Assembly: GCA_049964795.1 (NCBI GenBank)
Contig: JBMFWY010000007.1
Location: 1 to 42,515 of the forward strand
DNA: 42,515 nucleotides
Origin: Candidatus Micrarchaeia archaeon
GTDB taxonomy: Archaea > Micrarchaeota > Micrarchaeia > Micrarchaeales > Micrarchaeaceae
Direction of reading: 5' to 3'
The notes below the pieces were generated by a model. That model was not told the DNA's origin. It saw only the letters and a list, made by a program, of their open reading frames with translations, and did not search any database. Shown here one piece after another: positions 1 to 42,515 of the stretch. The translations under genes were made by a program, and so were the position numbers. Position 1 is the first letter of the stretch. Each line of letters opens with the position of its first letter.

Positions 1-72
1 GTTCTGAGCCCAGAAAAAAAGCGCCTTGTCTTTGACGAATTAAGCAAAAGGCTTGGAGGACTTAAAATGTAG
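1..72 (+). CDS. 3' end of an unidentified CDS entering the window
   Basis: Frame 1 reads VLSPEKKRLVFDELSKRLGGLKM* to TAG at 70-72; too short to assign a product. Confidence 0.45.
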   Translation, partial: VLSPEKKRLVFDELSKRLGGLKM

Positions 73-241
73 CAGATGCAGTTGAATAATGGTGTTTGTA
101 CAACGTACTCAATCGCTGACGTCCGCAGAGTCCATAATGCTCGACCTTAAACACTTACTGGGTTTTGCTTCAATTAATAACAAGCCCGTAAGCTGAAATC
201 CACTACGCTTTTGATCCGGACTTTCAAAGGAAATGAAGTTT

Positions 242-1150
242 TTACGGCAAAGTGTAATTGGACCACCAATTGTTTGTATAAACTACGTTTGTAGGCACGC
301 CATTGTTGCCGTTGCCAGAGTAGTCTTTCGCGTTGCCGTTGAGAGGCCACCATGCAACAAGGTTTTGCAAATCGACAGGGGCGCCTCCAATGCCTTCTCT
401 ATATAGTGATTGTATTTCATTTGCAGAAAGTGCGGCATTGTAAATCTGTACATTTGCTATACTGCCATTGAACCATTCAGCGTCGCCGTAACCTGTATAG
501 CCTGGAGATATGGCGCCTATGCTTACAACAGAATTGGAATATGTAAGCTTGCCACTTACAGAGCTATTACCTATTTCTTGGCCGTCTGCAAACCATTGTT
601 TTATGCTGTTTCCTGTGGTAGAGTTATATGCTATGTTCACTCCAACAAAAATCCATTTTTTGAAAGTTGCATTAGGTATTGCATAGCCTGGCCCTATCCA
701 GTTATTTATAGTATCCCATTCCAAGCAGAAACCTTCAAAGTTGCTTGGATAGCATGAATGTGGCTGATTGTTATAGTCTATCTTAACCCCATATTGGTTC
801 TCCTTGTCAATTACGTCATGGTAAGGGCTGCCTGTTATATATATCCAAGCTGTTATTGTAAGATTCTGCTGTATGTTAAGCGGGCTTGATGTATTGTTAG
901 AGCCAGGAACCTCTATGTAATCTCCAACTCCTCCAGAGCGAAAGACATACTGCGGAAGTTCACCCGTGCATTCCCATTCAAGGTTTATAAATGAGGTAGT
1001 CCCTATGCCACCCGGCCTTAAAACTTGGCATGCACCTGGAGGCGTCCTAGGAGCAAAATTCATTGAATTGAAGAATCCAATTTGGAAAAGTACTCCCAGC
1101 ACAACAGCAATAATCAGTATTGCCCAGCCGTAGGTCATTAAGTATTCCAT
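242..1150 (-). CDS. Type IV pilin-like (class III signal peptide) LamG/concanavalin A-like surface protein
   Basis: In-frame upstream codons give RKAQ-SAMEYLMTYGWAILIIAVVLGVL; LamG motifs TITAWI, FNGSIANVQIYN, WWPLNGNAKDYSGNGNNG; true start is ambiguous (see findings). Confidence 0.85.
   Translation of the reverse strand: MEYLMTYGWAILIIAVVLGVLFQIGFFNSMNFAPRTPPGACQVLRPGGIGTTSFINLEWECTGELPQYVFRSGGVGDYIEVPGSNNTSSPLNIQQNLTITAWIYITGSPYHDVIDKENQYGVKIDYNNQPHSCYPSNFEGFCLEWDTINNWIGPGYAIPNATFKKWIFVGVNIAYNSTTGNSIKQWFADGQEIGNSSVSGKLTYSNSVVSIGAISPGYTGYGDAEWFNGSIANVQIYNAALSANEIQSLYREGIGGAPVDLQNLVAWWPLNGNAKDYSGNGNNGVPTNVVYTNNWWSNYTLP
300..352 (-). repeat. Diverged copy (4 mismatches in 53 nt) of the LamG DNA box found at 36856 and 37873
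   Basis: Reverse complement TGGTGGCCTCTCAACGGCAACGCGAAaGACTACTCtGGCAAcGGcAACAATGG aligned by eye. Confidence 0.9.
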
Positions 1151-1446
1151 TGCGCTTTGCGCTTTACGATGCTCAATACCCCATCACTACAACATATAAT
1201 ATCAAGTGATAACTAAAGCATAAAAATACTTAATATTTGGTACTTAAGCGCATATCCCTTCCAAATTTGCAAGGAAGCAAGCAAAATATGTGTATAATAG
1301 TAAAAATTAATGCAGCAGGCAGGAATGGCTAGAATACCTCTAGAGCGCTATCCTAATAAAATTTGAAAGCCCCCTGCTCATGTTGCTTGCATACTTAGCC
1401 GTTTAAAGGCAACAATAATGAAAAATAAAGAAAAAGCACCTGATAT

Positions 1447-1689
1447 TTATGCGTCCTCTACAGTAAAGGGCGCACTATTATCTTTTTCATCCCTCTTATA
1501 TTTTTCTACTAGCTTCATTATCCTTTCTCTTTCCTTTTCGGCATCCTCTCTCATTTCTTCTATTTCTTTCTCTGTATACCTTAGATAGTGGCGATTTCTG
1601 CCTAAAGAAGTCTCCTCTAAATCTTTTACTATCTCCTTTCCTATATCATCCTGCTTTGGTCTAACCTTCATCATTTCAGTGCTAGTCAT
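1447..1689 (-). CDS. Small, highly charged hypothetical protein
   Basis: 80-aa E/K/R-rich helical ORF with ATG start in AT-rich DNA; no recognisable motif. Confidence 0.55.
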   Translation of the reverse strand: MTSTEMMKVRPKQDDIGKEIVKDLEETSLGRNRHYLRYTEKEIEEMREDAEKERERIMKLVEKYKRDEKDNSAPFTVEDA

Positions 1690-1896
1690 TTTAATCGTAG
1701 ACTATACTGTTCTTCCTGTTATTTATATATCTCATTCAGTATTCGTTGATTGCCGTTTATCTATTATTCCTATTACTCCTTTCTTGCAAGTTTTTAGGGC
1801 AAAGGCAAGGAATAACTACGCAAAAGATCGATGTGTTTTACGAATAGCTCTTCTTATCCGTTTGGCGCAATGAGGAGCCAGCGCGCCAAGCACAAA

Positions 1897-3171
1897 TCAT
1901 CTTCCGGAATAGCTGAAATCGTTTCTGTATGTCCTGCGCCTTTCTCTCCTATATCCATTGCGTTCGTAGTGCCTGTCGTTGTACGGTCTTCCATGACCGC
2001 GGCTTCTTGCGTCATCTCTATAGTCTCTGCTATAGTGCATGTGTGGCACAAGCTTTGCAAACTCGCGCGTGTCCAGCTCTAACCTTTCCATGCGTATATT
2101 AGCCAAGTTTTTGATCTGCGTAATCAGGTCCCGCTGTTCTTCACTTATTATAGTAAATGATCTTCCGTCTGCGTTCATCCTTGCGGACCTTCCGGACCTG
2201 TGCACATAAAGGTTTGGGTCTTCAGGAACGTCAAAGTTTATTATGTCAGAGATACCGCTTATGTCAAGCCCTCTTGCAGCAACATTTGTAGCTATAAGAA
2301 ACTTAGCGCCTTTTCTGAATTCGCCCAGCGATCGCTCCCTTTTGGCTTGTGTCAACCCGCCATGCATAAGTATTGCGTCAAATCCCTGGTCCTTCATAAA
2401 GTTGTAGATTATGTCTGCCATATGCTTCGTCCTGGCAAATACTATCGCTTTGCTAGGGTTGTACTTTTTGATATATGCCAAGAGAGTTGCAAACTTTGAC
2501 CTATGGTCTGCAACAGCATAAAAATGGCTTATTGTATTAACCACAAGATCCTCTTCTTTTCCTATCACTATCCTTACCGGGTCGCGCATATGCCTTTTTG
2601 CTATGCCTACTATTGCATCCGGCATCGTAGCTGAAAGCAGGAGCGTTTGCTTGTTGTTTGGTGTAAGGGAAAGAATTCTTTCTATGTCATCTATGAATCC
2701 CATGTCAAACATCATGTCTGCCTCGTCAAGCACCATAAACTGTATATTGCCAAGATCCAACGCGCCCCTCTCTACTAAATCAAGTACTCTGCCCGGAGTG
2801 CCTACAACTATTGCTGGCCTTCTACGCAACTCCTGCATTTGAACATTTATCGAAGCCCCTCCATACACAACTACCATGCCATTGCCCTTGGCATTTACCT
2901 TCCTCGCCATTGTGGCTATTTGCAGTGCCAATTCCCTTGTAGGGGCGAGCACAAGCGCGCGTGGATGCTCCGAAGCACTCACTCTTTCCAATATGGGCAA
3001 CATGAAAGCATAGGTCTTGCCTGTTCCTGTTTTAGACCTTACTATCAGGTCCTTTCCTTGAAGCGCTATGGGTATTGTTTTTTCCTGTACTTCTGTAGGT
3101 GTTTCAAATCCATTTCTATGCAATAATTCAACGATTCTTGCGTCTAATCCTAATTCTGAAAATGTTACCAT
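1897..3171 (-). CDS. DEAD-box RNA helicase (CshA/DeaD-like)
   Basis: Q motif (PTEVQ), GTGKT, PTRELA, TPGR, DEAD, SAT, ARGLD, HRSGRSAR; Arg/Tyr-rich C-terminal tail; start taken at ATG 3171 (ORF extends to TTG 3186). Confidence 0.95.
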   Translation of the reverse strand: MVTFSELGLDARIVELLHRNGFETPTEVQEKTIPIALQGKDLIVRSKTGTGKTYAFMLPILERVSASEHPRALVLAPTRELALQIATMARKVNAKGNGMVVVYGGASINVQMQELRRRPAIVVGTPGRVLDLVERGALDLGNIQFMVLDEADMMFDMGFIDDIERILSLTPNNKQTLLLSATMPDAIVGIAKRHMRDPVRIVIGKEEDLVVNTISHFYAVADHRSKFATLLAYIKKYNPSKAIVFARTKHMADIIYNFMKDQGFDAILMHGGLTQAKRERSLGEFRKGAKFLIATNVAARGLDISGISDIINFDVPEDPNLYVHRSGRSARMNADGRSFTIISEEQRDLITQIKNLANIRMERLELDTREFAKLVPHMHYSRDYRDDARSRGHGRPYNDRHYERNGYRRERRRTYRNDFSYSGR

Positions 3172-3432
3172 TCCATTACCTTTCAAGCAAAATTAGTAGT
3201 TCTAACAAACAATACACATCCAAAATCTCATCACAATTAGGTTTCAAACCTGTATTGACTACCGCATCTGCTTTGTTAATAAAGGCATGTAATACATATT
3301 TATAACCTGCGTTTTGTCAAAATGGCGCCTTGTGCTATCGATTCTGTCTCTTTGCAGCATTTTATTTTTGTTACCCTTTTATCTTGTAAACATTTATTAA
3401 CTTGCACAGGGATAAAAGCAATCGGTGCTTGC

Positions 3433-4527
3433 ATGTTAGACAAGGTGTTCAAAGGAGAAATAGACTTCCTTCAAATCCTCGACGAAAATGGAAAAGTTGA
3501 CGAATCGCAGTTTCCTGCTTACCTAACAGAAGATCTTGCGGTTCAAATGTACAAATACATGAGTTTTGCAAGAACTTTAGATGCAAAGACTCTTAGCTTG
3601 CAGAGGCAGGGGCGCGCAGTAACCTATGCACCTCTTGTAGGAGAGGAAGCAACTCAGATAGGCAGCGCATTGGCCATGCGAAAAGATGACATTTTTGTTC
3701 CCAATTTCAGGCAGCATGGGGTTTACCTTGCGAGGGGGTTACCTCTTGAGCTATACTTCATATATTGGCGCGGGTTTGAAGAAGGTGGTGCCATACCTCC
3801 AGAGGTGAAAGGTTTGCCTGTAATAGTTCCTGTCGCTTCGCAGGTGCCGCATGCAGCTGGAATGGCGTTTGCGCAGAAATACAAGGGCACAGGCAATGCT
3901 GTAATAACCTACGTCGGCGATGGCGGGACTTCTGAAGGCGATTTTTATGAAGCCTTGAACTTTGCAGGAGTATTCAAGGTTCCTCTTGTTACAATAATAG
4001 AGAATAACCAGTGGGCGATTTCCGTGCCTAGGAAAAAGCAGACGGCTGCGGAAACTCTAGCACAGAAAGCGTTTGCCGCCGGAATCAAGAGCATACAGGT
4101 TGACGGCAATGACGTGTTTGCCGTATACAAGGCAGTAAAAGACGCGATAAGCTTTTCAACAGAAGGGCCTACTTTGATAGAATGTGTTACGTACAGGATG
4201 AGCATGCATACAACAGCGGATGACCCTACAAAGTACAGGCCCGATGCGGAAGTAGAAGCATGGAAGAAAAAGGACCCTATCGAAAGGCTTGGAAAGTACC
4301 TTCTTTCAAAAGGGCTTTGGGATGATTCAAAGGAGAAAGCGATGCAGGCTGAGCAGGTGGCAGCAATAGACGACGCAATAAAAAAGGCCGAAGCTTTTAA
4401 AGGCGACCCTGCAAGCATGTTCAAGAACGTTTACAGTTTCATGCCTGAAATGCTGCAGGAAGAGCTTGACGAGGCAGAGCAGAACAATTTCTGGCAGGAG
4501 AATGCTGAAGGTGCTGAAAAAGCGTAG
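3433..4527 (+). CDS. pdhA: Pyruvate/2-oxoacid dehydrogenase E1 alpha
   Basis: TPP motif GDGGTSEGDFYE...NN and YRMSMHTTADDP; GGTG RBS before ATG 3433; substrate (pyruvate vs branched-chain) not resolvable by eye. Confidence 0.92.
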   Translation: MLDKVFKGEIDFLQILDENGKVDESQFPAYLTEDLAVQMYKYMSFARTLDAKTLSLQRQGRAVTYAPLVGEEATQIGSALAMRKDDIFVPNFRQHGVYLARGLPLELYFIYWRGFEEGGAIPPEVKGLPVIVPVASQVPHAAGMAFAQKYKGTGNAVITYVGDGGTSEGDFYEALNFAGVFKVPLVTIIENNQWAISVPRKKQTAAETLAQKAFAAGIKSIQVDGNDVFAVYKAVKDAISFSTEGPTLIECVTYRMSMHTTADDPTKYRPDAEVEAWKKKDPIERLGKYLLSKGLWDDSKEKAMQAEQVAAIDDAIKKAEAFKGDPASMFKNVYSFMPEMLQEELDEAEQNNFWQENAEGAEKA

Positions 4528-4544
4528 TTGATGTAGGTGGTGTT

Positions 4545-5510
4545 ATGCAAATGAATATGGTAAGCGCAATAAACAATGCACTTGAGCTGATAATGAAGGA
4601 AAACAGCGATGTTGTGCTGCTCGGCGAAGATATAGGTAAAGACGGTGGTGTGTTCAGGGTTACTGATGGTTTGCTATCGAAGTTCGGTGAGAAAAGAGTA
4701 ATTGATACGCCCCTCGCAGAGTCCTCCATAATAGGAACTGCAATAGGTATGGCAGTAGCTGGCATGCATCCAATACCAGAAATACAGTTTGCAGGTTTCA
4801 TGTATGAGGCATTTGCCCAGCTAATAAACCATGCTTCAAGGTATAGAAGCAGATCCCGCTCCAGGTTTACTGTGCCCATGGTTGTGAGGGTTCCTGTGAG
4901 CGGCGGCGTGAGGACATTGGAGCACCATTCGGAAAGCCCCGAAGCATTTTATTCCCATGTAGGAGGCCTTATAGTAGTTGAGCCTTCTGGGCCTTACGAT
5001 GCAAAAGGCCTTCTTATAAAAGCATCAAGGATGCAGGATCCCGTGCTATTCTTGGAACCCACAAAACTTTACAGGCTTTTCAAGCAGGATGTGCCTGAAG
5101 ATTCTTACGAGCTTGAAATAGGCAAGGCAAATGTTGTGAGCGAAGGAGACAGCCTTACAATAATAACCTATGGCACTATGCTACCTTTGGTGAAAAGCGT
5201 TGTCGAAAAGAAAGGCGTAGCTGCGCAGATAGTAGACCTTCGCACCATAAATCCGCTCGATGAAAAAACAATAATCGAAAGCGTAAAGAAAACAGGCAAG
5301 GCAATGATAGTGCACGAGGCTCCATTCAGCTTCGGCGTAGGTGCAGAAATCGCCGCGCGCATAGCCGAAAAGGCAATATATGATCTTGACGCTCCAGTTC
5401 TTCGCGTTGCTTCAAACAGCTTCCCATACCCATTTCCGGGATATGAGCAGTACTACATACCAAACGAGGTAAAGGTTTCGAAAGCAATAGATAAGCTTCT
5501 CTCTTCGTGA
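4545..5510 (+). CDS. pdhB: Pyruvate/2-oxoacid dehydrogenase E1 beta
   Basis: GEDIG..GGVFRVT, DTPLAE, EIQF, EHHSESPE motifs; operon position. Confidence 0.93.
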   Translation: MQMNMVSAINNALELIMKENSDVVLLGEDIGKDGGVFRVTDGLLSKFGEKRVIDTPLAESSIIGTAIGMAVAGMHPIPEIQFAGFMYEAFAQLINHASRYRSRSRSRFTVPMVVRVPVSGGVRTLEHHSESPEAFYSHVGGLIVVEPSGPYDAKGLLIKASRMQDPVLFLEPTKLYRLFKQDVPEDSYELEIGKANVVSEGDSLTIITYGTMLPLVKSVVEKKGVAAQIVDLRTINPLDEKTIIESVKKTGKAMIVHEAPFSFGVGAEIAARIAEKAIYDLDAPVLRVASNSFPYPFPGYEQYYIPNEVKVSKAIDKLLSS

Positions 5511-5514
5511 TTCT

Positions 5515-6810
5515 GTGAAAGAAATAAAATTTGTTGATGTAGGAGAAGGAATAACAGAGGGCCACTTGCAGAAGTGGCTTGTAAATGACGGCGACACTGT
5601 AAAAGAGGACCAGTCGCTTGCACAGGTTGAAACCGACAAGGCTGTCGTAAATGTGCCTGCCCCAACAGCAGGGAAAATTCGGATAATGATCAAGGAAGGA
5701 AGCGATTTGCACCTTGGTGATCTGCTCGCATATATTGGCACGGATCAGGAGCTAAACGCTATATCTGCACAAGCCAAGCCTTCTTCAGTTGCAGCAGTTC
5801 AGCAAGCGCAACAAGCGAAGCCTGCGCAAATAGCTTCAAGCAAACCTTCTGCTCCAATTCCGCCATCGACACCGCCTTCCTCTGAGGCCGAGATTATTGC
5901 TACGCCTTCTGTGCGAAAGCTAGCCGAGCAACTCGGGGTAAGTCTCGCTCACGTGCACGGCAGTGGTCCGCACGGCAGGATACTCGAAAGCGATGTGCAC
6001 GCCGCAGCTTCTGGCGTTTCAAAAGCGGCTACCTCATCAATAGCCAGGACCTCTACGCACGAGGCGCCCCCTTCTCCTTCCAAGCCTGCAGAAGAAAAGC
6101 ACGCGGGAGAAATAGAGCGCGTTCCATTGTCCCAAACAAGGAAAGCGATAGCGCGCAACATGGAGCTTTCCTGGACAATACCTCGCGCTACGCATATGGA
6201 CATAATAAATGCAACCTCCTTGTTCAATATAGTGGAAAAGGAGAAGAAAAACGCGGAGGCTTCATTTGGAGTCAAGGTAACTTTCCTGCCTTTCATAATA
6301 AAGGCAGTGGTGGAAGCGCTTAAAGAAAACCCGCATTTCAATGCAAGTTACGACAAAGATAATCTAGAAATTCTTGTTAAAAAATATTACAATATAGGGC
6401 TTGCGGCTGAAGCTCCAGACGGCCTTAAGGTTGTAGTGGTAAGAAATGCGGACAAGAAAAGCATAATCGAGCTTGCCAAGGAGATAGAAGAGCTGAGCAA
6501 GAAAGTGAGAGACCAGACAATAAGCCTAGACGAGATGAAAGACAGCAGTTTCACCATAACAAATATAGGTAGCCTTGGAGGAGGATTCCTTTCTGTGCCT
6601 GTTATAAACTATCCAGATGTTGCAATATTAGGCATACACATGATAAGGGACTTTCCTGTAGTCTCTGACGGAATGGTAAAAGTCGGCAAGATCCTGCCCT
6701 TTTCATTGGTATTTGACCATAGGGTCGTGGATGGCGCCGAAGCAGTAAAATTTGGCAATGCGCTGATAAAATATCTTGAAGATCCAGATTTCCTTGAAAT
6801 GCTTGATTGA
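5515..6810 (+). CDS. pdhC: Dihydrolipoamide acyltransferase E2
   Basis: Single lipoyl domain (ETDKA), Ala/Pro/Ser linker, E3-binding domain (ATPSVRKLA...GSGPHGRI), catalytic DHRVVDG. Confidence 0.95.
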   Translation: MKEIKFVDVGEGITEGHLQKWLVNDGDTVKEDQSLAQVETDKAVVNVPAPTAGKIRIMIKEGSDLHLGDLLAYIGTDQELNAISAQAKPSSVAAVQQAQQAKPAQIASSKPSAPIPPSTPPSSEAEIIATPSVRKLAEQLGVSLAHVHGSGPHGRILESDVHAAASGVSKAATSSIARTSTHEAPPSPSKPAEEKHAGEIERVPLSQTRKAIARNMELSWTIPRATHMDIINATSLFNIVEKEKKNAEASFGVKVTFLPFIIKAVVEALKENPHFNASYDKDNLEILVKKYYNIGLAAEAPDGLKVVVVRNADKKSIIELAKEIEELSKKVRDQTISLDEMKDSSFTITNIGSLGGGFLSVPVINYPDVAILGIHMIRDFPVVSDGMVKVGKILPFSLVFDHRVVDGAEAVKFGNALIKYLEDPDFLEMLD

Positions 6811-6875
6811 ATAAATATTAATCAGAGCATCGGTTAGAGGTTTTAGCAGAGGCTTGCAATTGTGCAAGCAAAGGT

Positions 6876-8252
6876 GTGACTATGGTAATGGGTTCGCTTC
6901 CAGAGGATGTCGATATTGCAATCATAGGTGCAGGGGTTGGTGGCTACGTCGCCGCGATACGCGCCGCGGAGCTGGGCGCAAGCGTCGCACTAGTAGAAAA
7001 AGAGAAACTGGGCGGCCATTGCCTCAATTACGCATGTATCCCCTCAAAGACATTAATTAACATAGCTGATACCTTTTACGCGGCATCGCACTCGCAGAAA
7101 TTTGGCATAAATTCCGATAATGTCTCTATAGACGCGAAGAAGATGTATGAATGGAGAATTCAAGCTTCGAAGAAGCTGGAAGATGGTGTCGGGTTTTTAT
7201 GCAACTCCAACGGCGTGGAAGTGATAAAGGGGGAAGCGACATTTATATCTTCAAATACGCTGCAGCTGACAAACGGGACTTCCCTAGACTTCAAATACGC
7301 AATTATTGCAACAGGTTCAGAGCCTGTCAATCTTAATGGATTTGAATTTGGAGAAAAGATAATAGATTACAAGAAGGCGTTGATGCTTGATTACATACCT
7401 GAAAGCATGGCTATAATAGGTGCGGGCTATGTTGCGGTAGAAATAGGTACTTTATACGCCAAACTGGGCAGCAAGGTTTCGATAATAGCGCGTTCCGACG
7501 TGCTTTCCCACTTTGACAGGGATGCAGTGAACATTGTAAAGAAAAGAATGCAAGAGCTTGGGATAAAAATATATACCGGTGCCGTGCCCATTTCGTATGA
7601 CGGCAAGTTCATGAAGCTTGGAGATAGCAGCCTTGTAGAGGCCTCGCTTGTCGTTGTTGCTATAGGGCTCAGGCCTTATACCTCCGGCCTCGGCCTTGAG
7701 AATACAAAGGTCGAGCTCAATGAAAAAGGATTTGTGAAAGTGGATAGCTCGCTCAGGACAACGGACCCAAATATCTATGCAGTAGGCGACGTTATAGGCG
7801 AGCCGATGCTTGCCCACAAAGCAATAAGGCAGGGTGTAGTAGTCGCGGAGGTGATAAAAGGCTTGAGGAAAAGTTATGACAATATTGTTGTGCCCGCTGT
7901 AATATTTTCCGATCCTGAAATAGCTATAGCCGGCAGCATAGAAGAAAAGGAAGGCATCACCGTGACAAAGTTTCCTCTCACTGCACTCGGAAGAAGTATA
8001 GCCCTTGGCACCACTAACGGGTTTGTCAAGATAGCCATTGACAGCAACTCAATTGTAAAAGGCGTGGAGATTGTTTCTGAGAGCGCTAACGCGATGATAG
8101 CCGAAGCGGCATTGGCCATTGAGATGGGCGCAACAGCAGAAGATATAGCGGCAACAATACATCCACATCCAACATACAGCGAGGCAGTGCAGGAAGCAGC
8201 CGAGGCGGCGATAGGGGCGCCAATCCACTTTTTTTACGGTAAAAAGCAGTGA
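6876..8252 (+). CDS. lpdA: Dihydrolipoamide dehydrogenase E3
   Basis: FAD GAGVGG, redox GGHCLNYACIPSK, C-terminal HPHPTYSE; alternative start ATG 6882; atypical pyridine-nucleotide fingerprint. Confidence 0.92.
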   Translation: MTMVMGSLPEDVDIAIIGAGVGGYVAAIRAAELGASVALVEKEKLGGHCLNYACIPSKTLINIADTFYAASHSQKFGINSDNVSIDAKKMYEWRIQASKKLEDGVGFLCNSNGVEVIKGEATFISSNTLQLTNGTSLDFKYAIIATGSEPVNLNGFEFGEKIIDYKKALMLDYIPESMAIIGAGYVAVEIGTLYAKLGSKVSIIARSDVLSHFDRDAVNIVKKRMQELGIKIYTGAVPISYDGKFMKLGDSSLVEASLVVVAIGLRPYTSGLGLENTKVELNEKGFVKVDSSLRTTDPNIYAVGDVIGEPMLAHKAIRQGVVVAEVIKGLRKSYDNIVVPAVIFSDPEIAIAGSIEEKEGITVTKFPLTALGRSIALGTTNGFVKIAIDSNSIVKGVEIVSESANAMIAEAALAIEMGATAEDIAATIHPHPTYSEAVQEAAEAAIGAPIHFFYGKKQ

Positions 8253-8256
8253 ATTA

Positions 8257-9012
8257 TTGATGGACATTGAAAGGGATTTTATCCCATCAAGCCAAGAAAC
8301 TTCAGAAGGCAATATATACTTTCTTCATCACGTGCCATTAAGCTCAACGCCTGTTAAAAATATTGTATTCCTGCACGGCGTGGGCGCAAATTCTCACGTA
8401 TGGAAAAAAGTTGTAGAGCTTATGCCGGAAAGCATCGGCGTAGATCTGCTAGACTTGCTAGGCCATGGCATGTCCGATGCCCCAAGGATAGATTATACAG
8501 TAGAGGTCCAAGCCAAGGCGCTGCGCGATTTCCTCTCAAGCCAAAAAGTTTTGGACGCGATCTTGGTTGGCCATTCCTATGGTGGTTGGATTTCCGCTTA
8601 CTACTCCTCAATTTTTCATGAGCTTGGCGGCATGCTTCTGGAGGATCCTGCAGGCATAAAGGAGCAGTTTGACGATATAATAAGCCAAGGCATGGTTTCA
8701 GAATACAAATCGCGCATGCTCAAGCAGCTCCTTAATATGAATGGAAACAAGGATTACGTAATGGAAAGCATACTCAATGAGGATTTCGCCGTAAAGTACC
8801 AGCTTTCAGAAGATACACTATCAAAAATAAGAACCAAATGTGCACTTGTATGGGGAGAAAATGATGAGCTTGTAAATCCAAAGTATGCAGAATACCTGCT
8901 CAAATGGATAAAGGGGAGCACGCTTGAGATAATAGAAGGCGCTGGCCATGCCTCCCACTATACGCACGCTCAACAATTTTATGAAGTGCTGAAGAAGCTG
9001 GCCGAAATATGA
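8257..9012 (+). CDS. Alpha/beta hydrolase
   Basis: FLHGVG, DLLGHG, nucleophile GHSYGG, WGENDE, AGH. Confidence 0.9.
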   Translation: MMDIERDFIPSSQETSEGNIYFLHHVPLSSTPVKNIVFLHGVGANSHVWKKVVELMPESIGVDLLDLLGHGMSDAPRIDYTVEVQAKALRDFLSSQKVLDAILVGHSYGGWISAYYSSIFHELGGMLLEDPAGIKEQFDDIISQGMVSEYKSRMLKQLLNMNGNKDYVMESILNEDFAVKYQLSEDTLSKIRTKCALVWGENDELVNPKYAEYLLKWIKGSTLEIIEGAGHASHYTHAQQFYEVLKKLAEI

Positions 9013-9135
9013 AGGGCAAAGCAAGATGAAAGGCCTGCCTCGCTCCACACAGGAAGCTATAAAAAAGTTAGGCGACATTTATCTGCACGTATAAATTGCA
9101 TTAAGTAAAAGTATATTACAAAAAGACGTGATCCT

Positions 9136-9867
9136 ATGCCTCAAACTCCTGCTACAATAGTCCAGAAACCTTACGTAATATCTGAGATAATCCACGAAAC
9201 CCCAGATGTCGACATATTCAGGTTCAAGGCCACAGATTCGACAAAACTCAATTTTGATCCAGGCATGTTCGTAATGATAACCTATTCCAATCCCGATACA
9301 AAAGAAAAGATTGCCAGGGCTTTTTCGATAGCTTCAGCCCCAAACAGCGAAACATTGGAGTTCTTTGTGCACATGGTGCACGGCAGGTTCACCTCGCATC
9401 TCGATACTGCAAAAATCGGTGATACTTATTACATGACCGGCCCTTACGGACAATTCAAGTTTATCCCCCAAGAAGACAAGAAAGTCCTTTTCATAGCGGG
9501 CGGCACAGGGCTCGCGCCCATGATGTCGATGCTTCGCTACATTCGCGATTTGCATTCCGATAATGATGTTGTGCTCATTTACAGTGTAAGGTATCCCAAT
9601 GAGATAATAAGGAAGCAGGAGCTTGGTGATTTGGAAAAAGAGATAAAGCTAAAGACCGTTGTCACTGTAACCAGGCCGCAGGAGGGAGACGGATGGAGTG
9701 GCGAAACAGGGCACATAAGCACTGATACAATAAAAAAGTACGCGCCCGATTTTGCGGAAAGGAAAGTTTACATCTGCGGGCCCCTGAATTTTACAAAGGC
9801 AATGCACGACGTCTGCACCGCTATAGGCATAAGCGAAGACAGGATAAAAGCGGATGTATGGGGCTGA
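9136..9867 (+). CDS. FNR-like FAD/NAD(P)-dependent oxidoreductase
   Basis: RAFSIAS, GPYGQF, IAGGTGLAPM, YICGP motifs. Confidence 0.9.
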   Translation: MPQTPATIVQKPYVISEIIHETPDVDIFRFKATDSTKLNFDPGMFVMITYSNPDTKEKIARAFSIASAPNSETLEFFVHMVHGRFTSHLDTAKIGDTYYMTGPYGQFKFIPQEDKKVLFIAGGTGLAPMMSMLRYIRDLHSDNDVVLIYSVRYPNEIIRKQELGDLEKEIKLKTVVTVTRPQEGDGWSGETGHISTDTIKKYAPDFAERKVYICGPLNFTKAMHDVCTAIGISEDRIKADVWG

Positions 9868-9984
9868 ACACTCGTCGCCTTATCTGACCTATTCAACGTC
9901 TTTTATTGCCAGCGCACATTGCAAGAAAAAGGCATTTGCCAAATTGGCTAATAGCATGTGCGAGAAGCAAAAGCAAAATCTGCG

Positions 9985-10701
9985 TTAGACTTTCTTGAGC
10001 CTTTCCCTTATCTCATCTATGTCGAGTTTTGTTGTGATAAGAGGTATCTTCTCAACTTGAGCAAGCCTTACTGCAAGCTTGTCAACGTTGCTTATATCAT
10101 GCAGCACTACAAGCTTTGGTTTTATTGGCGCAACTCTTATTACTACCATGGGGCTTCTTCCCGTGCTGACCTGTTTAAACAGGAAAGCCCTCTCTGTTGT
10201 AGAGCCGAACAGCTTTGGGTAATCTGCGGGCTGCAGCTCCAATATAACTCTTAAGCTGTCTATCTCTGTGTATCCAAATAGCTGTATCGAATCAAGATAG
10301 CTCTGGTTTACGACTATCTTTCCTTCTATTATCCTGTTGAAATCTGTGCCACTTATGGGTGTAGTAAAATCGTAGATGTTGTAGAATGGCGTTTCCTTTT
10401 GGTTCTCTTGTGAGAACTTTTCTAGGCTTTTTGCAACAGTGCCGCCGTGTTCTTCGTCTATAACAAACAAAGCATCAACAAATCTTCTTATTACTCCAAC
10501 TCCTGGGCTCAGCCTCCTGTTGCTTTCATAGTCGCTTATGGTTGATGCGGAAATCTTTATGTGCTTGGAAAGTTCTGCCTGGGTGATACCGAACAGCGAT
10601 CGCCATTTTTTCATAACGCTTCCAGGGCTGTCCGAAAGCGCTATCTCTCCAGCAACAAGTTCGCGTATGTTGTCCATGATCATCAGCCAATTGTAATGCA
10701 C
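9985..10701 (-). CDS. Archaeal XRE-type HTH transcriptional regulator (COG1709-like)
   Basis: AGEI..S..PG..MKKWR..F.ITQ.ELS...STISDYESNRR.SPG and STGRSPM motifs. Confidence 0.85.
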   Translation of the reverse strand: MHYNWLMIMDNIRELVAGEIALSDSPGSVMKKWRSLFGITQAELSKHIKISASTISDYESNRRLSPGVGVIRRFVDALFVIDEEHGGTVAKSLEKFSQENQKETPFYNIYDFTTPISGTDFNRIIEGKIVVNQSYLDSIQLFGYTEIDSLRVILELQPADYPKLFGSTTERAFLFKQVSTGRSPMVVIRVAPIKPKLVVLHDISNVDKLAVRLAQVEKIPLITTKLDIDEIRERLKKV

Positions 10702-10773
10702 TCTAAATTATTGAAGGCATTCGAAACTTTATTATACTTACGCAATTGAGCAAAAGTGCCTCAACGCTTCGCT

Positions 10774-11520
10774 TTACTGCTTCTTCCTCTTCTTGCCTTT
10801 TTTGTTGCCTCCTATTCCATTATAGAGTTCGTCTATATACTCATTGCTTACCCTGTCGCCAGGCTCCACGTTCAATATCCCTGGTGTCGTTTTGGGCTTT
10901 GATATTAGTCCGTATACTACAAGCACAAGTCCAAGTATGAAAAGTGTGATCATCACAAGGCCTAGCACAGCCAGCTCAGTAAGCGAAGAGTTGCCATTTG
11001 TCTTTCCCGAAAGGAAGCTTATCTCCGGCAAAAGCACTGTAGCATTGAAGCTCTCTGCACTAGATTTGCTGCCATTAGTATTGTCTATTACAATATAATA
11101 GTTCCCTGGCGGAACCTTTGAAATATTGGAGTAATAAAGCGCCTCACTTGTCTTGTTCGCCAAAATGGGGAATGTTGCTATTATTACGTTTGCAAATATT
11201 GCTTCGGCGCCTTTGCCCTTGAGCGTAAGGGCCTTTGAAAGCCCACTTGCGTTTTTGTTTCCATTAATATAGGAGTGCCATTCAGCATAAGCGCTTGTGT
11301 TAAGGAGGTAAAGGTTGGTGTAAGACTTTGATTCGAATATCATGAAGAAGCGCGATGAATTCGTTATGTTAGTCGGCATTGCCACGTAGCTGCTTTTTGC
11401 AACTGTAAAATTAGACTGCGTTATCGGCAGTATTGAACGTGCCATGCTGCCTGAAAGCAAGAGTACAGCAATTCCTACAATAATTATTATTATGCCAGAA
11501 TATACTACCTTTTTCTTCAT
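10774..11520 (-). CDS. Hypothetical membrane protein with two TM helices and an extracellular beta-rich domain
   Basis: N- and C-terminal hydrophobic stretches, several N-x-S/T sequons, basic C-terminus. Confidence 0.75.
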   Translation of the reverse strand: MKKKVVYSGIIIIIVGIAVLLLSGSMARSILPITQSNFTVAKSSYVAMPTNITNSSRFFMIFESKSYTNLYLLNTSAYAEWHSYINGNKNASGLSKALTLKGKGAEAIFANVIIATFPILANKTSEALYYSNISKVPPGNYYIVIDNTNGSKSSAESFNATVLLPEISFLSGKTNGNSSLTELAVLGLVMITLFILGLVLVVYGLISKPKTTPGILNVEPGDRVSNEYIDELYNGIGGNKKGKKRKKQ

Positions 11521-11686
11521 GCTACCATCTTGAAAGCAGGCTTTTTAGAAGCCAAATTGCCTAGCGCATTTGCCATGTCGCCTCCACTATGCCTGCATAT
11601 CCTTCTCCGTTTTGTGTTTCTGCATACAAATTTATAAATATGCTTTAAAAAGATAATTATCAGTTATTGCTTCGCAGTGTATTGAA

Positions 11687-12409
11687 ATGGCAGAAATAGA
11701 AAGGGTGAGTACGGGCATAGAGGGTCTGGATCAGCTAACTTATGGGGGCATACCATTAATGGACCAAGTAATAATTGCCGGCGGGCCAGGCTCCGGCAAG
11801 ACCCTGCTGAGTATGGAGGTTCTTTATAACGCTGCAAAAAGGGGGATCCATTCATCTTTTATCGCCCTTGAGGAAGAGCCTGCCACCGTACTCAAGAACT
11901 TTAAGAATGCCTTTCCGGCATTTGCTGATGTTGACGAGCTGATATCAGAAGGCGCCCTTATAGTAGACGGGGAGGATGCCGCTACACGCATACAGGCCAC
12001 GAGCGACTCTGAAAGCTATTCGTTTGGCAATATAGTTTCTGATATCGAAGCAATTGTGCAGTCCAACGATTCAAAGCTTGTTGCTATAGATTCTGTTTCT
12101 TTGCTTAAGCTGCTTATAAGCGACAAGCTGCTTTACAGAAAATCGATGATAGCTCTAACATCTAACATGAGGCGTCTGGGAGTTACAAGCTTGCTCACCG
12201 CAGAGATGGCTTCTTCGGAAAGGAAGGATCTCAAATTTAGCCAGGAATTTTTCATATTTGACGGAATAATAGCAATGTATCAGATGGAGCAGGCAGATCG
12301 AAGGTCCTTGGGCGTGGAAGTCGTAAAGCTTAGGGGCTCAAACCACAGCTGGTCTCTCGTGCCTTACGAAATAATGCCTAATGGTTTCAAGGTTTATTCA
12401 GTGCAATGA
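11687..12409 (+). CDS. Single-domain KaiC/GvpD/RAD55-family RecA-superfamily ATPase
   Basis: STGIEGLD, Walker A GGPGSGKT, LEE, Walker B VAIDS, VVKLRG. Confidence 0.9.
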   Translation: MAEIERVSTGIEGLDQLTYGGIPLMDQVIIAGGPGSGKTLLSMEVLYNAAKRGIHSSFIALEEEPATVLKNFKNAFPAFADVDELISEGALIVDGEDAATRIQATSDSESYSFGNIVSDIEAIVQSNDSKLVAIDSVSLLKLLISDKLLYRKSMIALTSNMRRLGVTSLLTAEMASSERKDLKFSQEFFIFDGIIAMYQMEQADRRSLGVEVVKLRGSNHSWSLVPYEIMPNGFKVYSVQ

Positions 12410-12494
12410 CCCGAATAGCAATCGCAACGGCACATGCCATGGCTTCTAGTTATGTCGCTTGCATTTGCAAATGGGGAATGACTGGCGTTGCAAG

Positions 12495-13589
12495 ATGTCA
12501 AACACAAAAATCATTTTAACAGAGAAAGACAAGAAAGTGCTGTATTCAGGCATAGCAATTCTTTTTGTAGCAGTTGCGCTTGCAGTTATGGTTTTCCAGT
12601 ATTTCGCTTTTCACCGCTCCGCGTTGCGCAGCTGCACTTCAATACTATTACCCCAAAACAGGCAGCAATGCCTGCAAAACCTTGCATTATACACAGGCAA
12701 TGCATCCGTATGCAACTACGCACTTGGCCAAGGAAAATACGAATGCCTCGCAAATTTTGCCGAGTCATCGAATAGCCTTTCGGATTGTCAAGCGATAAAT
12801 CACTCTAGCCCATACTACAGCCTCTGCGTCTACAACATCAGCTATTCCAGCGAAAGCATAAATGGTTGCGAGCTAATCCCAAACAGCAGCTACAGCTCTG
12901 CATGCATATACTCCATAGCAAAGAAGCTCGGCTTTGAAAGCCCTTCATATTGCAGCGGCATAAGAAACACATCGCTAAAAAATACATGCCTTTACATGTA
13001 TGATTTCAACGCCGCAAACGCTTATGAAAATATTTCCTATTGCAGCCTGCTTCCTAACGGGCAAAATTCCACATTGCTCTATCTGATGGCTTCCCAAGCC
13101 TCGGGGTTTGGGAGCAGTTCCCCCGGCTATGGCGTTACCCTGCCATTGTATTATTATGTAATGAATGCTACTCCAAAAAGTGTTTGCTTCTATTCACTTG
13201 CAGTGAAAACAAAGAACCCAAGCCTGTGCAGCTACATAGGCGGAAGCCTTTCCGCTACCTGTTCATATGTAGTGAAAGCCTCAATGCTCAATTTGAATGA
13301 GAGCAGCAATCTCACGCTGAATTCCAGCTCGATGAATGCTAGCATAATGTGCAACAGCACGCCCAGCTATCTGAAGGGCTACTGCATGGCAGGCATAGAA
13401 ACTACCCTTGCAATAAAGGAAAGAAATGTGGGCGTATGCCTTAATATGAGCAGCACCACTTTCTCCTATCCTTGCATCGAAGCTCTTGCAAGGACCTACG
13501 CCGATCCCTCGTATTGCGATTATATACAAAATGCTACTGTTCAATCTGCATGCCTCCTCTCATCAGGCAAAATAAACCTTACAACATAA
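12495..13589 (+). CDS. Membrane-anchored cysteine-repeat surface protein
   Basis: N-terminal TM helix followed by 20 Cys in 10 repeated pairs; many N-glycosylation sequons; start taken at MSNTK. Confidence 0.8.
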   Translation: MSNTKIILTEKDKKVLYSGIAILFVAVALAVMVFQYFAFHRSALRSCTSILLPQNRQQCLQNLALYTGNASVCNYALGQGKYECLANFAESSNSLSDCQAINHSSPYYSLCVYNISYSSESINGCELIPNSSYSSACIYSIAKKLGFESPSYCSGIRNTSLKNTCLYMYDFNAANAYENISYCSLLPNGQNSTLLYLMASQASGFGSSSPGYGVTLPLYYYVMNATPKSVCFYSLAVKTKNPSLCSYIGGSLSATCSYVVKASMLNLNESSNLTLNSSSMNASIMCNSTPSYLKGYCMAGIETTLAIKERNVGVCLNMSSTTFSYPCIEALARTYADPSYCDYIQNATVQSACLLSSGKINLTT

Positions 13590-13695
13590 GCATGCATTTC
13601 TGATTTAAGAAGTATCAAAAAGCTTGCCTCTATCTATTTGAATGTTTTTGCTGAAAGCTTTATCCCGAGGCTTTGTTTGTTTAACTGTGGTAATA

Positions 13696-15120
13696 ATGAA
13701 AGGAATTGTTTCATCCGCAAGGCGTTCCCTGTCTGGGGAAGACATATACACAATAATAGGAGAAGGCAAAGTTTTCATTTCAAGAAGCGACAAGCACCTT
13801 GAGCTATACGACTCAGTAGAATTTACAGAGGACCCTCAAGGCGACAGCAAAAACCCCTCCATTATAGTAGAAAGCCGATCTCCAGGGAGCCATGCTGCAT
13901 GCTTCGAGGCGATAGGCAAAATGCTTTCAGGCTCCCTATCCAATAGCTTGCTTGCGCTCGGTATAAGTCAGTTCGACAGCATAGCTGAAAAGATGAAAGG
14001 CCAAATGTTCGCGGCCGCAGAGAGAATAGCCAGAAGCGTGGAAAGCGGCTCCCCAATAGTGCTGAGGTTCCACAACGACGGCGACGGATCAAGCGGAGCT
14101 ATTGCTTTTTACAATGCAATATCAAGCATGCAGGAGAACTTCATTGGAAAGCTTGTAAGTGTATCATACAGGATAAACAAAAGCATATCCTATGCGCAAT
14201 CATCACTTTGGAGCGATAAGCTTTTTTTCAACACTTTTGAAAGTGTGGAAAAACCTCTTGTCATAATAATAGACTTCGGGACTTCCGAGCAGAGCTATGA
14301 AGCCATAGATTCTATCAAGGACATAGACCTCGTATGGATAGACCACCACCCTTTGCCAAAGGATTTTCCCCTATCAAAGATCCCAATATACATAAGCCCC
14401 TGGCTCAGTGGCGGCGACTCAAATCAAACGGCAGGAGCATTGGCATGCGTTCTTGCTTCAATGCTTACAAAAATGCCAGAAGCGAAGCTTAAGTATCTTG
14501 CCGAGCTCTCGCGCATTTCTTTGATAAGCGACCACAGCGAGTTTGCTCCCAAGAGCCAGATAGAGTCAGAGAAGGCGCTCGTTCTAGATCACATAACAAG
14601 CAAAAAGCTCCGCTTCTCCGATTCTTCAGAGCCTTCCCTTACCCCGAAAAGCATGGACGAAGTGCTCAAGGACGAGCTTAAATGGAAGGAAATGTTCAGG
14701 AAAGCGCGCGAGCAGCTGGATGAAGCAATACGAGTAGGCATAAAGCATGCAAAGCATTACAAGAGTACCTTAGGTTTTAAAATTGTCGAGCTCGACTTTG
14801 GGCATGTTTCAGCTTTAGACTACAGCATCTTGCCAGGAAGGTACAGCTCAAAGTTGCACGATGAAATGCACGACCTGCTCAAGGAAGACGTCGTGCTTGT
14901 AGTCCATTACGCAAACAACATCTCCATAAGGCTTGACAAGAAGATTTCCAAGTCAATAAACCTGCTAGAGGTCATAGAAAGGATGAAGGAAAGGGAGCCT
15001 TTCGTGCTTAATGGCGGGGGCCATATGGAAGCCGCGAGCATAAAAGTCGAGAACGGCTATATTGAAAAGGCGCTTGACATACTTTTCGAAGAGCTCGGCG
15101 CAGACAGGTCGCCAAATTAA
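13696..15120 (+). CDS. DHH/DHHA1 phosphoesterase (archaeal RecJ-like)
   Basis: HNDGDG, IIDFG, IDHH, SD and C-terminal GGGH motifs. Confidence 0.85.
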   Translation: MKGIVSSARRSLSGEDIYTIIGEGKVFISRSDKHLELYDSVEFTEDPQGDSKNPSIIVESRSPGSHAACFEAIGKMLSGSLSNSLLALGISQFDSIAEKMKGQMFAAAERIARSVESGSPIVLRFHNDGDGSSGAIAFYNAISSMQENFIGKLVSVSYRINKSISYAQSSLWSDKLFFNTFESVEKPLVIIIDFGTSEQSYEAIDSIKDIDLVWIDHHPLPKDFPLSKIPIYISPWLSGGDSNQTAGALACVLASMLTKMPEAKLKYLAELSRISLISDHSEFAPKSQIESEKALVLDHITSKKLRFSDSSEPSLTPKSMDEVLKDELKWKEMFRKAREQLDEAIRVGIKHAKHYKSTLGFKIVELDFGHVSALDYSILPGRYSSKLHDEMHDLLKEDVVLVVHYANNISIRLDKKISKSINLLEVIERMKEREPFVLNGGGHMEAASIKVENGYIEKALDILFEELGADRSPN

Positions 15121-16361
15121 CCCTTACCTGCGCTTAACTCAATCAGATAAGAGACTTCCTTTTCTTCGAGCCCGAACTCCTTTTCAAGAAATTCGCCTAC
15201 TTTCGCCCTGCCCTCTTCGCTTGCCGCCATTTTTTTAATCTCCTTTTCTATAAGCTTGAGCTCGTTCATGACTATGCGCTTTGTTCCTGAATGAAGGCGT
15301 TGCGCAAGCTTTTCTGCGATTTTTGCCTTTGCATTCCTGTCTTCCTTGGATTCGCTTAGACTCTTTATCGCTCTCGGATAAGTATACCTTCCCATCATGT
15401 TTGGTGGCTGTTCCTTCGCCAAGGAGACCCCAGCAGACATTAAAACATTTGCATATCTCCAATACGTGTAATACTGGCTTTTCGAAGCCCTTCCTAAATA
15501 AAGAGTAGCAAGAGCAAGGTTGTCAAATGCGTGCGCTTTCTCTTCCTTACCTAAATATTTTCCCGGCAAATTCTCTCCTATCCAGTTTATTAGCATGCTC
15601 TGCTCTTCCTCGGCGTTTGTTACGGCGAACAGCGACGCAGAAAAGGTATACGCTCTGAATATCTTGTCTAAAACACCAAAGATCTCCTCTTTCCTATTCC
15701 TTGTTCCCAGGGCCTCCGCGTCAAATTCGGTCGCTCCAGCAAGCGCCCATGCGTCATTTATTGCGCTTCTTGCATCGCCAGCAGATTTTGCAACTATCAA
15801 GTCCACAATCCTTTCGTCAAGCGATATACCGGACCTGATTTCGAACGCATGTACAGCGTCCCTTACAGAAGCGTTGTCTAGCTTTTTGAATTGCACTACG
15901 TCTACCCTGTTCCTGAGAAACCTTATGCTTTGGCTCCATTGGTCATCTGCTATAAATATTATTGGCGATTTGGAATTTGAGATGAGTTTTTCTATTGCAG
16001 AAGACGCTCCCGTGTCAAACCTCGGCATGAGCTCGTCTATTTCATCGAAAAGTATGAGATTTTTGCCTCCAAAAAGATGCCTAGAACTAGCAGCAGTTGC
16101 AGCTATCTTGTTTATCGATTCTGCATCGCGGTAATCGCCCGCATTCATTTCTACAATATTCCACCCCCTCTCTTCAGCTATCAAGTGTACGGTAGCGGTC
16201 TTCCCAGTCCCTGAAGGCCCTGCAACAAGCAGCGGTTTTCTTGCTACACCTTTGTTAACCTCTTTTGCGTAAGCGATTATTTGCGAAACCGCAAAATTAT
16301 TGCCGAAAATATCCTTAAGCGATCTCGGCGAGTAAAACTCTTCTTCATCCATTTTCGGCAC
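15117..16361 (-). CDS. rfcL: Replication factor C large subunit
   Basis: Y.P.SL.DI.G, GPSGTGKT, EMNAGDYR, FDEID, GDARSAIND, WIGEN, YWRYA. Confidence 0.9.
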   Translation of the reverse strand: MPKMDEEEFYSPRSLKDIFGNNFAVSQIIAYAKEVNKGVARKPLLVAGPSGTGKTATVHLIAEERGWNIVEMNAGDYRDAESINKIAATAASSRHLFGGKNLILFDEIDELMPRFDTGASSAIEKLISNSKSPIIFIADDQWSQSIRFLRNRVDVVQFKKLDNASVRDAVHAFEIRSGISLDERIVDLIVAKSAGDARSAINDAWALAGATEFDAEALGTRNRKEEIFGVLDKIFRAYTFSASLFAVTNAEEEQSMLINWIGENLPGKYLGKEEKAHAFDNLALATLYLGRASKSQYYTYWRYANVLMSAGVSLAKEQPPNMMGRYTYPRAIKSLSESKEDRNAKAKIAEKLAQRLHSGTKRIVMNELKLIEKEIKKMAASEEGRAKVGEFLEKEFGLEEKEVSYLIELSAGKG

Positions 16362-16531
16362 CTTTTCCTCTTTATCTTGATTTATATATGCCTTGCCATT
16401 GCTATTCTATATTCTTTGAGATACGGAGAACCGCAGCCTTAAACCTCAGGCATTCTTATTATAAAGTTATTCAGTAAAGAGATAAAAATATATATATTAA
16501 ATTTGCATACAGGAATGCGGTCTCTCCATCA

Positions 16532-16598
16532 GCCGGATGCATCTGCAATACCTTGGCAGGTTTTGATTTGCCATTTCGCCCTGCATGCTTCGGCTTTT
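16532..16598 (+). promoter_or_regulatory. Putative structured RNA element (long imperfect hairpin plus T-run) upstream of uppS
   Basis: GCCGGA/TTCGGC, GCAT/ATGC, GCA/TGC and TGGCAGGT/ATTTGCCA pairings, followed by TTTT. Confidence 0.3.
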
Positions 16599-16642
16599 CA
16601 CATTGTCTATCTCAGAGTTTCGCAAACCAAACGGTCAATCAT

Positions 16643-17365
16643 ATGACGGGAAAAAAAGAAAGCACTATATTGCCAAATCACGTCGCAATCATACCTGACG
16701 GCAACAGGCGGTGGGCAAAAAGCCATAGGCTGAGTCTGCTGCAGGCATATGACTTGGGGATTAAAAAATTTATAACGCTCTCGGAATGGCTAAGCCGCAT
16801 GGGCGTGAGGACCCTCAGCGCATGGGCTCTTTCTACTGACAATATAAGAAATAGGAGCAAGGCAGAATTAGACCTACTGTATTCCCTTTACATAAAGGCG
16901 GTTGAAGATAAAAAAGTCGCAGAAATTCTTAGGAGAAATCGCACACACGTTAATATAATAGGCGATTTGTCCCTAATTCCAGAAAAGGTAAGAAAGGAGC
17001 TCCACAAGCTTGAAACCTTAACCAAAAATTACCATGACAACACGATGAACCTGCTTGTCGCATATGGTGGCAAGGAGGACTTGCTGTACGCGGTAAAAAG
17101 GATAGCAAAGAAAAGCGCTATGCTCGGCAGAAGCCTAAATATAACTTCAGAGGAGCTGCAGCGCAATCTTATAACTTCAAAGATTCCGGAAGTAGATCTT
17201 ATGATACGTACATCCGGGGAAAAAAGGACTTCTGGCATGCTTCCGTGGCAGGGTGCCTACGCGGAGCTTTATTTTGCAAAGAAGTATTGGCCGGAGTTTG
17301 GTGAGCGCGACTTAAAAAATGCATTGGATTGGTTTTCTAGAAGAAAAAGGAGGTTTGGAAAATAA
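16643..17365 (+). CDS. uppS: cis-prenyltransferase (polyprenyl diphosphate synthase)
   Basis: HVAIIPDGNRRWA, STDN..R, YGG, IRTSGE.R.S...WQ..YAEL.F, WPEF, RRFGK. Confidence 0.95.
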   Translation: MTGKKESTILPNHVAIIPDGNRRWAKSHRLSLLQAYDLGIKKFITLSEWLSRMGVRTLSAWALSTDNIRNRSKAELDLLYSLYIKAVEDKKVAEILRRNRTHVNIIGDLSLIPEKVRKELHKLETLTKNYHDNTMNLLVAYGGKEDLLYAVKRIAKKSAMLGRSLNITSEELQRNLITSKIPEVDLMIRTSGEKRTSGMLPWQGAYAELYFAKKYWPEFGERDLKNALDWFSRRKRRFGK

Positions 17366-17398
17366 ACAATTCACGCCTGCTTTTTGGACGGTGCAACA

Positions 17399-19249
17399 AT
17401 GTCTCAAAAAAAACCTGATTTTTTTGCAAAATACACTGCCCTGTTTTCTAAAAACCTCCCGAGCGCATACGTTTTGGTAATGATTCTCATAGCATTCAGC
17501 ATAATTACGGGAATAATAGCAATGGTGCTTATACACTTCAGAGAAATAAACCGCATAAGCTTCATACTTGTTTCAGGCACCCTCATCGGCATAATGGCTT
17601 TGATACTACCAACTTTGTTTACTTCTTTCATAATACGCGCAATAAAGCAGAGGTTGGCATTGAAGTATGTAATATTCTTGTCGCTGCTAGGCGAGCTTTA
17701 CTATATGATATTCATACTGGCAGGCGCCGCTCTGTACCTAATCGCTTCAATGCCTTCACTCTCAAGTACCATCATACTGCTGGGCGATGCCGGCATATTT
17801 GCATGGTGGCTCTTCACAAGCAAGGTCATCTTCGGTGACAGAAAGAAGGCAGTGTTCCTATCATTGATACAGCCAACGATAAACCTGCTTATGTTCCTTC
17901 CCTTTAGCACTTTTATGTTTGCGCTCTCATCCTCGCTCGATTCTGCGCTGCTGAAGCTTTACGGAGGCATAGCAATATTTGCAATTTTCAGCTATCTTGC
18001 AATGTACGTTTTCGAAAAGCCGATAAAAAGGGGCCTCGGCATCAGCGGAATAGACCTTTTTTCGCAAATGCTGCAGAATTGGTTGTTCAATTTTACAATA
18101 ACAACCCCCAAGGAAAAATCGAACAAATTCGGCATGAAGGCAGACATTGCTACACACACCGTGGTGATAAAAAGCATTTCAGGCAAAACCAAAGCGATAT
18201 TTTTTGTGCCTGAAGTGCATTTTGGCCCTTCGGGCATATTGGGTGGAAGCAATTTCCCTTACATGTTTGAGAAGGCAGCAGAAGAAAAATACAAAGCGCC
18301 AATTTTTGTAATGCACGGCGCGGTCAACGAGGATCAAAACCCAATTTTCAACACCGATTTTTCAAAACTCCTCTCAGCGCTTAACTCCTCCATCTCAGAA
18401 GCGAAGCCTTCTAGCATAAATACAGGAGAAAAGTTTTTGAGGAGCTATCACAATTCCTCATCTGTCACTGTGCTTGATCTGGGGAATGTTTCTTTTGTGA
18501 CTTTTACAAGGGCACCGCGCATAACGGAAGATATCGAGCCTGCCGTCGCCGTCCTATTTTCAAAGATACTGCAGCGCAAGTTCAAAAATCCGGTGCTCCT
18601 GGATGCGCATAACACAAGATTTGAGAGCGCGCCAGCCGACGAGCTGGCAGGAGTAAAACTCAATACCCCAATAATGCACGAATATCTTGAAGCGATAGAA
18701 AAGCTTTCTAAGCCGGAGCATGCTTCAAAAGTGCTAAAATTCGGCTCCTCAAAAGTAAACATCTTCAAGGCTTTGGGCGCCCCGCAGGATCTCGCTCCAG
18801 GTGCTATGAAAGTTGCAGTTTTTGCATTTAACGGATACAAGCGCGCTATGATTCTATTCAACTCCAACAATATGCTGCCTTCCATGCGGAACTCAATAAT
18901 AAAGCATGTCAAATCAAAGTTTGGGGTAGACGCGGAGGTCTATACTACAGACACTCATTACGTGAACTCGCTAAGGGAAAGTGCTGCAAATGTGCTTGGC
19001 AGGCACACAAGTTATGCAGACTTGGAGCCATTTATAGACGAAGCGATGAAAAGCGCATTAGGTGACTTAGAAGAATCCAAAGCATATTACAGCATGCGCA
19101 AGGTAAGTAATTTCTTGATTTGGGGGGCAAGCTCGCGCGAAAGGATAAGGATTGCAATCGATTCCATGTTCTCAATTGTGAGGATGATGATACCAATACT
19201 AATAGTTTTTGGCCTTATAGTCGCGGCTTGGGTAATTTCCCTCGTGTGA
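17399..19249 (+). CDS. DUF2070 family multi-pass membrane protein
   Basis: About 7 N-terminal TM helices, soluble domain with VHFGP, HG, DAHN and TTDTH motifs, C-terminal TM helix. Confidence 0.8.
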   Translation: MSQKKPDFFAKYTALFSKNLPSAYVLVMILIAFSIITGIIAMVLIHFREINRISFILVSGTLIGIMALILPTLFTSFIIRAIKQRLALKYVIFLSLLGELYYMIFILAGAALYLIASMPSLSSTIILLGDAGIFAWWLFTSKVIFGDRKKAVFLSLIQPTINLLMFLPFSTFMFALSSSLDSALLKLYGGIAIFAIFSYLAMYVFEKPIKRGLGISGIDLFSQMLQNWLFNFTITTPKEKSNKFGMKADIATHTVVIKSISGKTKAIFFVPEVHFGPSGILGGSNFPYMFEKAAEEKYKAPIFVMHGAVNEDQNPIFNTDFSKLLSALNSSISEAKPSSINTGEKFLRSYHNSSSVTVLDLGNVSFVTFTRAPRITEDIEPAVAVLFSKILQRKFKNPVLLDAHNTRFESAPADELAGVKLNTPIMHEYLEAIEKLSKPEHASKVLKFGSSKVNIFKALGAPQDLAPGAMKVAVFAFNGYKRAMILFNSNNMLPSMRNSIIKHVKSKFGVDAEVYTTDTHYVNSLRESAANVLGRHTSYADLEPFIDEAMKSALGDLEESKAYYSMRKVSNFLIWGASSRERIRIAIDSMFSIVRMMIPILIVFGLIVAAWVISLV

Positions 19250-19274
19250 TTGCCAGGCTTTCCCTTCGCCGAAA

Positions 19275-20327
19275 TTGAAAAATGAAAAAGTGTTTTGGAT
19301 GCTGCTTTTGTTAATTCCATTGCTGTTGCTCGCATTTAATCTCTCGCTTTTGCTTGTATTCTCCTATTTTGCATTCAAAAGAGGCGCGAAGGATCTTATT
19401 GCCGCGATTGTTCCCGCAGCGCTGGTCGTTGCCTCAGGCTTTGCCCTGCAGTCTCCAGCATATTCAGTAATTGTTGCTGCTTCTTTTGCCGCAATATTCT
19501 CTGAGCTTGCAATCCAATATGCCAATTCATCGCGCTTCTTCGCACCAATTTTTCTTGTGGCAGTGCTTGAACTGTTCCTTCTTTGGCTTTATTACGGATT
19601 TGCGCCCATATACCTATTTGCAATCGGCTTTTCACTTGGAACTTCTTCAGGGCTAGAATACTTCCAAAGCCTTGTCAAGAACCAAAACATGCGCAGCACA
19701 AGCAGAGTAGAGATATCGCGCGATTTCTTTCAAATCTTTCTCGGAGCAGTAGTTATAGCTGTAGTCCTGTTCTTCAATGAAATAGGCGCCGCCGCAATCG
19801 CCTTGCTTGGAATTGTTGCCTACATGGCACTACGCCTCCTTTCTTCATGTTCCTCAAAATCTTCACACTATTCAAAAGCGAAACGCAAAAGCGCAATTCG
19901 GAGCAGTGGAAGCAGGAGGATCCTTGAAATGCTGCTAAGCTTTGAAAGGGAAGGCACAGTTTTTGGCCTGAGTGCGCTATACCTGCTTTCAGGATATATG
20001 CTCCTATTCGGAGCGGTGCACGAAATCGCATTCCTCCTATTCGGAATCGCCGTGCTTACCCTTTCAGATTCCGCCGCCACCATTGTAGGCAGAAGCGCTA
20101 AAAGAAGGCATCCTTTGCCTTATAACCATTCAAAAAGCGCAGAGGGCTCGAGCGCATTTTTTATAGTATCCTTTGCATTAGGCATTATATTATTGGGAAA
20201 TGTCTTGTTTGCCTTGCTTGCATCAGTGCTTCTCGCATTCCTTGAAAGCGCGCCATTGCGCCTTGATGATAACATACTCATTGCATCTGCAATAGCCGCC
20301 TTTTATCTTCTGTTCCTACTCCTTTGA
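19275..20327 (+). CDS. Dolichol/phytol kinase-like CTP-dependent membrane protein (SEC59/CTP_transf_1 superfamily)
   Basis: E..R...QI, SDSAATIVG, KSAEGS, LDDN motifs. Confidence 0.8.
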   Translation: MKNEKVFWMLLLLIPLLLLAFNLSLLLVFSYFAFKRGAKDLIAAIVPAALVVASGFALQSPAYSVIVAASFAAIFSELAIQYANSSRFFAPIFLVAVLELFLLWLYYGFAPIYLFAIGFSLGTSSGLEYFQSLVKNQNMRSTSRVEISRDFFQIFLGAVVIAVVLFFNEIGAAAIALLGIVAYMALRLLSSCSSKSSHYSKAKRKSAIRSSGSRRILEMLLSFEREGTVFGLSALYLLSGYMLLFGAVHEIAFLLFGIAVLTLSDSAATIVGRSAKRRHPLPYNHSKSAEGSSAFFIVSFALGIILLGNVLFALLASVLLAFLESAPLRLDDNILIASAIAAFYLLFLLL

Positions 20328-20348
20328 GCCTGCAACGCTTCTGCCTTC

Positions 20349-21242
20349 TCAAAGCTTTATCCCGGAGAGCCCCATAAGCTTTTTTACTTCGTTTAAGTTC
20401 CTTGCATCGTCTCCTTCGCTTTGATATGGTGTCTCCAGTATAAAATTGCCATGGTTGAAAGCCTTGTTTTCAAAGAAGTTGATAAAGCCTTTTTCTCCTA
20501 TGTACCCTTTGCCTATATGCCAATGCCTGTCAAGGCCGCTTCCAAGAGGATATTTTGCATCGTTGAGATGGATAAGCTTTAGCTTTTCCAAGCCAATGTA
20601 ATCATTTATCTCCGAAGCGAGCTTTTCTATGCTCTCTTTGCTCCCAAAATCATAGCCAGCGGCAAATGCATGGCATGTATCAAGGCACACGCCAACTTTT
20701 CCTCTGCCAAGCAAGTCCAATACCTTACCTATCTCAGCAAAATCTGACCCCATGCTGTTAGTATAGCCCGCAGAATTTTCAAGAAGGAGCTCTACGTCCT
20801 TAACCTTGTCAAGCGCATAGCCAAGCGTACCCACTATCATACTTATGCCTCTCTCCTTTCCTTCCCCTTTGTGCGAACCCATATGCACTACCATGTGCTT
20901 TACCCCAGCTCCACTACATATTTCCATATCTTCTATTAGCATATTCTTGCTTTTTTCAAGCACTGCCTTGTCTGGCGAAGCAGGGTTGCATAGATAGGGC
21001 ACATGCGCAAAAGCCTCAAGGCCGTTTTCCTTTACAAGCTTCCTGAATTTTTCCCCTTCCTCTATGCTCGCTTTTGCAACAGACCAGCTTCTGGAGCTCG
21101 AAGGGAAAAACTGGAATGCGGAATAGCCTTTTTCCACAGCAGCGCGCGGCGCGTTAGATATACCCCCAGCTATAGATACATGAAAGCCTATCTTAACAGT
21201 ATGCTGCATATATACTACCTTTCGCATCGTTGAATTTTGCAT
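20349..21242 (-). CDS. nfo: Endonuclease IV (AP endonuclease 2)
   Basis: GFHVSIAGG, H.PYL.N, VHMGSH, LENSAG, DTCH, HLND, DRH, ETP; true start may be slightly downstream. Confidence 0.95.
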   Translation of the reverse strand: MQNSTMRKVVYMQHTVKIGFHVSIAGGISNAPRAAVEKGYSAFQFFPSSSRSWSVAKASIEEGEKFRKLVKENGLEAFAHVPYLCNPASPDKAVLEKSKNMLIEDMEICSGAGVKHMVVHMGSHKGEGKERGISMIVGTLGYALDKVKDVELLLENSAGYTNSMGSDFAEIGKVLDLLGRGKVGVCLDTCHAFAAGYDFGSKESIEKLASEINDYIGLEKLKLIHLNDAKYPLGSGLDRHWHIGKGYIGEKGFINFFENKAFNHGNFILETPYQSEGDDARNLNEVKKLMGLSGIKL

Positions 21243-21359
21243 TTTTAAATTTAAACTTGAATAAGAATGCCACTACTCCTTTCTTAAAAGCTCTATTTAA
21301 AAAGGTTGCTTTGCAATATACTTCCGCTCATTTATCAAGCTTGCAGTGGGGGTTGTCGG

Positions 21360-21683
21360 ATGTCAAAAAAAAGGTGCTTCAGTCTTTACGATATAGAGGA
21401 ATATCTCAAGGAAGTCGGCGCTGAAAAAGTAAGCGAAAAAGCCGTAGTCGGATTCGAAGCCGAGCTTGAAGAGACAGTCAAGGAGCTCTTAGGCGAAGCC
21501 GAATTTTATGCCAATTATGCCGGCAGGAAGAAACTCATAACCAATTCCGATCTTGCGCTTGCTGCAAGCTCTATTGTTGGCAATGCAAGCATAGCCGACA
21601 TTCACCATAAAAAAGCTTTCGCAAAGAAAATAGTTGCAAAACGCAGCACACCGCATAGCAGCAAAATGCATTCAAGCTTATAA
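21360..21683 (+). CDS. Divergent archaeal histone-fold protein with basic C-terminal tail
   Basis: LKEVGAEKVSEKA...A.YAGRKKLITNSD.ALA aligns with the HMf fold; about 38 extra C-terminal residues; G-rich RBS-like sequence before ATG 21360. Confidence 0.8.
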   Translation: MSKKRCFSLYDIEEYLKEVGAEKVSEKAVVGFEAELEETVKELLGEAEFYANYAGRKKLITNSDLALAASSIVGNASIADIHHKKAFAKKIVAKRSTPHSSKMHSSL

Positions 21684-21943
21684 TATATTTTGAGTTTGTG
21701 AAGCAAAGAAATACATCGAATTGCATCTCACCTATGCGCTTATCTTCTTATGCTTTTTCTACCTGTTACACCTATTGTTATAGCCCCTACATTAATTTTG
21801 TTAGTTAGAACAAATTAGCTAAAAACAAGAAACATATATAGGTATAGCTTTATTTATTTTTCATGCATATCAAGTGAGCAAGCAGCATTCCAGCAAATCT
21901 GTAATGCTCAAACGACAACCCACGATGAGAAATAGATGTAGAT

Positions 21944-22017
21944 GCCCTTGTAGTATAACTTGGATAGAACGCGGGCTTGCGGAGCCTGTGATCCGGGTTC
22001 AAATCCCGGCAAGGGCG
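21944..22017 (+). tRNA. tRNA-Arg(GCG)
   Basis: Acceptor GCCCTTG/CAAGGGC, anticodon arm CGGGC-TTGCGGA-GCCTG, T arm CCGGG-TTCAAAT-CCCGG; no encoded CCA. Confidence 0.95.
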
Positions 22018-22069
22018 TTGTTTGGCTTACTGCTAAAACCTTTCCCTTCTGGCCGCTTTTATTATCGGC

Positions 22070-23110
22070 TTACAGCAGCGCAAATACCTTCATTATGAAC
22101 GCCAGAACAATGAATCCTATTTCTACAAACCACATGTAGAGTGAAACCTCCCATTCTTTGCATTTCTTTATGTTCATGAAAACATGGGTCCAGCTGTATA
22201 TCTTCCTGCCGTAAGGCGCTTCAAAGGTGCCGTCAGGCATTAGCTTGCCCATGTCCCTCGTCTTGAACTTCCTACGTGCGTGTAGCAGGAATTCGATTAT
22301 CCATGGCATGAATATGAGGATACCGAAAGATTCCATGTTGCCTAATATCATGTCTGCTATTATAGCTGCACCGAAGAAGTAGGTGAAGCTGTCGCCTGGA
22401 ATCATCTTTGAAGGATAAATATTGAATGGAGTGAAGGCGAGCATTGATGCAAGGAATATGGCTGATATTAGAACTCCTGTATAGGTTCCAAAAATCAGAC
22501 TATATATAAGCATAGCGAATACCGCGATGGTTCCTGTGCCCGTGGCTATTCCGTCAAATCCCCCGAGGAGGTTGAAGGCGTTTGCACCAAACATTATAGA
22601 AAGTGGGACTATCACAAGTGGGTAGTATATTGACAAGGCCAGATTTCCAATGATTGGTATGCGTACTGTTGATACGCCTGCGTTTATAGCCATTAGCGGT
22701 ATCGCGCCCATGAATGTCAGTACTGGCTTCTGCCACTGCTTTAAGCCTGCCCAAGACCCCTCCTTCTCATTTGTCGTTGCCTTTGTGACTCTAAGGTTTA
22801 TGTCATCAATAAAACCTACTATTGCTATAAGAGTTATTGCAGTGATTATGCCGAACAGATCTTCCATCGATGCGACAGGAGCATACAGGTTGAAGCTGCT
22901 TCCGAAAACGTATGTAAGCAGTCCTACTGTGAAGCCGAAGACTGTGGCAAATCCAAGGCCTGTGGGGAGTACCAGCTTGCTGTGCTTGTTATGATCCTGC
23001 AGCGTGATGCCTGAACTTCTCATGTAGTGCATAAGGAAAACAGTACCTGCGAGAGTGACCAAGAATGCAACAATCGAAGGCACTAGTATGGTGAGATATG
23101 TATGAAACAT
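22070..23110 (-). CDS. Glycosyltransferase family 4 (UDP-GlcNAc:polyprenyl-phosphate GlcNAc-1-P transferase, AglH/GPT-like)
   Basis: GFIDD, NAFNLLGGFDG, FN.YPSK..PGD motifs; about 10 TM helices. Confidence 0.9.
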   Translation of the reverse strand: MFHTYLTILVPSIVAFLVTLAGTVFLMHYMRSSGITLQDHNKHSKLVLPTGLGFATVFGFTVGLLTYVFGSSFNLYAPVASMEDLFGIITAITLIAIVGFIDDINLRVTKATTNEKEGSWAGLKQWQKPVLTFMGAIPLMAINAGVSTVRIPIIGNLALSIYYPLVIVPLSIMFGANAFNLLGGFDGIATGTGTIAVFAMLIYSLIFGTYTGVLISAIFLASMLAFTPFNIYPSKMIPGDSFTYFFGAAIIADMILGNMESFGILIFMPWIIEFLLHARRKFKTRDMGKLMPDGTFEAPYGRKIYSWTHVFMNIKKCKEWEVSLYMWFVEIGFIVLAFIMKVFALL

Positions 23111-23268
23111 AAGCTACCCCTTTATAGATAAACGTATATTGAAAGTCAGATTATAAATCTTTTGTTTTGCTGCGCAAATGCCTAATGCTGTCGAGCTTGT
23201 ATTTTGCGAGTGTTTGGCACAATATTTAAAACGCAAGTCAGCAAACTTTTATTGATTGTCTAATGTCT

Positions 23269-23342
23269 GCCCTTGTAGTATAACTTGGATAGAACGCGGG
23301 CTTCCGGAGCCTGTGATCCGGGTTCAAATCCCGGCAGGGGCG
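23269..23342 (+). tRNA. tRNA-Arg(CCG)
   Basis: Same cloverleaf as tRNA-Arg(GCG) with anticodon loop TTCCGGA; 72/74 nt identical to it. Confidence 0.95.
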
Positions 23343-24791
23343 CTTATCATGAAGTTAAACGCCCACACCATTACCTTTAAATACTTTTTGCATTAATTAT
23401 TCGGCAACCTCGTATAAGTATAATCTATAAATATCTGAAAATGCAGAAAATACGATAATAAATGACGAATATAGTGTAAGTATGGAAATAACGAATAATT
23501 TTTTGGGTAGGGATAAAGAGGTGGTACCAGGCATTGGTGAATCGTGGCACGTCCTTAATGATTATGGTTCTGCAGGGGTCAGAATAAGAGCAACTGAAGA
23601 GCAATATAATCAGATAGAGGGTACTATAAAAGAAAAGGTAACCGATCCTGAGTTAAAAAAATTGGTAAGCAAAGTAAGGATAATTTATGATACGCATGGT
23701 TACACAGAGTTGTCAATTCAGGGATATCCTAGAGATGAAGACCGTTTAGTGGTAGAACTGTTAAATTCGTTATCTAAGATTGTTTATACGAGCATATATA
23801 ATAATACTTCAGATGCACCTGTTGTTTGTGAAGCCGATGGAAGAATAGATCTTTTTGATACTCTTAGATCTAAAGAAACAGATGAAATGTATTCTGATAA
23901 AAGCGTGATACCGGTTATGCAGGGCCATTACGCTGAGCTAACTTCAGAAACTAATTTCGAAAGAATGGAAACATGGGGTATTGGATCGTGCGTAGGCCTT
24001 GTCCTAATTGACAACGACAAAAAGATATTAGCGCATGTAGACTACCCAAAGAGGCTTACATCTCTAGAATATGAAGGGCATTTTAAGAAAGCGGTTGTAG
24101 TACTTTCTCTTCAGAGCTTTAAGGAGACTGTTGAAGCAGTAATTAAATTCGCTAGGGAACACGCAGACACTGTTGAAGTCCAAACGCAGCAGAGCTATTC
24201 CGCCAAGATAGGTGTTGATGCTCTTGGAAGAGTCTACGTACCTGACAAGTTAATCAAAGGTGTTCTGCCAGAAGAAATACCTGCAGAGGTTTTAAATCTT
24301 TGGTTTATGAATGATGCGATTTCAGGAGCATCATTACATAAAATGCCACTTCCTACGAGCCCAGCAAATAAAATTAGGCACTAGTTGTAGCATTAGGTAT
24401 ATGGATTAAGCTAGGTCAAGCAAAAGCATACACCTTGGGGATGCACGTCCATAAATTGGCCACATACAGCATTACCACTATCAATATTAATACCTGAGAG
24501 AATTCCCTCAACTTCGTCGAGGGTATGATTTTGCAATAAATATACTTTTTCTCATCATATTCCTTCTAACGGCGAGTGGTCACGGTATCACGCGACCGGA
24601 TTTTCGCCGCCGAAGTGTAATCATGGCTAGTGGAGACTGTAAAAATAAAAATGTTGGTGAAAGGGAGTGGCAATACAACTGGCAGCATGTTGTATTCGTG
24701 ACGAACAAAAGGACAAATTACGTTTGTAAAGCTTCTCTACCTATTCAAAGCTGTGGGCGTCAGTCTCTGCGACGTCAGTCCGGCAAGGGCG
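23343..24791. mobile_element. Putative degenerate tRNA-anchored genomic islet
   Basis: Visibly AT-richer DNA directly after tRNA-Arg(CCG); orphan gene and IS relic; 12-nt copy of the tRNA 3' end (CCGGCAAGGGCG) at 24780-24791; no integrase. Confidence 0.45.
23482..24384 (+). CDS. Orphan protein with C-terminal CheD/CNF1-like Cys-His deamidase motif
   Basis: TWGIGSC170VGLVLID....LAH185VD resembles CheD T.LGSCV.....D......AH; N-terminal ~140 aa unrecognised. Confidence 0.6.
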   Translation: MEITNNFLGRDKEVVPGIGESWHVLNDYGSAGVRIRATEEQYNQIEGTIKEKVTDPELKKLVSKVRIIYDTHGYTELSIQGYPRDEDRLVVELLNSLSKIVYTSIYNNTSDAPVVCEADGRIDLFDTLRSKETDEMYSDKSVIPVMQGHYAELTSETNFERMETWGIGSCVGLVLIDNDKKILAHVDYPKRLTSLEYEGHFKKAVVVLSLQSFKETVEAVIKFAREHADTVEVQTQQSYSAKIGVDALGRVYVPDKLIKGVLPEEIPAEVLNLWFMNDAISGASLHKMPLPTSPANKIRH

Positions 24792-24823
24792 CTGAGAGCC
24801 TTATTAATTCGTGCTTGCCTTAA
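24505..24823 (+). pseudogene. IS200/IS605-family relic (end hairpin and truncated tnpA)
   Basis: Hairpin CCCTCAAC-TTC-GTCGAGGG at 24505-24523; second hairpin 24570-24609; ORF 24623 encodes YNWQHVVFVTNKR like the TnpA N-terminal H..F.TKYR motif, then degenerates with no HUH motif. Confidence 0.6.
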
Positions 24824-24859
24824 TACGTAGATTGCCTACATGTTTGCTTCATACCTTTG

Positions 24860-25384
24860 CTATTCATAAAACTTGCTTACGAACCTTGCTACAGCGCATG
24901 TTGTAGCATCCGTAAACTCCTTGCTCCTGTCATACATTCCGTTTGTAAGTATGCCATTTGTGCCAAGCTCGGTTCTAATCTCTTCCTTGCTATTTGAGGA
25001 GAGCTCTGACATAGCTTCTGCAAGCCCTTTGCCTGCACTCATGAGCTCCACTACTCTTTTCGGCAGCATAACTTGCGCGCTTGCGCCTATCCCTTTTGCC
25101 CCTGCTTTGTCAACTATCGCAACGTAGCCATAAACAAAAGTTCCATAGCTGTTTGTCGCTGTTATTCCTTCCGGTCCAACGCCTATGTCTGCACCCTCAA
25201 TTTCCATAGCTTTCAGCGCCCTGTTCAAGGCCCCATTTATGCCCTCTTCTTCGCTTTTTGGATCTTCGCTCACTCCAGATTCAACTTTTGTTGGTATAAA
25301 TTCCGCATCAGGGAATATCTTGCCAAGCACGCCTTTTATTGCGTCAACCTTAAGCTTATTCGTAGTGCCTATCGCTATTTTCAT
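24860..25384 (-). CDS. yjjX: Non-canonical purine NTP phosphatase (ITP/XTPase, DUF84)
   Basis: GTTN..K, SGVS..P...EE...GA.NRA, G.G.EG, G..GILT.G...R motifs. Confidence 0.9.
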   Translation of the reverse strand: MKIAIGTTNKLKVDAIKGVLGKIFPDAEFIPTKVESGVSEDPKSEEEGINGALNRALKAMEIEGADIGVGPEGITATNSYGTFVYGYVAIVDKAGAKGIGASAQVMLPKRVVELMSAGKGLAEAMSELSSNSKEEIRTELGTNGILTNGMYDRSKEFTDATTCAVARFVSKFYE

Positions 25385-25421
25385 TCAAAAACACCTTTAG
25401 AATAATCATCTGGAAAGCCCT

Positions 25422-26498
25422 TCATATGTTGGAACCGCTGAGTATTATTACGGTTTGCTCTTTTCCTATTGTGTTTCTTTTGCACAGCTTCTCGTAAGCT
25501 TCAAGCCCAGCTGCAGAAGCAAGCTCAACTTTAACCCCATATTCCTTGTATATTTCCTGCTGGCTTGACCTCATTTCCTTGTCGCTTACTGTTATAAATT
25601 CTCCTTTAGATAGCCTTGCCGCTTCTATTGCTTCGCTGCCGTATGTGGGAAACCCTACAGCTATCGCATCCGCAAAAGTCTTCGGCTTTTCATATTTTAT
25701 TTCAGTTGCATTTTTTGCGGCTTTGTACAATGGCGAGCATCCGCTTGCTTCTACGCCAAAGAGCCTTGGCATTGTGCTTATTAGGCCTGCAGCTTTCATT
25801 CTGGCGTAGGCTTTATAGAGCGCAGTAAATAGCGTTGCGTTTCCAACAGGCACTATTATATTTTTGGCGTCTCTTGCCTGCAAGAACAATTCATATGCAA
25901 TAGTAGACTGCCCTTCTTTCCTGTAGCAGTAGTCTCCGCCAAGAAAAGCATCATTTCTTTGCGCGTATCTTTCAGCTTCTTTTTGCGCAGCGGTGAAGTC
26001 TCCATTTATCAAGTGCAGCTCGGCATCATGGGTGCTTTTTATGTCGATGAGCTTGTCCCTATTGGCGCCTTTGCTTATGAAAACAGTAGCTTCTATCCCA
26101 TAAAGCTTTGCGTAATATGATATTGAGTACGCCATGTTGCCCGTAGAGGCGCAGGCAATCTTATCAAAGCCATATTCTTTTGCCTTTGCAACTTCTATCA
26201 CCGAACCTCTGTCCTTGAAAGAGTGCGTAGGATTGTCAAATTCGAACTTGAAAAATAGATTGTCATTATCGTTGCTCGGCACAATCTTTGTCATGCCTAC
26301 TGCAAAATGCTTATACTTGCCATTCGGAAGCAAAGGTTCAAAATCCCAAAAACTTTTTGCATATGTTAGCTTCCTTGCTTCTCCTTGCTTTTCGTGATAT
26401 ATCACTTCAAGTATGCCTCCGCATCTTTCGCATGTTTGCTTTTCGAAAGAAGAAGCGTATTCAATTCCGCATTGTTTGCATCTAAGCGCATAATTCAT
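25422..26498 (-). CDS. thrC: Threonine synthase-like PLP enzyme with N-terminal Zn ribbon
   Basis: CxxC...CxxC, NPTHSFKDRG, ASTGN, VPVGNA motifs; exact substrate not certain. Confidence 0.75.
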   Translation of the reverse strand: MNYALRCKQCGIEYASSFEKQTCERCGGILEVIYHEKQGEARKLTYAKSFWDFEPLLPNGKYKHFAVGMTKIVPSNDNDNLFFKFEFDNPTHSFKDRGSVIEVAKAKEYGFDKIACASTGNMAYSISYYAKLYGIEATVFISKGANRDKLIDIKSTHDAELHLINGDFTAAQKEAERYAQRNDAFLGGDYCYRKEGQSTIAYELFLQARDAKNIIVPVGNATLFTALYKAYARMKAAGLISTMPRLFGVEASGCSPLYKAAKNATEIKYEKPKTFADAIAVGFPTYGSEAIEAARLSKGEFITVSDKEMRSSQQEIYKEYGVKVELASAAGLEAYEKLCKRNTIGKEQTVIILSGSNI

Positions 26499-26574
26499 AG
26501 AGACACCTTATGCTTTTACAACACTTTATAAATCAGATCGGTTTTTATTGCCTTTTAATATTAAAATCACTTAT

Positions 26575-27468
26575 TTAGCAGCTGTTCTCTATTGTTATTG
26601 TCTGCGAATAAGAGCCATAAGGGTCTCCTCCTAGTTTTTTATGTTCTTCGGCGCTGACTTTGCCCCCGCTAAACGCCTTCATTACTTTTGTTTTTATCTC
26701 TTTTTCGCTGTCAAGAAGGAATATTGCATTTCCCTTGGATTTTGACATTTTGGGGTCTCCATCAAGCCCTGGCAGGAATCTCATGTGGAGCGTTGCCGCC
26801 TTGTTGAATCCAAACTTTGCAGCAACATCCCTTGATACCCTTATGTGCGCATCTTCGTCAGGGCCTATTGGCACAAGAACGTTTGGTATGCCAAACAGCT
26901 GCGGCAGGGCAATGTGGGAAGCCTGAACCGCAGGATAAAAATACAGCCCTACATTCTGGTCGGTTGTGTATCCATATACTGCATTTATCTCTGATAGTGT
27001 TATACCCCTAGAAAACTTTATTGCAAGATTGTATATCTGCGTATATACCTGATCTATTATGAAATGGGTCTTGCTAGGGTCAAATCCTATCGCAAGCAGC
27101 GATCTCGCAAGCCTTATTGCATTTCTGAATCCTTCCTGCTGCGTCTCTATCTTCCTTGACACGTAGCTTTCATCATCTGACAGCGGCACGAATATCCTTG
27201 TTCCGAATCTCTGCTGGAAGAAAAGGTTTGTTTCGAAAAGAGGCAGGTGACCCAAATGGAGCTGCGCGCTGGGATTCAAACCTGATACTATAGCAGACTT
27301 TTCTCCTTTATCTAGATTTTTCATGAAAATGTCGAAATCCCTATGCGAGTATATCGAGCCATTTTTGAAAGTGTAGAAATCCGGCAAATCCTTTATCTCG
27401 GAAAGCCTGTGTGCGCCGAACATTTCTACAAGCTTTTTGTTATCTTCGCTTACTCCTTCAATGGCCAT
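26575..27468 (-). pseudogene. trpS: C-terminally truncated tryptophanyl-tRNA synthetase
   Basis: HLGH and KMSKS motifs, AFSGG....EEHKKLGGDP, then similarity stops and the ORF ends 14 codons later; most of the anticodon-binding domain is missing. Confidence 0.75.
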
Positions 27469-27787
27469 CGCACCACATTTTTGATATTTTGCTTGCAGGC
27501 TTTGCTTTATAAATTATAGCCTTCAGCGTATGTTTTGAGTAATATTCGCCTTCGTTTGCCTGCTTTGAACTTTCAGGACATGGATTTATACCAAGATAGA
27601 TTATTTAAACTTGTGAGGGCTCTCCGCTTCTTGCCCTTCTTTTTGTACCTGTTCCTTACTCAGCGCAAAAGAATTTATAATTGAATTGCGCTATTGATAC
27701 TGCTATTGTGCATTTGCAAGAATCAAGGTTAGCTGCATATCAAAGAGCTGCCTTTGAGCCTTGCATACATTTCAAAAGGTGCTGTTT

Positions 27788-28777
27788 ATGACAAGTGTTG
27801 TTGGTCTAAAGCTGAGGATGTATATAACCCTGCTTCTTGTGTTCGCAATAGGGTTTGGAATAATATATGCGATAATGCTATACCTTGGTTTAGGGTTTAG
27901 CGCCATAATAATTTTTGCCCTGCTGTTTTTCGTGGCACAATGGTACTTCTCACCTTCATTGATGAAGCTTGGAATGCACCTGCACTATCTTGAGCCCGGC
28001 GAACGTCGCGATATACAGAAAATGGTAAAGTCTCTTTCAGAGCAGGCTCACGTGCCAATGCCAAAAATTGCAATAGCCCCTATAAAAGAGCCAAACGCTT
28101 TTGTCTTCGGCAGGACAGTCAAAAGCGCTACCTTGGTAATCCACCAGGGCCTTTTGGACAAGCTAAATGACTCGGAGCTCAAAGCAGTGCTAGCACACGA
28201 GATAGGGCATCTTAAGCACTCAGACATAGTTGTAATGGCAATAGTAGCATTCATACCTGCGCTGGCGCTAATGATATCGCAGCAGCTGTTCTTCAGGAGC
28301 GTCTTTGGCGGTTATGGAGGAAATAGAAACAATGGCGCAGCAATTGCGTTGATCGGCATTGCTGCGTTTCTTGTCTACCTCGTAGCGCAGCTGCTGGTGC
28401 TCTCGCTCTCAAGGGCGCGCGAGTCGTTTGCAGACAGCCATTCGGCTAGCACCACAAGGAAGCCAGAAGATTTGGCAAGAGCACTTATCAAGATAACTGC
28501 AAGCAATACCGCGGCAGTAAGCACTACGCCAAGCTCCGCGCCTGCACGCAGCCTTTACATAGTAGACTTTTTCAATGCAAGGAAAGACATAGCCGAGCTG
28601 GAGGCCCATGCCGAAGATGTAAAGAAGCTCTTGCCAGAGCTGGATGTGGAACGCTTTATAAAAGAAGCAAAGAGCTCCGAAGGCAGGCATGCATTGAGCA
28701 TCGCAAGCCTCTTTTCAACGCATCCCTCTACTTACAGGCGCATACTCGATCTTGCCGCAGCGAAGAAAAACCTCTGA
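27788..28777 (+). CDS. htpX: M48 zinc metalloprotease HtpX
   Basis: PNAF, HEIGH, SR.RE..AD, FSTHP motifs and 4 TM helices. Confidence 0.93.
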   Translation: MTSVVGLKLRMYITLLLVFAIGFGIIYAIMLYLGLGFSAIIIFALLFFVAQWYFSPSLMKLGMHLHYLEPGERRDIQKMVKSLSEQAHVPMPKIAIAPIKEPNAFVFGRTVKSATLVIHQGLLDKLNDSELKAVLAHEIGHLKHSDIVVMAIVAFIPALALMISQQLFFRSVFGGYGGNRNNGAAIALIGIAAFLVYLVAQLLVLSLSRARESFADSHSASTTRKPEDLARALIKITASNTAAVSTTPSSAPARSLYIVDFFNARKDIAELEAHAEDVKKLLPELDVERFIKEAKSSEGRHALSIASLFSTHPSTYRRILDLAAAKKNL

Positions 28778-28797
28778 AGCGCTGCGCATTTTCTTCG

Positions 28798-29850
28798 CTA
28801 TCTTGATATGGAGAAATCGAGCACTACCTCCTCTTCAACAGCAGAATACGGCCTAACGACGCGCATGAATTTCAGCGAAGCCTCAGCGCCTTGCTTTCTT
28901 ATTTCTTTTGCTATCTCTTTTGCCGCTTCCTTGCCTTTGCCTATCCTGCAGAAAGTGTAGATGTGCAGCATAGCTTGTTTTTTGGAAACTGCAACAGCCT
29001 CTTTTATAAATTGCTTTGACGATTTTGGCAAAGGCATCACTACCCTATCTGCAATGCCTAGATAATGCTTGTATACCTTGCTGACGTCGCCCAATACCGC
29101 GCTTGCGTTTTTGAGATTGTTTAACTCTATATTCCTCTTCATGTAGCTATATGCGCTCCTGTTCAGCTCTATGCCTATTACGTGCGAGCTCCTATGGGCT
29201 TTTGCAATCTCCAGCACAAAAGGCCCTACGCCCGCGAACATAACAATTACCCTCTCTCCATCCTTGGCAATTTTTGCTATCCTGGATCTCTCGTATGATA
29301 GCCTGTTTGAGAAAAACGCCTTTCTTACGTCAAACAGCATCGTACAGCCGTTCTCTACGTATCTTGCTATGAAACTCCTTTTTCCCGCAATATAGCTTAC
29401 TTCTCTTGTCCTATACCTGCCAGACACAGGGCCTGCCTTTTCAAGCACAGTCTCCACATGCGCATTTGCTTCAAGTATTGCTTTTGCTATATCTTTCTTT
29501 CTCTTGCTAAGGCTTTCTGGAATCTCTACAAGCGCTATGTTGCCAAGCAAATCGTAGCCTTTCACAAGTTTTTTCAGCTCTTCTTGGCCTATCCTGCTTT
29601 TCAATATGCTGTAATAATCCTGGCTTGCCTGTTTTTTCTTACCTCCTAGCATTACTATGCGCAAATCCTCTCTTTCAAGAAGCTTTTTAATTCTTTCATT
29701 TTCAATATCTAACACAGGAAACAAGACATAGCTTGAGCTATGCTCTACATATCTCTGCCTGTCGATAAGCCCATTTCGCATCAGCAGCTTTTTTGCCTTT
29801 TCGGCAGCTTCTTTGTGCACTTTTACGAATGGGGTTTTGGCAGGGTGCAT
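28798..29850 (-). CDS. Trm5/Taw2-family (Met_10) tRNA methyltransferase
   Basis: D.LGNIA, G.YR.R, ENG, FFS.RL..ER, MFAGVGPF, IELN motifs. Confidence 0.85.
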   Translation of the reverse strand: MHPAKTPFVKVHKEAAEKAKKLLMRNGLIDRQRYVEHSSSYVLFPVLDIENERIKKLLEREDLRIVMLGGKKKQASQDYYSILKSRIGQEELKKLVKGYDLLGNIALVEIPESLSKRKKDIAKAILEANAHVETVLEKAGPVSGRYRTREVSYIAGKRSFIARYVENGCTMLFDVRKAFFSNRLSYERSRIAKIAKDGERVIVMFAGVGPFVLEIAKAHRSSHVIGIELNRSAYSYMKRNIELNNLKNASAVLGDVSKVYKHYLGIADRVVMPLPKSSKQFIKEAVAVSKKQAMLHIYTFCRIGKGKEAAKEIAKEIRKQGAEASLKFMRVVRPYSAVEEEVVLDFSISR

Positions 29851-29987
29851 AGTACCAGCTTATTTATTGTTTGCCGCAACAATATAATAGATTTGCATCG
29901 CAATTTGCATTGCATCTAATCAATTGTGCCAAATGTACAAGTGCATGATTGCTGTTGCATCATAAAATCTAAAGGTTAAAAGGTGCT

Positions 29988-30452
29988 TTGGTGTATTTCG
30001 TAGCAAAAGTGACTTCGGGGCAGGAGCGCGTCATAGCAAACATGCTGCAGAACAAGGCGAGCAAGTTTGGCAGCACAATCTACTCTATAATAGTGGTAGA
30101 AGGGATGCGCGGTTATATAATAATAGAAGCTGAAGATGAAATGGCTTGCAGGAACTTCATAACAAAGGAGAAGAATATACACGGAATTCTTCCAAAGCCG
30201 CTTGCGGAAGAGGAGGTCAACAAGCTGATAGAAGTTAAGACGCTTGCGCCTGAGATAGCAAAAGATGACACAATCGAGTTTGTTTCAGGGCCGTTCAAGG
30301 GCTACAAGGCAAAAGTTATAAAGGTTGACGAAGCAAAAGGTGACGTTACTGTTGAGCTTATGGATGTCGTTGTGCCAATTCCAATAACAACAAAGCTCAA
30401 TACAGCAAGAGTTGTCGAAAAGGCGCATGTGCCAGAAAGCGAAAAGGTGTGA
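29988..30452 (+). CDS. spt5: Transcription elongation factor Spt5/NusG
   Basis: T.GQE, GYI.IEA, KOW motif GPFKG..AKV; upstream of uL11. Confidence 0.95.
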   Translation: MVYFVAKVTSGQERVIANMLQNKASKFGSTIYSIIVVEGMRGYIIIEAEDEMACRNFITKEKNIHGILPKPLAEEEVNKLIEVKTLAPEIAKDDTIEFVSGPFKGYKAKVIKVDEAKGDVTVELMDVVVPIPITTKLNTARVVEKAHVPESEKV

Positions 30453-30454
30453 AA

Positions 30455-30922
30455 ATGGCAGAAGTTGTAGTTTCAGGTTTAGTGGAAGGGGGAAAGGCAA
30501 CAAGCGGTCCGCCTTTCGGCCCTGCACTCGGGCCCTTAGGAGTGAACATAAGTGCGATAGTAGGAGAGATCAACAAGCAGACCGCAGCTTTTGCGGGAAT
30601 AAAGATACCTGTAAAGGTATATGTAGACAATACTACAAAACAGTACCGCGTTGAAATAGGTTCCCCCACAACAAGCGCGCTTATACTAAAGGAGCTTGGC
30701 ATTCCCTCCGGCGCAAAGACAAAAGATGAAACCGTAGGAAATCTTACGCTGGAGCAAGTGAAGAAAATTGCATCCCTCAAGGAAGCAAAGCTTTACGGCA
30801 AAAGCACAAAAGAGCGCGTGAAGCAGGTGCTTGGCACGTGCAAGAGCATGGGCGTTACATGCGAAGGCCAGAACCCGAAAGAGGTAATAAAGAAAATAGA
30901 CAGCGGAGAGATAGCGCTCTGA
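30455..30922 (+). CDS. rpl11: 50S ribosomal protein L11 (uL11)
   Basis: GGKAT.GPP.GPALGPLG, GTCKSMG. Confidence 0.97.
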   Translation: MAEVVVSGLVEGGKATSGPPFGPALGPLGVNISAIVGEINKQTAAFAGIKIPVKVYVDNTTKQYRVEIGSPTTSALILKELGIPSGAKTKDETVGNLTLEQVKKIASLKEAKLYGKSTKERVKQVLGTCKSMGVTCEGQNPKEVIKKIDSGEIAL

Positions 30923-31647
30923 AAAGCACCGATCTCCGGAAGTCGCTTGCCATTGCCTATGCGTCCAAGAATCCTATTTCTTTGTACAAGGCGTTGAGAA
31001 AGCGCTTCGGTTTCCTTCACTGGTGGCCAGGCGAAACAAAGCTAGAAATACTCGTAGGAGCAGTTCTTACGCAGCAAACCTCTTGGAAAAACGTAGAGAA
31101 AGCGATAGCCGAGCTTAAGAAAGCCAACTGCATTGATTTGGAATGTTTGGCAAGGATAAATGTGCACAAGCTGGAAAAGCTCATAAGGCAAAGCGGATTC
31201 TACCGGCAGAAAGCCGCAAGGCTGAAAGGCATATGCTCCTACATCTATCGCAATTATCAAGGCTTGGACAAGCTTTTTGAAAAAGATCCGCAAGAGCTTA
31301 GGAAGGAGCTCTTGAGCTTGAATGGAATAGGCAAGGAGACTGCGGACTCTATAATACTTTATTCCGCAGAGAAGCCCGTCTTTGTGATCGATGCATACAC
31401 GCGCAGGTCAATGTCGCGGATTACCGGAGGCGCGATAAGCGAAGATGTAGACTATGACGCGTTGCGCATTTACTTCGAATCTAGTATACCAAAAGAGCTT
31501 AGCCTTTACAAGGATTTTCACGCCCAATTTGTCGAATTGGGCAAGAACTATTGCAGAACAAAGCCGCTATGCGAAGAGTGTCCTCTAAATAGCCTATGCC
31601 ATTACTACGCAAAAGCATCGCAGCAAAGTCTAGCAATAAAAAAGTAG
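30919..31647 (+). CDS. Endonuclease III-related HhH-GPD glycosylase with Fe-S cluster
   Basis: WWP.E...EI..GAVLTQQT.W, SGFYRQKA, GIGKETADSI, IDAY, four C-terminal Cys; start uncertain (CTG overlapping the rpl11 stop, or a later TTG). Confidence 0.85.
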   Translation: MKSTDLRKSLAIAYASKNPISLYKALRKRFGFLHWWPGETKLEILVGAVLTQQTSWKNVEKAIAELKKANCIDLECLARINVHKLEKLIRQSGFYRQKAARLKGICSYIYRNYQGLDKLFEKDPQELRKELLSLNGIGKETADSIILYSAEKPVFVIDAYTRRSMSRITGGAISEDVDYDALRIYFESSIPKELSLYKDFHAQFVELGKNYCRTKPLCEECPLNSLCHYYAKASQQSLAIKK

Positions 31648-31753
31648 TCGTATAGTTTAAAACCTGCCTTGCGCAATAAACGTATGAAGTTATTTATAGA
31701 TTGTTTTTCAAAATACTTTGCTGTGTTTATTCGCGCAAATGCGTGGATTTTTC

Positions 31754-31873
31754 GGCGGGGTAGCTCAGCCTGGTGGAGCGCTAGACTCATATCAAAGAAT
31801 TATGAGTGATGAGCCTAAAAGGCTATGACGAGAAATCTAGAGGCCGTGGGTTCAAACCCCACCCCCGCCACCA
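31754..31873 (+). tRNA. tRNA-Met(CAT), probably elongator, with a 43-nt intron at 37/38 and encoded CCA
   Basis: Exon 1 31754-31791, exon 2 31835-31873; acceptor GGCGGGG/CCCCGCC, anticodon arm CTAGA-CTCATA^A-TCTAG, T arm GTGGG-TTCAAAC-CCCAC. Confidence 0.93.
31792..31834 (+). ncRNA. tRNA intron with box C/D-like K-turn and guide complementary to the spliced anticodon loop
   Basis: Guide ATTATGAGT 31799-31807, D-like ATGA 31809-31812, stem GCCT-AAA-AGGC, C-like ATGACGA 31825-31831. Confidence 0.7.
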
Positions 31874-32031
31874 TTTGTCTTTTTTGTTTTTTGCCGCTTC
31901 CTATGCGTTGCAGAAGCGCTATCTAATTAGATGTGCATCGAAGGAATGGCGGAATAGGAACAGGAAGACATAGCAGCATAGGTAATGCATGCTACGCTAT
32001 TTTGATTGGCAAGGCCGCAGTTGTGCAAAGT

Positions 32032-32283
32032 TTAGGATTCCTTCCTCTGGATCTCCAAATCTATCCTATTAAATACGATGCCCATTCCTGTGACGAACGC
32101 ACCTGCCATCATTACAAAGTATCCAGGTGCGCTGAGATTATGTTCAGGTATGAGCGCAGCCGAAGTGAAAAGCGCTGCGGCAGTAGACAGCATGCCAACG
32201 CCCGCATAAAAAATGAAATTTCTTCTAGGCTTTTCCTCCTGATTTTGTTCTCCCTTATTCTCCGCGGTTTTTGTAGCGAACAT
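32032..32283 (-). CDS. Small hypothetical membrane protein (2 TM)
   Basis: MFATK... charged N-terminus then two hydrophobic helices; AT-rich TATA-like sequence upstream. Confidence 0.55.
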   Translation of the reverse strand: MFATKTAENKGEQNQEEKPRRNFIFYAGVGMLSTAAALFTSAALIPEHNLSAPGYFVMMAGAFVTGMGIVFNRIDLEIQRKES

Positions 32284-32528
32284 TTTAATCGCAATAAAAA
32301 GGTGCAAAGGAGATATTTATACCTTTGCAAGCCGCGAAATTGCCTAAAAAATCAAAGCGGGTGCGAAAAATATTGCAGCATCAATAAAGCCTAAGTATAG
32401 CGTCTCTTACGCTTCTTATGCTATTATTATGTATAAAATTTTTGGCTTATGCGAATAGGTGTTGGGCAACGCCATCCTGTTTTTGTTATAATCTATAAGC
32501 ACGGAGGGCTTTGCCAGAGAGAAGCAGT

Positions 32529-32755
32529 GTGGCAGGCAATAGCCCCCTTTTTGTTTTAGGCAGCATTCGTCTAAGCGGCTTAAAGCCTTGCGTACGCCAT
32601 GCACATCGGCACGTTTCATCCGCACCGGCGCGCTCGTAGTGTCATCGCTTTGTGCGCCGCAGCGGTTTCGTTTCTGATCCGAATACGCCCTTGAGGCGTG
32701 CATGAAAATGGTACGAGGGGAGCTTCCTCCTTTCGGTAAGCTGCCCGCCTGCCAC
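32529..32755 (-). ncRNA. rnpB: RNase P RNA (compact, 227 nt)
   Basis: P1 GTGGCAGGC/GCCTGCCAC; CR-I GAGGAAGCTCCCC; CR-II CAGAAA; CR-III TGAAAC; CR-IV AGACGAAT; CR-V ACAAAAAGGGGGCTA; TATAAA about 25 nt upstream. Confidence 0.92.
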
Positions 32756-32908
32756 GTTCCAATTTTATCCTGCAAACTATTTATAGATTTTTATATGGCG
32801 ATGAGCACGCATGCGTGGCTTAAGCCTGCAATCTTTGGCATCTCCAACACCAAAACGAAAAAATACCGAAAGCCTTTTTTATCTTGCCAGAGATATGTAA
32901 TAGATTCA

Positions 32909-33196
32909 ATGGTGTTCGGGATAAGTCTTGGGAGTGCAACTGTGAGCGAGATAATACTTTTCGTGCTCATAGCAGTTGTGTTATTTGTAATATTCAAGAT
33001 AGGCAAGGCAATATTGAAGCTGCTTTTTGGAATACTTGCCAACAGCATTCTCGGCATAGTCTCTATATTCGTGCTGGACTACGTGTTCGGCATGGGCATT
33101 CAGATAAAGACTTATGTGCTGCTTGCGGCAGCGCTCTTTGGCTTGCCCGCAGTGGGCACCTTTGTTATACTGCGGCTTTTCGGCGTGCCTATATAA
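32909..33196 (+). CDS. BofA-like small membrane protein
   Basis: 95 aa, three hydrophobic segments, N.ILG and FGLP.VG motifs; the longer ORF from 32702 overlaps rnpB and is rejected. Confidence 0.75.
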   Translation: MVFGISLGSATVSEIILFVLIAVVLFVIFKIGKAILKLLFGILANSILGIVSIFVLDYVFGMGIQIKTYVLLAAALFGLPAVGTFVILRLFGVPI

Positions 33197-33259
33197 GCCT
33201 GTCAGGCAAGCTCTCGCTGCGCTTTATACCTTCTTGCATGCTTAGTCAAATAATTGCTC

Positions 33260-33457
33260 CTAGGAATAGGCAAGCTTTATATCAGAAGGCTCAAGGGTTT
33301 TTCGCTTTGCATGCTTGGCAAGGCTAACCGATTTGCCAGCTATCTCATATGCAATCTTGTTTATGCTTTCGTAAAAGGCTGCAAGCGCCTCGTCGCTTAT
33401 GCGCGTTGCCCCTGCTTCCTTAAGTATTTTTTTAGCTGTAGATTTGGAGATGTACAA
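33260..33457 (-). CDS. Archaeal histone (HMf-like)
   Basis: K.ILKEAGA.RIS.EA...LAKHAKRKT....DIKLA; AGGTG RBS with TTG start. Confidence 0.93.
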   Translation of the reverse strand: MYISKSTAKKILKEAGATRISDEALAAFYESINKIAYEIAGKSVSLAKHAKRKTLEPSDIKLAYS

Positions 33458-33531
33458 GAAAGCACCTGATTAGATTTGGCAGTTTGCTTTATATTGCTTC
33501 CCTTGCCGCGCTGTTTTGCGGAATTCCACTG

Positions 33532-35649
33532 TCAAATAAACTGCTCGAAAACCTTTTGCGTTACCTCTTTTCCAAGTATCTTTTCAACCTTTTCCCTGTT
33601 TTCTTTTAATTCCGCAACGCTTTTTATGCCGTTATTGTAAAGCATGCGCGCTCTTACTCTACCTATCTGCTGCAGCCTTACCAAGTCGAGCAGCTCCTCC
33701 TTTATGCCGTACTTTATCCTTACCCTTACGTCGGTTATCTCCCTAACGCTTGCCTTAACCAGACGGGCAAGCTCGGAAGCAGAGTAGGCTATCCAGTCCG
33801 CAATGGAAAGCTTGGAGTACAATGCACCTGGGGTAGTTGAATATTTCATTATAATCTCGTCTTCCCTTGCCTCGTTGATCCAGTCGTATAGCATAAGCGC
33901 TGTAGAGAAGGCACCAACCGGATCGTAGTAGCCAAGCTCCGATTCTTCATAGTCCTGCTCTATCGCTTTGTGCATGTGCCTGTAGTGCACATACATGCTT
34001 TCCGCCTCTTCGGTTGCTCGCACGTAAGGCCTCATCTCCAGCGTGTTCGCGAGCATGTATAGCAAGCCGAGCAAATCCTGCTTCCTGCCGAGCGCCTCTA
34101 TCATCCATCTTGCCGAAAGCGGATCTATATACAGCTCGCTTACTCTTTTTCCTATGCGTGTTGCGAAGAATTTGCTGCTGCGTGCCTCTATGAAATTCCA
34201 GTCTTCCAGGTCTTGAAGCACTTCCCTTACGACTTCCCTTATGTGCCTGCTGCTGCCGTACTGGTAGCCATAAAAGGTCTTGAGCATGAACTCTTCAAGC
34301 GCCGTTTCGCTGTTTAAGAAGTCCTCTGCGATGAAGGCTAGCACGTGCATGCGCATTATAGGGGCCATTCCGAGGCTTGAATCAACAGGCTCGGGCTTTG
34401 CTTCAATATAGCGTTCCGCAAGCTCTCTCGCGTTTTCCTTGCTCTTGGCTATGAGCAGTGCCCTGCCTTCTTTGTCATAGCTAGGCCTTCCTGCCCTTCC
34501 AAAAAGCTGGAGCACCTCGTTGACGCCAAGCCTCTCAGAGCCGTATCCGTTGCTGTACCTGCTTGTGTCCTTTACAAGCACCGTATGCGCAGGCGTGTTT
34601 ATTCCGAGCGCGAGCGTTGTTGTCGAGCATATTACCTTTATCAAGCCTCTCCTGAATGCTTCTTCTATGAGCCACCTCTGCTCGTTCAGCAAGCCTGCAT
34701 GGTGAAATGCTACTCCTTTGGCTACAAGCGCGGCAAGCTTTTTGCATTGTTCCGTAGGCCTTTGCAAAACATTCATTACCGCTTCTGAAAGCTCCGCGAG
34801 CTTCTTCTTTTCCTCTTCTGTTAGCTTGCCGCTTACCAATGTTGAAATCCTTGTGGCTCCAGATTCAGCATTGCGTTTTGTAGCGTAGAAAACCAGCACC
34901 TGTTTTTTTATGTGGAGGGTGTCTTCTACAACCATAAGTTCAGGAAGCTCTTCGTTAGAGTTTAACTCTTCCTCTGCTTGCCCGCCTTCATAAATATAGA
35001 ATACTCTTTTTCCGCTTACCACTCCCTTTTTCAGCGGCACAGGCCTGTAGTCGCTTTTTACAAGTTTTGCCGAAAGCCATTCCGCAATCTCCTCTGCATT
35101 TCCTATTGTTGCACTCAGCGCCACTATCTGCGACCTTGTCGTGTCCTTCAATTTGGTAATAAGCAGTTCAAGTGTCGGCCCGCGCGAAGCATCGCCTATC
35201 ATATGTACTTCATCAAAGATGATGCACCCTATCGAATCGAGCCAGTTTATTCCGTGCCTGATCAAGCTGTCAAACTTTTCCGTAGACATGAATATAAGCT
35301 CGAATTCTGCAAGCCACGGGTCATTTGAGTCCAAGTCCCCTATTGAAATGGCGCTTTTTATGTAAGGGTAGCTTTTCTTGAACTCCTCAAATTTTTCAGA
35401 GACAAGCGCACGCATAGGCGCAACGTAAATCGCTTTTGTGCCTTTTGAAAGTATTGTGTTTATCGCGGCAATTTCTGCTATGAGGGTCTTGCCGCTGGCC
35501 GTAGGCGAAGCTACTACAATGTTTTCGCCCTCAAGAAGACCGTTTTTCAAGGCAAGCTCCTGCGGGGGAGTGAATGAATTTATGCCGCGCCTTGCAAGCG
35601 ACTCCGCTATCTCTCGGGAGGCTTTGCCCTGCAAATATGTCAAGTCCAT
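33532..35649 (-). CDS. hel308: Ski2-like DNA helicase Hel308/Hjm
   Basis: PTASGKT, DEVH, LSAT, FHHAGL, GRAGRP, SELYIDP, IGRVRAR.LY. Confidence 0.95.
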   Translation of the reverse strand: MDLTYLQGKASREIAESLARRGINSFTPPQELALKNGLLEGENIVVASPTASGKTLIAEIAAINTILSKGTKAIYVAPMRALVSEKFEEFKKSYPYIKSAISIGDLDSNDPWLAEFELIFMSTEKFDSLIRHGINWLDSIGCIIFDEVHMIGDASRGPTLELLITKLKDTTRSQIVALSATIGNAEEIAEWLSAKLVKSDYRPVPLKKGVVSGKRVFYIYEGGQAEEELNSNEELPELMVVEDTLHIKKQVLVFYATKRNAESGATRISTLVSGKLTEEEKKKLAELSEAVMNVLQRPTEQCKKLAALVAKGVAFHHAGLLNEQRWLIEEAFRRGLIKVICSTTTLALGINTPAHTVLVKDTSRYSNGYGSERLGVNEVLQLFGRAGRPSYDKEGRALLIAKSKENARELAERYIEAKPEPVDSSLGMAPIMRMHVLAFIAEDFLNSETALEEFMLKTFYGYQYGSSRHIREVVREVLQDLEDWNFIEARSSKFFATRIGKRVSELYIDPLSARWMIEALGRKQDLLGLLYMLANTLEMRPYVRATEEAESMYVHYRHMHKAIEQDYEESELGYYDPVGAFSTALMLYDWINEAREDEIIMKYSTTPGALYSKLSIADWIAYSASELARLVKASVREITDVRVRIKYGIKEELLDLVRLQQIGRVRARMLYNNGIKSVAELKENREKVEKILGKEVTQKVFEQFI

Positions 35650-35814
35650 GAACACCGCGTTATATATAAGCAAGATAAGGTTAAAGTTTTTATTAGTGAA
35701 TATTCAATAGGGTAGTATTTAGCCTCGCGCAAAGAGCAAATCCGCAAAATCGATCAATGCAAAAAGGTATGAACAAGCATGTGCAAACTAGCTGCCAGCA
35801 AGCAAGGTGTAGAT

Positions 35815-38517
35815 TTGTATAATAAAGGAAAAACTAGGGGAAAGGCGCAGATAACATTAGAGTTTCTGATTGCTTACTCTCTAGTCCTGCTAATCTTCCT
35901 TATAATTTTCGCTCTGATTGCCACTCAGAGGGCTTCAACTTTGGCTTCGCAGGATTACTCTTCGATGCAGCTTATCTCGCAGACTGTTTCTACTGCCATA
36001 GACACTGCCTTAGCTTCAGGCAATGGCTATTCCGCTACTATACCATTGCCTTCAGCCATAAGCACCCAGCCATACAACTTGTCGTTGTCAAGCACAGGTG
36101 TAGTTATAGCAGGCATGCAGATAGGCAAAGAAACAGTAAGCGCCCAGGCATTTAGCAACGCCAGGAATCTAGTTATAAACGGTACTGTGATTGCAACAGG
36201 CAACGGCGTCACGCTCTATTCTCTACCAGCATACAAAGGCACAATTTATATTGCAAACTCCAAGGGCACAATATACATAGATGAGCAGCCTGTTTCTACG
36301 CTTGCTCTTGCAGGCACTCTCCAAGCCAACGCTACCTTCATAGGAAAGGCAGCAGAATTCAGCGGCAACAATAGCTACATAGTTGCTGCCTCAACAGTCA
36401 ATACAGTATCCTCTGGCACATTTTCGGCATGGGTTTATTCGAACGGTTGGGTCGGTAACTCTAGGATAATAGGTAGCGTAAACAACGTTCCTGCTGAGCT
36501 GCTCACAAACAGCCCGGGAGTTTTGGCCGGCTATGTGGAGCAAGGGGGTGTAGCAACGGTCGTAAGCTCCGGGTATACGATTCCTGCAGAAAAATGGGTG
36601 CTTGTGACTATGACCTTCGGCCCTTCCGGAATAGCTTTTTATGTCAACGGTCAAAGCGTATATACTTCTTCAACTCCAACTTCAGGCGCAACTTCAACGC
36701 CTTTACTCGGATGGGATAGCGCAAGTGGAACCGATTTTTGGGATGGTCTCATCGCAAACGCGCAAATATATGGCACAGCACTTTCGGCTTCGCAAGTTCA
36801 GCAACTTTACCAAGAAGGCATAGGCGGCGCACCCGTCGCAAGTGCAAGCCTGCTTGGCTGGTGGCCTCTCAACGGCAACGCGAACGACTACTCAGGCAAT
36901 GGAAACAACGGAGCGCCTTACAAAATAAATTATATCGGCGTTGCCCAGATAACTGCGCAAGTCAAAAATGAAAACGGCGCCAGCGCCTCAGGAGACCTTG
37001 TGGGATTTACCTCTACCTATGGCAATTTTAGCGGTTCCGGAAAAGGCAACTTTGCAACCTATTCAAATTCGAGCGGAGTCGCTACCGCAATCCTAGACGC
37101 TAACACTTCAAGCCCCTCGCTAGCAAACGTCACTATTACCGCTTTCAATGGCAATTACTCAAGCGAGGCAAACATCGTAGGCTGGTGGCCTTTGAATATA
37201 GGTGCAGGAAGCACTGCATATGACCTGAGTGCAAATTATAACAATGGTGATTTTTCTAACTATGCATGGTCGTCAATGGAAAATTCCACCAATTTCGCAG
37301 TAGCAGAATTTCCTGGAGACCTCGCGGGGGTTACAGGCAACAACATAGAAGACGGGTTTGTCACTATAAACAATACAGACATATACAGCATACCCGCAAA
37401 CCGCACTTTTAGCATAGTGGCATGGATCTATTACAAGGGTGCAACTGCCAACCATTGCCAAGGCATATTTGGTGATTGGCCAGGTCCCGGACCAGGCTTC
37501 CAGCTTTTAGGCTATGGGTGCGCCATCCTTTCCGTAAATGGCTCCAGCATAAGCTGGCCTGCAGGCACGCCTTCCTTTCCAAAAGGTACTTGGGAAATGG
37601 TAACTGCAGAGTACACAGCCAGGACAGGCATGGCATCAGTTTATCTAAATGACTCTCTTTTTGCAATGCAACAGCTTCCTGTTTCCCTTTCGCTCGCGCA
37701 AAAGCTACCTTACTATATAGGAGATGACGCGTGGCAAGGCTCTGGCTATGATACCTTCAACGGCAGCATCGCAAATGTCCAGCTATACTCCTCATTTCTT
37801 ACTCAAGCCCAGATAACTCAGCTGTACAAAGAAGGGATCAACGGCGCGCCCTTGAATAATGCAGACTTGGTCGGCTGGTGGCCTCTCAACGGCAACGCGA
37901 ACGACTACTCAGGCAATGGAAACAATGGAAAGATAAACTACAATGTTTCTTTTGTAAACCAGAGATTCGGCATGCGCAACAATTATTCAATAGCAAGCTT
38001 CAACGGGCAGAACAGCTATATACAAATTCCAATCACTTCTGCGCTTTCCACAAACAGCTTCACCTGGGTTTTATGGATGTATCCAAACACATGGCAATCA
38101 AACAATGCAGGGATTTTTGGTCAAGCAAATATTGGAACGGGTTATCCATATATGATAGAGCAGGGTTCTCCGTCTTCCCCCTTACTGCAATTCAGCAATG
38201 ACGGCGGCGGCAGTAGCAGCGCATATACTCCTCTCCTATTGAACACAATGCAGAATGTAGCAGGAGTGTACAATTATACAAGTGGCACTATCTCAATTTA
38301 TGTTAACGGCAGGCTAATTCAATCAGCCACATCAAGTCCGATTGCAAGAGGCTCTAGCCCTATCTATTTTGGCTACTTCCCTACCTCTGGTCTTTATTTT
38401 GACGGTTTTATATCTAACGCCCAAATCTATAACACTGCCCTCTCTTCATCTCAAATTCAACAGCTTTACTTGCAGGGTTTGCCCCAATACAAGAGGCTTA
38501 CAATCCCATTAGGTTGA
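35815..38517 (+). CDS. Large type IV pilin-like adhesin with three LamG domains and an invasin/intimin Big-1-like Ig domain
   Basis: KAQ-ITLEF plus hydrophobic helix; three G.I.N.Q.Y LamG ends; ITAQVKNENG...VGFTS...SNSSGVATAIL resembles Big-1; AGGTG RBS before TTG 35815. Confidence 0.85.
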   Translation: MYNKGKTRGKAQITLEFLIAYSLVLLIFLIIFALIATQRASTLASQDYSSMQLISQTVSTAIDTALASGNGYSATIPLPSAISTQPYNLSLSSTGVVIAGMQIGKETVSAQAFSNARNLVINGTVIATGNGVTLYSLPAYKGTIYIANSKGTIYIDEQPVSTLALAGTLQANATFIGKAAEFSGNNSYIVAASTVNTVSSGTFSAWVYSNGWVGNSRIIGSVNNVPAELLTNSPGVLAGYVEQGGVATVVSSGYTIPAEKWVLVTMTFGPSGIAFYVNGQSVYTSSTPTSGATSTPLLGWDSASGTDFWDGLIANAQIYGTALSASQVQQLYQEGIGGAPVASASLLGWWPLNGNANDYSGNGNNGAPYKINYIGVAQITAQVKNENGASASGDLVGFTSTYGNFSGSGKGNFATYSNSSGVATAILDANTSSPSLANVTITAFNGNYSSEANIVGWWPLNIGAGSTAYDLSANYNNGDFSNYAWSSMENSTNFAVAEFPGDLAGVTGNNIEDGFVTINNTDIYSIPANRTFSIVAWIYYKGATANHCQGIFGDWPGPGPGFQLLGYGCAILSVNGSSISWPAGTPSFPKGTWEMVTAEYTARTGMASVYLNDSLFAMQQLPVSLSLAQKLPYYIGDDAWQGSGYDTFNGSIANVQLYSSFLTQAQITQLYKEGINGAPLNNADLVGWWPLNGNANDYSGNGNNGKINYNVSFVNQRFGMRNNYSIASFNGQNSYIQIPITSALSTNSFTWVLWMYPNTWQSNNAGIFGQANIGTGYPYMIEQGSPSSPLLQFSNDGGGSSSAYTPLLLNTMQNVAGVYNYTSGTISIYVNGRLIQSATSSPIARGSSPIYFGYFPTSGLYFDGFISNAQIYNTALSSSQIQQLYLQGLPQYKRLTIPLG
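36856..36908 (+). repeat. 53-bp exact direct repeat, copy 1
   Basis: GGCTGGTGGCCTCTCAACGGCAACGCGAACGACTACTCAGGCAATGGAAACAA. Confidence 0.95.
37873..37925 (+). repeat. 53-bp exact direct repeat, copy 2
   Basis: Identical to 36856-36908, 1017 bp downstream, same reading frame. Confidence 0.95.
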
Positions 38518-38521
38518 AATC

Positions 38522-39064
38522 ATGCAATATCTAAAAGCGCAGTTTTGGAGCTTTGACCTCATCTTTTCAATCATAATATTCAGCGTGGCGCTGACTATAC
38601 TTACCTTTACGTGGTTCGGAGTCAATTCGCAGCTTTCGCTTGCATACGGTAACGGAGCAACGCTTATGCAGCTGCAAGCTTCTACTTTTGCACAAACCTT
38701 GATGTCACCTGGCGCTCCATCAGATTGGGCAGGTCTTGTAAACACAACCAATCCAAGCACTTGGGGCCCAGTGAGTATAGGTCTTGCTTCAAGGCCTGGC
38801 AGCACAACGCTTTCTTTGCAGAAAATATACGCATTCATGTCAATGGCAAATGCAAATTACCAAGCTACTAAGCCCTATCTCGGCATAGCTTACGAATACT
38901 ATGTTGTGATAAAAGGGCCTGCGTTCAACATAACAATAGGAAGCAGCCCATCGCAGGGAAAAGCTCTTACTACTTACGTAGTCAAAAAGAGTGTAGTAGT
39001 GGACGGCTCGCCAGCGGTAATGGATGTAATAGTATGGACCAACAAGCCTCTTGCAGTGGTGTAG
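38522..39064 (+). CDS. Type IV pilin-like protein (class III signal peptide)
   Basis: LKAQ-FWSFDL plus hydrophobic helix; tightly coupled in the operon. Confidence 0.8.
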   Translation: MQYLKAQFWSFDLIFSIIIFSVALTILTFTWFGVNSQLSLAYGNGATLMQLQASTFAQTLMSPGAPSDWAGLVNTTNPSTWGPVSIGLASRPGSTTLSLQKIYAFMSMANANYQATKPYLGIAYEYYVVIKGPAFNITIGSSPSQGKALTTYVVKKSVVVDGSPAVMDVIVWTNKPLAVV

Positions 39065-39065
39065 A

Positions 39066-41246
39066 ATGAAAAGCATGAAAGGGTTTATCTTTACGCTTGA
39101 CGCGGTGTTTGCTCTTATAGTAGCAAGCGTTGGCGTTTCAATACTTCTTTACATGCATTTTACCTCTCCCAATCTTTCGCAGCCCCAGACCACAGAAGCA
39201 TTCAGCATATTGCAAAACCTTCTAAACACAAAAATCGGGCAGCTTACAGGCTCGCAATATGCAGTTTACGCTTCGAAGACAGGCAGCTCCAATTTCGCAT
39301 GGCCTGCCTTTGGAGGCAATTCATCACTTTCTTCAGGCAAGCCATACGGCCCGCAGGCCCTGGATCTTTTGTACAATTTTACCGCTTCCAGCAATATAGT
39401 ACCGATTATCGCTGCAGGCAGTGGCGTGGTCGCATTTGGAGCAGGTTCTGAGCTGTACGCATTGAACGCAACCACTGGCTCTTTAGTTTCTGGATTTCCT
39501 GTATCTATTGGTGGCACTTTCCTCGGCTCGCCAGTAATATACAAAGGCACAATAATATACGCCAATTCAAGCGGATATCTGACCGCTGTCAGCGCTTCTA
39601 CCGGCGCGAGGCTGTGGAGCAGCAACATCGCCATTTCTGTAGATACGCCTATCGCGCTTGATGACAATTATCTCGCCTTTGGAAGCGGCTATGACCTTTA
39701 TCTTGCTTATCCTGAAAACGGCTCTATCGCGGCAAGCGCCGCACTTCCAAACGAAGCCCAAGCACCCGCATACGCAAACGGCGAATTTGTTGCAACTACT
39801 TCTTCTTCAGGAACTCAAAACTATTTGGTTTCTTATGCTCTCAGCGGCAACGTGCTAACAAGGAATTGGATGGTTGCCCTTTCTACTTCACCTGTAACTA
39901 CCCCCTCGATATATGACAGCTTTATTTTTGTAGGTAGTGGAAGCAATCTTGAAGGATATACTCTTGGAGGCGTGCAAAAATACAATGTTGCATTGGATTC
40001 GCAAATCTTTGGAGGGATTGCAGGATCAAGCGGCGACGTATTTGCCGAAACTTCAGACAAGCTGTACAGCTTCAACCTCTCTACCGCCACTGCAAGCTAT
40101 GCATCTTTGCAGCCTGATTCAGAAAATGCTACTCCTTCTGCAAGCAGCGAATATGTGTATGTAATGCCGAGCGGCAGCGAGTTTGACGCGTATTCGCTGT
40201 CAAGCGGCGCAAGGATATGGAACTTTACCTTTCCCTCTTCGGCTTACAACAAATACGCCAGCATAACCCTTGCCTACGGCAATGCTTACGTAGCGGCAGG
40301 AAGCAATCTTTATGCTTTTGGCACATGCCGCGCTCCATCGAACCAGAGCGTTGCAGGCGCTCTTGCAGAATTTTATCTTAATAATGAAGGGGGCTGTGCA
40401 GGTGAGATTCTCAGAAGCATATCACCCTCGCAAAACACCGGAATATTCATAAACGGCTCTTTTGCTCCTTCTTTGCAAACTGCCACTTTCAATGGCACAT
40501 GGTCAAGCGGTCCATACAATTCAAACAGCTTCATACGCACGTCTTTGCCCATAGGAGGAAAGAACTATAACTTTACAATAACAATGTGGATTAGGCCTAG
40601 CAGTGTTCAGAATCTCAGCCATTCGTGGACGACAGCGGTATTCTCTTTTTCAGGTTATCAAGGCTTTGGGATACAGAACAGCTGCCTTCCAGGCACGTGC
40701 TTAGTGCTTCACAGGTGCAGCCCTGCAGATACTTCGAGCGGCACACTTCTGCCCTATTCGATTTTCAACAATAACTGGTATTTTATAGCGGTGGCAGTAA
40801 AATACCCTGATTACTACTGGCAGATAGACAACATAAGCACAAAAGACGTAAACACAAACAACTACACAGGCAATCCTCCAGCTACAATAGGAACGCAATT
40901 CGCGCAATGCGACAGCAACGCTTTCAACGGGAGCATCGCAAACGTACAAGTATATAACAAGACGCTCTCTCCATCGCAAATAAGCCAAATATATCAGCAG
41001 GGCCTGTATGGCTTGCCGCTAAATATAAAAGGCCTTCTTGCATGGTATCCTCTTGATGGCAACGCGAACGACTACAGCGGAAACAATGAAGCAGGCATAC
41101 CTCATGGCATAAGCTATGAAAATTCCGGCTATCTTCCGGGAAGCCTTGCCGGTGCGTATCAGGTCAGCAAGGGGAGCGTCCCGCTAAGCATCAGCGTGAA
41201 CGGCGTAAGCAAGCCTTATAATATAAGCGCGGTAGTATGGAGATGA
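39066..41246 (+). CDS. Type IV pilin-like adhesin with PQQ-like beta-propeller and LamG domain
   Basis: MKG-FIFTLDA leader; repeats LYALNATTG, AVSASTGARLW, SSGARIW; C-terminal LamG. Confidence 0.85.
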   Translation: MKSMKGFIFTLDAVFALIVASVGVSILLYMHFTSPNLSQPQTTEAFSILQNLLNTKIGQLTGSQYAVYASKTGSSNFAWPAFGGNSSLSSGKPYGPQALDLLYNFTASSNIVPIIAAGSGVVAFGAGSELYALNATTGSLVSGFPVSIGGTFLGSPVIYKGTIIYANSSGYLTAVSASTGARLWSSNIAISVDTPIALDDNYLAFGSGYDLYLAYPENGSIAASAALPNEAQAPAYANGEFVATTSSSGTQNYLVSYALSGNVLTRNWMVALSTSPVTTPSIYDSFIFVGSGSNLEGYTLGGVQKYNVALDSQIFGGIAGSSGDVFAETSDKLYSFNLSTATASYASLQPDSENATPSASSEYVYVMPSGSEFDAYSLSSGARIWNFTFPSSAYNKYASITLAYGNAYVAAGSNLYAFGTCRAPSNQSVAGALAEFYLNNEGGCAGEILRSISPSQNTGIFINGSFAPSLQTATFNGTWSSGPYNSNSFIRTSLPIGGKNYNFTITMWIRPSSVQNLSHSWTTAVFSFSGYQGFGIQNSCLPGTCLVLHRCSPADTSSGTLLPYSIFNNNWYFIAVAVKYPDYYWQIDNISTKDVNTNNYTGNPPATIGTQFAQCDSNAFNGSIANVQVYNKTLSPSQISQIYQQGLYGLPLNIKGLLAWYPLDGNANDYSGNNEAGIPHGISYENSGYLPGSLAGAYQVSKGSVPLSISVNGVSKPYNISAVVWR

Positions 41247-42515
41247 AAACAAAAACCATAAAGGAAAAGATGCCAAGAAGGAAAGGCATACTCTTCACGC
41301 TAGTCACGATAATCCTATTTCTACTTATGCTGAGCGAGCTCATAATATATGTTGTAATAAACATAAATTACAACAGTGTAAGCACATCCGCTTCGGTAAT
41401 ACTCAACTCGGGAGCGTTTGCTCAAACAATTTCAACAAGCTTGTCCGCATTTTTGCATGACAGCCTAAGCAGGTCCTTAAGCACTCTCACAATATATGAG
41501 TCAACTCCCTCACTAAGGCATGACTATTTTGTGAACAACACAGCATCCGCTTTAGCTTCGCTTATCAATAATGGCACGCTCTTCGGCAATGCTGTTACGG
41601 AAAGCTACATGGGCGCCTCAAATTTGTCCTATTTCGTAAATTCAATAACAGCACAAGCGCTGCAGCAGAATCTGCAGCTCAGCATAACCAACGGCACGCT
41701 CAGCATATACCAAAGCTCTCCATTTTCCATAAATGCAAGCTATACTGCTCTTGCAGTAATAAATTCATCCCAAGGCACATTCACATATCCTCTAAACGCA
41801 AAGGCAAGCGTGTCATTGAACGGCACAACCGACTTGCTGAGCGCGGAGGAGGCCAATCCAACGCGGATAAGCGCCTCTTTCGATTATCCTAGCACTACTG
41901 TGGTTGGAGGCGTAACAGCAAATGAAGGCAGCACTTCGCCTTTCATGTTTGATTATGGCACGATCCTTCTTGAGCCTCAGGGCGTAACGTGCACTTCGGT
42001 GCCTTTGCAGTACAGGAATCTTAACTATATACTTGCAACTTCAAACGCGATGGGAATAAACCAAAGCGTCTGCAACATGGGCGGCCTTGTGACATATACG
42101 CCCAACTCTACTACACCACTCAAGCCGTATCTTGTATACTCTTCGCAATCAAACATATTCAATTACCTGCAGAACGGCACAAAGCTTCTCTTGAGCGGTC
42201 AGAACCTGGAACTGCTCAACATTTCTCCGCTAAAGCAGGCGTTCGAAAATAATTTCTACTTTCCCTCGCTGTCTTCTCCGTCCTACCTGCAAAGCGGCGA
42301 ATCTCAGCTTGCCACAAGCTCAAACGAAGGTATGTTCTCCATAGGCAGTGCAAGCAGAGAAGCAGCACGCTTCAACGGTCAGAGCAGCTACATATCAACC
42401 CCTCTACCAACTGAAGCAGTGGTAAACACTACTATATTCGTCTTTTTCAATACAAATTCTACAGTAGGCCAGACAATAGTTTTATTAGGGAATAATGGTG
42501 GCACAAACGGATATG
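41243..42515 (+). CDS. Type IV pilin-like surface protein, 5' part (runs off the window; absent from the ORF track)
   Basis: ATGA overlap with the previous stop; MKTKTIKEKMPRRKG-ILFTLVTIILFLLMLSEL; FNGQSSYI near the window end marks the start of another LamG domain. Confidence 0.8.
   Translation, partial: MKTKTIKEKMPRRKGILFTLVTIILFLLMLSELIIYVVININYNSVSTSASVILNSGAFAQTISTSLSAFLHDSLSRSLSTLTIYESTPSLRHDYFVNNTASALASLINNGTLFGNAVTESYMGASNLSYFVNSITAQALQQNLQLSITNGTLSIYQSSPFSINASYTALAVINSSQGTFTYPLNAKASVSLNGTTDLLSAEEANPTRISASFDYPSTTVVGGVTANEGSTSPFMFDYGTILLEPQGVTCTSVPLQYRNLNYILATSNAMGINQSVCNMGGLVTYTPNSTTPLKPYLVYSSQSNIFNYLQNGTKLLLSGQNLELLNISPLKQAFENNFYFPSLSSPSYLQSGESQLATSSNEGMFSIGSASREAARFNGQSSYISTPLPTEAVVNTTIFVFFNTNSTVGQTIVLLGNNGGTNGY

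What the first reader, a model, noticed from the sequence alone, without database searches (positions are those of the whole stretch)
7419..7520. E3 of the 2-oxoacid dehydrogenase has an NADP(H)-type fingerprint
Seen: the pyridine-nucleotide fold reads GAGYVAVE (G182-A187) ... VSIIA205R206SDVLSHFD. Known: NAD-specific lipoamide dehydrogenases have GxGxxG and an acidic Glu at the end of beta-B, whereas NADP-specific glutathione and mercuric reductases have GxGxxA-type motifs, no acidic residue there and an Arg next to it. These are the positions used in classic cofactor-swap engineering. The redox centre, HPHPT tail and operon context are those of an E3. Inference: a natural NADPH-producing pyruvate dehydrogenase complex, possibly a main NADPH source for a reduced-genome archaeon. 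The second Arg of glutathione reductase is not conserved, so dual specificity is possible.
Basis: partly seen in the sequence, partly recalled or inferred. Interest (0 to 1): 0.72.

Follow-up and report, generated by a model that had tools for sequence, protein, structure and literature searches.

The report
NADP-type E3 in archaeal oxoacid dehydrogenase
The last enzyme of a pyruvate-dehydrogenase-type complex in a tiny Micrarchaeota archaeon, and in all its close relatives, has a cofactor pocket built like those of NADPH enzymes, so the complex probably makes NADPH rather than the textbook NADH; this needs an enzyme assay.

Summary
Window 7419-7520 encodes GAGYVAVE...IIARSDVLSHFD of a 458-aa dihydrolipoyl dehydrogenase (E3). 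It scores 446.8 bits on TIGR01350 (cut-off 408.8) and is the last gene of an E1alpha-E1beta-E2-E3 operon.

In the AlphaFold model Ala205 is the last residue of strand beta-B, where NAD-dependent E3s carry Glu. Arg206-Ser207 follow, and the third glycine of GxGxxG is Ala.

This is a lineage trait, not chance:
- 120 of 120 close homologues keep Ala-Arg-Ser/Thr-Asp, and all have a basic residue at position 211 or 212.
- 68 of 68 fetched genomes of the order lack the acidic residue.
- 134 of 145 family representatives (50% clusters, query included) keep it.

The segment aligns without a gap to the same segment of human thioredoxin reductase 1 (VRSillrgFD). NAD-type E3s need a one-residue gap.

The genome (91.6% complete) shows no G6PD, isocitrate dehydrogenase family, PntB or ADH_N match. 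It does encode an NADPH-type thioredoxin reductase and MerA.

Most likely the E3 reduces NADP+, preferentially or dually (about 0.62). This is unproven: no assay was possible, the malic enzyme's cofactor is unknown, and no lipoate ligase was found. I found no published description. This scan noted similar E3s earlier in bacterial DNA. I class it as a new variant of a known kind.

The parts
3322..4527 (+). E1 alpha subunit of the 2-oxoacid dehydrogenase complex (thiamine-diphosphate-binding). The true start may lie downstream of the first ATG.
   Evidence: PF00676 E1_dh, E 3.9e-88. TIGR03181 PDH_E1_alph_x scores 440.2 bits against a cut-off of 411.35, matching residues 49-384.
4545..5510 (+). 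E1 beta subunit.
   Evidence: Transket_pyr plus Transketolase_C. NF006667 scores 270.5 bits, below its cut-off of 321.
5515..6810 (+). E2 dihydrolipoyl acyltransferase: lipoyl domain (Lys42 in the motif ETDKA), E3-binding domain at residues 127-161, and catalytic domain.
   Evidence: Biotin_lipoyl, E3_binding and 2-oxoacid_dh domains.
6876..8252 (+). E3 dihydrolipoyl dehydrogenase, 458 aa from GTG 6876. Database calls of the identical protein are 456 aa, consistent with a start at ATG 6882.
   Evidence: TIGR01350 scores 446.8 bits against a cut-off of 408.8. Best solved relatives are all E3s, e.g. 1ebd at E 3.2e-115. The AF2 model has pLDDT 94, and Foldseek top hits are all E3s with TM 0.91-0.95.
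7020..7037 (+). Redox-active disulfide C49-L-N-Y-A-C54.
   Evidence: Sequence. C54 is invariant and C49 nearly invariant in alignment A1.
7419..7436 (+). Dinucleotide-binding loop G182-A-G-Y-V-A187. This is GxGxxA instead of the GxGxxG of NAD-type E3s.
   Evidence: Position 187 is A in 93 and S in 27 of 120 close homologues. It is A or S in only 1 of 134 acidic-type representatives.
7482..7517 (+). End of strand beta-B and the following loop: I203-I-A205-R206-S207-D208-V-L-S211-H212-F-D214. This is the expected site for the adenosine 2'-position.
   Evidence: Strand 200-205 in the model. Ala205 lies opposite the Glu of 1ebd. The segment aligns without a gap to TrxR1 'vmVRSillrgFD'. A205, R206 and D208 are invariant in 120 of 120 homologues, and a basic residue is at 211 or 212 in 120 of 120.
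8166..8183 (+). C-terminal catalytic His431...Glu436 (HPTYSE) of the dimer interface domain.
   Evidence: H429, H431, P432 and E436 are invariant in A1.
8257..9012 (+). Alpha/beta-hydrolase gene starting 4 bp after E3. It is possibly associated with the operon; its role is unknown.
   Evidence: Abhydrolase_1 and Abhydrolase_6. It follows E3 in 19 of 30 related loci.
9136..9867 (+). FNR-like FAD/NAD(P)-binding flavoprotein, 243 aa. It is possibly associated; its role is unknown.
   Evidence: FAD_binding_6 plus NAD_binding_1. It was seen downstream in 7 of 30 related loci; that count is limited by the 1.5-kb flank.

Best explanation
The gene encodes the only E3 (dihydrolipoyl dehydrogenase) found in a Micrarchaeota genome. 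It is the last gene of an E1alpha-E1beta-E2-E3 operon. It should work as any E3 does: the dihydrolipoyl arm of E2 reduces the C49/C54 disulfide, electrons pass to FAD, and FAD reduces a pyridine nucleotide.

The nucleotide pocket has been remodelled in the way that distinguishes NADPH enzymes of this superfamily. The beta-B Glu that binds the adenosine ribose hydroxyls of NAD and repels a 2'-phosphate is Ala205. Arg206 and Ser207 follow. A further basic residue (His212 here) sits in the shortened loop. The third glycine of the loop is Ala187.

The enzyme therefore most likely accepts NADP+ at least as well as NAD+, so oxidative decarboxylation of the 2-oxoacid yields NADPH. In this 0.72-Mb genome that NADPH would feed the NADPH-type thioredoxin reductase and mercuric reductase.

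Shown here: the gene's identity as an E3, its operon context, the motif and its position in the fold, and its fixation across the order. Inferred: NADP+ binding, the preference ratio, and the physiological role.
For: 1. Identity as an E3.
- TIGR01350 scores 446.8 bits (cut-off 408.8). MerA and GR models fall below their cut-offs.
- Foldseek top hits are all E3s.
- It is the only hit over the TIGR01350 cut-off in the genome. The second-best hit is a MerA (TIGR02053 525.3 > 454.45, with a C-terminal Cys-Cys).
- An E2 match lies within 1.5 kb upstream on the same strand in 26 of 30 related loci.

2. The site.
- Ala205 ends beta-B and aligns with the Glu of 1ebd.
- The 96-aa nucleotide domain aligns without a gap to human TrxR1: 'GASYVALE...vmVRSillrgFD' against 'GAGYVAVE...iiARSdvlshFD'. 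The E3s 1ebd and 1lvl and the GR-like 4dna each need a one-residue gap.
- In passages of PMC10910545, Arg218 and Arg224 of GR (conserved with Mtr Arg199/Arg205) are described as likely contacts of the NADPH 2'-phosphate (an RxxxxxR motif), and GxGxxA/G as the pyrophosphate motif.

3. Experimental precedent (passages of PMC8406311).
- Wild-type E. coli Lpd has no detectable NADP+ activity.
- The single change E205A or E205G gives NADP/NAD kcat/Km ratios of 0.6-1.9 and lets an NADPH auxotroph grow.
- An engineered variant with E205V plus four further changes prefers NADP+ 100-fold.

4. Conservation.
- 120 of 120 close homologues keep A205, R206, S/T207 and D208.
- Positions 211/212 co-vary so that one is always basic: S-H 51, S-R 33, S-K 24, R-T/L/R/S 12.
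- 68 of 68 order genomes fetched lack an acid at 205. The next residue is Arg in 63 and His in 5.
- Among the 134 acidic-type representatives, only 1 has A/S at the third Gly, 5 have R/K at +1, and 3 have a basic residue at 211/212.

5. Phylogeny. With the motif columns removed, the clade is nested among acidic-type E3s, and its sister (L040) is acidic-type.

6. Other lineages. Other Micrarchaeia lineages carry other NADPH-like versions inside E1a-E1b-E2-E3 clusters: QRSER (as in the genome's own MerA), [YH]RG[EG]R (as in GR-like enzymes), and ARS/SRS.

7. Demand and supply in this genome (91.56% complete).
- The thioredoxin reductase has the motif 'VHRRDEFRA', and a MerA is present.
- No match was found to G6PD_N, Iso_dh, PNTB or ADH_N.
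Against: - No enzyme assay or ligand-bound model exists. Fingerprints predict cofactor use imperfectly.
- In E. coli the single Glu-to-Ala change gave only about equal use of both cofactors and lower activity.
- Aligned on the 'FD' anchor, the GR/TrxR second Arg is Ser211 here. His212 is a weaker phosphate ligand.
- Asp208 is invariant and lies in the loop. It could disfavour a 2'-phosphate or bind the ribose hydroxyls of NAD. I could not inspect coordinates. An acid at the same +3 position does occur in the genome's own MerA ('QRSER').
- NADP synthesis is only weakly documented. The NAD-kinase candidate (which has a GGDGT motif) scores 38.8 bits at best, below all cut-offs, and hits the PDB NAD kinase 1yt5 at E 0.0046.
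- A malic enzyme of undetermined cofactor preference is present.
- No BPL_LplA_LipB lipoylation enzyme was found in this genome or in its genus mate. This leaves the activity of the whole complex open.
- 28 of 58 relatives with this E3 type also have an Iso_dh-family gene. The abstract of PMC8623467 reports an NADP+-specific IDH in a cultured Micrarchaeon.
- The coupling of the Glu loss with the Gly-to-Ala change rests on few independent events. There are 4 pairs on supported branches, 3.2 on average go the same way and none the other, and the sign-test median p is 0.25.
- From general knowledge: cells usually keep NADPH/NADP+ high, which works against the forward E3 reaction.
Confidence: 0.62

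Rival explanations
1. Relaxed, dual-specificity E3 that still works mainly with NAD+ in the cell. Loss of the Glu merely removes discrimination, and the flux follows whichever pool is larger and more oxidised.
For: The E. coli Lpd variants E205A and E205G use both cofactors about equally, with ratios of 0.6-1.9. The query has His, not Arg, as its second basic residue. The NAD-kinase candidate is weak.
Against: Mere relaxation does not explain the invariant Arg206-Ser207, the always-basic 211/212 pair, or the Gly-to-Ala/Ser change at 187 across 120 of 120 homologues. These are features that build a phosphate site. They are rare in acidic-type E3s: 5, 3 and 1 of 134 respectively.
Confidence: 0.2
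2. NAD+-specific E3 that recognises the ribose through a different acid (for example the invariant Asp208) in the shortened loop. In that case the fingerprint is misleading.
For: Asp208 is invariant in 120 of 120 homologues. The loop is one residue shorter than in NAD-type E3s, so its register could differ.
Against: An acid at +3 coexists with an NADPH-type motif in the genome's own MerA ('QRSER'). Among the 38 further order genomes this position is Gly, Thr or Glu in 4, so it is not strictly required. The invariant Arg next to the strand end is hard to explain for an NAD-only site.
Confidence: 0.08
3. The enzyme runs mainly in reverse, as an NADPH:lipoyl-protein reductase. It would keep the E2 lipoyl domain (or another dithiol) reduced for antioxidant defence rather than serving catabolic 2-oxoacid oxidation.
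For: NADPH-type sites are typical of reductases in this superfamily. An earlier scan note (e1-1166427, unchecked) reads Lpd plus lipoyl-carrier genes as a possible defence module. No NADH-binding NuoF module was found in the genome.
Against: Intact E1alpha and E1beta genes are kept next to E2-E3 here and in 7 of 8 loci from other lineages. That argues for the full oxidative complex. No peroxiredoxin/AhpD-type partner was sought or seen in the operon.
Confidence: 0.07
4. Chance substitution, assembly error or a decaying gene.
For: A degenerate version does exist in one genus. In G128 and G016 the loop reads N-D-D-Y-A-A and the CIPSK lysine is lost.
Against: The motif is fixed in 120 of 120 database homologues and 68 of 68 genomes. 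The ORF is intact, the model has pLDDT 94, and all catalytic motifs are present.
Confidence: 0.01

Closest known systems
NAD+-dependent dihydrolipoyl dehydrogenase (E3, EC 1.8.1.4), e.g. the Geobacillus stearothermophilus PDH E3 (PDB 1ebd) and Thermus E3 (2eq6)
   Same: Same family (TIGR01350 over its cut-off) and same fold (TM 0.93). It has the same redox disulfide, FAD motif and His-Glu dyad, and the same place as last gene of an E1-E2-E3 operon.
   Different: The nucleotide site differs. It has GxGxxA instead of GxGxxG, Ala instead of the beta-B Glu, Arg-Ser after it, a loop one residue shorter, and a basic residue at 211/212.
E. coli Lpd variants that reduce NADP+: laboratory-evolved E205A/E205G, and the engineered five-fold mutant with E205V
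   Same: The same position is changed (Glu to Ala at the end of beta-B). The engineered set also adds an Arg next to it. Those variants make PDH/OGDH produce NADPH in vivo (passages of PMC8406311).
   Different: Those are laboratory products. This one is natural, fixed in a whole archaeal order, and has its own loop shortening. The residue list of the engineered variant beyond E205V is recalled by me (it also appears in an unchecked scan note). I did not read it in a paper.
NADPH-dependent class I disulfide reductases: mammalian thioredoxin reductase 1, glutathione reductase, mercuric reductase
   Same: The nucleotide-binding segment is nearly the same. It aligns without a gap to TrxR1 ('GASYVALE...VRSillrgFD'). 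It resembles the GR-like 4dna ('YRGkeilsRFD') and the genome's own MerA ('QRSER'). The GR Arg218/Arg224 pair is described as likely 2'-phosphate contacts in PMC10910545.
   Different: It is not a member of those families. MerA scores 307.1 (cut-off 454.45) and GR 257.4 (cut-off 480). It has no C-terminal Cys pair or Sec tail. Its operon context is that of an E3.
NADP(H)-using lipoamide dehydrogenases of anaerobic glycine-utilising bacteria (Eubacterium acidaminophilum, Clostridium cylindrosporum). Recalled from memory.
   Same: They are natural lipoamide dehydrogenases reported to use NADP(H).
   Different: As I recall, they serve the glycine decarboxylase/reductase systems of Firmicutes, not a 2-oxoacid dehydrogenase operon. 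I could not read these papers or compare their sequences. The one paper found was seen only as a search listing.
Thermoplasma acidophilum 2-oxoacid dehydrogenase complex. Recalled from memory.
   Same: It is an archaeal four-gene E1alpha-E1beta-E2-E3 operon of the same layout. As I recall it is active on branched-chain 2-oxoacids and pyruvate.
   Different: As I recall it was assayed with NAD+.

Membership tests
Dihydrolipoyl dehydrogenase (E3; NCBIfam TIGR01350) | Whole-protein score above the curated family cut-off | tested here: met
   446.8 bits against a cut-off of 408.8. It is the only hit over the cut-off in the genome.
Dihydrolipoyl dehydrogenase (E3; NCBIfam TIGR01350) | N-terminal FAD GxGxxG motif and the redox-active CxxxxC | tested here: met
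   G18-A-G20-V-G-G23 and C49-LNYA-C54.
Dihydrolipoyl dehydrogenase (E3; NCBIfam TIGR01350) | C-terminal His...Glu catalytic pair (HPxxxE) in the interface domain | tested here: met
   H431-P-T-Y-S-E436, invariant in alignment A1.
Dihydrolipoyl dehydrogenase (E3; NCBIfam TIGR01350) | E3 fold | tested here: met
   The model has pLDDT 94. The best Foldseek hits are all E3s (9a5h, 2eq6, 1ebd) with TM 0.93-0.95.
Dihydrolipoyl dehydrogenase (E3; NCBIfam TIGR01350) | Encoded with E1 and E2 of a 2-oxoacid dehydrogenase complex | tested here: met
   The window carries E1alpha, E1beta, E2 and E3 in a row. An E2 match lies upstream in 26 of 30 related loci.
Dihydrolipoyl dehydrogenase (E3; NCBIfam TIGR01350) | NAD-type nucleotide site: GxGxxG plus Glu/Asp at the end of beta-B (EC 1.8.1.4 is NAD+-linked) | tested here: not met
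   The site reads GAGYVA with Ala205. 134 of 145 representatives (query included) have the acid. This is the point of the finding. It qualifies 'NAD+-dependent'; it does not disqualify 'E3'.
Dihydrolipoyl dehydrogenase (E3; NCBIfam TIGR01350) | [quoted passage not shown] | not tested
   The complex-prediction job (E3 dimer plus E2 residues 118-170) could not be queued. E2 does carry a PF02817 E3_binding domain.
Dihydrolipoyl dehydrogenase (E3; NCBIfam TIGR01350) | Dihydrolipoamide:NAD(P)+ oxidoreductase activity | not testable with these tools
   This needs an enzyme assay.
NADPH-dependent disulfide reductases (GR / high-Mr TrxR / MerA) | GxGxxA loop, no acid at the end of beta-B, and Arg immediately after it | tested here: met
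NADPH-dependent disulfide reductases (GR / high-Mr TrxR / MerA) | Second basic residue of the RxxxxxR pair | tested here: inconclusive
   Position 211 is Ser and 212 is His in the query. Arg or Lys is at 212 in 57 of 120 homologues, and Arg is at 211 in 12 of 120. The 4dna chain has Arg at the 212 position.
NADPH-dependent disulfide reductases (GR / high-Mr TrxR / MerA) | Family model over its cut-off, and family-specific C-terminal redox centre | tested here: not met
   MerA scores 307.1 < 454.45 and GR scores 257.4 < 480. The C-terminus is ...HFFYGKKQ, with no Cys pair.

The most novel reading that the evidence does not exclude
Across the class Micrarchaeia, 2-oxoacid dehydrogenase complexes have been rewired to NADP+. 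This happened either once anciently or several times, and it appears in at least three motif flavours: ARS, QRSER and [YH]RG[EG]R. If so, these would be, as far as I could find, the first natural NADP+-linked PDH-type complexes described. In ultra-small archaea where no oxidative pentose-phosphate enzyme or transhydrogenase was found (and, in about half of the genomes examined, no isocitrate dehydrogenase), 2-oxoacid oxidation would be the principal supply of NADPH. That NADPH would feed thioredoxin-based redox defence and mercury detoxification.
Probability: 0.4. Interest if true: 0.75.

Novelty: new variant of a known kind. Interest (0 to 1): 0.6.

Why it matters
Textbooks treat pyruvate and 2-oxoacid dehydrogenase complexes as NADH producers. 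NADP+-reducing versions described in the papers I read are laboratory products made by engineering or forced evolution. A natural, clade-wide NADP-type E3 would show that evolution has taken the same route.

It would also help explain how genome-reduced DPANN archaea obtain NADPH without the usual pathways. That would change how their metabolism is reconstructed from genomes, because current annotations call all of these proteins plain 'dihydrolipoyl dehydrogenase'.

Finally, it offers ready-made natural sequence pairs for cofactor-switch studies. One example is L043 (ARS-type) against L054 (Glu-type), which share 277 identical residues over 476 aligned columns.

Tried and rejected
- Complex prediction.
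- Sequencing runs. None was listed for the operon, so there is no statement on expression.
- Model coordinates. They are not available to scripts. I could not measure contacts around Arg206, Ser207, Asp208 and His212, or dock NADP.
- Number of origins. I first read the trees as showing several independent origins of the ARS-type motif. Parsimony gave 11 changes on 105 rows and 8 changes on 51 rows. The AU test does not reject a single clade of all three ARS-type, one-residue-shorter groups: the constrained tree is 7.16 lnL units better and p-AU is 0.62. Convergence among those groups is therefore not claimed.
- Independent-pairs test. The test of coupling between Glu loss and Gly-to-Ala found only 4 supported pairs and was not significant.
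- Malic enzyme cofactor. It could not be assigned. The best solved relatives are labelled both NAD- and NADP-dependent.
- Literature searches that found nothing:
  - six phrasings of 'NADP-dependent lipoamide/dihydrolipoamide/dihydrolipoyl dehydrogenase';
  - Micrarchae + NADPH + dihydrolipo;
  - thioredoxin reductase + Arg221 + Arg226.
- Other literature results. Lipoamide dehydrogenase + GXGXXA + NADP found one paper, on TrxR (search listing only). PMC3904984 does not mention NAD in its main text.
- Promoter and terminator scan. The operon shows no more sites than shuffled sequence. The scan uses a bacterial consensus, which is not informative for an archaeon.
- Notes of this scan on this genome: none.
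- Script failures. The first regex for E3 ORFs was too strict and caught 13 of 50 loci; phmmer replaced it.
Full report
WHAT IS THERE.
The window is contig 7 of a 724,721-bp genome in 34 contigs, 91.56% complete. Sources that name close homologues of its E3 mostly call them Candidatus Micrarchaeaceae or Micrarchaeota archaea.

On the + strand, six genes lie in a row:
- E1alpha, 3322-4527
- E1beta, 4545-5510
- E2, 5515-6810
- E3, 6876-8252
- an alpha/beta hydrolase, 8257-9012
- an FNR-like flavoprotein, 9136-9867

Family searches support these assignments.
- E1alpha is over the cut-off of TIGR03181 (440.2 against 411.35).
- E2 has lipoyl, E3-binding and catalytic domains.
- E3 is over the cut-off of TIGR01350 (446.8 against 408.8). 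It stays below the cut-offs for MerA (307.1 against 454.45) and glutathione reductase (257.4 against 480).

The best solved relatives are all E3s, with 1ebd at E 3.2e-115. An AlphaFold2 model built from a 40-sequence alignment has pLDDT 94 and pTM 0.90. Its best Foldseek matches are all E3s, with TM 0.91-0.95.

The genome has no second E3. The only other strong hit is a mercuric reductase (TIGR02053 525.3 against 454.45, with a C-terminal Cys-Cys) that sits next to cysteine-rich membrane and thioredoxin-like genes.

THE OBSERVATION.
Window 7419-7520 translates to GAGYVAVEIGTLYAKLGSKVSIIARSDVLSHFDR. Database calls of the identical protein are 456 aa, consistent with a start two codons later.

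In the model, beta-A is 177-181, the helix is 185-196 and beta-B is 200-205. Ala205 is therefore the last residue of the strand, which is the position of the ribose-binding Glu in NAD-type enzymes. HMMER places Ala205 opposite the Glu of 1ebd ('tilEgage') and needs a one-residue gap in the query.

When the 96-residue nucleotide domain is searched alone, human thioredoxin reductase 1 aligns without any gap. TrxR1 reads 'vvGASYVALE...vmVRSillrgFD' and the query reads 'iiGAGYVAVE...iiARSdvlshFD'. The E3s 1ebd and 1lvl, and the GR-like chain 4dna ('liYRGkeilsRFD'), each need one gap.

Passages of PMC10910545 describe Arg218 and Arg224 of glutathione reductase as likely contacts of the NADPH 2'-phosphate (an RxxxxxR motif), and GxGxxA/G as the pyrophosphate motif. 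That TrxR1 uses the Arg-Ser...Arg of this segment in the same way is my recollection. A search for it found no paper.

HOW GENERAL IT IS.
Among the 120 best database homologues (70-100% identical by the listed values):
- A205, R206 and D208 are invariant.
- Position 207 is S in 118 and T in 2.
- Position 187 is A in 93 and S in 27.
- Positions 211/212 are S-H 51, S-R 33, S-K 24, R-T 9, and R-L, R-R, R-S one each. At least one of the two is therefore basic in 120 of 120.

A search of 201 genomes of the phylum found strong orthologues in the two families of the order (48 of 56 and 27 of 35 genomes with a match). I fetched 68 of the 69 genomes with an orthologue at E 4e-197 or better, own genome included.
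- None of the 68 has Asp or Glu at position 205.
- The next residue is Arg in 63 and His in 5.
- Position 207 is Ser in all 68.

One of these 68 (G029, locus L014) is flagged unpublished. The count is 67 of 67 without it.

By contrast, I looked at the 145 sequences of at least 400 aa from the best 150 representatives of 50%-identity clusters (query included).
- 134 have the acid and 11 do not.
- Of the 134, only 1 has Ala/Ser at the third glycine, 5 have Arg/Lys after the strand, and 3 have a basic residue at 211/212.

Sources that name these proteins call them 'dihydrolipoyl dehydrogenase' or a generic FAD/NAD(P) oxidoreductase, without mention of the cofactor.

EVOLUTION.
With the motif columns removed, the order's E3s form one fully supported clade. 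Its sister is an acidic-type E3 of another family of the class (L040). The clade is nested among acidic-type sequences (FastTree on 105 rows; IQ-TREE quick on 51 rows). The NADP-like state is therefore derived.

Elsewhere in the class, non-acidic E3s come in other flavours:
- ARS or SRS with the same one-residue shortening (L043, L046, L053, L057)
- QRSER, the motif of the genome's own MerA (L041, L042)
- [YH]RG[EG]R or HHGDR, as in GR-like enzymes (L048, L050, L052, L056)

I re-fetched 8 such lineages with longer flanks. Seven have the E3 next to E2 and E1 genes: one Glu-type and six non-acidic. In one of the seven the contig ends before E1alpha. G123 is the exception.

How many times the switch happened is not resolved. 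Parsimony counts 11 and 8 changes on the two trees. The AU test does not reject a single clade of the three ARS-type groups (p 0.62, with the constrained tree scoring better). Phylogenetically independent pairs are too few to test the coupling of Glu loss with the Gly-to-Ala change. Raw counts over 104 rows are 72 with both the acid and Gly, 27 with neither, and 5 mixed.

MECHANISM.
Steps shown: the gene is an E3, in an OADH operon, with an intact FAD site, disulfide and His-Glu pair.

Steps inferred: the nucleotide site binds NADP+. The inference rests on three things.

(a) Family-wide rules. The acid at the strand end hydrogen-bonds the 2'/3'-hydroxyls of NAD and clashes with a 2'-phosphate. 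Arg and Ser after the strand, plus a second basic residue, bind that phosphate.

(b) Direct experiment on a homologue. E. coli Lpd has no detectable NADP+ activity. The single change E205A or E205G gives NADP/NAD efficiency ratios of 0.6-1.9 and supports growth of an NADPH auxotroph. A variant with E205V plus four other changes prefers NADP+ 100-fold (passages of PMC8406311).

(c) The natural protein carries the Glu loss plus the Arg, the Ser, the extra basic residue and the Gly-to-Ala change, all under strict conservation.

I therefore put about 0.62 on NADP+ being used at least as well as NAD+. Within that, roughly even odds fall between clear preference and dual use.

PHYSIOLOGY.
NADPH users are present in the genome:
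- a low-Mr thioredoxin reductase with the 'VHRRDEFRA' motif
- the MerA

Searches of the genome found no match to G6PD_N, Iso_dh, PNTB, ADH_N, HMG-CoA reductase or the NADH-binding NuoF module. At 91.56% completeness this is 'not found', not 'absent'.

Present are:
- a malic enzyme whose cofactor I could not assign
- one aldehyde dehydrogenase closest to glutamate-semialdehyde dehydrogenase
- a weak NAD-kinase candidate with a GGDGT motif

The E3 could therefore be a major NADPH source here. This is not general. An Iso_dh-family gene is present in 46 of 91 genomes of the order, but in 0 of 2 of this genus. Of the 58 genomes with the ARS-type E3 that were in both searches, 28 have one and 30 do not (my hand tally of handles). 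The abstract of PMC8623467 reports that the IDH of a cultured Micrarchaeon is NADP+-specific with a very high Km for NADP+. The tallies include the flagged genomes G029 and G198. Removing them changes no conclusion.

CAVEATS.
- There is no assay, no ligand-bound model, and no access to model coordinates.
- Asp208 is invariant and unexplained.
- No BPL_LplA_LipB lipoylation enzyme was found in this genome or in its genus mate. It is present in 42 of 91 genomes of the order, in several of them within a few kb of the E3 gene. The activity of the complex itself therefore needs proof.
- The substrate of E1 (pyruvate or branched-chain 2-oxoacids) was not addressed.

NOVELTY.
Searches of the held library for natural NADP-dependent lipoamide dehydrogenases found nothing (six phrasings). 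Searches linking Micrarchaeota, NADPH and dihydrolipoyl enzymes also found nothing. Chen et al. (PMC5864196, passages read) report the PDH complex in 25 Micrarchaeota genomes without any mention of NADP. Supplementary tables of that paper were not opened.

From memory, NADP(H)-using lipoamide dehydrogenases are known from glycine-fermenting anaerobes. I could not check this.

Two earlier notes of this scan (e1-5251300 and e1-5251301; unchecked AI notes on bacterial DNA) describe NADP-type E3s in PDH operons of sediment bacteria. The scan has therefore seen the phenomenon before on other DNA. This is not independent evidence.

I class the finding as a new variant of a known kind.

Noticed in passing
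L038 (G128:C2:83400-85000) and L039 (G016:C1:503300-504900): In one genus of the same family, the E3 orthologue (52-53% identical) keeps the FAD motif, both redox cysteines and the HPHPT...E tail. Its nucleotide loop reads N-D-D-Y-A-A instead of GxGxxA, and the lysine of CIPSK is lost. It probably cannot bind NAD(P) in the usual way.
   Followed up: partly
whole genome G000; relatives: No BPL_LplA_LipB (lipoate ligase / octanoyl transferase) match was found in this genome or in its genus mate, although E2 has a normal lipoyl-lysine motif (ETDK42A). The family is found in 42 of 91 genomes of the order, in several of them within a few kb of the E3 gene (e.g. G042, G038, G063, G060).
   Followed up: partly
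window 8257-9012 (+): An alpha/beta-hydrolase gene starts 4 bp after the E3 stop. It follows E3 in 19 of 30 related loci. Its best NCBIfam match is the hydrolase-like part of the acetoin dehydrogenase E2 (AcoC-type), at 78.2 bits and far below the cut-off.
   Followed up: partly
window 9136-9867 (+): A 243-aa FNR-like FAD/NAD(P)-binding flavoprotein without an iron-sulfur domain lies downstream of the operon. It is seen in the same place in 7 of 30 related loci, a count limited by the flank length. It could take electrons from the NAD(P)H made by the complex.
   Followed up: no
L041/L042 (G200, G039), L048/L050/L052/L056 (G109, G059, G180, G157), L043/L046/L053/L057: Other lineages of the class carry different non-acidic E3 motifs (QRSER; [YH]RG[EG]R or HHGDR; ARS/SRS). 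Of the eight lineages re-fetched with longer flanks (G123, G030, G170, G104, G056, G200, G109, G157), the E3 lies in an E1-E2-E3 cluster in all but G123. L054 (Glu-type) is nested with L043 and L046 (ARS/SRS-type) and makes a natural swap pair.
   Followed up: partly
G000:C5:415-4788 (L002): A mercuric reductase (463 aa, C-terminal Cys-Cys, 'LLQRSERII' NADPH motif) lies after a Cys-Cys-containing membrane protein and a thioredoxin-like protein. This is a small mer-type detoxification cluster.
   Followed up: partly
G000:C17 (L058, L059): A very divergent NAD-kinase-like protein (275 aa, GGDGT motif, best 38.8 bits and below every cut-off) lies about 5 kb from the malic enzyme gene on the same contig.
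   Followed up: partly
window 242-1150 (-), 35779-38517 (+), 39051-41246 (+): Three large proteins carry concanavalin-A-like (Laminin_G_3) domains, one of them together with a PQQ-like beta-propeller. They are probably surface proteins.
   Followed up: no

What the first reader, a model, noticed from the sequence alone, without database searches (positions are those of the whole stretch)
31754..31873. tRNA-Met intron appears to be a 43-nt self-targeting box C/D guide for wobble C34
Seen: intron bases ATTATGAGT (31799-31807) are the exact reverse complement of ACTCATAAT, positions 31-39 of the SPLICED tRNA. The match spans the splice junction (9 bp, extendable by 2 with one bulged A; only 7 bp with the precursor). 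One base later comes a D-like box ATGA, then stem GCCT-AAA-AGGC, a 3-nt bulge TAT and GA within a C-like box ATGACGA, which is K-turn geometry. The fifth base upstream of the D box (G31804) pairs with C34. Known: fibrillarin methylates the base paired to D-5; Cm34 occurs in archaeal elongator tRNA-Met; excised archaeal introns circularise; longer two-guide C/D RNAs exist in euryarchaeal tRNA-Trp introns (other intron cases may be published and should be checked). Inference: an ultra-minimal, single-K-turn, probably circular guide that acts only after splicing, coupling splicing to Cm34 and possibly keeping this CAU tRNA distinct from the agmatidine-modified tRNA-Ile2.
Basis: partly seen in the sequence, partly recalled or inferred. 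Interest (0 to 1): 0.88.

Follow-up and report, generated by a model that had tools for sequence, protein, structure and literature searches.

The report
Minimal methylation guide inside tRNA-Met intron
The short intron of this tiny archaeon's methionine tRNA carries a conserved protein-binding kink and a stretch that pairs with the tRNA's own anticodon, so it most likely directs a methyl mark onto the first anticodon base, a stripped-down version of a kind of guide RNA already known from other archaea.

Summary
Window 31754-31870 is an elongator tRNA-Met(CAU) with a 43-nt intron (31792-31834) at position 37/38. The intron holds a 9-nt antisense to spliced positions 31-39, then one base, a D-like ATGA, a capped GC stem, a 3-nt bulge and GA: a K-turn signature. 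G31804, paired with C34, lies 5 nt upstream of the D-like box.

The design is conserved. In 54 of 61 related Micrarchaeota genomes the C34:G pair, the spacing and both GA dinucleotides are invariant in 53-54 of 54, while neighbouring bases vary. A strict motif hits 198 of 401 genomes of the phylum. tRNA-Trp and tRNA-Ser introns of the same genome place nucleotide 34 at the same distance from a D' box. Fibrillarin, L7Ae and a Nop5 without its N-terminal domain are encoded.

Best reading (about 0.6): a single-K-turn box C/D-type guide for Cm34. "Acts only after splicing" is not shown. The tRNA-Ile2 idea fails: tRNA-Ile(UAU) is present, and TiaS and a third CAU tRNA were not found.

It is not categorically new. 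Intronic C/D guides are known for tRNA-Trp, and a C/D-like tRNA-Met intron was reported in Nanoarchaeum equitans (PMC3491384). I rate it a new variant of a known kind, with no experimental evidence available here.

The parts
31754..31791 (+). Exon 1 of elongator tRNA-Met(CAU). Anticodon loop: C32 = 31786, C34 = 31788, A37 = 31791.
   Evidence: Rfam tRNA, 58 bits; sequence.
31792..31834 (+). 43-nt intron at the canonical 37/38 position.
   Evidence: Insert in the Rfam alignment. Homologous introns of 38-53 nt in 53 parsed relatives.
31792..31798 (+). Mini hairpin (U31792:A31798, C31793:G31797, loop AAA). It is one base pair shorter than the UGC-NNN-GCA hairpin of most relatives.
   Evidence: Alignment A1. 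Closing pair covaries: UA 42, AU 3, GC 3. Third pair: CG 51, UA 1.
31799..31807 (+). Antisense (guide) element ATTATGAGT. The core ATGAGT (31802-31807) pairs with positions 36-31. G31804 pairs with C34.
   Evidence: Pair counts: 31:U 54/54, 32:G 52/54, 33:A 54/54, 34:G 54/54, 35:U 54/54, 36:A or G 54/54.
31809..31812 (+). D-like box ATGA. G31811 and A31812 form the non-bulged strand of the K-turn. The first two bases vary among relatives.
   Evidence: GA invariant in 54/54. The three bases before GA take 15 different forms in 53 sequences.
31813..31823 (+). Capped C-stem of the K-turn (stem I equivalent): GCCT-AAA-AGGC.
   Evidence: G:C and C:G in 53/54 each. Third pair covaries: AU 22, CG 14, UA 3, UG 3, unpaired 11. 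Intron folded alone.
31824..31831 (+). 3-nt bulge TAT (31824-26), then G31827 A31828 of the C-like box ATGACGA (31825-31831).
   Evidence: Bulge is N-R-U in 53/53: TAT 23, GAT 19, TGT 6, AAT 5. GA invariant in the 53 parsed.
31829..31834 (+). CGAG (31829-32) can pair with positions 35-32 as the central helix of a relaxed bulge-helix-bulge splice motif. AA (31833-34) plus A38 would form the 3' bulge. This excludes the guide-target pairing.
   Evidence: Pairs 32:G 54/54, 33:A or G 53/54, 34:G 36/54, 35:U 23/54. Every one of the 53 parsed sequences has 3-4 of 4 pairs.
31835..31873 (+). Exon 2 (A38 = 31835, discriminator A = 31870) and a genome-encoded CCA (31871-31873).
   Evidence: The CCA is not encoded in most relatives.

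Best explanation
The intron is a minimal box C/D-type methylation guide housed in the tRNA it targets.

Shown:
- The sequence anatomy and its conservation.
- The fixed distance between the base paired with C34 and the GA of a K-turn.
- The same geometry in tRNA-Trp and tRNA-Ser introns of the lineage.
- The presence of fibrillarin, Nop5 and L7Ae genes.

Inferred:
- L7Ae binds the K-turn formed by the D-like xxGA, a loop-capped stem I and the C-like NRUGA.
- Nop5 and fibrillarin assemble on it.
- The 6-9 nt antisense directly upstream of the D-like box pairs with anticodon-loop positions 31-36(39) of tRNA-Met.
- Fibrillarin methylates the 2'-OH of C34, the base paired to the 5th nucleotide upstream of the box.

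The guide-target helix and the bulge-helix-bulge splice helix use the same exon bases (32-35). Guiding and splicing are therefore alternative conformations, as described for pre-tRNA-Trp of Haloferax. Whether the guide acts in cis on the precursor, in trans on other precursors, or as an excised (perhaps circular) RNA on spliced tRNA is open. The initiator tRNA-Met has the same 7-nt loop and could be a second target in trans.
For: 1. Near-full-length matches covering the intron in 54 of 61 genomes of the order, G000 included. In alignment A1 the invariant intron bases are the ones the model needs: TGA and T of the antisense, GAGC, GC, TGA. Flanking bases vary.
2. Pair counts: C34:G 54/54 and the 31-36 helix 52-54/54. 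K-turn: both GA invariant, bulge N-R-U in 53/53, stem with a covarying third pair. The spacing antisense-NNN-GA never changes.
3. A strict motif occurs in 198 of 401 sampled genomes of the phylum, with 0 hits for the reversed control in the rows printed. This count includes the unpublished genomes G074 and G209; without them it is 196 of 399. The motif also occurs in 7 of 201 genomes of the phylum of L066, whose record title reads Aenigmatarchaeota.
4. Same genome, other tRNAs:
- tRNA-Ser introns carry antisense-CTGA-N3-6-RTGATGC, a canonical D'/C' K-loop. Nucleotide 34 is paired to D'-5 in 28 of 30 relatives. The guide base follows the anticodon: A with UGA in 25, G with CGA in 3, mismatch in 2. 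The window genome's own Ser(CGA) intron also matches.
- The tRNA-Trp intron has a C box, a 12-nt spacer and a D' position, with C34 paired at D'-5 in 24 of 24 parsed sequences; 6 of 30 were not parsed.
5. By eye, the introns of Thr (two), Phe (two), Tyr and Ile in the same genome show no such antisense plus K-motif. The antisense is therefore not a general splicing requirement.
6. Fibrillarin scores 266 bits against a cut-off of 113. A Nop5 homologue and L7Ae are present. The complex model supports Nop5-fibrillarin binding: score 0.73, best of 3 controls 0.01. That mark was reached by 58 of 80 solved complexes and 2 of 110 mismatched pairs. The runs agree in at least 64% of contacts and the partner's pLDDT is at least 90. 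Like complexes are solved, so the pass may come from memory.
7. Literature:
- Cm34 of intron-containing elongator tRNA-Met is sRNA-guided in Haloferax and predicted so in Pyrococcus (sR49), from a non-intronic gene (PMC2584109, passages).
- The tRNA-Trp intron guides Cm34 and Um39 (PMC7994747, passages).
8. No other copy of the antisense followed by the box geometry was found in the genome.
Against: - There is only one K-turn and no C'/D' partner. In vitro, single-box M. jannaschii RNPs are active but not site-specific; both motifs were needed for specificity (PMC1635284, abstract and sections 15-16).
- The conserved duplex is short: 6 bp in 16 of 53, 7 in 8, 8 in 4, 9 in 23, and broken near its start in 2.
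- The boxes deviate from consensus. The first two D-box bases are free, and the C-like box keeps only RUGA.
- The exon side cannot covary, so the antisense shows conservation rather than covariation. There is one compensatory case, G37:C.
- The lineage's Nop5 lacks the N-terminal, fibrillarin-binding domain. It aligns from residue 112 of PDB 3id5_A and from position 116 of NCBIfam NF011121, and scores below that model's cut-off.
- The K-turn-hairpin motif as such is not enriched in the genome.
- There is no RNA or modification data. No Rfam C/D family matches the intron at E up to 10.
Confidence: 0.6

Rival explanations
1. The K-turn and the antisense are a folding or quality-control device for the precursor, not a methylation guide. 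L7Ae binding and masking of the anticodon loop would order processing, for example by holding the precursor in a non-spliceable form until other steps are done, or would help a broad-specificity endonuclease find a relaxed bulge-helix-bulge motif.
For: - The antisense helix and the splice helix compete for positions 32-35.
- The minimum-free-energy fold of the precursor forms the 7-bp antisense helix, not the cloverleaf anticodon stem with a splice motif.
- The splice motif is relaxed in the window: 3 of 4 central pairs.
- ARMAN-type endonucleases accept relaxed motifs (PMC3239211; abstract seen in the listing, one methods passage).
- There is only one K-turn, and Nop5 lacks its N-terminal domain.
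Against: - It gives no reason for the exact, invariant D-5 register of C34 in three tRNA families with different box types: a K-turn in Met, K-loops in Ser and Trp.
- By eye, other introns of the same genome are spliced without any such element.
- The Ser introns carry canonical CUGA and RUGAUGC boxes.
Confidence: 0.2
2. The excised intron is mainly a trans-acting small RNA. Its chief substrate would be another RNA with the same loop, above all the intron-less initiator tRNA-Met. Residence in elongator tRNA-Met would be only a way of being expressed.
For: - The initiator tRNA-Met of this genome (C2:22212-22287, minus strand) has the identical loop CUCAUAA. The antisense could therefore form 7 Watson-Crick pairs plus one G:U with it.
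- This would explain why the bases opposite A37 and A38 are U in 35 and 40 of 53, although A38 is far away in the elongator precursor.
- Cm34 is reported in the initiator tRNA-Met of M. maripaludis and P. furiosus (PMC7668247, passage).
- Excised archaeal tRNA introns circularise, and some are stable (PMC3326292, passages).
Against: - The bases opposite A37 and A38 are not strictly conserved.
- Complementarity to the host tRNA is at least as good: A31:U instead of G31:U, plus U39:A in 43 of 54.
- No RNA data are available.
- This reading is compatible with the best explanation rather than exclusive of it.
Confidence: 0.12
3. The resemblance to a guide is coincidental. The intron is conserved only because it is young or constrained by splicing, and it has no function of its own.
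For: - The motif alone is weak: the K-turn hairpin is not enriched in the genome.
- A complement of 9 nt or more occurs in 94 of 20000 shuffles.
Against: - The conservation is patterned. Exactly the bases critical for the K-turn and for pairing are invariant across 54 genomes of three families, while adjacent positions vary freely.
- Both hairpins covary.
- The motif is found in 198 of 401 genomes of the phylum against 0 for the reversed control.
Confidence: 0.04

Closest known systems
Intron-encoded box C/D guide of archaeal pre-tRNA-Trp (Haloferax volcanii; Pyrococcus sR50)
   Same: - The guide sits in the 37/38 intron of the tRNA it targets.
- It targets wobble C34 by the D/D'-5 rule.
- The guiding and splicing conformations exclude each other.
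- It uses L7Ae, Nop5 and fibrillarin.
Sources: PMC7994747 and PMC2584109, passages. The primary paper PMC92551 is not held.
   Different: - The Trp intron is 65-105 nt with both C/D and C'/D' motifs and two guides (C34, U39). This one is 43 nt with one K-turn and one guide.
- The box order is D-like, capped stem, C-like, so the guide lies 5' of the whole motif.
- The host is tRNA-Met.
C/D-box-like RNA in the 66-nt intron of Nanoarchaeum equitans elongator tRNA-Met (Randau 2012, PMC3491384)
   Same: - Same host tRNA, elongator Met, and also a DPANN archaeon.
- It has a box D, a near-consensus box C and a GC hairpin.
- It was found to be stable and abundant by RNA-seq and was proposed to guide methylation (passages).
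   Different: - It is longer: 66 nt against 43 nt.
- The passages read name no target.
- I could not see its sequence or figure, so homology of the architecture is untested.
- Shown here but not there: conservation across hundreds of genomes, the D-5 register on C34, and parallel Ser and Trp cases.
Trans-acting C/D guides for Cm34 of elongator tRNA-Met (Pyrococcus sR49; the Haloferax sRNA; human SNORD97/SCARNA97)
   Same: Same target nucleotide and the same chemistry. Sources: PMC2584109, passage; PMC6601510, abstract in the listing.
   Different: Those are separate genes with full two-motif architecture. PMC2584109 states that in Haloferax and Pyrococcus the guide is 'not intronic'. Here the guide is inside the intron, and no second copy was found in the genome.
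Synthetic single-site ('hemi') box C/D RNPs (Hardin and Batey 2006, PMC1635284)
   Same: One K-turn plus one guide. Such RNPs assemble and methylate in vitro (abstract and sections 15-16).
   Different: The synthetic versions lost site specificity. A natural single-motif guide conserved in exact D-5 register would imply that specificity is achieved in another way, which is untested.

Membership tests
Archaeal box C/D sRNA (methylation guide) | A C/D K-turn: tandem sheared G.A pairs between a C box (RUGAUGA) and a D box (CUGA), a 3-nt bulge and a flanking canonical stem. | tested here: met
   By sequence signature only. Both GA are invariant, the bulge is N-R-U in 53/53, the adjoining pairs are G:C and C:G in 53/54, and the third pair covaries. 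The box consensus is only partly kept: D-like xxGA, C-like RUGA plus variable bases.
Archaeal box C/D sRNA (methylation guide) | A second, internal C'/D' motif spaced 12 nt from the C and D boxes. | tested here: not met
   The 43 nt hold no second GA/GA motif. A 2-3 bp mini hairpin sits where C'/D' would be.
Archaeal box C/D sRNA (methylation guide) | An antisense of about 8-12 nt directly upstream of D or D', with the target nucleotide paired to the 5th base upstream of the box. | tested here: met
   9 bp in the window. G31804:C34 sits at D-5. The register is invariant in 54/54. The contiguous duplex is 6-9 bp in 51 of 53.
Archaeal box C/D sRNA (methylation guide) | Assembly with L7Ae, Nop5 and fibrillarin, and 2'-O-methylation of the target. 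| not testable with these tools
   The genes are present, but Nop5 lacks its N-terminal domain. The complex model supports Nop5-fibrillarin binding at 0.73 against a best control of 0.01. There are no binding or modification data.
Intron-encoded tRNA guide (tRNA-Trp type) | The guide lies in the intron of the pre-tRNA whose anticodon loop it targets, and guide pairing excludes the splice motif. | tested here: met
   Positions 32-35 pair either with 31803-31806 or with 31829-31832.
Intron-encoded tRNA guide (tRNA-Trp type) | Two guides (C34 and U39) between complete C/D and C'/D' sets. | tested here: not met
   There is one guide and one K-turn.
Intron-encoded tRNA guide (tRNA-Trp type) | The excised intron is stable or circular. 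| not testable with these tools
   No RNA holder was listed.
Canonical archaeal hBHBh' intron | A 4-bp central helix flanked by two 3-nt bulges, plus outer helices h and h'. | tested here: inconclusive
   In the window the central helix has 3 Watson-Crick pairs plus A35.C, the 3' bulge would be AA|A, and no clear h' is seen. In the second family of the order a GC/GC h' is present: 23 and 16 sequences have letters at those two columns and all pair. The placement of the bulges follows my recollection of the motif.
Elongator tRNA-Met (as against initiator or tRNA-Ile2) | A CAU anticodon; not the initiator; AUA decoding provided otherwise. | tested here: met
   A separate initiator-type tRNA (A1, three G:C pairs closing the anticodon stem) lies at C2:22212-22287, and tRNA-Ile(UAU) at C2:59884-59958. 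TiaS_FLD was not found, while the control found it in 4 of 4 archaea. The genome is 91.6% complete.

The most novel reading that the evidence does not exclude
Micrarchaeota, and some other DPANN archaea, run their wobble-ribose methylation with natural 'half-mer' guides. These would be single-K-turn or single-K-loop box C/D RNAs of about 40 nt, housed in the introns of the very tRNAs they modify (Met, Ser, Trp), and working with a Nop5 that has lost its N-terminal domain. No stand-alone canonical C/D sRNA was recognisable in this genome with a strict pattern.

If so:
- Site-specific guiding would not need the bipartite architecture thought to be required.
- The guide function would explain why these particular introns persist in extremely reduced genomes.
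- The excised intron might also serve the initiator tRNA-Met in trans.
Probability: 0.35. Interest if true: 0.78.

Novelty: new variant of a known kind. Interest (0 to 1): 0.6.

Why it matters
If the guide is real, it would be the smallest natural box C/D-type guide described so far, to my knowledge from the papers read here. It would also be a natural counter-example to the in-vitro rule that both C/D and C'/D' motifs are needed for site specificity.

It links intron retention in tRNA-Met, tRNA-Ser and tRNA-Trp of ultra-small archaea to a function, wobble 2'-O-methylation. It extends the single Nanoarchaeum report to a conserved, testable family with hundreds of members. It also points to an unusual Nop5 without the fibrillarin-binding domain.

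A Micrarchaeon with this intron has a complete genome from a named strain (record title of L114: Ca. Micrarchaeum sp. A_DKE). The prediction of Cm34 that depends on G31804 and on the two GA dinucleotides can therefore be tested directly.

Tried and rejected
- RNA evidence: the look-up of sequencing runs listed no RNA holder for window 31000-33000. Neither splicing, nor circularity, nor abundance could be checked.
- Primary paper: Clouet-d'Orval et al. 2001 (PMC92551) is not held. What I say about it comes from passages in other papers and from recall.
- Supplements were not opened. Additional files 3-5 of PMC2584109 (BHB drawings, sRNA candidates for tRNA-Met Cm34) and the figures of PMC3491384 could bear on whether a like architecture is already drawn in print.
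- Not-in-print claim: I found no description of a single-K-turn tRNA-Met intron guide, or of Micrarchaeota or tRNA-Ser intron guides, in searches. The ARMAN endonuclease paper PMC3239211 has no occurrence of 'box C', 'methylation', 'tRNAMet' or 'tRNATrp'. PMC4307237, on Thermoplasma, has 0 occurrences of 'Cm34' and 'guide'.
- Genome-wide motif counts gave no enrichment: K-turn hairpin 61 against 71-85 shuffled; CTGA-N3-7-RTGATG 10 against 7-15. A strict full C/D pattern gave 0 against 0. That pattern is narrow, so this does not show that stand-alone sRNAs are absent.
- Rfam: no family other than tRNA and RNase P at E up to 10 around the locus. Nothing meaningful on the Trp and Ser loci.
- Pfam NOP5NT found nothing in the genome. 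Its control did not pass the cut-off in any archaeal control genome, so that blank says nothing. No separate ORF for the N-terminal domain lies next to fibrillarin. A separately encoded domain elsewhere is not excluded.
- An apparent 55-aa N-terminal extension of fibrillarin is an ORF-calling artefact. Relatives are 217-233 aa.
- I first thought the junction-spanning pairs were simply not conserved. The counts are intermediate (36, 42 and 43 of 54), and I report them as such. The further extension to C40 and U41 with one bulged base is Watson-Crick in 48 and 48 of 53. Those bases are the 3' strand and last loop base of the mini hairpin, so I give this little weight.
One search failed because 'of' needs a G handle; I obtained handles and ran.
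Full report
WHAT IS THERE

The window stretch 31754-31870 is a tRNA gene (Rfam tRNA, 58 bits against a gathering score of 29) with an insert in the anticodon loop. With splice sites at the canonical 37/38 position the intron is 31792-31834, 43 nt. ARAGORN missed the gene by default and mis-called it in intron mode.

The anticodon is CAU. The genome (725 kb, 34 contigs, 91.6% complete) also holds:
- an initiator-type tRNA-Met at C2:22212-22287;
- a tRNA-Ile(UAU) at C2:59884-59958.

No TiaS_FLD match was found, although that search found the domain in all four archaeal control genomes. The window tRNA is therefore the elongator tRNA-Met. An agmatidine-dependent tRNA-Ile2 was not found.

Record titles of loci that carry the same gene place the lineage in Candidatus Micrarchaeota.

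THE OBSERVATION

- the antisense ATTATGAGT, 31799-31807. It forms 9 pairs with spliced positions 31-39 and 7 with the precursor;
- one base, G31808;
- ATGA, 31809-12;
- the stem GCCT-AAA-AGGC;
- the bulge TAT;
- GA, within ATGACGA.

G31804 pairs with C34 and is the fifth base upstream of ATGA.

In 20000 dinucleotide-preserving shuffles of the intron, 94 had a complement of 9 nt or more to the anticodon arm and 251 had a K-turn-hairpin motif. The loose K-turn-hairpin motif is not enriched genome-wide: 61 hits against 71-85 in shuffles. A single sequence would thus be only suggestive.

CONSERVATION

A DNA search of 60 relatives plus G000 gave near-full-length matches that include the intron in 54 of 61 genomes, from three families of one order, at 74-100% identity.

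In the alignment of these 54 sequences (A1), the invariant or nearly invariant intron positions are the ones a K-turn guide needs:
- TGA and T of the antisense;
- GAGC;
- GC of the returning strand;
- TGA.

The three bases before the first GA take 15 forms, and the loop and the bases after the second GA vary.

Pair counts:
- A31:U 54/54
- C32:G 52/54
- U33:A 54/54
- C34:G 54/54
- A35:U 54/54
- U36:A or G 54/54
- A37:U 36/54, with one compensatory G37:C
- A38:U 42/54
- U39:A 43/54

The capped stem has G:C and C:G in 53/54 each, and a third pair that covaries (AU 22, CG 14, UA 3, UG 3, unpaired 11). The bulge is N-R-U in 53 of 53 parsed sequences.

A small 5' hairpin also covaries: its closing pair is UA 42, AU 3, GC 3. 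When that pair covaries, the A that could pair with U39 is lost. So that A is held by the hairpin, not by U39.

A strict pattern for loop, antisense and GAGC matched 198 of 401 sampled genomes of the phylum, with no hit of the reversed control in the rows printed. This count includes the unpublished genomes G074 and G209. The same pattern matched 7 of 201 genomes in the phylum of L066, whose record is titled Aenigmatarchaeota.

Of these, 73 parsed as tRNA-Met with the full architecture, some with longer introns. The rest were chance hits, mostly in bacteria, or variants my parser rejected.

TWO CONFORMATIONS

The last bases of the intron (CGAG in the window) pair with positions 35-32: 54, 53, 36 and 23 of 54 for the four pairs. 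This gives the central helix of a relaxed bulge-helix-bulge motif, with AA|A as the 3' bulge. In the second family of the order, an inserted GC pairs with intron bases 2-3 as an outer helix.

The splice helix and the antisense helix use the same exon bases. They are therefore alternatives, as described for pre-tRNA-Trp. The minimum-free-energy fold of the precursor chooses the antisense helix.

INDEPENDENT SUPPORT FROM OTHER tRNAs

The same genome has tRNA-Ser(UGA) and tRNA-Ser(CGA) introns with antisense-CTGA-NNN-RTGATGC, a canonical D'/C' K-loop. It also has a tRNA-Trp intron with a D-like box, a capped GC stem, a C box, a 12-nt spacer holding the antisense, a D' position and a C'-like box. 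Both are conserved across the order: 60 and 56 of 61 genomes have a match.

- In 30 Ser introns, nucleotide 34 is paired to the fifth base upstream of CTGA in 28. The guide base follows the anticodon: A with UGA 25 times, G with CGA 3 times, mismatch twice.
- In 24 of 24 parsed Trp introns, C34 is paired at D'-5. Six of the 30 were not parsed. D' ends in GA in 14, AA in 9 and another dinucleotide in 1.

So three tRNA families, with different box types, put nucleotide 34 in the same register. That is what a methylation guide predicts, and a mere folding element does not.

By eye, the Thr, Phe, Tyr and Ile introns of the genome have no such element.

MACHINERY

- Fibrillarin scores 266 bits against a cut-off of 113.
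- L7Ae is present, and is distinguishable from L30e.
- A Nop5 homologue is present.

The Nop5 is about 300 aa. It aligns from residue 112 of PDB 3id5_A and from position 116 of NCBIfam NF011121, so it lacks the N-terminal fibrillarin-binding domain. The same short form is seen in 40 of 41 relatives and in the 120 best database relatives.

A complex model supports binding of fibrillarin to the first 23 residues of this Nop5:
- score 0.73, best of 3 controls 0.01;
- the mark was reached by 58 of 80 solved complexes and 2 of 110 mismatched pairs;
- the runs agree in at least 64% of contacts, and the partner's pLDDT is at least 90.

Since archaeal Nop5-fibrillarin complexes are solved, the pass may reflect likeness rather than this pair.

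WHAT IS KNOWN

- The tRNA-Trp intron is the classical intronic C/D guide, for Cm34 and Um39 (PMC7994747 and PMC2584109, passages).
- For the intron-containing tRNA-Met of Haloferax and Pyrococcus, the guide for Cm34 is stated to be a separate, non-intronic sRNA (PMC2584109, passage).
- In Nanoarchaeum equitans, however, the 66-nt intron of elongator tRNA-Met is a stable, abundant RNA with a box D, a near-consensus box C and a GC hairpin. It was proposed as a C/D sRNA (PMC3491384, passages).
- Excised archaeal tRNA introns circularise (PMC3326292, passages).
- Single-motif C/D RNPs are active in vitro but not site-specific (PMC1635284, abstract and sections 15-16).

VERDICT

The most likely reading, about 0.6, is a minimal, single-K-turn, box C/D-type guide for Cm34 of tRNA-Met. 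It is one of a set of intron-borne wobble guides in Micrarchaeota.

It works like a C/D guide and meets the K-turn and D-5 criteria. It fails the two-motif criterion of the archaeal family. It is therefore a new variant of a known kind, not a new kind, and the idea of a C/D RNA in a DPANN tRNA-Met intron is already in print.

'Only after splicing' and 'circular' remain open. The tRNA-Ile2 rationale does not apply to this genome. No expression or modification data could be obtained.

Noticed in passing
G000 C3:56948-57087 (locus L186/L189): The tRNA-Trp(CCA) gene has a 67-nt intron whose box order is permuted relative to the textbook C...D'...C'...D. It reads: D-like TTGA, capped GC stem, C box, 12-nt spacer with the C34 antisense, D' ATGA, linker, C'-like box at the 3' end of the intron. 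The 5' part, where a D guide would sit, is not conserved among 30 relatives. D' ends in AA instead of GA in 9 of 24 parsed sequences.
   Followed up: partly
G000 C14:10402-10522 and C25:97-221 (minus strand); loci L184, L185, L219-L248: The tRNA-Ser(UGA) and tRNA-Ser(CGA) introns carry a single canonical K-loop (CTGA-N3-6-RTGATGC), preceded by an antisense that puts nucleotide 34 at D'-5. The guide base follows the anticodon in 28 of 30. Two CGA genes (L224, L225) keep the A of the UGA type.
   Followed up: partly
G000 C9:32613-33554 (L002:1345-2289): The Nop5 homologue lacks the N-terminal fibrillarin-binding domain. This is the norm in the lineage: 40 of 41 relatives and the 120 best database relatives, at 278-500 aa with only PF01798 annotated. 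The Nop5 and fibrillarin genes are not adjacent. The complex model places fibrillarin on Nop5 residues 5-23.
   Followed up: partly
window 32529-32755, minus strand: Archaeal RNase P RNA (Rfam RF00373, 95.2 bits against a gathering score of 84). It is only 227 nt for a 288-position model, and lies 660 nt downstream of the tRNA-Met gene on the other strand.
   Followed up: no
G000 C2:59884-59958 and the whole genome: A tRNA-Ile(UAU) is present and no TiaS_FLD match was found, so AUA is probably read without agmatidine. This is as I recall for Nanoarchaeum; that comparison is from memory.
   Followed up: partly
whole genome G000: No stand-alone canonical C/D sRNA was found with a strict two-motif pattern (0 hits). 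The recognisable guides are all in tRNA introns. The pattern is narrow and the genome is 91.6% complete.
   Followed up: partly
L082 and L177 (genome-contig loci; L082 lies in G405): The anticodon arm, the K-turn intron and the 3' half look like tRNA-Met, but the sequence upstream of the anticodon stem is not tRNA-like. The region after the T-stem also looks interrupted. This may be a split, permuted or multi-intron tRNA-Met gene.
   Followed up: no
window 31871-31873: The 3' CCA is encoded in this gene and in its closest relative L006, but not in most other relatives.
   Followed up: no
Automatic annotation of these genomes may therefore lack tRNA-Met.
   Followed up: no
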